From: a virus
Taxonomy: Duplodnaviria; Caudoviricetes
Length of the DNA: 32,132 bases
Virus record (IMG/VR): IMGVR_UViG_3300037423_000290
Location: 1 to 32,132 of that record
Direction: 5' to 3' (one strand)
Part shown: positions 1 to 32,132 of the stretch, piece after piece
How positions within the stretch are numbered: position 1 is the first letter of the stretch
Layout of the letters: every line of letters begins with the position of its first letter
Program-made: the position numbers and the translations under genes
The notes under the pieces: model-generated
Databases searched by the model: none
Seen by the model: only the letters and a program-made list of their open reading frames with translations
Told to the model about the DNA's origin: nothing

Positions 1-2
1 AG

Positions 3-191
3 CGAGATGCGGAGCGTTATCGCTGGCTGCGGAACAAGCCAAAGAGTCAATTGACGGATGAGCATGGCATCCAGTTTAGTTTCGCAGTAGCAGAGCCAAA
101 GCCAAACAATTGGCGGGTTCATAGCAAGCGCGGTGCCGATATGGATTCCGCTATCGACGCCACTCTCTCTGCATCCAAGGATCAAGCATGA
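3..191 (+). CDS. 5'-truncated phage early-left protein (Ead/Ea22-like RDAERYRWLR motif)
   Basis: Frame 3 reads RDAERYRWLRNKPK...DMDSAIDATLSASKDQA*. Its TGA overlaps the next ATG (ATGA 188-191). Not in the ORF track. Confidence 0.7.
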   Translation, partial: RDAERYRWLRNKPKSQLTDEHGIQFSFAVAEPKPNNWRVHSKRGADMDSAIDATLSASKDQA

Positions 192-451
192 GCGATACAT
201 TGAAACCGTTTTTCGTTGAATACACAGTTACGGCCGTTGTACTGGCAGAAGACGAGGGGCACGCTTGGACGGTTGCCCGATCTGAGCAGCGCGACGTTTT
301 TGGGGATGCCTACAACAATGAGATTTTCGTCCGTGGCGAAGTGACCAGCGAAGCCGACATGGAGGACGGATGGGATTTGGAGTGCGTTCCATATGGTGGC
401 GATGGCAATACTCGGATCGGCGACATTCTCAAAAAGTCGCACGCGGCATGA
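188..451 (+). CDS. hypothetical acidic phage protein (87 aa)
   Basis: ATGA-coupled to the upstream gene; co-oriented with xis/int. Confidence 0.75.
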   Translation: MSDTLKPFFVEYTVTAVVLAEDEGHAWTVARSEQRDVFGDAYNNEIFVRGEVTSEADMEDGWDLECVPYGGDGNTRIGDILKKSHAA

Positions 452-462
452 ATAGGAGGTAA

Positions 463-651
463 ATGAAAATGTCAGCAGTAATGCAAACCCGTTGGGTATC
501 GTTGAAAGAATGGGCGGAAACCAATTACAGCAAGGTTCCGCATATCAGCACCCTGCTTCGCTGGGTCAATGAGGGTCGAATTCAGCCGCAGCCGATGAAG
601 CACGGCAAAAGCTGGATGGTGCGCCCGCATGCCGAGTACAAGGGCGACTGA
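463..651 (+). CDS. xis: excisionase (lambda Xis-like)
   Basis: VSLKEWAE...TLLRWVNEGRIQPQPMKHGKSWMV winged-helix pattern; AGGAGG RBS; stop overlaps the int start. Confidence 0.9.
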   Translation: MKMSAVMQTRWVSLKEWAETNYSKVPHISTLLRWVNEGRIQPQPMKHGKSWMVRPHAEYKGD

Positions 652-1748
652 TGAACGCACCGCGCAGCGCCAAGCGGAAGGGCTTCCCGCCGAACCTGTA
701 CCAAAAGCCTGACGGATACTTCTACTATCGGAACCCGCAGAGCGGGAAAACCAAGGGAATCGGCCGGGACAAGGCCGAGGCGTTCAGGGAGGCACGAGCC
801 GCGAATGCCGTACTCGCCACCATGTCGAAGTCGTCGCTAGTGGCATGGGTTTCCGGCGTCGAGCAATATACGGTCGAGAAGTGGCTGGACCGGTACATTG
901 AGCTATGGACCGAGAAGAAGAAGCCAGCCGCCGGCACGCTAGCCACGGCCAAACGCTACATTGCGCGCATCAAGAAGGCCGACTTCGCCTGGATGGCCGT
1001 CAAGGATGTGACGACGCAGCATATCTCGGATTACCTAAATAAGCTGGAGCGAGAGAGCACGGCCAGCGTGGCGATGAACTTGCGGGCACGTCTGCATGAC
1101 GCGTTCGAGTGGGCGCAGAACCAAGGCTTGACCGAAACGGGGAAGAATCCTGTAAGCGCAACCCTTGTGCCCGACTACAAGGTAAAGCGTGAGCGTCTGA
1201 GCCTGGAGCAGTTCCTTGCGATCCGCGAGAAGGTGCCGGAGTGGGCGGCCAACGCAATGAACCTTGCCCTGTTAACCGGGCAGCGACGGGAAGATATTGT
1301 AAACATGCAATTTTCCGACTATAAAGAAGGCTCGCTGTTCGTGGTCCAAGGGAAGACCGGCCATAAGCTGCAGCAGGACGGCCGCATTCGACTATCTGCG
1401 GTCGGCATGTCGATTGAGGATGCCGTCAAGCAATGCCGCGACCGCATCGTAAGCCGCTATATGATTCACCACACTCGCACCAGCGGAGTGTACAAGGCCG
1501 GCGAGCAAGTCAGCGCCGACGGGCTGTCCGGAGTGTTTTCAGCAGCGCGCGATGCATGCGGCATATCGGCAGAGGAAGGCAAGACGCCGCCAACGTTTCA
1601 CGAGATCCGCAGCTTGGCGGAAAGGCTTTACAAAAAGGAATACGGGCAGGAGTTTGCGCAGGCAATCATGGGCCATAAACATGCCAAGATGACTGCCGAA
1701 TATGACGACTTGCGCGGCTCTGGATGGGCTGTTGTATCGGTCAAATAG
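651..1748 (+). CDS. int: tyrosine integrase, lambda Int family
   Basis: N-terminal arm-binding domain (PPNLY...YFYYRNP..GK); catalytic motifs LTGQRREDI, QGKTG, FHEIRSL, MGHK, EYD. Confidence 0.96.
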   Translation: MNAPRSAKRKGFPPNLYQKPDGYFYYRNPQSGKTKGIGRDKAEAFREARAANAVLATMSKSSLVAWVSGVEQYTVEKWLDRYIELWTEKKKPAAGTLATAKRYIARIKKADFAWMAVKDVTTQHISDYLNKLERESTASVAMNLRARLHDAFEWAQNQGLTETGKNPVSATLVPDYKVKRERLSLEQFLAIREKVPEWAANAMNLALLTGQRREDIVNMQFSDYKEGSLFVVQGKTGHKLQQDGRIRLSAVGMSIEDAVKQCRDRIVSRYMIHHTRTSGVYKAGEQVSADGLSGVFSAARDACGISAEEGKTPPTFHEIRSLAERLYKKEYGQEFAQAIMGHKHAKMTAEYDDLRGSGWAVVSVK

Positions 1749-1756
1749 TTGTTTGC

Positions 1757-1980
1757 GTTTTATACGCTTTCTATACGAGTTTTAGAAAACGGGCCGCAAA
1801 CCCGCTTGATTGTTGGCACTACGGTATTTGCCATACTAATGCCCTGTTGGAACACTTTAAGTTATTGATTCTAAACATATTTTAGGCATTTAGTTGCATA
1901 AAGATTACTGGATGTTTACACAGATATTCCACGCATTTCCGCGCTTATAAATCAAATACTTAGCAGCGGGTTTTATACGA
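1757..1980. other. attP attachment site (lambda-type architecture)
   Basis: AT-rich gap after int. Arm-type repeats at 11-bp period: TTTTATACG 1758, TTCTATACG 1769, TTTTAGAAA 1780, plus TTTTATACG 1971. Exact IHF consensus WATCAANNNNTTR at 1858-1870 (-) and 1950-1962 (+). Imperfect inverted repeat at about 1815-1843 is the candidate core. Confidence 0.8.
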
Positions 1981-2010
1981 TTAATCGGGGATTCTAACAG
2001 GGAGGAAGAA

Positions 2011-2448
2011 ATGACAGACGAACAGATATTGCAGTTGGCAGATCAGACAGGGTTCTTCTTTGACCCCGATCTCGGCCACGCCGCAGCGTGCGCGCGTACC
2101 CTTGCATTCGCCCGCGCCATCCTGCAAGCCGCCAGCGCCGCGCCGCCGATAACGGATGCACTTGATCTCCCATCGGTTTTAGCCAGGACCGTATTGACTT
2201 ATGGTATGTCGGTGCTCAATACCGGAACAGGAGAAGTGTTTTCGCCAGCGGACATCTATAAGCAACCGGAAGCAAATCGTTCATCTGTTGCGCCGGTTGC
2301 GCCTGAAGGATGGAAACTGGTTCCGGTTGAGCCGACTGATGATCAACTACAGGCGATGGATGGCATAAATAATGATCTTCCTGCAGATGAGGTACGGGCA
2401 ATCTACAGGGCTATGGTAGAGGCCGCTCCCCACCAACTGAAAGACTGA
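2011..2448 (+). CDS. hypothetical phage protein with Eaa/DUF551-like C-terminal motif
   Basis: GGAGGA RBS; PEGWKLVPVEPT...AM...YRAMVEAAP motif common in lambdoid ea-region proteins. Confidence 0.75.
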   Translation: MTDEQILQLADQTGFFFDPDLGHAAACARTLAFARAILQAASAAPPITDALDLPSVLARTVLTYGMSVLNTGTGEVFSPADIYKQPEANRSSVAPVAPEGWKLVPVEPTDDQLQAMDGINNDLPADEVRAIYRAMVEAAPHQLKD

Positions 2449-2449
2449 G

Positions 2450-2674
2450 ATGAGCAGAGAGATCGTACCAATATTGAATCGCGGCAAAATTGATGTTTGC
2501 GCGTGCATGGGGCCGGTGTGCGGCGAGCCGTACTGCCCCTGCGAAATGGAGCGGCGCGGGCTTCTTCCATCTGCGGAGCGTATTGCATCAGATGAGCAAG
2601 CCAAACGCAGCCTGAAGGCGCTTTTTGGTCCCGGCGGGGGATTTCACGTCCCTACTCCGACGACTGAAACTTAG
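2450..2674 (+). CDS. small Cys-rich hypothetical protein
   Basis: Starts 1 nt after the upstream stop; CACMGP.CGEPYCPC cluster. Confidence 0.7.
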   Translation: MSREIVPILNRGKIDVCACMGPVCGEPYCPCEMERRGLLPSAERIASDEQAKRSLKALFGPGGGFHVPTPTTET

Positions 2675-2824
2675 CCATTGAATTGCGCAGCGGATCTCCC
2701 ATTCGGTATCGCCATAACGCTCCGCAGCGGTGGACTCGCTCATTTTGTAGCGCGAGTTCTGCCACTTGCCACGGATCTTGTCTCGGTAGCGGATCGTGTA
2801 GTGATATTCGATGCGGGATTCCAT
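2588..2824 (-). CDS. small hypothetical protein (MESRIEYHYTIRYRD...)
   Basis: ATG at 2824 with a protein-like N-terminal half; the 3' end overlaps the convergent ORF 2450-2674. Confidence 0.45.
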   Translation of the reverse strand: MESRIEYHYTIRYRDKIRGKWQNSRYKMSESTAAERYGDTEWEIRCAIQWLSFSRRSRDVKSPAGTKKRLQAAFGLLI

Positions 2825-2859
2825 GGCTGTATACTGTAGCAAATAACCAAGGAGCGGGG

Positions 2860-3108
2860 ATGCTTACAAACGAATTTCCGGGAGCCTGGCATTCGGATGA
2901 CTACATAAAAGCGTGGGCCGCGGCTCGCGGCGGCGATCGAATGCCGATCTACGAGGTCGAGTTGCGAACTATGAGCCGAGAAGAGCTCTCAATCGCAAGG
3001 ATATATTTCGGCAGCTATGGGCAGCCGGTAGTGCGCATGAATCCCGCCACAGGACAGCAAATCATGCCTGATGGTGGGTTTCTGGCTTATAGCTGCAAGA
3101 GCGTATAA
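2860..3108 (+). CDS. hypothetical protein (82 aa)
   Basis: AAGGAG RBS before ATG 2860; start corrected from the track's 2683. Confidence 0.65.
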   Translation: MLTNEFPGAWHSDDYIKAWAAARGGDRMPIYEVELRTMSREELSIARIYFGSYGQPVVRMNPATGQQIMPDGGFLAYSCKSV

Positions 3109-3222
3109 CCGCCTCCAGCCAGCATTGATACATGCCGGCCATAACTCGGCCGCCTATCAAAAATATGCAAAAACCGCATATTTTTGTTTTTGCCATAGCA
3201 TGCCGATAGCGTAGGCGCTCAT
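3106..3222. repeat. direct repeat copy A (interrupted by a ~53-bp insert)
   Basis: TAACcgCCTCCAGCCAGCAttgATACATGCC...TGCCAtAGCAtGcCGATAGCgTAGGCGCTCAT matches 3582-3644. Confidence 0.85.
3158..3191. other. perfect 11-7-11 inverted repeat (terminator or recombinase/protein-binding site)
   Basis: CAAAAATATGC-AAAAACC-GCATATTTTTG followed by TTTTT. Confidence 0.6.
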
Positions 3223-3329
3223 TTGAGTGTCCTCATGATCTGCCGCTTGATCGACACGCCGAATACGGACGGCGGATAGCTTGCGGCGCTAAGATAGTTT
3301 AAGATACGCAAAATTTTTTGGAGTGGATA

Positions 3330-3584
3330 ATGACGACCCCGATTGCATGGATGGTTCGCGAAACAAACAGCGGCAACGTGCTTGGTTTTTATGACAACGA
3401 ACACGATGCGGGTCAAAGCGGGCTGTCTTTCGATGGCGAAGTCATCCCTCTCGGCACAACTCCGCAGCCAGCCGGGCCTATCGCATGGATGAAGCTGGAC
3501 ACACGCCCGGACGCTTGGGACAAGTTCAATTTCAGCACTGACAAGCAATCAGGATTCGAGACGGCGCTCTACGCTGCGCTTTAA
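3330..3584 (+). CDS. hypothetical phage protein with two PIAWM...PL/ALY modules
   Basis: GGAG RBS and ATG 3330; internal duplication of the PVAW...PLY-type motif found in ea-region proteins. Confidence 0.7.
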   Translation: MTTPIAWMVRETNSGNVLGFYDNEHDAGQSGLSFDGEVIPLGTTPQPAGPIAWMKLDTRPDAWDKFNFSTDKQSGFETALYAAL

Positions 3585-3644
3585 CTCCTCCAGCCAGCAG
3601 TTATACATGCCCTGCCAAAGCAAGGCGATAGCATAGGCGCTCAT
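3549..3644 (-). CDS. 31-aa micro-ORF MSAYAIALLWQGMYNCWLEELKRSVERRLES
   Basis: ATGA-coupled to the phosphoesterase stop; paralogous interrupted copy starts at 3222. Confidence 0.5.
   Translation of the reverse strand: MSAYAIALLWQGMYNCWLEELKRSVERRLES
3582..3644. repeat. direct repeat copy B
   Basis: About 63-bp uninterrupted version of 3106-3222. Confidence 0.85.
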
Positions 3645-4402
3645 GCGTATTTCTCCTTGATGTAATGTAGCGGGACAAACATCTCATCAAAGCTGCCATC
3701 CTTGACGTTATGGAGCATGACGACGCCATGCCAGTGCTGGTTTCCCTGCGGGCCAAGATAACTTTCATCGTGCTCGTAGCAAGATCCGGCTATGATGGCT
3801 GTAATCTGCTTGCCGTCTGCCTTGACCGCGGTTGCCGACTGTCTGCCCTGCTGGTGACCGGCTATGCATGACATATGTTTCTTGTTCAGCATGGCTTGAG
3901 CTGACGAAGCCGGCCGCCCCATCGCGCCCGTGGTGAAATAGTGCGAAAACGCCACTCCTTCAATCACGACCACTTCAAGGAATGGATAGACTTCCCATCC
4001 ATACTCACGGTATTTAAGATCATCGATTCCGATCGTTCCGTCAAGTAGAGGCTCGTCATTGATAGCGCGGTCGATCCTGTGTTCATGGTTGCCGAGCGTG
4101 AGGACCATCCTGGGCTTATAGCAGCGCTTCTTGTTCCGCAACTGCATGAAGTTGTATTCACGGATCGGGCCGAGTAGCGCTTCCATGCCGGCATGTGCAG
4201 CCTGGATGTCTGCTCGGTAGCGACGCCCTTCGAAGGATTTCTTCCCTTTGTCGTAGCTGGACAGGCTTTCCATGTCCGCAAAATCTCCAGCATGCACGAT
4301 CACATCCGGGCGCTTGTCCATGATGTAGAGGCCGATTTGACGCAGGAAGGTGACGTCCTGATTGGGCTTTACCTGAGAATCAGGGATAAAGAGGATCTTC
4401 AT
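3641..4402 (-). CDS. calcineurin-like metallophosphoesterase
   Basis: IPDSQ, GDFAD, GNHE, FSH and GHQQ motifs; start at MKILFIPD (4402). Confidence 0.9.
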   Translation of the reverse strand: MKILFIPDSQVKPNQDVTFLRQIGLYIMDKRPDVIVHAGDFADMESLSSYDKGKKSFEGRRYRADIQAAHAGMEALLGPIREYNFMQLRNKKRCYKPRMVLTLGNHEHRIDRAINDEPLLDGTIGIDDLKYREYGWEVYPFLEVVVIEGVAFSHYFTTGAMGRPASSAQAMLNKKHMSCIAGHQQGRQSATAVKADGKQITAIIAGSCYEHDESYLGPQGNQHWHGVVMLHNVKDGSFDEMFVPLHYIKEKYA

Positions 4403-4587
4403 CAGTTCCCTCCGCGCGTAAACTCGCCGCAAAAGTCAGTGTCATCCACAGTCGGGAAGTCCGATGTAGAGCCGTCCGGCGACATGATCCAGATCGGCGG
4501 GAATCGGTGGCAGCGGCCGAACTCCTCGCCCTGCTCCGCACGGTAGAAGGCGCAGTTCTCGCATCTCATTACGCAATCGTCGCTCAT
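4402..4587 (-). CDS. small Cys-rich phage protein
   Basis: CENCAFY...GRCHRFPP...FP.V...DFCGEF; coupled to both neighbours. Confidence 0.75.
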   Translation of the reverse strand: MSDDCVMRCENCAFYRAEQGEEFGRCHRFPPIWIMSPDGSTSDFPTVDDTDFCGEFTRGGN

Positions 4588-4802
4588 ATCACCTCCGGCT
4601 TGCCCATGCGTTTCAGCGCCTCTTCTTCGGCCTGGAAGTCATCGCGGCAGTCGGGCCCGCAGAAGCGCAGCCCATCGGCCACCTCTTCATCGCAGAAATG
4701 GCATTGGCCACGAGGCATCAGAGCCGGCGCGGATCTGGCTTGCCTTATGCCCATCTCGACAGTTGCTTCTATCAGTGGCGCGGCAATATCGGCTTCGTCC
4801 AT
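4584..4802 (-). CDS. TraR/DksA-like C4 zinc-ribbon protein
   Basis: N-terminal MDEADIA (DxxDxA), then CHFC...FCGPDC. Confidence 0.7.
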   Translation of the reverse strand: MDEADIAAPLIEATVEMGIRQARSAPALMPRGQCHFCDEEVADGLRFCGPDCRDDFQAEEEALKRMGKPEVI

Positions 4803-4816
4803 GATTCCCCCCCCCC

Positions 4817-5236
4817 TTATTTAGATGCACCCTTGACCTTTTCCCACGAGCGCCCGAGTACGTAGCCAGTCATGACCACGCCGAATAGTTGCAGGATCTC
4901 GTCTGGAATCGCTGATAGCCACGCCTTGAACCCGACAGTGAAAGCCGCCGCTGCATCAGGCCGGAATATGCTCAGGATTCCCATCGGGATAGACCAAAGC
5001 AGGAGGACATACACGACATAGAGGAATGTCGGCCGAGCGCGGGAGGTCCACGGATCGGCGCTTTGTGAGTCGGAAATGATCGCGGACATCTGCGTCTTCA
5101 TCTCCTCCAACTGGCCGGTCTGCTGCAGGCGATACAACTCCAGTTTTGCCGCATCTGCCGCTTGCTTATCTGGCCATACCTTGTCGATTACCTTGCCGCC
5201 AATGTCGAGAACCGCTGTTACAGGATCGAGTGCCAT
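4817..5236 (-). CDS. holin-like protein (GTA/3TM holin family)
   Basis: IGGKVIDKVWPD...D.WTSRARP followed by hydrophobic helices and GY..GRSWEK; start corrected to ATG 5236. Confidence 0.85.
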   Translation of the reverse strand: MALDPVTAVLDIGGKVIDKVWPDKQAADAAKLELYRLQQTGQLEEMKTQMSAIISDSQSADPWTSRARPTFLYVVYVLLLWSIPMGILSIFRPDAAAAFTVGFKAWLSAIPDEILQLFGVVMTGYVLGRSWEKVKGASK

Positions 5237-5238
5237 GG

Positions 5239-5649
5239 TTATCCTTTCTCCATCATTTCGGCCAATCGCTTCGCCCGATCGCCAACCTGACCAGCCCACT
5301 TCGACGCCAGCATGCCCGCCGCTGCCGCCTTGTAATCGCCCGCCTTCATCGAAGCCAGCGTGTTTTTGAACCCAAGCAGGCCGATGATCCCTAGGTTGAA
5401 CGCCATGTTTGCCAGAACACGCTGCCGAGCGTCAGACATGCCGCGCCACCATGGCAATTGCGCGTCCAGCTGCGCCTCCACCTTGTCGATGTCGGCACCG
5501 AGCAGCATCATTGCCTCGCTCTTTGTGATACCAACATCGTCAAGGTTTCGCCCTACTCCGATCGTTGTCTTGCCTACCGTGTCTTTGTAGGGCTTCAGGA
5601 CCATGCCCTCGTCGGCAATGAGCTGGTTTGCTAGTGCGTCGCGGTTCAT
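5239..5649 (-). CDS. endolysin, GH24/T4-lysozyme-like muramidase
   Basis: DEG...PYKDT.GK.TIGVGRNL, NMAFNLG, S.WA.QV..RA.RL; likely start MNRD at 5649 (ATGA overlap). Confidence 0.93.
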   Translation of the reverse strand: MNRDALANQLIADEGMVLKPYKDTVGKTTIGVGRNLDDVGITKSEAMMLLGADIDKVEAQLDAQLPWWRGMSDARQRVLANMAFNLGIIGLLGFKNTLASMKAGDYKAAAAGMLASKWAGQVGDRAKRLAEMMEKG

Positions 5650-5816
5650 TTGTGCCATCCGTTATTGGTCAAAATCCAGTAAGTCAGCGCTGCCAGGCCA
5701 GCAGAGCAAATGCCGCCGAGCGTCCACCGTCCGAGTGCTGCAAATTGCTTATCAAGCCACTCGCTGATTGCTTCCTTGAGGATTTCCTTCTGTACGTCCT
5801 TGTCGAATTGGGGCAT
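5646..5816 (-). CDS. 56-aa single-TM protein, putative holin/antiholin
   Basis: MPQFDKDVQKEILKEAISEWLDKQFAALGRWTLGGICSAGLAALTYWILTNNGWHK*; coupled to the endolysin; below the track's length cutoff. Confidence 0.75.
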   Translation of the reverse strand: MPQFDKDVQKEILKEAISEWLDKQFAALGRWTLGGICSAGLAALTYWILTNNGWHK

Positions 5817-5846
5817 GTCGGGCCTTTTTGTTGGTTGGGGATTGGT

Positions 5847-6707
5847 CTAGCAGCCGAACACGGTGTAGTAGAACGCGATGCCGACTGCGGCGCCCGTTGA
5901 GCTATTGTTCGTCACGACTGTTGCGCCTGTTTTCGACAGCCCCGTCACCGCATGCGAAACAGTGGTTCCGCTCTGCGGTGAGCAGGCAATCGAGCGCGCG
6001 GCATTTGGGAACTCAATCGGGAAGGTGACCGGCGTGCCGCCGACGCCCGAGCCCCACTGGATGATTAGCCCGCCAGGGAACTTCTGATAGCCCGGCGCCC
6101 CTAAATTGTTATCCCCCATCAGATCGGTGACGAACTTCGGCGGCAGCGCATTCGGATCGGCAGTAATCAGCGACAGATTGACGGCAGACAGGCCGGAATC
6201 GAGCACTTGAGCTCCGTCCATGTCCATCGTGACGGTGGTCAGCGTCGTATACGCGGTCGCCGTGATCGTGCCGTAGACCGTGCCGGCCGAGGTCGTGAAT
6301 TGCAGACGGCGCCCAATGTGGAACGCTGAAGTCTGATCGCCCGGAACAGTGAAGGATGACGCACTTACATAAGTCGGCGTGACGCCGGATGCTTGCCACT
6401 GGCTAATGGTCACATTGGCATCGTTGACGCCGGAGATGTTGTCGAACGTGGCTTTCGTGACGCCATCCGCATCCTTGAGGATGAACTTATACGACTTGCC
6501 ATCCGCCAGCCAGATCGGGCCATCATCAGGCAGGCCAAGCGCGTTCAGCGTGATCGGGTTCGCCTGCGGAATCGTGCCGGCAGCATCGCTATAGGTTGCG
6601 AGTGCAGAGCTGGAGCCTGCCGTATAGGTGTAAATCTGCCAGCCCGTAGCCGGATTGCCGTTTTCGTCAAAGACTTGCGCATTCAGCGCCGGGGAGTATT
6701 TCGCCAC
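5847..6707 (-). CDS. tail fibre/receptor-binding protein with gp53-like C-terminal domain
   Basis: N-terminal virion-anchor-like FDENGNP...TYSD...NPITLNALG; C-terminal GYQKFPGGLIIQWG...VTFPIEFPN. Confidence 0.85.
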   Translation of the reverse strand: MAKYSPALNAQVFDENGNPATGWQIYTYTAGSSSALATYSDAAGTIPQANPITLNALGLPDDGPIWLADGKSYKFILKDADGVTKATFDNISGVNDANVTISQWQASGVTPTYVSASSFTVPGDQTSAFHIGRRLQFTTSAGTVYGTITATAYTTLTTVTMDMDGAQVLDSGLSAVNLSLITADPNALPPKFVTDLMGDNNLGAPGYQKFPGGLIIQWGSGVGGTPVTFPIEFPNAARSIACSPQSGTTVSHAVTGLSKTGATVVTNNSSTGAAVGIAFYYTVFGC

Positions 6708-6716
6708 ATTGGCTCC

Positions 6717-7079
6717 TTAGTTCTGCAGAACGATGATTCGATAGAGGATGGACGGAGGATCGATTGATGCTCCGGTGAAGTTCTTCGCGTAGACGGTTAC
6801 CACGTTGTCGGCTGTCACGACGCCGCGGAAGAAGACGCCGGCCACGTTTGATGCTGGCGTCACAATGACGGCATCCCCACTGCGGCAGCCCTTGATGGTC
6901 ACCGTCAGACCTTGCTCGGACTGCGCCGCGATTGAGGGGAAATTGAGCGTTGCAGTTGTATTGGATGCTTTCTTCCACGGCAGGCATGCAAACACCTCAA
7001 GGAGCCATGCCAGCCAGTTTCGCGACGGGATGCCAGTTGGCTCAGTCAAGCTTTCGTTGATGGGAGGAGCTTTATTCAT
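6717..7079 (-). CDS. small tail-associated protein (gp26/needle position)
   Basis: Directly follows the gp10-like gene; PP...G...W..W N-terminus and beta-rich C-terminus; start MNKAPP. Confidence 0.65.
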   Translation of the reverse strand: MNKAPPINESLTEPTGIPSRNWLAWLLEVFACLPWKKASNTTATLNFPSIAAQSEQGLTVTIKGCRSGDAVIVTPASNVAGVFFRGVVTADNVVTVYAKNFTGASIDPPSILYRIIVLQN

Positions 7080-8466
7080 TGCCGACCGCCTCAATCAATG
7101 CGGCCGAAATAACCACTTTCACCGGATCGGTGATGCGGATCTTGAATAGCCAGTCGCGCGCTGAGCCGAGCCGACGCCAAATTACCCGAGTCGCGTACTT
7201 GCCGATTGCGCCCATCGATGCCCACAGTTCAGTTCCCCATGTGTGGCCGTTGTCTTTGCTGATCTGGAGCATGACTTGCGGCTCTGAGCCATCGACTGGG
7301 CCGACGCCGGTTTCCATGTCCAGCTGGAGCCGGGAGATAGAGACGCGCCGGAGGTCTTGGAAGTAGTGTTTGCCGATGATTTCGCGGGGAATTGGCAGGC
7401 CGTTATCGGTCAGAGCGTCGGCGTCGAGCTTGTAAATATTGCCGTTGCTGTAGTCAGAAACGAGCGCCATGCCGCGATAATCGACATGGATTTCCGCGCG
7501 GTGACGATCACCAGACAGGCCGGATTCAAGCTCGGTCCATAGGTTCGTTGATGCGTCGAACAGCCAAGACTTGCCGGCAGTCGGGAAGCTAATCTGATAC
7601 ATCGGATGCCCGCCGAGCATGTAGGCATAGGCGGTCGCATCGGTGACGGTCGAATATTTATTGATCAGATAGTCGAGTTCGGATGAACTGATCTTGCGCG
7701 GCGCATGGCCAGCCAGCACATAAACGCCGACCTGCCCCATCTGATTTCGCATCAGCCCGGCCATCGAATCGTTAAATTTGACCATCGACCACGGCGCCGC
7801 AACGCCATATTCAATCGTTGCGCTGCGGGCATACGGGAAATCCTGCGCACCGGTATGGCTCCAGAACTCAACCGTCTGAGTCCCGCACATGACGAGCTCG
7901 CCATGGTCGGAGATGATGCGCACAAGTCCGTCAGGGTTCGATTCTGCGCTGCTGAAGTCGAGCGCATCGAACGTGTTTCCGTCATTCTGGCCGGATAGCT
8001 GGAATTGCTGGCTATTGCGGAATCCGACGATGAAGTAGCTGTCCTGATAGGCGATGCTGATCGGATTAGCGAACAGACCGGATGACACGACGGCAAATGC
8101 ATTGCTCGCAATCGTGTAGCAATACATATTCGTGCCGTCCACGATACCGATCTGCGAGCCGTTGTAGGCCAATTCCACCCGGCCGGATGCAGTATTCAGC
8201 GTGCCGCGATTGGTGCGAACGCCTGCATTGTTGATCTCGTAGAAAATACCGCGATGCACGGCGAATACGCTATCACCCACCTCGATCATTCCTCGAATCG
8301 GCGTTTCGCCCAGAGCGGCAAACAGTGTCAAGCCGGGAGTGCCATAGAACGTCACTTGCGACTTCTCGCCTTCCTGCTGGATCTCTGCGTAAAGGTTCAA
8401 ATGTCGCTGAGCGGTGACGGCGGGAGACTTGCCCTGCTGCCCTAGTCCGAACAATGGAATCAGCAC
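7072..8466 (-). CDS. P22 gp10-like tail hub/packaged-DNA stabilization protein
   Basis: 464 aa, beta-rich; GTPGL, AESNPD, TVEFW, SKDNGHTWG, WRRLG...FKIRITDPV; GAGGA RBS and GTG start. Confidence 0.88.
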   Translation of the reverse strand: MLIPLFGLGQQGKSPAVTAQRHLNLYAEIQQEGEKSQVTFYGTPGLTLFAALGETPIRGMIEVGDSVFAVHRGIFYEINNAGVRTNRGTLNTASGRVELAYNGSQIGIVDGTNMYCYTIASNAFAVVSSGLFANPISIAYQDSYFIVGFRNSQQFQLSGQNDGNTFDALDFSSAESNPDGLVRIISDHGELVMCGTQTVEFWSHTGAQDFPYARSATIEYGVAAPWSMVKFNDSMAGLMRNQMGQVGVYVLAGHAPRKISSSELDYLINKYSTVTDATAYAYMLGGHPMYQISFPTAGKSWLFDASTNLWTELESGLSGDRHRAEIHVDYRGMALVSDYSNGNIYKLDADALTDNGLPIPREIIGKHYFQDLRRVSISRLQLDMETGVGPVDGSEPQVMLQISKDNGHTWGTELWASMGAIGKYATRVIWRRLGSARDWLFKIRITDPVKVVISAALIEAVGNE

Positions 8467-8487
8467 TTTTGCGTTTCCTCAGATGTG

Positions 8488-8510
8488 AAAAAGCCCGCTC
8501 GGGGCGGGCT
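8488..8510 (-). terminator. intrinsic terminator between the ejection genes and the gp10-like gene
   Basis: Minus strand reads AGCCCGC-CCCGA-GCGGGCT-TTTT. Confidence 0.7.
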
Positions 8511-8552
8511 ATGCTATATTGGTTTGATAACTACTATGGAAGCGGACAATCT

Positions 8553-8720
8553 ATGGATTTCACCGATTACCTTTGGGCCAAGCTGATCGTTTTCGGTACG
8601 CTCGCGTTTCTCATCAATTTCGTCTACCGGCTCGTTACCGGTCGGTCGCTAGAAGCGGACCGGCGCGATAGAGAGGCTGCTGAACAGGCGGCGCAGATAA
8701 AAGGCGCGAAAGAGCATTAG
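8553..8720 (+). CDS. 55-aa single-TM antisense moron (possible superinfection exclusion)
   Basis: MDFTDYLWAKLIVFGTLAFLINFVYRLV...; upstream extended -10-like TGCTATATT at 8512-8520. Confidence 0.6.
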   Translation: MDFTDYLWAKLIVFGTLAFLINFVYRLVTGRSLEADRRDREAAEQAAQIKGAKEH

Positions 8721-10452
8721 GCGCCGCCAATTGTGGGGCACCAGACAATGCCGGCGCTGCCAACTGCGGCTGCAACATCATGTCCACCAGCCGATTTCTT
8801 ATTGCCTCGTTCGGCCCGCTGTAAGCCAGCCTCCCAACCTGACCCACCATGCCGGCGACGCCAAGCCGATCGGCAAGTCGAGTCAAGCTATTGCCAGCAA
8901 CAGATTGCAAGATGTTATCAGTGGCCAGATTTTGGAATGTATTGCTGCCAATTGACCGGCCAAGCCCAAGATTCGATTGACGCAGCAAATCATCGCGAAT
9001 CGCCTGCAGTTTGGTTATTTGGTCGTCGGCAATCGACTTTGCCGCCTTGGCGCCTGGCGCATTCCTTTGGACCTCAAGGTTCCTTAATGCGTTCTGCACC
9101 TTGGCAAGCGTGATATTGCCCTGCGCATCTGTTAGCTTCAGTCCCTGCAAAGCTTCCATTGCGTTGATCGGCCCGCTCATCTGCGCATACGTTTGTCGCG
9201 CCTCGGCATAGTCAGGACTGAGCTTTTCAATTACGTTCAGCAGCTTATCCTTGGTTGCCTGCAAAGCTTTAACTTCGCCGCCCGCGCCATTACGGACAGC
9301 ATCCGCAATCTTGTCATCAATTGCGGTTTTCACGTCATGTAGCGCTTGCAGACTTCCAGCTGGGCTCGGCTTTTCGCCGCGCTCGATGGCCCATCTCTGG
9401 GCCGTTCTGCTCGCGTCGTCTACAGAAGGGCGCTTGAGGAGCTGTGTGATCTGGCCTTTTAGGTATGGCGTTAGCGGCTGCTGATTTGCCGGATCAAGCG
9501 CCTTTGAATACAGTTCATCGGCTGCTTGACCTCGCGACGCGCGGAAAAAATCCAGCTTTCCGGCATCTCCGGCAATGTCGTCAAACAGCGAATTGCGCGC
9601 TGCCGCATTCAATTGTTCGCGCTCAACGAACGCATTCGGGCGCAAATCCCTCACTCCACGCTGCAGCGTCGCCAAGCCGGCGTTACCAGTTGCCTCAGCC
9701 AATGTTGGTGTTGACCCCTGAACGATCTGAGCGGCATTTACCGCTGTTGGGCCGCCTTCCGCGAATCTGCGGATGACGTTGCCTGCAATTTCATCTTGTC
9801 CTGCTGCAGTAAACGGCTTGACAACCGATCCGGCGGCGCTGGCAACATAGTCTCCAGCTTTGCCCAAACCGGTAACGACTGGAGGTATTAGTGCGCCCAC
9901 GACAGCGCCCTTCCCTGCATCGCTCGGATTAATCAGCGCAGTCGAGGCGCCGCCCGTGATCGCGCCACCGGCTGAGCGAATGCCCAAATCCGCCGCTTTG
10001 CCCGCGAGCGATGTAGCGGCCGGCGCTCCCGTGCGGAATCCGCCTGATTCGACCGACTGCAACAGTTTGGCGGCAAGCGGATTTGCGGCAAGGCGAGGCG
10101 CTACGACTGTCGCTCCCTTTGCCATCGCTCCACCAACGCCCGCCGTGCCTGCAATCTCTGCGCTCAATTCGCCGCCTTTGAATGCAAGCGAGTCCGTGTT
10201 CGCATTCTCATTAAAGAACTGCTTCAGCGCCTCACGCCGCTGATCATTCGTCATATCCGAAAGGCCAGTCTTGTTCAGCACGAAATCAACCGGTGCAAGG
10301 ATGGTCGCGCCGATATTGGAAGCTCCTTTCAGAGCCCCCAATGCAACATTCTTTAGCGTGCCATGCTCAGCCTTTTTCGGTGCATCAAACTGATCAAACG
10401 GGTTCCCGCCAGCCTTCGCCGGCGCATCGAACTGATCGAAGACATTAGCCAT
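8635..10452 (-). CDS. DNA ejection protein (gp16-like)
   Basis: 605 aa, Ala/Gly-rich and helical; repeated N(V/P)FDQFD start; third of three co-oriented ejection-type genes. Confidence 0.75.
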   Translation of the reverse strand: MANVFDQFDAPAKAGGNPFDQFDAPKKAEHGTLKNVALGALKGASNIGATILAPVDFVLNKTGLSDMTNDQRREALKQFFNENANTDSLAFKGGELSAEIAGTAGVGGAMAKGATVVAPRLAANPLAAKLLQSVESGGFRTGAPAATSLAGKAADLGIRSAGGAITGGASTALINPSDAGKGAVVGALIPPVVTGLGKAGDYVASAAGSVVKPFTAAGQDEIAGNVIRRFAEGGPTAVNAAQIVQGSTPTLAEATGNAGLATLQRGVRDLRPNAFVEREQLNAAARNSLFDDIAGDAGKLDFFRASRGQAADELYSKALDPANQQPLTPYLKGQITQLLKRPSVDDASRTAQRWAIERGEKPSPAGSLQALHDVKTAIDDKIADAVRNGAGGEVKALQATKDKLLNVIEKLSPDYAEARQTYAQMSGPINAMEALQGLKLTDAQGNITLAKVQNALRNLEVQRNAPGAKAAKSIADDQITKLQAIRDDLLRQSNLGLGRSIGSNTFQNLATDNILQSVAGNSLTRLADRLGVAGMVGQVGRLAYSGPNEAIRNRLVDMMLQPQLAAPALSGAPQLAAPNALSRLLSAPPVQQPLYRAGPLLATDR

Positions 10453-11786
10453 TATTGCCCCAATGCAGTAGCGGCCGAGCCAGGGCCGTATTTAGCCTCA
10501 AACTGCGGGCGCAGAGACGGATTTGAGCGCAGCATCTTGATTGCGCCCTCAGGGATGGAATTTGCCGGTGCGGCGGCCGGTGCCGGAGCAGTCTGCGAAT
10601 TCAACGGAATAGCCTTCTGCTTGCTGACCTTTGCCAGATTCTCATTGTTGCGCTGGATGATTCCCTGCAAATCGCTCGCCTGCTTGAGCAGCGCTTCTTT
10701 CGGAACAAGCGTGCTTGTCAGATCAAGAGGATTGTTGATGATGGCTTTCAAGATTCGCTCATCACCCCCGTTGAGCACGCCAAGCCTGTAGATTTCCTTG
10801 GCTTGTAGCAGGCTGTTTTGATAGGCAGTGTTCAGTTCCGCCCGCTTCGATGGGCTCAGCGAATCCAGCCCGCCGAATTTGGACAGAACATTCTTATAGT
10901 TGCCGAGAGCATCATCCATGTTCTGATACGCCTCTGCCTGCTTCATATATTCAGCGCTTGGTTTGGCGTTAGCCTGATCTGCTGGGCCACCGGGGATTGG
11001 CACTAAAGATTGGCCATCTGGAGCGAGACGGTAACCGCTCGGAATCTTGCCTTGCGCGATCTGTTCGCGCGTCCGTGCATCGGTCAGGTTTTGACCGCGG
11101 ATGGTCGCCGAGACAGTTGCCGCATTGTTTGCGCGTGATGTCGCATTGGTCGCATCATTGTTCCGCATTGATGTCTGATTATTCGCGACAGTATTGGCGT
11201 CTGGCGTCGTGTATTTGATCAGGTCGTCGGCATTCATCGATGCGCCCATCTTCCACCTTTGGAATGATGTCGGGTCAGTCACCGTTTGTTGCAGGCGGCT
11301 CAATGCCTCGCTGAGAGGGCCATAACGCTCAAATATAGGCTTCGTGTCCGGGTTCTGGTAGCCAGCAACAAGCCATTGCTGCGCGCCTTGGATGTCATTG
11401 ACATTATTAAGCATTGATCTGTGCTGCGTCAGCGCGATATTCGTCGCCTCCAGACCCGTTTTTGTCGCTGTCGCATTGTTTTTCGCAATATTCGACTTCT
11501 TCTCATCTAGCTCCAATTGCGATTTGCCAAGGTCCATTGCCGGCCTGTAAAGCCCCTTCGAGAGCAGATTTGACCGCGCGACACCTAAATCTCCATTGGC
11601 AGCGGCAATTGCGCTGCGCGTATCGGCCATGTCGGATATTTCGCGCTGCTTCTCGCCGAATATAAGATCGGCCAGTCTATTTTGGTTCTGCGCCTGCTGA
11701 AGTTGCGCGACTTGTCCCGCCATGAGTAGCGGATTGTCGATTTTTATGGGTTGCGCGCCCAGAATGATGGATGGATCGAGTGCCAT
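10452..11786 (-). CDS. DNA ejection protein (gp20-like)
   Basis: MALDPSI start, Gln/Asn/Ala-rich, RGQNLTD and PIPGGPAD motifs; middle position of the trio. Confidence 0.75.
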   Translation of the reverse strand: MALDPSIILGAQPIKIDNPLLMAGQVAQLQQAQNQNRLADLIFGEKQREISDMADTRSAIAAANGDLGVARSNLLSKGLYRPAMDLGKSQLELDEKKSNIAKNNATATKTGLEATNIALTQHRSMLNNVNDIQGAQQWLVAGYQNPDTKPIFERYGPLSEALSRLQQTVTDPTSFQRWKMGASMNADDLIKYTTPDANTVANNQTSMRNNDATNATSRANNAATVSATIRGQNLTDARTREQIAQGKIPSGYRLAPDGQSLVPIPGGPADQANAKPSAEYMKQAEAYQNMDDALGNYKNVLSKFGGLDSLSPSKRAELNTAYQNSLLQAKEIYRLGVLNGGDERILKAIINNPLDLTSTLVPKEALLKQASDLQGIIQRNNENLAKVSKQKAIPLNSQTAPAPAAAPANSIPEGAIKMLRSNPSLRPQFEAKYGPGSAATALGQ

Positions 11787-11799
11787 GATTTATCCCTTA

Positions 11800-12828
11800 T
11801 TAAGAGTCGCCGTTCGTCCAGCCGTATGGATTTCCTGTGCCAGCATATTGCGGGGTATAGTTGCTCAAATAGCTTTGCTGCTGCTGAGAACCAAGCCTGT
11901 TCAGTAGCTGGTTCCCCTGATACATATTCCAGCCCTGCGAGATGCCGTTATTGACTGCATTCGATTGCCCGATATAGCCGGCGGCACGCGCATTGCCTGC
12001 GCCCGTGATGTTGTTTGCCAAGCTATTACCGGTCGATATGGACTGCGTGCCGAGATTGGTCGATGCGGTCTGCCCGACACCAGCCAGCGAGGCGAGCCGG
12101 TTGAATTGCTGCGTCTGGTTGTTGTTGAACCGGTTATAGGCGCCCTCGCCCTTGGTGGTCGCGTAGTCGTTGCCGAATCGCGTGAGTGCTTTCAATGTGG
12201 CGCCAGAGTTCAGTGAACCGGCCGCCGCCATTTGGCGATTGATGCCCTTGACGCCCTCATCAAGCCCGAACTGGAAGCCGGACTGATACACAGGATCGGC
12301 ATTCATGTCCGCTGCGGTGAAGGTCTTGGTCAGGGAGCCATAGAGCGGATTGCTTTGCGCCGCCTGCTGCCGCTTGGCTATCTCTGCCTCGATCGCGGCG
12401 TTTAGACCGGCCTCATCAACAGTGCTTTGCTGCGTCGATGTCGCTGGCTGGCCTTGCGAAGCAAGATATTGCTCATAGGTCGGACCATTATCAGGATTGC
12501 CGCCGTAAAACATCGTGGGCGCCACAGCCGGCGTTTGTGTCGTGCTCTGCGCGGTGAACTGCGGAAGCAGGCTTGCCCGGATTGCGCCCCGATCCTCCTG
12601 CGACACATACGCCGGCAAGCCGAGCTGCATCGACAACTGATTCAGCGCACTACCGCCAGTCGTCAGCCACGGCATTTGATCCTGCCGGGACTGGTTGTAC
12701 ATTTGTAGTTCTGTTTCGTTTGCCTCGCGCGCGGCATCTGCCTGCTTATTCGCCGCACTTCTTGACGAATCTGCTGATGAGATCGCCCCGACTGCCGCCA
12801 CGCCAGCCCCAACCCATGCTACTGACAT
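11800..12828 (-). CDS. DNA ejection/pilot protein (gp7-like)
   Basis: Gly/Ala hydrophobic N-terminus; PW...G..AL, DP.YQ, SGATLKAL.RFG, GNARAAG motifs. Confidence 0.85.
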   Translation of the reverse strand: MSVAWVGAGVAAVGAISSADSSRSAANKQADAAREANETELQMYNQSRQDQMPWLTTGGSALNQLSMQLGLPAYVSQEDRGAIRASLLPQFTAQSTTQTPAVAPTMFYGGNPDNGPTYEQYLASQGQPATSTQQSTVDEAGLNAAIEAEIAKRQQAAQSNPLYGSLTKTFTAADMNADPVYQSGFQFGLDEGVKGINRQMAAAGSLNSGATLKALTRFGNDYATTKGEGAYNRFNNNQTQQFNRLASLAGVGQTASTNLGTQSISTGNSLANNITGAGNARAAGYIGQSNAVNNGISQGWNMYQGNQLLNRLGSQQQQSYLSNYTPQYAGTGNPYGWTNGDS

Positions 12829-12829
12829 A

Positions 12830-13345
12830 TCATTCCTCCTTAATAACTAATGCTTCAGGCTGATACGCCAGCCGATCAATTGCTTCGTAGCTGTCCCAGG
12901 CAACCACATCTTCAACCTTCTCGGGATCTGTCTCATCGGTGCGGAACACGTTGATGAAAACAGTGTCTTCGTTGGCAAATCCCACCTTTTGCACGCCAGC
13001 CGGCGACACCGTTGAATGGCCGGCAGTTACGCGAGCCGACCCGTTTTCCGTCAGGATGCTGATGTCGCCCTTACTGACGATGTTGATGCAGTCCAGCTTG
13101 TGGACCTTGCCGACCAGTAGCGAGCCCTTCGGAATGAATAGCTCGCGCATGTACACTCCATTCAGGAACGTGTGTTTGACCTCAAATTCCCGCTTATCCT
13201 CAGATGGAAGGGCGAGTAAATCAGTCGTCAGCTTCCTGATGCGGGCCCGGACAATGGCAGGGTCAGCGCCGCCATGGTTGAAACTGATTACGCCGGTTTT
13301 TTCGTCGTGGGCGATGATGCTGTCAGCCAGCGCAACGTCACCCAT
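12830..13345 (-). CDS. cupin-like virion-morphogenesis-region protein
   Basis: H.F..GVYMRELFIPKG...GK.HK...G.I...PAG..K pattern. Confidence 0.7.
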   Translation of the reverse strand: MGDVALADSIIAHDEKTGVISFNHGGADPAIVRARIRKLTTDLLALPSEDKREFEVKHTFLNGVYMRELFIPKGSLLVGKVHKLDCINIVSKGDISILTENGSARVTAGHSTVSPAGVQKVGFANEDTVFINVFRTDETDPEKVEDVVAWDSYEAIDRLAYQPEALVIKEE

Positions 13346-14016
13346 CAGTCATCCACCGTGATCGAAATCGCCTCATAGGGCACCATGGCCAGCGCTTCAG
13401 CACGTTTGCCCATCCACCGGTTATGAATCTCCAGTCGGTCAGCAGCATTCGTGCCGAATTTCATGCTGATTTCGTCGGCAACACCCCATCCGAGCGGACC
13501 AATCCAGTATTGCGGCACATCTGGCGCCACAGTCGCAGAACTGTCATCGATCACGCGCTGATACTGCAGCGTTGCGCCCGGATCAGTTGTAGGTATTGGC
13601 CAGAAATGCAGCGTCTTGGCCGGGTCAATGTAGAAATGCGTCGGCTCGCCCGTTGCATCGAGGTCAGTCATGCCGATCCATGCAGAATGCGGGATTTGCG
13701 CGAGCTGGACCGGTTTGCCGTCAACTGTCTTATGCACCACCGGATAGTTGAAATAGTCGAGCGGCAGCGAAACCGTGTCGGGCGTGCCAGCGGACCACGT
13801 AAGCGCGACATCGGCGGACAGCTTCGGCCAGTTGTAACCGGACAGCGGCAGCGATTTCAGGACCGCATCGAGGCCGCGTAAGGCGACATGCAAATCATCC
13901 GGTGACAGCGTTTCGCCGGCACCGTATTCGTTCAGATGCTCCAGCGCATCGCGGCAGATTTCCTGCGCTGTCAACGTCCAGCCGGTCGGGTTTAATTCGC
14001 TAACTATGATTGCCAT
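13345..14016 (-). CDS. head-tail adaptor (P22 gp4-like)
   Basis: TAQEICRDAL...GE......AL..L, GEP...Y, FWPIP, P.YW motifs; position after the capsid. Confidence 0.75.
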   Translation of the reverse strand: MAIIVSELNPTGWTLTAQEICRDALEHLNEYGAGETLSPDDLHVALRGLDAVLKSLPLSGYNWPKLSADVALTWSAGTPDTVSLPLDYFNYPVVHKTVDGKPVQLAQIPHSAWIGMTDLDATGEPTHFYIDPAKTLHFWPIPTTDPGATLQYQRVIDDSSATVAPDVPQYWIGPLGWGVADEISMKFGTNAADRLEIHNRWMGKRAEALAMVPYEAISITVDD

Positions 14017-14026
14017 GAGCTACCTC

Positions 14027-16003
14027 TTAACCGAATATTTCAATTTGAAGGAACTCGAATGTCACGGTGTCAGCGCTATTTGTTAGCTGAACCTCAATTT
14101 GCAGCACTTGATCGGCGGCATTCATGTCTATCGCAGAGGTGCCGCGGTCACTTTTCACGGCGCTGCTGTTGGCGTTATAGGTGAGCTTGCCGCGCTGGGA
14201 TGTTGGGCCAAGGAACGCAACCATTGCCTCCATATCAAACGCGCCTGTATCAGTGGCAGTGATCGTTGCCTGTGCGAGCAACGTGCCGCCGAGCCTCAAA
14301 TTCAGCTTCTTCGTGCCAGCGGTACCCGAAAGCGTGCCCCATCCAGAGATACGGGCGCTCATTGGTTTCCGCGTTGACGACGCGACCGGAGCATATCGCC
14401 CACGAACTAGCGTCTTTGCAAGCACCGAAGTGGATGCGGTTGTGCCAGTGACCGCAACAGACGCAGTAAGGCAGTCCGTCATCGCTGATGTGTTCGTGTA
14501 CTGATGCACCGCCGAATCACGCGCCCCGCCTTGGATGACAATCGCTTCTCCGCACGCGTCTGCGGTGCCGAGGAAGAAATTGGTGGCAATGTTGGCGGAG
14601 TCGTAGTAAATGTCCGAGTTCTCATCAGCTCGCACGCCTACCGAACAACGCTTGAAAGTGCTTCCGTAGAAATTCACGCGCGCCAATGCGGTGGCGTAGA
14701 TGCCATATGCGCAATCTTCGAAGCTCACATAATCGGCGTGCCCCGTCGCCATCTCTTGCACAAAGAAACCGTAGGCGCAGAATGTGATCAGCGGACCTTG
14801 ACCTACAGCCCCGGCGTTTTGATTGCCAACCTCCTGCTTGTTGTTGAACATCGACTTGATGCCGGTATATGTCTTGCCCGCGTTGCCGTAAATCCAACCG
14901 CCTTTTGGCTCCACGCGTCCGCGATAACTCGTGATGCCGTTGTAGCAGTTCGACGTATGGACGTTTTCGGTGCGGACATACGCACTTTCCGCTACGATGC
15001 CGCCAGAGGAAGATGACCCGTCATAGTTCTGGAACAGGATATTGCGAACAACGATCTTCAAGTCGTCCTGTATCTGCAACCCAACAGCAGCCGCGTGCCC
15101 GCCCTCGAAGATGGTTGTGGGGGTCGGACGCGGATTTGTTGCCGGATCATAGCCAACATCTGCGCCCTCGATCACAATATAGTTCTTGGACACTATTCCG
15201 CCGAAGTTGTAGTTCCCAACTGCGGATACCGTGCCGATTGCATTGGATCGCCCAAGCACACATTTTCCAAGCGAGCCTGTCGCCGTGCCCGCTGCTATCT
15301 TGATCCGCCAACTTCCATCCAAGAACCCGCGCTTGGTTAGGTAGGTGCAAGCCTGGGGCGGCGTTGTTGCCTGCGACGCACTTAGACCATCAGACGACAC
15401 ACTCCCGCCGCTTGGCGCGGCGTAGATAATATTCTCTTGCCCTTCACTCGGAGATATATAGAACAGATCCGAGCCGCGCTTAACGATGCCAGAGCCGGAA
15501 TGCTTGACATCGTGGAAATTCGGGATATTTGCCGACGAAACATAGGTTCCAGCCGGCCAATGAAGCACCTTGCCGGCCGCATAGGCAGCCGCCACAGCCG
15601 CAGCAATGCCTGCCTGATTATCCGTGGTGCCATCGATAGCAGTTGTGATGTAGTCACGCACGTCAAGCAGATCATCAATGCGGTTCTTCAGCTTGCTACC
15701 CGGAGCAATCTTCGCATCAGTGATCGTGCCGTCAGTTGGGCCATCTGCCGGATCTTCCAGCAGAATATCGGTGACCGTGTACTGTCTGATGCCGCTGCCA
15801 TTGATGGTCAGGTTGTAGCGCCCATCTGCGGCATAAAACTCGAAATACCCGTTCGCATCAGTCGTCAGCGGATTAGCGCGCACTGTGACGCCATTGTCGG
15901 AATACAGCGTAACAGCGCCGCCATCGACACGCGACACGGTGACGGACGCGCCGACGATCGCTTGCCCGTTGCGGTTCGTGATGTTGTTTGAGTATTTCTG
16001 CAT
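14027..16003 (-). CDS. tailspike/depolymerase-like receptor-binding protein
   Basis: N-terminal anchor (LYSD...NPLTTDANG.F.FY..DGRY), DVRDY...DG..D..A...A entry into a right-handed beta-helix, beta-sandwich C-terminus. Confidence 0.85.
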   Translation of the reverse strand: MQKYSNNITNRNGQAIVGASVTVSRVDGGAVTLYSDNGVTVRANPLTTDANGYFEFYAADGRYNLTINGSGIRQYTVTDILLEDPADGPTDGTITDAKIAPGSKLKNRIDDLLDVRDYITTAIDGTTDNQAGIAAAVAAAYAAGKVLHWPAGTYVSSANIPNFHDVKHSGSGIVKRGSDLFYISPSEGQENIIYAAPSGGSVSSDGLSASQATTPPQACTYLTKRGFLDGSWRIKIAAGTATGSLGKCVLGRSNAIGTVSAVGNYNFGGIVSKNYIVIEGADVGYDPATNPRPTPTTIFEGGHAAAVGLQIQDDLKIVVRNILFQNYDGSSSSGGIVAESAYVRTENVHTSNCYNGITSYRGRVEPKGGWIYGNAGKTYTGIKSMFNNKQEVGNQNAGAVGQGPLITFCAYGFFVQEMATGHADYVSFEDCAYGIYATALARVNFYGSTFKRCSVGVRADENSDIYYDSANIATNFFLGTADACGEAIVIQGGARDSAVHQYTNTSAMTDCLTASVAVTGTTASTSVLAKTLVRGRYAPVASSTRKPMSARISGWGTLSGTAGTKKLNLRLGGTLLAQATITATDTGAFDMEAMVAFLGPTSQRGKLTYNANSSAVKSDRGTSAIDMNAADQVLQIEVQLTNSADTVTFEFLQIEIFG

Positions 16004-16021
16004 GGATGGCTCGGGCGGTGA

Positions 16022-16306
16022 TTAAGCGGGCTCTGCGGAGAAGGAAAAACGCGGGATTCGGACGAGTTGAACCTTGCCGTCTTCGCCCTTGACCATGGTT
16101 TCGATGGTCGAATGACGGAGCACATTTACAAAATGCTCTTCAATCACAACTTCCTTGTCGCGCTGGATCTGGATTTGGCGGAAGTTATGCGCAAGCACGA
16201 CATCGCCCTTGTCGCCCTTGTCCTCGCCGGAATGGATGGTTACGCGGTACTTCTGCGCCTGGGCCTTTTTGGCCGGTTTTGTCTCGGTTGCTACAACTTC
16301 GCTCAT
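16022..16306 (-). CDS. hypothetical head-region protein (94 aa)
   Basis: GGAGGA RBS; follows the capsid terminator. Confidence 0.8.
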   Translation of the reverse strand: MSEVVATETKPAKKAQAQKYRVTIHSGEDKGDKGDVVLAHNFRQIQIQRDKEVVIEEHFVNVLRHSTIETMVKGEDGKVQLVRIPRFSFSAEPA

Positions 16307-16321
16307 TCGGTTCCTCCAAAT

Positions 16322-16350
16322 AAAAAAGCCCCGCGGGTTAGGCGGGGCTT
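16322..16350 (-). terminator. intrinsic terminator after the major capsid gene
   Basis: Minus strand reads AAGCCCCGC-CTAACCC-GCGGGGCTT-TTTT. Confidence 0.85.
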
Positions 16351-16366
16351 AGTGGGTTGCTACTGA

Positions 16367-17356
16367 TTACAGCGATGCGGCGGACTCGATACGGATGAGC
16401 CAAGAATCGTTCAGAATCTTGGTGGTCGTAGTCGCCTTCCAGCCTACGGTAGAACGCTGCTCCAGCGGGTCAGCGGTGCCGGCAGAGCCGAGCGCCTTCA
16501 CGTAGGTCTGCATTGCCTGACCGGACAGCGGGCACACGCCATAAGCGTTGTCCGCGATGATCAGTGTCGCGTAGACGTCATAGTTCGTGCCGTTGTTCTT
16601 GTAGTTGGTCGTGCCGGCAGCGCCCGCGCCTGCGAAAATCTTGCAGTTGGTTGAGGAGACGAAGCGGATGTTCTTGTAGGCGCCGATCTCGTCATCCATC
16701 ACGCTTTCCTGCGAACCATAGTCCGATACGGAGCGGTAGCCAGTGATGCTTTCCAGATCGAACTCGACGTCAGGATGCACAAGGGCGATAAATGCCTTGC
16801 GGACCGAGCCGGTGCCAACTGCGTCGGACGGCATGATGCCTTCCTTGACGTATTTGGCGTTCTGCACCTTCAGGAAGCGGATTGCCTTGTCCAGATCGGA
16901 CGCGGTGATCTTGTTCGCCACCAGATTGCGCGAGGCCACGCCAGAAGCGTAGGCAACGTTAGTGCCAGCAACCAGCACGTCGCGGCGGGCTTGGTCGATG
17001 GTCGTACCGGCCTGATCGCCGAGCACATCGGTTGCCTCGGTCACAACCGGGTCTTGATTGGTCATGCTGACCATATCGGACAGGGTGATGAAATCGCCAT
17101 ACTGAGCCAGCGTTGCGGTCAGGTCGGTTACGGCCAAGCTGGAGCCGGACGGCGTTACGCCTTCAGTCAATGGGGTGGATGCCGGCGAGAGCTGCGAATA
17201 GCGGCGGAATTTGATCTGATTGCCGTTCTTCTGCGCGATCGGGCGCTTCTGACCGAACCGGCCATGGACCTCGGCGGGCTGCGCACGGGTCAGCAGATTG
17301 CGATCGTAAAACGCCTGTACGCCCGGTGGGACTTGGGTGAGTGTCGTTGTTGCCAT
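16367..17356 (-). CDS. major capsid protein, N4-gp56 family
   Basis: IKFRRY..L....PLTEGVTP...L.QYG, GEIG-like DEIG...RF, DPL.QR...GWK. Confidence 0.92.
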   Translation of the reverse strand: MATTTLTQVPPGVQAFYDRNLLTRAQPAEVHGRFGQKRPIAQKNGNQIKFRRYSQLSPASTPLTEGVTPSGSSLAVTDLTATLAQYGDFITLSDMVSMTNQDPVVTEATDVLGDQAGTTIDQARRDVLVAGTNVAYASGVASRNLVANKITASDLDKAIRFLKVQNAKYVKEGIMPSDAVGTGSVRKAFIALVHPDVEFDLESITGYRSVSDYGSQESVMDDEIGAYKNIRFVSSTNCKIFAGAGAAGTTNYKNNGTNYDVYATLIIADNAYGVCPLSGQAMQTYVKALGSAGTADPLEQRSTVGWKATTTTKILNDSWLIRIESAASL

Positions 17357-17374
17357 GTGATGCTCCTATCGGAA

Positions 17375-18175
17375 TTAATAGCCTTTGACGCGCCGAACCT
17401 CTTTCTCGAATTCGGCTTGCGACATGTTTTGGATGCGCTTCACTTCCTCCAGCGCCTTATCGACGGGCTGCGTGTTGACAGCTGACGGTCCGGCACCGGG
17501 GACGCTCATCGCGGATTTCTGTTGCAGCTTTGCGGCTTCGGCGGCGAAGCGCTTGCCGATTTGGCGCTCTGCATGCGCCAGTTTTTCTGCAGTGATTTCA
17601 GCAATCGCAACAAGAGGATCTGACCAATCAGCACCGCCCGATTCACGCCGCGCGAGGATCGCCGTTTCTAGTTCCGGGTCGATGTCGGCAGAGAAAATTC
17701 CCGGATGGGCGCGATCAATGATCGTCATCCATTCGTTCTGCTTCTGTTCGGCCTGAATCTGAGGCGTCGGATCACCTGCTACATAGCGAATCGCTTCAGC
17801 CAACTCTGGGTTTTGCGCCAGAATCGCCGGCTTTGCTGCCTCGCGTTGTGCAAGCTCTCGCTCACGCTGGAGTTGTTTCAGTTGTTCAGCGTTCTTGTGT
17901 CCCCATGCCTGGGTATCCTTGAGCGCCTTTTTCGCCTTCTCCAACTCCAACCGCAGTTCTTCAACTGGGTCGGCGGGCTTTGCTTCGGGTTGCTTCGCTG
18001 GCTCTTCCGTCTTGACTTCAGTCGGCGCAGGTTCGGGTTTAGCCGGTTCCGCTACGGGATCAGTCTTGATTTCAGGTTGCGCGGTAGTGGCTGCCGGTTT
18101 CCCGCTCGCCGCCGCTTCCAGCTCTGCTGCTGCTTTGTCGTACTCCTTTTGATACTCTTCGTCGGTCATCTGCAT
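17375..18175 (-). CDS. scaffolding protein
   Basis: Acidic Pro/Ala/Glu-rich N-terminus, coiled coil, MS..EF C-terminus; directly upstream of the capsid gene. Confidence 0.8.
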   Translation of the reverse strand: MQMTDEEYQKEYDKAAAELEAAASGKPAATTAQPEIKTDPVAEPAKPEPAPTEVKTEEPAKQPEAKPADPVEELRLELEKAKKALKDTQAWGHKNAEQLKQLQRERELAQREAAKPAILAQNPELAEAIRYVAGDPTPQIQAEQKQNEWMTIIDRAHPGIFSADIDPELETAILARRESGGADWSDPLVAIAEITAEKLAHAERQIGKRFAAEAAKLQQKSAMSVPGAGPSAVNTQPVDKALEEVKRIQNMSQAEFEKEVRRVKGY

Positions 18176-18220
18176 CGTCCTTTCAGGGCCACTCCGATAA
18201 GAGCGGTAGTCCTAGTTGCT

Positions 18221-18463
18221 TCAGTTTGCGGCGTCCGCTTGGGATAGTGCCGCGGTTAAGCCTTCGCGCTCGTACTGCAGCGCTTCAGGCAAATTCAGTA
18301 GATCGCGAAGCGCCTTAACGCGCCCGCGGGCTTGCTCATCGTCGGCATCAATGAGCTTTTGAGTTTGTTCATCGATCATTTCTTTGATCTGCTCCACCAG
18401 CGCAGGAGCCTGCAGCGCAGGAATAAGCCGGTTAATGTGGTCAAGACGCTCGCCGCTCGTCAT
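18221..18463 (-). CDS. small conserved protein between portal and scaffold
   Basis: ATGA-coupled to the portal; RG.VKALRDLLNLPE motif. Confidence 0.75.
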   Translation of the reverse strand: MTSGERLDHINRLIPALQAPALVEQIKEMIDEQTQKLIDADDEQARGRVKALRDLLNLPEALQYEREGLTAALSQADAAN

Positions 18464-20592
18464 TGCATCCCCTCGGGCGGCATAGCGTCAGGCGTAAAAA
18501 AAGCGCCCTGTGGCGCTTGCTGTTGAGTCATTGCATCTTGCGGCATACCGGGCGGCCCGTTGTCACCATCGACTAGCTCTGTAGCCTGCCCCGCCTCTGC
18601 TGCCGCCATAATTGGCGCCACGCCTTGCTCCATGCGCTTCAGAATGATCTGTACTGCGCCTTCCAACTCCTTGAGCTTGTCGGCGGACTCGGATTTCATC
18701 TGCTGGAGGATGATTTGCAGTTCGCGGTTCGCCTCAATCTTCGCCATTTCGACGTTTTCACGGCTTTGCGCCTGCTGGAGTTGTCTCTGCAGCTGCTGAA
18801 TCATCTGTTGCATCTGCTGCATTTGCTGTTGAGCTTGTTGCATCTGCTGCTGAACTTGTGGCGGGATCTTGCCGCCATCCTCATCCTTGACGATCGGGCT
18901 TTCACGGCCAATCTCCAGCACATCCCACGTTTGCTCGAGCAATTCGCGCACGTCGATCTTCTCGGCTGTCATCGGGTTGCTCAATGCGAACTGAGAGAAC
19001 GACTGCAACTTATTCGCCAATACCTCTTTCTGCATGAATGAGGATGTGCCGGTCGCCTTCCATTCCATGAACGATGACTTGCCGAACTCCTTGATCTGCG
19101 CCCAGATTTGCGCATGCTCCTCACCGTGGATTTTCTGCACGGTTTCGACTTCAAGGTACTTCAGGTTCCACTCGATCAAGCATTCGATCATCGGCTCGAT
19201 CCACATGGAGTCAATGTGCTGGATCACTTCCTTGATTGGCAGGGAAGATGCCGACATGATCATGCTGATACCGGTCGCCGTCTTGTTCAGATGCGTCGAA
19301 TCATCGCCCTGCGTGTATTTCGTGATGCCTGTATCGTCGTCGCTGAACTGCTCGGACATCTGAATGAGGTCCATCCAGCCATTCGACACGTCAGGCATCG
19401 GATGCACAATAACGGCGTTCTTGCGATCATCGACCGACAGGCCTGGCTTCATGTCGTAGACCTTGCCTGGGCCGATCTTGAAGTTCTCCATTGGCAGGAA
19501 CTTCGAGCGATCAATGCTGATTGGTGGATTCAGCGCAATGCCCTTGCCCTCATTCATCAGACGGAAAGCTGCATTGATGTTCTTTTGGTTCGGCGCGTTG
19601 TTTTCCGCTACGCCAACACCCCATATTTCATGATCGGCTGCCTCATAGACGCACGGTAGAACGGGTTTTTTGTCACCCCAGGGGGATTCATCCACCTTAA
19701 CCACGACGCCGCCAGCCATGATGACCACAACATCAACCTGCTCGCCATCGGTCGAACCATCCTTGGATGGGCCATGCAGTGTGCTTTTCGGCACCTTGCC
19801 GAAGTATCGAGCCACACGAATGCGGTTATTCTCATGCCAGAAGCTGGCATTATTGCCGCGCATCTGCCGCGCCTTCTCCGATCCTTCAATGCGGTCATCG
19901 CCTTCAGGAGCTTTCAGCGCCTCATCGATGTCTTTATAGCCCGGCTGGCTTTTCCATGAACGCACTGTGTCGGGACTGGTCAGCGTCACCCAAAAACAGC
20001 CCATCGCATCCTTGATGTCATGCGCTTCCGGGTCTGGATACACATCCAGCGTGGCACCAAGCTCGAAATACGGGAAATCGAACTCGTACCTGTTTTCCTT
20101 GATGACAATCGAGCCGCCCGCATTCTCTGCATAGGTATCGGTCAACGTCTCACGGCGCACGAACGGGCCGAACATGAAGCCGGTTCCGTAGGTTGCCAGC
20201 GTATTAGTGCCAGCCGATAGCTTTTCCTTGAACTTGCCGCGCTCCAGCTGCTCGGTAAGGATGTCCTCGACCACATCAGCGAATGGCGCAAGCTGCTCAT
20301 TCACCGGGTTGGTATCGAATGGCAGTTTACCGTTGCCGAACAGCGCATCATTGATCTTTGCCCGAGCCGAGCGCACCTTATTGCGCGTCGAGCCCATGAA
20401 CAGCCCTTTTGCCTTCTTTGCCTTGGCGTGGCCAGTGCCTTTCGTGTCGTCGTCGCGAACGATGCGCATGACATCGTAGTAGCAATCGAGCAGCTTTTGC
20501 TCCTGGGGCTCACGCGCACGCCGCCAATCCATCAGACGCGATTCGAGCAGGGTCGCAAGTGGAGATTGCAACGCGGTAGAAACTTCGTCCAT
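18460..20592 (-). CDS. portal protein (P22/N4-like, long C-terminal coiled coil)
   Basis: 710 aa after terL; YGTG, DVYPDP, WGVGVAE, TATG.S motifs and Gln-rich barrel; start corrected to MDEVST at 20592. Confidence 0.92.
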   Translation of the reverse strand: MDEVSTALQSPLATLLESRLMDWRRAREPQEQKLLDCYYDVMRIVRDDDTKGTGHAKAKKAKGLFMGSTRNKVRSARAKINDALFGNGKLPFDTNPVNEQLAPFADVVEDILTEQLERGKFKEKLSAGTNTLATYGTGFMFGPFVRRETLTDTYAENAGGSIVIKENRYEFDFPYFELGATLDVYPDPEAHDIKDAMGCFWVTLTSPDTVRSWKSQPGYKDIDEALKAPEGDDRIEGSEKARQMRGNNASFWHENNRIRVARYFGKVPKSTLHGPSKDGSTDGEQVDVVVIMAGGVVVKVDESPWGDKKPVLPCVYEAADHEIWGVGVAENNAPNQKNINAAFRLMNEGKGIALNPPISIDRSKFLPMENFKIGPGKVYDMKPGLSVDDRKNAVIVHPMPDVSNGWMDLIQMSEQFSDDDTGITKYTQGDDSTHLNKTATGISMIMSASSLPIKEVIQHIDSMWIEPMIECLIEWNLKYLEVETVQKIHGEEHAQIWAQIKEFGKSSFMEWKATGTSSFMQKEVLANKLQSFSQFALSNPMTAEKIDVRELLEQTWDVLEIGRESPIVKDEDGGKIPPQVQQQMQQAQQQMQQMQQMIQQLQRQLQQAQSRENVEMAKIEANRELQIILQQMKSESADKLKELEGAVQIILKRMEQGVAPIMAAAEAGQATELVDGDNGPPGMPQDAMTQQQAPQGAFFTPDAMPPEGMQ

Positions 20593-20600
20593 TGGTTCTC

Positions 20601-21869
20601 TTAGAAGTGAAAGCCGTCTTCGTTCGGCTGGTATTGTTCGATCGGCTGGATAAAGCGCCAATCCTCGTTCGTCATCTTTTCCGCATTCACGCAGATGTAC
20701 CGCAGGTTATCCGCTCCATGGCTCCACTCGTCATGCATTGGCGCGCCTGGCTCGTTCGTCTGCTGATTGATGCTGCGTCGATAGCGTTTCGCGCACTGAA
20801 CCAAGCGCGCCGCCTTCGTCTTGTCGAAATAGATACGCGGGAAGGTCATCCGAGTTAAACGGATACCGTCCTCAATGCTCATGTTCGGCGTAATCGCCAC
20901 ATCCCAGCCGAGCGCCTGCATGATCTCTTCCGCGCTCTTGCCGGTCTTGAAATCCTTGTTGCGGCCGTCGTGAGGCAAATAGACCTTGCCCCAATTCAGC
21001 TTTTTCTCTTTCAGCATCGCCGAGTAGTAATCAAGCGTCTTGTGACTGTCCTCGATGTTCTCGATGATGCGCAGTTCGGAGGTTTGCTTCTGCACTAGGC
21101 TGATGCTCATCGCGTCATTCCAGCCTAAGTCAAAGATCACATGCACCTTCAGCAGCGGGTCATACGGCACATTGCAGATGCGGTTTTCTTCCTCTGCCTT
21201 GGCGACCTCGTTGTAATAGATCGCGCCTGAGACGGCCGGCTTACATTTGCCCTCCCATATGTTCTCGTACTCAGCCTTGGGCATTGTTGCTTTGGCGTGT
21301 TGCCGCTCTGCCTCAAGCGTCGCCGGGAACCATGGGTTGTCGCTGTAATTCATGTCCACGATGACGCAATCAGGAGGCGTATTGATCGCGAATCGCTGAT
21401 GCGTCTCGTCGGTTTCCAGCTCAGGGTTATACGAAACCCAAATCTCTGAGTTGGGCTTACGGATGGTGGGAATCAGCACTTCCCACGACCGTTTGCGCAC
21501 CGCTTGACCCTCTTCCACCCATGCGCGGTCCAAACCCTCATACGACTTGATGGACTCGACCGTATGCGTGGACAGGCCGCCGAACAGGAACTCGCCGCCA
21601 TTCTTGGCGCGAATCTCCGTGTCCAGCACGTCGTAATACCATCCGATGTTCAGCGCCTGGATCTGATCGGCAAGCAGCTTATGAACAGAATCCTTGATCG
21701 ACTTTTGCACTTCCCGGAAGCAGCCGATACGCAGTGTCTGCGTTGCACCCTGAATCAATAGGGAGCGAGCAAAGCTCCATGATTTGGCGCTGCCTCGCCC
21801 GCCCTTTGCAACCTTGTACCGATGCGGCTCAAACAAGAACCCGAGCTTCTCGGGAAGCTCAACTTCCAT
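20601..21869 (-). CDS. terL: terminase large subunit (PBSX/Terminase_3-like)
   Basis: Walker A GGRGSAKS, Walker B WVEE, YNP coupling motif, nuclease DLG..D and SH.AD. Confidence 0.95.
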   Translation of the reverse strand: MEVELPEKLGFLFEPHRYKVAKGGRGSAKSWSFARSLLIQGATQTLRIGCFREVQKSIKDSVHKLLADQIQALNIGWYYDVLDTEIRAKNGGEFLFGGLSTHTVESIKSYEGLDRAWVEEGQAVRKRSWEVLIPTIRKPNSEIWVSYNPELETDETHQRFAINTPPDCVIVDMNYSDNPWFPATLEAERQHAKATMPKAEYENIWEGKCKPAVSGAIYYNEVAKAEEENRICNVPYDPLLKVHVIFDLGWNDAMSISLVQKQTSELRIIENIEDSHKTLDYYSAMLKEKKLNWGKVYLPHDGRNKDFKTGKSAEEIMQALGWDVAITPNMSIEDGIRLTRMTFPRIYFDKTKAARLVQCAKRYRRSINQQTNEPGAPMHDEWSHGADNLRYICVNAEKMTNEDWRFIQPIEQYQPNEDGFHF

Positions 21870-22383
21870 TCGGCTTAACCAGTTTCAGGGTGAAGTTCAT
21901 ATCGACCGGGCCGCCGTCTTTGCCTGTCATCTGCAGCTTGTCGTTGAACATGCCCAAATGACGCGCCACGCTATCGAGAGCGCCCTTCTTGTCAACGAAC
22001 TTAATTTTCTTCGTCTGGCCAATTGCAACGCCATCCACTTTCTCTTCGTGCACATCTACGCCGACCAGTGCTGCGGCAACATCCGCATCCAGCTTGTGGA
22101 CCGGAATCAGTGCCCCGTCCTCATCATAGAACCGGCGCGGGTCCAGGAATGCCAGCTTGGCGTATTCCTTCAACACGCGGTCCTGCGTGATCTCGGTACG
22201 CTTTTCGCGCTCCTTCATTGCGGCTGCGATTGCCTCTGCAATAATAGGTTTCGATAGGTTTTCGCTACCGATCTCTTGCGCTGTCTTTTCGCTATACCCG
22301 GCCCGAATGGCAGCTTGGGTCGCATTCAGGTCAATGAGATACTCATCGACGAAGCGTTGCTGTTTCGGGGTTAATGTGGACAT
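21859..22383 (-). CDS. terS: terminase small subunit
   Basis: LTPKQQRFVDEYLIDLNATQAAIRAGYS..TA...G..NL.KP.I. Confidence 0.95.
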   Translation of the reverse strand: MSTLTPKQQRFVDEYLIDLNATQAAIRAGYSEKTAQEIGSENLSKPIIAEAIAAAMKEREKRTEITQDRVLKEYAKLAFLDPRRFYDEDGALIPVHKLDADVAAALVGVDVHEEKVDGVAIGQTKKIKFVDKKGALDSVARHLGMFNDKLQMTGKDGGPVDMNFTLKLVKPNGS

Positions 22384-22393
22384 AGCCTTAAAT

Positions 22394-22454
22394 AAAAAAG
22401 CCGCCCGATCTTGCGAAGGGGCGGCGAGATCCTTCAGGAGAAGGGAGGAGACAC
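22394..22454 (-). ncRNA. candidate anti-SD double-hairpin sRNA (Betaproteobacteria toxic sRNA-like) ending in an intrinsic terminator
   Basis: Minus strand: GTGTCTCCTCCCTTCTCCTGAAGGAT-CT-CGCCGCCCCTTCGCAAGATCGGGCGGCTTTTTT. Confidence 0.6.
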
Positions 22455-22538
22455 TGTATCAAGTGAGCCGACTGCTGTTACCGTGTACAGCGAGGCTCGG
22501 ATATTGCCAATCAGCTCAATTCATACCGCATTAACGAC

Positions 22539-22561
22539 GAAAGCCCCACTTTCTGCGGGGC
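22539..22561 (-). terminator. terminator-like hairpin after ORF 22569-22772
   Basis: Minus strand reads GCCCCGC-AGAA-GTGGGGC-TTTC. Confidence 0.55.
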
Positions 22562-22568
22562 CTGTGAT

Positions 22569-22772
22569 TTATTCGGGAATGCCTGGCGGCGGATGGTCGG
22601 GCAGCGGCTCGGGGCGTGGATCATGCACCTTTAGCGCCTCCATGACGCGAATCGCATATCCTTCGTTACCATACTCGCCAATCGTTTCCAATTGGCTTGC
22701 CTTGCCGTCCGTTTCATAACGGGTCACCACATAACGGGTCACCGGGCGCACCCGATATTCAACTGTACTCAT
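22569..22772 (-). CDS. hypothetical protein, first late gene (67 aa)
   Basis: AAGGGA RBS; MSTVEYRVRPVTRYVVTRY...; start corrected from 22841. Confidence 0.7.
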   Translation of the reverse strand: MSTVEYRVRPVTRYVVTRYETDGKASQLETIGEYGNEGYAIRVMEALKVHDPRPEPLPDHPPPGIPE

Positions 22773-22811
22773 GCTTCCCTTTCTGTCTCCGCAGAGACTC
22801 GTCGTAAACAG

Positions 22812-22839
22812 AAAAAGCCCCGCGATCTGCGAGGCTTTC
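22812..22839 (-). terminator. tR'-like terminator
   Basis: Minus strand reads GAAAGCCTCGC-AGATC-GCGGGGCTTTTT, about 30 nt downstream of the late promoter. Confidence 0.75.
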
Positions 22840-22869
22840 AAATTCTGCGGGCACGAAGCCCCTACCCCA

Positions 22870-22898
22870 AATATACCAAAACAGGATGGCGTTTACAA
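22870..22898 (-). promoter_or_regulatory. pR'-like late promoter
   Basis: TTGTAA-N17-TATATT, downstream of the Q-like gene and upstream of a terminator. Confidence 0.7.
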
Positions 22899-22901
22899 CA
22901 A

Positions 22902-23081
22902 CTATTTTTGCTTCCGCCAAACCGGACAAGTGAAGGTAAGCCCGGCAACAACGACTGAATACCCAACTGAGAATGCCTGGACTACTCCGCGCTCCCCGAA
23001 GTCAATTCCACCATACCAAGCCAGCCCCATGGAGAGCAAGAACGCGGCCACCGTCGCAAGCAACCTCGATACATTTGTCAT
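22902..23081 (-). CDS. 59-aa two-TM membrane protein
   Basis: MTNVSRLLATVAAFLLSMGLAWYGG...FSVGYSVVVAGLTFTCPVWRKQK*; ATGA-coupled to the Q-like gene; missed by the track. Confidence 0.7.
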   Translation of the reverse strand: MTNVSRLLATVAAFLLSMGLAWYGGIDFGERGVVQAFSVGYSVVVAGLTFTCPVWRKQK

Positions 23082-23530
23082 AGCAACCCCTTCGCCACCA
23101 GTTTCACGCGCATGACGATCTTGGCATCCTCAAAGCTGGCTGCTTTGGCAAACCGCCAGACTTGAGAACCCAATCCGTATTTGCGCATGATGGCTTCTTT
23201 GTATATAGGCTGCAGGCTGTCGAATGCTGCGTTGACGCGCTCGATGCGGTCCTGATCGGCGGCTTCGTACAGGTCTTCGCTGTCCTTGAGTGAGCCTGGG
23301 ACGAATCCTGCCGCGATCCGATAGCCATCCGGGCCTTCCGGCTTGCGCATCCAATCTGCCCACAGGTCGAGCAGCACTTCCACCTCGTCTATATCGCGTT
23401 GCATTCTGCCGCCCCTTTCTTTTTCAAATTTGATGTGCTTTGCTGGATCTTGGTATCGGTGCCGTTCTAGCGCCTGACTTTTAGGTTTGTCTTGTCTTCG
23501 TAGCCAGGCGAAGAATTGATCATCATTCAT
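23078..23530 (-). CDS. late antiterminator Q-like protein
   Basis: LLDLWADWM...G motif and C-terminal sigma-4-like helices; position before pR'/tR'. The start may be at about 23404. Confidence 0.65.
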   Translation of the reverse strand: MNDDQFFAWLRRQDKPKSQALERHRYQDPAKHIKFEKERGGRMQRDIDEVEVLLDLWADWMRKPEGPDGYRIAAGFVPGSLKDSEDLYEAADQDRIERVNAAFDSLQPIYKEAIMRKYGLGSQVWRFAKAASFEDAKIVMRVKLVAKGLL

Positions 23531-23548
23531 GGGGATCCCCGTAAATAC

Positions 23549-23755
23549 TCACCGATCGCCGTCGTCTCGGATTTGGCAAACCTGATCCAAAATTGCTGTC
23601 AGCATCCCAATGACATAGCTATGAAATCCCGCATCAAAACCGCTGTGCAAACTTTCGATGATCGCTGTCACGCCCCAAGCTACAGAAATCCAGCCCAATA
23701 AAGTGGACGGAACCCATACCGCCAGCCGCCCATTCGAATAGACCTTCTTCATCAC
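23549..23755 (-). CDS. small hydrophobic hypothetical protein
   Basis: GGAGG RBS; coupled to the upstream gene; two hydrophobic stretches. Confidence 0.55.
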   Translation of the reverse strand: MMKKVYSNGRLAVWVPSTLLGWISVAWGVTAIIESLHSGFDAGFHSYVIGMLTAILDQVCQIRDDGDR

Positions 23756-24204
23756 GCCGCCTCCTTATAAACAGCCGCTTCCTTGAATACGACATGCATC
23801 GCATCCCGCAATACGCGCCGCGTCGATGCCTTCTGCATCTCATCCGTCAGCACAAGTCCGTCGCCGATAGCGGTCAACTCACTGCCCGTCGCGCTCCATT
23901 TGCCCGTTTCCTTGTTGCGCGCCAATACGCTCCTCATCGCCTCAAGTGACGCATGCATAGCCCGCTTAGCCTCGTCCGATTGCTCGCCCATGTGCGCGAG
24001 GGTCATGCCAATATTTAACCGGCACGTCAGCGTATGCCACGCGGATTCATCGGCGTTGCCGGTCCTGAGCTTCAGTAACTCAGCATGTGGTGCGAGCTGC
24101 AGAGTGCGCTCATCGTCCGAGTTGAAACGGAAAGCGATCGGGATTGCGTTTGCGCGCGGTTTGTATTTCTTGTTACGTTTTGCTTTACTTGCCGACATTT
24201 TCAA
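23752..24204 (-). CDS. hypothetical phage protein (about 150 aa)
   Basis: Basic N-terminus (KRNKKYKPR) and helical body; sits in the nin-like operon. Confidence 0.75.
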   Translation of the reverse strand: MKMSASKAKRNKKYKPRANAIPIAFRFNSDDERTLQLAPHAELLKLRTGNADESAWHTLTCRLNIGMTLAHMGEQSDEAKRAMHASLEAMRSVLARNKETGKWSATGSELTAIGDGLVLTDEMQKASTRRVLRDAMHVVFKEAAVYKEAA

Positions 24205-24547
24205 TTTCCGTAATAACTACTCGAACCATTCCACCCTTTACCGGCTCCCTGCGGACCAGATGGAGCGAATCAATTTGCTCATCGTCCAACCACACGCCGG
24301 CATGCGTCAGAGCGTCTTGCAGCGCCTTGCTGCGGTTATCCAGATCCTGCCGCCGCCTGTCCGCTGGATGGATTGCTGCGAACAATGCGATGCGCCCCTC
24401 CAGCGTCTTATGCCCTGCCTCGGCTACGATCTCAGCGACTGCCTGCCTAAACGCCAGCCCTGCCGGCTTGATGAATCGACCGCCGCCGCGACGCTGGCCG
24501 TAGGCGTGGTTGATCGTGGGCGGCAGGGGTAGCGTTAGCGCAATCAT
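24185..24547 (-). CDS. rusA: RusA Holliday junction resolvase
   Basis: LPLPPTIN, P.DRRRQDLDN..KAL.DAL..AG...DD.QI. Confidence 0.93.
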   Translation of the reverse strand: MIALTLPLPPTINHAYGQRRGGGRFIKPAGLAFRQAVAEIVAEAGHKTLEGRIALFAAIHPADRRRQDLDNRSKALQDALTHAGVWLDDEQIDSLHLVRREPVKGGMVRVVITEIENVGK

Positions 24548-24885
24548 TTAATCCACACAAAAAACACGATCACCCATGCAGCTTTGCATGTGTAGTGGAT
24601 TAGTTGATCACCAAACATCGTCAGCTTGCCTTCGCATTTCAGCAGGTCAGTGATGGCATGAATAAATGCCTCGGCCAGACAGAGCCAAACGCTACCAGTC
24701 ACCAGAAACACGGCACCGCCATGAATCAGCGCATGGGATGACAGCGCATAGGGCCAGAACATCTTGCCGAGCTGCGTATTCGGATTCTTCGCCTGAGCCA
24801 GAAAGTCACCCTGAAGCGGATAGTCGGCCAGCGAGTGCAACACCAGCAGAGCCACCAACATTTCAAACGGTTGCAGATTCATCAT
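24544..24885 (-). CDS. DUF3307-like membrane protein (His/Asp metal-binding helices)
   Basis: HSLADYPLQ, HALIH, IHAITD..K, DQLIH. Confidence 0.8.
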   Translation of the reverse strand: MMNLQPFEMLVALLVLHSLADYPLQGDFLAQAKNPNTQLGKMFWPYALSSHALIHGGAVFLVTGSVWLCLAEAFIHAITDLLKCEGKLTMFGDQLIHYTCKAAWVIVFFVWIK

Positions 24886-24890
24886 TCCCC

Positions 24891-24956
24891 CTATTTAATT
24901 AACCACGCCACCAACAATGTCCATCCGATCACTACTGCACCGATGGCCCATTCCAT
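24891..24956 (-). CDS. 21-aa transmembrane micro-peptide MEWAIGAVVIGWTLLVAWLIK
   Basis: TAATG-coupled to the upstream stop; fills the gap to the next gene. Confidence 0.5.
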   Translation of the reverse strand: MEWAIGAVVIGWTLLVAWLIK

Positions 24957-25240
24957 TACCGACCGTCCTCAGTCCGCATTTCCTGCCAGCGCTGCAATGT
25001 GTCGATCGCATCCTGAATATCCCGCTCAACGCTCTTGTGGCCCCGGCCGCCTGCCGCGAGCAGCTTCTTGACCGCATGCCCGATTGCCTGATCAGTCACG
25101 CCGAACAGGTCTAGAACACGGTAGACGTCGATCGATTGCAGCTTTGAGACGTCTTTGAAGTAGTGGCTGTGCTGCCTTGTTTCCTTCTCGGCTTTCGTGG
25201 CCGCCGGCAGATGCGCGTAAAACATTCGTTCCGGTTTCAT
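24956..25240 (-). CDS. DUF3310/T7 gp1.7-like protein (putative nucleotide kinase)
   Basis: HSHY...IDVY...HAVKKLL..G.RG.K....DI..AI..L.R. Confidence 0.65.
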   Translation of the reverse strand: MKPERMFYAHLPAATKAEKETRQHSHYFKDVSKLQSIDVYRVLDLFGVTDQAIGHAVKKLLAAGGRGHKSVERDIQDAIDTLQRWQEMRTEDGR

Positions 25241-25443
25241 TTCCTTGCCCTCATCCAGTTAATCCGCTGCTCCATGTTTTCCGCTGCCGTGTACCTGCTG
25301 CAATCGTGCTCAAACTCGGGACTCCGAACCTTTGCCGCTGATTCGAGAGTGCAGCGGCCTATCTGCGCTTCCCGGTAGTACGCGCTCTTTACCGTGCTCG
25401 GGAAGTGCAGCGTGTAGTTCGAGCATGTGCCGCATTGGGTCAT
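25237..25443 (-). CDS. small Cys-rich protein (68 aa)
   Basis: GGAGG RBS; MTQCGTCSNY...GRC...C; ATGA-coupled on both sides. Confidence 0.7.
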   Translation of the reverse strand: MTQCGTCSNYTLHFPSTVKSAYYREAQIGRCTLESAAKVRSPEFEHDCSRYTAAENMEQRINWMRARK

Positions 25444-26135
25444 GCTGCCTCCCCGAGCAAATTCGCCTGAGCTGGAACCGGCGTCCAAAACGGGCTGCAC
25501 TGGATCGAGTCCCAAACATCAGCCATCTTCCTTGCCCCGTTCTGTGGCCTGTTGTGGTTCCTGGCTATATCTGTGCTGTCCACGCTGGCAAATGGATAAC
25601 CCCAACGGGTTGCTGCCATGCCTCGCAGCATATGCAGCCAAGTCGGAACCCTTCCAGTCATGCAAATCAGGTTCATGGCATCGCACATCCTTCTGTGCCA
25701 GTTGTCCGCCCCAACTTCTGCATATTCGGCAGAAGAGCCGATGCAGACGCGCGGCCAGTTGTCGCACAGCTTCTGAAGCCTTTCCAGTGGTTCGTGCATG
25801 TGCCAAACTGGAGCGCCCCTATGACCATGTGGCCATTGCTTGATCAGGGCGTCATTGGCGTCTGTATCGCCAGTAATCACGTCAGGAATGACCGCCCAAG
25901 AAGTCTGGTAAGCCAGCCATTCATCTGCCCAAGCGTAAAAATCAGACCAATCCTGCTTTTCCTTGCCATTCCGCCAGAAGCTGAATGCTCCGTTATCCAG
26001 CATCACTCCCTGTCCGTTCTTATGGCACCATTCCACTTGGTCGGGCCGGAAATGCGACACACAGAAAAACCGTCCCGACAACTCATGCAGAGTCGCATAG
26101 GGGGTTATCGGCGTGCCGTGGTAGTGGATCGTCAC
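25440..26135 (-). CDS. TGT/DpdA-like transglycosylase-fold protein
   Basis: Ordered TIM-barrel TGT motifs: MLDNGAFS, IPDVI, PVWH, CIGSS, LHMLRG, SVDST. Confidence 0.75.
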   Translation of the reverse strand: MTIHYHGTPITPYATLHELSGRFFCVSHFRPDQVEWCHKNGQGVMLDNGAFSFWRNGKEKQDWSDFYAWADEWLAYQTSWAVIPDVITGDTDANDALIKQWPHGHRGAPVWHMHEPLERLQKLCDNWPRVCIGSSAEYAEVGADNWHRRMCDAMNLICMTGRVPTWLHMLRGMAATRWGYPFASVDSTDIARNHNRPQNGARKMADVWDSIQCSPFWTPVPAQANLLGEAA

Positions 26136-26138
26136 TTC

Positions 26139-26384
26139 TTAGCCAAGCAAATGTGTTGCGTGGACGCCCTGATGGACTGCCGACAGCTTTACAAAGCACT
26201 TGAAGCGGTCATAAAAGGATTGAGTGATCTTTTCGCCAAAAGCCTTCTTATGCAAAGCCGCTTCCAACTTGATATGCTCGACCATGAGCATGTCGTTGCT
26301 TTTTAACTCCAGCGAATAACAGATCATTTCCCCATCATTGGGGCACTCACTGACAAATTGATATGTATAAATATTGACCATCAC
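26139..26384 (-). CDS. minimal QueF-like T-fold protein
   Basis: FVSECPNDG (cf. QueF FTSLCP.TG), MVE, FGE (cf. FHE), HQGV; 3 nt upstream of the TGT-like gene. Confidence 0.65.
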   Translation of the reverse strand: MMVNIYTYQFVSECPNDGEMICYSLELKSNDMLMVEHIKLEAALHKKAFGEKITQSFYDRFKCFVKLSAVHQGVHATHLLG

Positions 26385-26527
26385 TTCCCCTCCCGATCCA
26401 TCTTCCCGTTAAGCCATCCAAACCAGTGCGCCCGCCCCTTCGATTTCAGCGGCTCCGGCTCGCCCCTAAATCCGCTTGCGTAGCCGGCGTTGTATTCCGA
26501 CTGCGATTGGTGAGCGAGTTTGGTCAT
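26381..26527 (-). CDS. 48-aa protein with Rmf-like GY..G..G...W.GW..G pattern
   Basis: MTKLAHQSQSEYNAGYASGFRGEPEPLKSKGRAHWFGWLNGKMDREGK*; coupled at both ends; missed by the track. Confidence 0.65.
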   Translation of the reverse strand: MTKLAHQSQSEYNAGYASGFRGEPEPLKSKGRAHWFGWLNGKMDREGK

Positions 26528-26859
26528 TCGATTTCACCGTCACGGATGCCGCAGAGCTTGCGTATCTCAGGGAAGCTGATGCCTGCCCCTTCAAATATTC
26601 TGATCATGAGCGCAGCACTGACGGGCCGACCTCCGTTGCGGATCTTGCTGACAATCGGCGGATCAACGCCGAGCCACTTTGAGAGCGCCCTATCGTTTTT
26701 CAGCTTCAGATCTTCGATTAAGCGATCAAGCAGCGGATGCGGAAGAAAGGCTGGTCGGGCCGCATGGAAATTCTTGATTTCCTTCGCCACCTTGATCGCC
26801 ACTTCCGGATCGACTTGAACGCCCATCACGTTCGCTATGATTTGTTGAAACGGTGTCAT
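26524..26859 (-). CDS. Cro/C1-type HTH protein
   Basis: LLD.L...LKLKNDRALS..L.V.PP.VSKIR.G..PV.A...IRI.E. Confidence 0.8.
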   Translation of the reverse strand: MTPFQQIIANVMGVQVDPEVAIKVAKEIKNFHAARPAFLPHPLLDRLIEDLKLKNDRALSKWLGVDPPIVSKIRNGGRPVSAALMIRIFEGAGISFPEIRKLCGIRDGEIE

Positions 26860-26880
26860 TTGGTTCTCCCTTAATTACTC

Positions 26881-27396
26881 TTAATGGCGCAACGCATCGC
26901 GCTTCAGGTCGAAGTGCGATTCCATCGCAAGCAGCGCCTTGACCTCATCGCCGCCAGCATCGCCAACAGCCTTCGCAACCATCTGCATCAATCCCTGCAG
27001 GCCGCCGCCAAACTTCTTCGTGCCGAGCTTTAGCCCCGCAATCATTTCTCGGTTCTTCTGACGAATCTCGGCTTTCAACTCATCGCTCATGGCCAGCTGC
27101 GGAGCGGCCGGCCGATCAATGCGCCGCGGAACCGATGCTTTGCAGAGCGCCAGGAACTCCGGCAGCGTCGGCACATAGGTCTGATGCCGGTCTTTGCACT
27201 TTTCCACCGCAAGGCGGATTACCTCGAAATTGAAGTTTTTGAGGTCGTTCAGCCATACGGCCTGCGCGCTCAAAATCCCCATGTCCTCACCCTTATCGTT
27301 CAGTTTTCCAGTGCGGTATTTGTCCAGCAGTTGATTGCCGTACATGCCATGCAGGAGCATGAACAGGCGCTTGATTTCTGGCATTTCAATTGACAT
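26881..27396 (-). CDS. replication protein P-like (helicase loader)
   Basis: Follows O; LF..L...YG, W...L, PTLPEFLALCK; start corrected to MSIEM at 27396. Confidence 0.75.
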   Translation of the reverse strand: MSIEMPEIKRLFMLLHGMYGNQLLDKYRTGKLNDKGEDMGILSAQAVWLNDLKNFNFEVIRLAVEKCKDRHQTYVPTLPEFLALCKASVPRRIDRPAAPQLAMSDELKAEIRQKNREMIAGLKLGTKKFGGGLQGLMQMVAKAVGDAGGDEVKALLAMESHFDLKRDALRH

Positions 27397-28153
27397 CGAT
27401 GAACTCCCTTTCCGTTTCTTCTTCCGATCCAAAGATTGCGGCTGCGGCACCGCTACGATCGTTTTTGCCTTGGTAGCCACGCGTGCCGTTTGCCTGCTGC
27501 GGCTTCGGTTGCATCCAGGCGGACTCAAACCCTGCCCAACCCCGCTTGCAGCAAGTCCGTAGCGCATCCCCTAGCGTCATGCGGGCTGCCGCTACCTCTG
27601 CCACCACCTCCTCAAGAGCCGTCTTGGTCAGAGGCAGGCGCTTTTTCGCTCGAATTGCCAACCAGTCCTCAGCCACTTGGCTTTCAACTCCAAGAGCTAT
27701 CAGGTCTTCCAGTCCGAGAGCGACACGCGGCGCTTGCGCCCGCTTTTGACGGTTCCTTGATGGTTCAATTGATGGTTCCTTGATGGTTATGGGTGCGAAA
27801 TCTGCGGGGGTGGGGTGCGAAATCTGCGGGGGTGGGGGTGCAGATTTCGCGGGGGTGGGGCGCGGATTCTGCGGGGGCGCGGATTCTGCGGGGGTGCAGA
27901 ATTTGCGGGGGTCGATGCGGTAAAGTGTGCTGCGGCCGTTACGCATTTCGCGCGACACAATGCCGATGGACTCCAGGTCTGTGATGTGCTGCTGAACTGT
28001 TCGCTCGCCCATACTGCACTTTTCGGCGAGCATAGAGATCGACGGGAAGCACTCACCCATATCGTTCGCGTTGTCGCAAAGGGCGAGCAGGACCATCTTG
28101 CGGCCGGCCGGCAGCGTCGATTTCCATACCTGCGTCATTAGTGCAATGCTCAC
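27386..28153 (-). CDS. replication initiator O-like protein (N-terminal winged HTH)
   Basis: KMVLLALCDNAND.G.CFPSI..LA.KC.M.ERTV; internal iterons; C-terminal RGW.GF...W. Confidence 0.88.
   Translation of the reverse strand: MSIALMTQVWKSTLPAGRKMVLLALCDNANDMGECFPSISMLAEKCSMGERTVQQHITDLESIGIVSREMRNGRSTLYRIDPRKFCTPAESAPPQNPRPTPAKSAPPPPQISHPTPADFAPITIKEPSIEPSRNRQKRAQAPRVALGLEDLIALGVESQVAEDWLAIRAKKRLPLTKTALEEVVAEVAAARMTLGDALRTCCKRGWAGFESAWMQPKPQQANGTRGYQGKNDRSGAAAAIFGSEEETEREFIDVN
27751..27912. repeat. replication origin: six G-rich iterons plus three TTGATGGTT 12-bp-period repeats
   Basis: GG(T/C)GC(G/A)(A/G)A(A/T)T(C/T)(T/C)GCGGGGG x6 at 27792-27911; TTGATGGTT at 27757, 27769 and 27780; inside the O gene as in lambdoid phages. 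Confidence 0.8.
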
Positions 28154-28440
28154 TTAACCCTCTCGTTCGTCAGTTCCAGTAGTTCCATCTCGGATATGCC
28201 GTACATCTCTGTAAATTGATCCCTGCCCATTCCGTGGATGCCGATCACTGGATCGCGGTGATGAATCGGGCAAAGCGGAGTAACCTTCTTGTGGCTTGAT
28301 CTTCCCCAGCCATGGCGTGCGCGGACGTGGTGGACTTCAGCCGGAGTTCCTTCGTAACCGAGGAAGCGGCACAGCTCGCAGTCGAGCGTGGCGACCTTCG
28401 CCAGATGGCGCCTATCGTCCGCGCTGATCTTGCGATCCAT
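28150..28440 (-). CDS. Ref-family (RecA-dependent) HNH nuclease-like protein
   Basis: CELC...PAEVHH.R...G.G..SH....PLCP.HHR....GIH. Confidence 0.8.
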   Translation of the reverse strand: MDRKISADDRRHLAKVATLDCELCRFLGYEGTPAEVHHVRARHGWGRSSHKKVTPLCPIHHRDPVIGIHGMGRDQFTEMYGISEMELLELTNERVK

Positions 28441-28749
28441 TCAGCCGCACTCCGCCACAGGCAGGCGAACAACCTTTGCTTTAAATCCGGTGACGCCGCA
28501 TTTGCGCGAGTACTTGCGCTTCTCACCGTCGAGCTCATACTCGATCTCTTCCAGGCGGCCGTCTTTGATCAACTCATCCACTCGCCCTGTCACGCAATTA
28601 ATCATCAGCTTGGTAAGGTCCGATAGCTCGGCGCGCGTGTAGTCTTTTCCCGGATCTATCATGGAAAGGATCAAGGCTTGCGTGCGGCTTACTGCGCCCT
28701 CGGCCATCAATGCGTGATAGCGGTCGGTTGACGTTTCTGCGACTGTCAT
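28441..28749 (-). CDS. hypothetical winged-HTH protein
   Basis: TRAELS..T...IN.VTGRV.EL...G; coupled in the operon. Confidence 0.7.
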   Translation of the reverse strand: MTVAETSTDRYHALMAEGAVSRTQALILSMIDPGKDYTRAELSDLTKLMINCVTGRVDELIKDGRLEEIEYELDGEKRKYSRKCGVTGFKAKVVRLPVAECG

Positions 28750-29354
28750 GCAACCTCCTTGCGACGCAGGCGATTGATTACCGCGCCGGCCATGCCAACG
28801 GTCTTAGCCTTGGCGCCTGCGATCTTCTTGCGCAGCCATGCTTGACGGCGCTCAGCCTTGTTCAGCTTGAGATCGGCCAGCTCAAGGTTTTCAGCGGTCG
28901 GGTTCTGAATGGCTTGAGTTGCAGCCTGGAGCGCATCGCCGTGGGCCATCTGCGCTTCAAAGATGTCATTGATGTCGAGCGGGCTTTCCTCGGAGTCGTC
29001 CAGCATGTGAACACCAAGACCGATCGAAACGAGGAATTCGCTCATACAGGCTGCGCGGCGGTCGGCAGGCATGGCTACGAGAATGGAGCGGATAAAGTTA
29101 GACGGCAGGAGATTGCCTTCCTTGCTCTCGTCATCCAACCAACGGAATACGCGCTGCGCATTGACTTCGCGGATCTCGCAGATGTCTTTGGTTTGCGGCT
29201 CGAAAACGATGCCGGTAACGCCGCCAACTACTGCGTGGGCCTCAACGATGTGCTGCACAACAGTCTCGCGGCTCCAGCCTTGCGCCTTGCGCCATGCGAT
29301 TACGTGTTCGCGGATGATGCCGATCAGTGTCTTACCGTGTAATACGCTCTTCAT
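28746..29354 (-). CDS. CII/YdaT-like regulator
   Basis: Position after cro/tR1; IR..V.AW, NAQRVFRWLD, L....IL.AMP; start MKSVLHG with AAGGGGA RBS. Confidence 0.65.
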   Translation of the reverse strand: MKSVLHGKTLIGIIREHVIAWRKAQGWSRETVVQHIVEAHAVVGGVTGIVFEPQTKDICEIREVNAQRVFRWLDDESKEGNLLPSNFIRSILVAMPADRRAACMSEFLVSIGLGVHMLDDSEESPLDINDIFEAQMAHGDALQAATQAIQNPTAENLELADLKLNKAERRQAWLRKKIAGAKAKTVGMAGAVINRLRRKEVA

Positions 29355-29516
29355 GACTTGCTTCCCCTTATTGTTTATCTTTATGTCTACCAACTAAAAC
29401 AAGCTGTCCAAAACCAACAATCAGGGAGAACAACTTGCGAAATTTCAAAACTAGTTCCTGCGATTCGGGCCGATCTGCGCTTCGATTGATTTCCGTCAAT
29501 TTCCGAGATTTAGGCC

Positions 29517-29547
29517 AAAAAAAAGCGACCAGCCCAAGGCCGGCCGC
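29517..29547 (-). terminator. tR1-like terminator after cro
   Basis: Minus strand reads GCGGCCGGCC-TTG-GGCTGGTCGC followed by a T8 run. Confidence 0.8.
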
Positions 29548-29559
29548 AAATCGCGTTGC

Positions 29560-29871
29560 TTATTCTTTCTCCCGCCGATCCTTCTCGCGGCGCTCCTTCG
29601 TGCGCCGATCAGTGCCGCGCGGTTTATACTTCTTCGGTGACTGGCAGTTGTTGTCGGCCAACTCAGGCCAGATGCGTTGCCAGTCATTGGGGAACATTTC
29701 TTTTCGCGTCACCAAACCGCCGGTGGCTTTCTCAATTGCAGCGCCATATTCGACAGGGATGGGGCGAGTACCGTCAGCCCAACGGCTGAGATCGGAAGCA
29801 TGCGCATTGATGTCCTTTGCCAGCTTCGCTTGACGGCCTCGCTCTTCGGAAAAGTATTCTGATAAGTTCAT
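29560..29871 (-). CDS. cro: Cro/YdaS-like repressor
   Basis: MNL.EY....G.Q..LA......S.LS.W..G.RPIP......IE.AT.G.VTR; divergent from cI. The track's ATG at 29880 lies within the PR -10 element. Confidence 0.85.
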   Translation of the reverse strand: MNLSEYFSEERGRQAKLAKDINAHASDLSRWADGTRPIPVEYGAAIEKATGGLVTRKEMFPNDWQRIWPELADNNCQSPKKYKPRGTDRRTKERREKDRREKE

Positions 29872-29878
29872 ACCCTTC

Positions 29879-29959
29879 ATTTTAGCGTATCGCTAAACAA
29901 ATGCAAGCGAGAAATTAAGCGTGTCGCGAATTCCACTCTTTAGCGTTTTGCTATGTAAT
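29879..29959. promoter_or_regulatory. OR operators with PR and PRM
   Basis: 17-bp operators TTTAGCGTATCGCTAAA 29881-29897, TTAAGCGTGTCGCGAAT 29915-29931, TTTAGCGTTTTGCTATG 29939-29955. PR (-): TTGCAT-N16-TAAAAT. Candidate PRM (+): TTCCAC-N17-TGTAAT. Confidence 0.85.
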
Positions 29960-29965
29960 ACGCGC

Positions 29966-30667
29966 ATGTCTACAATTGATGAAATCCGCAGGGAAAACCT
30001 AGCCCTCCTGATTGCTCAGGCCGGAGGCGCGGGAAAACTCGCCGCCAAAATCGGCAAGAGTCCGTCTCAAATTAGCCAGTGGCTGAATGCGTCTTTAGAT
30101 TCAAAGACCGGCAAGCCGCGCGGCATGCGTCCGGAGAGTTGCCGCGAAATTGAGGCTGCTTTCAACAAGCCAAAAGGCTGGATGGACGTACCTCAAAAGC
30201 AGGAGGCTCTTGGAAGGGCGCAAGAAGGCTTCGTTAATGTTGGCTCCGTTACCATTGCGCCCCGCGATGTCCCGCTTATTTCATGGGTCCGAGCTGGATC
30301 GTTTTGCGAGACGCACGACCCATTCCAACCAGGCGATGCCGATGAGTGGCTAAGCTGCCCGACACCGCACGGGCCACGCACCTTTGCGTTACGGGTAAAA
30401 GGTGAGTCAATGGACGGGCCGGATCGCGGCTATGTTGATGGAGAAATCATATTTGTCGATCCTGAGAAGATCGATCCGATACCGGGCAAAGATTTCATTT
30501 TCTGCACGCCCGATCAACAGGCGACATTCAAGCGCCTGATCCAAGAGCATGACGGATGGTATTTAAAGGCAGTCAATGAGAACTGGACGCCCCGGTTTCA
30601 GAAGATGCCGGAAGGGACGCGGATCTGCGGCCGGGTGATTGGATCAATGCGTCAGATCGTCAGATAA
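29966..30667 (+). CDS. cI: CI repressor (HTH plus S24 autopeptidase)
   Basis: IRRENL..L....G....LA...GKSPSQISQW; RAG cleavage site; GESM (Ser) and FKRL (Lys); start corrected to ATG 29966. Confidence 0.93.
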   Translation: MSTIDEIRRENLALLIAQAGGAGKLAAKIGKSPSQISQWLNASLDSKTGKPRGMRPESCREIEAAFNKPKGWMDVPQKQEALGRAQEGFVNVGSVTIAPRDVPLISWVRAGSFCETHDPFQPGDADEWLSCPTPHGPRTFALRVKGESMDGPDRGYVDGEIIFVDPEKIDPIPGKDFIFCTPDQQATFKRLIQEHDGWYLKAVNENWTPRFQKMPEGTRICGRVIGSMRQIVR

Positions 30668-30826
30668 ATGCAACAGTCAATCCCCTATTTGTGGGAAATA
30701 TCCCATATTTGCGGTATTGCGGAAATATTTGGTGACAAATTCGCGGCGCATTCTTATAGGCATCAGAAATTTCCTACGGGAAACAAGCTATATTGAACTC
30801 ACTGAATATTTCGAGCAAGTCATAGG

Positions 30827-31141
30827 GTGGTCATGGGGCGCGATTTCCCGGAGAGCTTTGATGCCTCCTGTGTAACGAAAATAAACGAACTGTTTTGGAT
30901 GCTGGTTCCAAGCGATGGAAGCGGTCAGGACTGCAATTACATCGGGTTCGATCCGGCGCTTGATGCGCTTCCGGGGTGTGATGTGCTGGTGAGAATGCCG
31001 GGCGATCGCGCCCTATTCGCCAAGCTAGGCCAGGATGCCGAGGGCCTAACATTGATTTTTGCCAGAACCAGCGAAACCGTACGCATGCCGATTGATGCGG
31101 TTATCTGCGGCGTTGCTGCCTACTCTTATCGGGCGAATTAA
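30827..31141 (+). CDS. stand-alone degenerate S24-like domain, paralogue of the CI C-terminus
   Basis: Collinear with the CI C-terminal domain: FWMLV/FALRV, IGFDP/IFVDP, LPGCDV/IPGKDF, ALFAKL/ATFKRL, MP..AVICG/MP..TRICG. Confidence 0.65.
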   Translation: MVMGRDFPESFDASCVTKINELFWMLVPSDGSGQDCNYIGFDPALDALPGCDVLVRMPGDRALFAKLGQDAEGLTLIFARTSETVRMPIDAVICGVAAYSYRAN

Positions 31142-31181
31142 AGGCGATCCGGCACGCCAGTTTGCCGACAAAGGGGGAATA

Positions 31182-31787
31182 ATGAAAAGAATACTAATTA
31201 CCGTTGCGCTCGCTACCCTTGCTGGATGCGCATCTCAGCAGCGGACTGTCGCGGCGCGGCCCCAAGATCCATCCCCGCCCTGCTTCGACTCACTCGGGAA
31301 TTCACTGACACTTGCCCCTCTGGCGAAGAAAATTCCAGTTGATAGAAAGAGCCCCACCTTTACGATGCTGTCAGACGCCACACTTCCGACCGCTGAGGAG
31401 AAAGAGCTGATCTCGACTTGGGTAAATCAGCGGAATTGGTGCATGGAGCAGGGAGAGGCATTCAGGCAAGCGCGCATGGCGCCTATATTTAGAGCGATTC
31501 TGGAGCAGTTCCATTCTCAGGTAAATGCCTTAGCAGCAGATCTATACCAAGGGAAGATGACCTACGGTCAGTTCTCCCAACAGCGCTCATCAATTGACGC
31601 GCAAATGAAAGAAAAATGGGCGTCGGCCGCGCAGCAAAATTCCCGCGATCAGCAGCAGGAGTTCATGGCAATTATGTCTGCTCAGCGTCCTATTCAGCCG
31701 AATATCGTGCAGCCATATCAGATGCCAGTTCCCACCACAACGATATGCAACAGGAATGGTATGCAGGTAGTCTGCAATACCAGGTAA
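31182..31787 (+). CDS. lipoprotein in the immunity region (201 aa)
   Basis: AAGGGGGA RBS; MKRILITVALATLAG-C lipobox; start corrected from 31059. Confidence 0.85.
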   Translation: MKRILITVALATLAGCASQQRTVAARPQDPSPPCFDSLGNSLTLAPLAKKIPVDRKSPTFTMLSDATLPTAEEKELISTWVNQRNWCMEQGEAFRQARMAPIFRAILEQFHSQVNALAADLYQGKMTYGQFSQQRSSIDAQMKEKWASAAQQNSRDQQQEFMAIMSAQRPIQPNIVQPYQMPVPTTTICNRNGMQVVCNTR

Positions 31788-31808
31788 GTCAGCCCCTTAC
31801 CAGAAACC

Positions 31809-31840
31809 AAACCCTCCCGTTGCGGAGGGTTTTTTATTTT
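31809..31840 (+). terminator. intrinsic terminator closing the cI transcript
   Basis: AAACCCTCC-CGTTGC-GGAGGGTTT-TTTATTTT. Confidence 0.85.
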
Positions 31841-31942
31841 CCGCCTGACAACTCGCTTACAGATAAGTTCTAGAGCACGCACTCTAATCGCCAAAAGAAT
31901 CTCAGTTTCTCTCTATCAAATCCCTTCCGCTTAAAGTTGTAA

Positions 31943-32006
31943 TTTAGCGCATCGCTAAATTTATTTTCCATTCCCTCTTGCATTGTATTTAGCGTTACGC
32001 TAATCT
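31943..32006 (+). promoter_or_regulatory. OL operators and PL promoter
   Basis: TTTAGCGCATCGCTAAA 31943-31959 and TTTAGCGTTACGCTAAT 31988-32004, same consensus as OR; TTGCAT-N17-TAATCT at 31978-32006. Confidence 0.88.
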
Positions 32007-32132
32007 ACACACATACCGCAACACATCGCGGCAACCAATCAGCAGGGCGTAACGGCCACCGCCGCAATGGTCGGAAATGATGACGGAGGCAGCTATGTTG
32101 CAGATCTGATTGCTTAGTAACGGAGAGCAGAC

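Follow-up and report, generated by a model that had tools for sequence, protein, structure and literature searches.

The phage 'DpdA-only' group (group 3 of Hutinet 2019, PMC6884629; cluster DpdA/TGT_1 in PMC8306585) includes MED16 gp38, 7-11 gp32, SEN1, BTP1, and SfI. As these reports describe them, its members encode no preQ0 synthesis genes, are proposed to take their precursor from the host, and sometimes carry a YhhQ transporter. The target reported for the group is DNA and the product dADG, at low levels in the two members found with LC-MS data: MED16 contains 354 and 7-11 contains 50 dADG per 10^6 nucleotides, with almost no dPreQ0 (PMC8306585, PMC6884629). The same two reports name the function of 'DpdA-only' phage systems and the source of dADG as open questions.

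The bacterial DpdABC system of Salmonella Montevideo likewise ends in dADG, made from the preQ0 nitrile. Its DpdA (bDpdA), for which active-site residue roles are described, requires DpdB, an ATPase, and the conversion of preQ0 within DNA falls to DpdC (PMC10164549). The target reported for Cap10 of type IV CBASS (PDB 9ntn; bioRxiv 2025.04.06.647259) is a protein: this zinc-less TGT barrel of 326 residues recognizes 7-amido-7-deazaguanine and is encoded together with the QueC-like Cap9 and a cyclase.

Two T-fold enzymes are pertinent here: the nitrile reductase QueF, and QueF-L, which acts on preQ0 already in nucleic acid to yield archaeosine, with an aspartate as general acid/base (PMC5485725). 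In the account of QueF residue roles in PMC13740343, the D197N, D197A, and D197H changes in the E. coli enzyme abolish activity; His96 contacts O6 through its backbone amide, and the H229A enzyme remains active. Phage QueF proteins collected by Cui 2023 (PMC10516641) are all described as keeping the NADPH motif, and none is aligned there with QueF-L.

A conserved pair on the minus strand

The window, by which we mean the whole analyzed stretch of 32,132 nucleotides, is a virus contig (record IMGVR_UViG_3300037423_000290) estimated to be 82% complete. It derives from a temperate soil phage, with integrase, terminase, portal, and capsid genes at other places. Two adjacent genes lie on its minus strand: dpdA (25440..26135, 231 amino acids) and a small T-fold gene (26139..26384, 81 amino acids from a GTG). 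The initial annotation had reported both open reading frames and a series of motifs, and all are present in order: DNGAF, PD, PVWH, IGS, HMLRG, and SVDS in the large protein; FVSECPNDG, MVE, FGE, and HQGV in the small one. The genes share a frame and are 3 nucleotides apart, with one stop and one codon at the junction (TAA GAA GTG, 26133..26141). For the small gene the open reading frame stands, but the start needs revision: the ATG at 26381, which gives 80 residues, is the more probable one because a GGAGG ribosome-binding site (26389..26393) lies 7 nucleotides upstream and the public gene call also has 80 residues. This start overlaps a 48-residue open reading frame (TGATG).

The early right arm reads CI, Cro, CII, O-like, P-like, an HTH gene, the 48-residue frame, the pair, DUF3307, and RusA. 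Thus the pair had been spaced correctly but does not follow P directly, since two open reading frames (the 111-residue HTH protein and the 48-residue frame) intervene. The DUF3307 gene (24544-24885) encodes a membrane protein; far from the pair, a metallo-phosphoesterase gene (phrog_221, 3641-4432) lies downstream of the lysis genes.

The sequence of the pair is not an assembly error, because two further viral contigs are identical to the window over the 981 nucleotides compared, and contigs from two of four soil or rhizosphere runs (which may be the record's source) cross both genes with zero differences. At 26358-26410, low-depth contigs from two runs match the start of the small gene and differ upstream of 26410, which suggests that a related phage carries the module in different surroundings. 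In one of these contigs, residue 11 of the small protein is changed from Val to Ala.

The arrangement is also more than chance, judging from its distribution: DpdA has 4,642 homologues, the small protein has 132 real relatives at 50% clustering (135 matches minus 3 long repeat-like proteins), and the small family is under purifying selection (median dN/dS 0.076; 84 genes compared in 151 non-independent pairs). Linkage was followed from both sides. Outward from DpdA, 154 loci (among them the best 80 of 579 viral matches and 67 genome loci) collapsed into 97 groups at 90% identity. Within the flanks covered, a QueF-like gene accompanies dpdA in 21 of these, a Vut_1/YhhQ-like transporter gene in 40, and a PTPS/QueD-like gene in 10; some groups carry two of these partners, and 32 carry none. 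Within the clade of at least 64% DpdA identity, 11 of the 12 groups carry a QueF-like gene. The twelfth, which holds the nearest DpdA relative (L088), has a QueD-like gene in its place. Outward from the small gene, a profile match was obtained in 117 of 118 loci, which form 66 clusters: dpdA lies within 3 kb in 59, is missing from 1, and could not be assessed in 6 because of their short length. Co-occurrence, which the initial annotation had named as a check, therefore holds in 59 of 60 evaluable clusters, a figure possibly inflated by a search seed drawn from DpdA-linked genes. In all three distinct cultured phages matched by the small protein (Epa33, RHph_X2_30, and Mae-JY30) its gene adjoins dpdA. 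From the genomes of MED16 and 7-11, in contrast, the small family is missing, and for six 'DpdA-only' members looked up in the published table (PMC6884629), neither QueF nor QueF-L is given. A QueF-L-shaped phage protein is thus tied almost exclusively to the 'DpdA-only' group; its carriers are three cultured phages and dozens that are uncultured. The pair constitutes a real, conserved two-gene unit in phage 7-deazaguanine DNA modification, and the literature found contains no description of its accessory enzyme or of the small-protein family.

The exceptional locus without DpdA (L306:3506-4153) has a downstream open reading frame (phrog_15826) in which a DNGAF motif occurs; it may represent another TGT-like family that shares the small partner. 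Elsewhere, a small HTH-like gene, read from the sequence, separates the small gene from dpdA in L216, L221, L231, L235, L248, L252, and L253. Fused forms of dpdA and the small gene were not seen among the related groups, 13 of 21 of which have a 4-nucleotide overlap at the junction; the window phage is the only one with a gap of +3.

A DpdA barrel without a zinc motif

By homology the large gene is a member of the published 'DpdA-only' group, in keeping with the TGT/DpdA barrel first proposed for it. Its product is 33-43% identical to the Hutinet 2019 DpdA entries SEN1, SfI, BTP1, SPN3UB, Athena1, and 7-11, with which it shares motifs; blastp gave E values of 1e-42 for MED16 gp38 and 3e-33 for 7-11 gp32, and tblastn matches include five more published members. 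Against VIA, the best 50 matches were all TGT-family proteins, and a minimal TGT-type (beta/alpha)8 barrel is predicted. Identity as a bacterial tRNA-guanine transglycosylase was considered and rejected: the protein has no match to Pfam TGT (PF01702) at E 0.1 and no zinc-binding CxC or CxxC motif, as the initial annotation had remarked. A profile comparison with five bacterial TGTs was not significant.

The active site was mapped onto bDpdA by motif and spacing, without residue-level superposition. Asp47 (DNGAF; 25995..25997, minus strand, as for all residues below) is the predicted general acid/base, corresponding to bDpdA Asp95, and Phe51 follows it at +4 as Phe99 does in bDpdA. Asp85 (IPD; 25881..25883) and His112 (PVWH; 25800..25802) are the predicted base-edge contacts (bDpdA Asp130 and His181), and Asp186 (SVDS; 25578..25580), located where the last barrel strand ends, is the predicted nucleophile (bDpdA Asp256). 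These three aspartates and the histidine are conserved in 104-105 of 105 homologues: Asp47 in 104 and in 96/96 locus representatives, Asp85 and His112 in all 105 and in 96/96, and Asp186 in 104 and in 95/96. The nearby Asp189 is replaced in MED16, in 7-11, and in 28 of 96 locus representatives. In contrast to the bacterial system, DpdA is accompanied here by a small T-fold protein, and the window has no recognizable DpdB- or DpdC-like gene.

DpdA very probably exchanges a base in DNA. The initial annotation allowed for an RNA target, and the substrate of the barrel could instead be RNA or deazaguanylated proteins, for example in a counter to type IV CBASS. Its best Foldseek match in the PDB is indeed Cap10, reported to bind protein-linked 7-amido-7-deazaguanine; modification in the phage's kin is very low, and PMC8306585 reports no restriction protection by dADG in MED16, contrary to the protective role that the initial annotation attached to such bases; and two host genomes have a second queC adjoining a TGT-like gene. 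Nevertheless, nothing speaks positively for an RNA target, the kin reported as tested modify DNA, and no Cap9-like or CD-NTase neighbour was found among the scanned window open reading frames. This is the most improbable of the readings considered. Counting against the scheme favoured below, DpdA has a net charge of -5 and no overall basic character.

A predicted QueF-L-like fold that lacks the catalytic aspartate

The 80-residue protein is predicted to fold like archaeal QueF-L. Among 48,161 chains the best structural match of its model, a single T-fold, was QueF-L, and all 80 residues superpose at 1.2 A on the Pyrobaculum calidifontis protein (PDB 5jyx, 5k0p), with model residues 1-80 on QueF-L 9-100. 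The two share a single T-fold, the position of the catalytic Cys, and the lack of an NADPH motif. However, they are only 14% identical, and the phage protein is about 25 residues shorter, has Ile for the catalytic Asp and a conserved beta3-beta4 His, is acidic overall, and is partnered with a phage DpdA rather than an archaeal TGT. A comparison with unimodular QueF (B. subtilis, 4f8b) and phage QueF (phiSM and VH7D; Cui 2023) gave matching positions for QueF Cys55, Glu78, Phe95, and Glu97 (profile E 1e-4); in contrast to QueF, the small protein has no NADPH motif at the aligned position, lacks Asp62, and is far shorter. These alignments bear out the QueF-type T-fold named in the initial annotation.

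Conservation points to an intact binding site. Cys14 (26343..26345), the predicted thioimide-forming nucleophile, aligns with the QueF Cys (QueF Cys55, QueF-L Cys21) and is present in 131 of 132 relatives. The predicted preQ0-binding Glu pair is kept as well: Glu36 (MVE; 26277..26279), the putative N9 contact equivalent to QueF Glu78, in 130/132, and Glu51, in the Phe49-Gly50-Glu51 segment (26232..26240; QueF Phe95-His96-Glu97), also in 130/132. The partner thus appears to retain residues for preQ0 binding and nitrile attack and to lack those for QueF reduction, and we think it probable that it binds a 7-deazaguanine and uses its Cys. The motif E(S/L)K(S/A)hK(L/Y)(Y/F/W) is absent at the QueF Glu78 position, where the family reads H/D-I after Glu36, not S-K-S; 3/132 relatives do contain a loose E[SL]K[SA], which in the window protein falls within strand 2, off the aligned site. 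Formation of preQ1, one of the products first envisaged, is unlikely because this NADPH motif is absent.

Three identities were weighed for the small protein, and it was assigned to none of them. As a QueF nitrile reductase it lacks the NADPH motif and a family-model match: PF14489 and TIGR03139 do not match the window protein, and the best E values among 90 family members are 0.076 (Pfam, 1 member) and 0.012 (TIGR03139, 2 members). The zinc-binding HxH of the QueD fold, expected of a DpdL or QueD-like decarboxylase, is absent. Finally, although fold and Cys agree with QueF-L, the protein was not filed there because Ile21 (26322..26324) occupies the place, at Cys+7, of the catalytic Asp of QueF-L and QueF (Asp62).

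This replacement had been flagged as an oddity of the window phage. Judged by alignment, the residues so flagged do not single this phage out: the replacement is real, but it is a family trait, with Asp in only 2/132 representatives and 5 of 21 locus groups. It bears directly on whether the partner is a true phage QueF-L, that is, whether DpdA inserts host preQ0 and the small protein, working on DNA or on the base in free form, adds ammonia to the thioimide to form archaeosine (dG+). Of the 132 relatives, 130 lack the catalytic Asp, and dG+ is not among the nucleosides that the cited reports give for the 'DpdA-only' group. The small family is, moreover, mostly acidic (median net charge -3; positive in 18/125). 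QueF-L itself reportedly has a basic tRNA-binding surface. For all the agreement in fold and Cys, a true QueF-L is therefore rather unlikely. The acidity argues mildly against a nucleic-acid substrate, and a free base fits better than DNA. The subgroup L057, L129, L135, L143, and L147 keeps Asp at Cys+7, reads xQE at the FGE position, and makes a stronger case for being a true phage QueF-L.

His71 (HQGV; 26172..26174), in the beta3-beta4 turn, is the family hallmark (121/123 non-gapped relatives). Weak global alignments place it opposite the HxC-motif His of FolE and opposite an Arg in QueF. The small domain is also found at the C terminus of proteins of 179-443 residues (P0155, P0162, P0170, P0217, and P0221) that have no Pfam match.

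The other flagged change, FHE to FGE, is private to the window phage: the column holds His in 84 relatives, Gln in 46, and Gly in 1, and the Gly50 codon, GGC, is two changes away from a His codon. As an argument for a new product it is weak, because the corresponding His of QueF makes its O6 contact with the backbone and the H229A enzyme is still active; for the same reasons Gly50 is probably tolerated. It raises the question of whether a functional family is represented here by a decaying copy, in a phage that behaves as DpdA-only. Gly50, Cys22, and His78 occur in 0/89 other aligned members, the junction is atypical, and the GC content is low (44% versus 55%); these three private residues and the low GC mean that the copy may be drifting. 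At least three private residues at conserved columns are found in 9/127 relatives. Yet the reading frame is intact, Cys14, Glu36, Glu51, and His71 are all kept, the leave-one-out profile score lies close to the median (rank 49 of 127, counted from the lowest), and the reported activity of QueF H229A (PMC13740343) speaks against Gly50 as a lesion. We regard decay as improbable.

Precursor supply and a candidate product

That folE, queD, queE, and queC are absent, as annotated, holds in the window: PHROGs gave no match to these genes or to queF among its 55 scanned open reading frames (record about 82% complete), and the Pfam QueF model and our own QueD-like and transporter profiles found no preQ0 gene. 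Reliance on host preQ0 is likely, because queC, queF, and tgt are present in 5/5 cellular genomes with related pairs. Such scavenging is not in itself new, since a host-scavenging 'DpdA-only' group is already published (Hutinet 2019, PMC6884629). The closest cellular-genome relatives, in Polaromonas, Massilia, and Janthinobacterium (77-65%), suggest a betaproteobacterial host. Modification of only a few sites, as first proposed, is probable given the levels reported in kin.

Together the two proteins probably place a modified base in phage DNA, drawing on a precursor that would come from the host. In the scheme that we tentatively favour, while giving it somewhat less than even chances, the small protein would capture host-made preQ0, likely on Cys14 as a thioimide, act on the free base, and release the amide base ADG without a cofactor. 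The thioimide could be resolved by water to give ADG, be resolved by ammonia to give G+, or stay unresolved; water is presumed here. His71 might stand in for the lost Asp as acid/base, a candidacy that rests on its topological proximity and the weak alignment with the FolE His. DpdA would then likely swap ADG for a small share of guanines, most likely by double displacement on phage DNA after replication, with Asp186 as nucleophile and Asp47 as acid/base by analogy with bDpdA.

ADG is favoured, at odds a little short of even, because dADG is the group's known product, the genes in the partner slot supply precursor, and the family is acidic. The neighbours of 'DpdA-only'-type dpdA genes all appear to handle free bases or nucleosides. 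Nucleoside 2-deoxyribosyltransferase (PF05014) genes recur beside or between the pair (L013, L047, L057, L077, L217, L228, L255, and L272), and the small domain is fused to a deoxyribosyltransferase in P0228 and to a QueD-like domain in P0255, hinting at base or nucleoside salvage. On the other hand, MED16 and 7-11 carry dADG without the partner, which is thus not needed for it and may exist to make something else; the literature found holds no nucleoside data for pair-carrying phages. Given that the QueF D197 mutants are inactive and that QueF-L uses the same Asp as general acid/base, a protein lacking this residue may turn over slowly or not at all. QueF-L, the closest fold, moreover works on preQ0 within a nucleic acid and yields archaeosine.

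A bolder and more doubtful form of the proposal casts the 80-residue protein as a cofactor-free nitrile hydratase on a QueF-L scaffold, with Cys-His replacing Cys-Asp, in a two-gene kit whose partner is swapped for a QueD-like or transporter gene to change the base, possibly to an uncatalogued one. If the small protein hydrates or amidinates preQ0 without the canonical Asp, the reaction would be new for the T-fold family. For phages, variation of the base would make sense in the face of bacterial glycosylases reported to discriminate among 7-deazaguanines (bioRxiv 2025.10.29.685425).

Alternatively, the small T-fold might be a non-catalytic supply factor that binds preQ0 or traps it covalently, or that poisons the host's rings of QueF or FolE; DpdA would then receive more precursor, with the inserted base unchanged. 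Loss of Asp would stall chemistry while the binding residues remain; the gene occupies the same slot as a precursor transporter, which is absent nearby in the 13 xHE groups and present in 5 of 7 xQE groups; and all 5 host genomes checked have a QueF competing for preQ0. But the transporter pattern is lost after kinship correction (8 independent pairs, median p = 1), hosts in which the xHE form occurs frequently encode a Vut_1 gene themselves (4/5 genomes), and the near-invariant Cys and hallmark His71 exceed what binding should need. We consider such a role unlikely, though less so than decay or a non-DNA target.

QueD/PTPS-like genes occupy the slot beside dpdA at L088:1424-1855, L032:1505-1915, L007:3708-4004, and L211, and have no obvious catalytic Cys before the HGH motif; L032 and L211 have both QueD-like and QueF-like genes. 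In two of the host genomes, a second queC adjoins a weak TGT-like gene (G001:C24:473050-479173, with a Vut_1 gene, and G003:C8:323605-326254), resembling type IV CBASS or a related deazaguanine defence locus.
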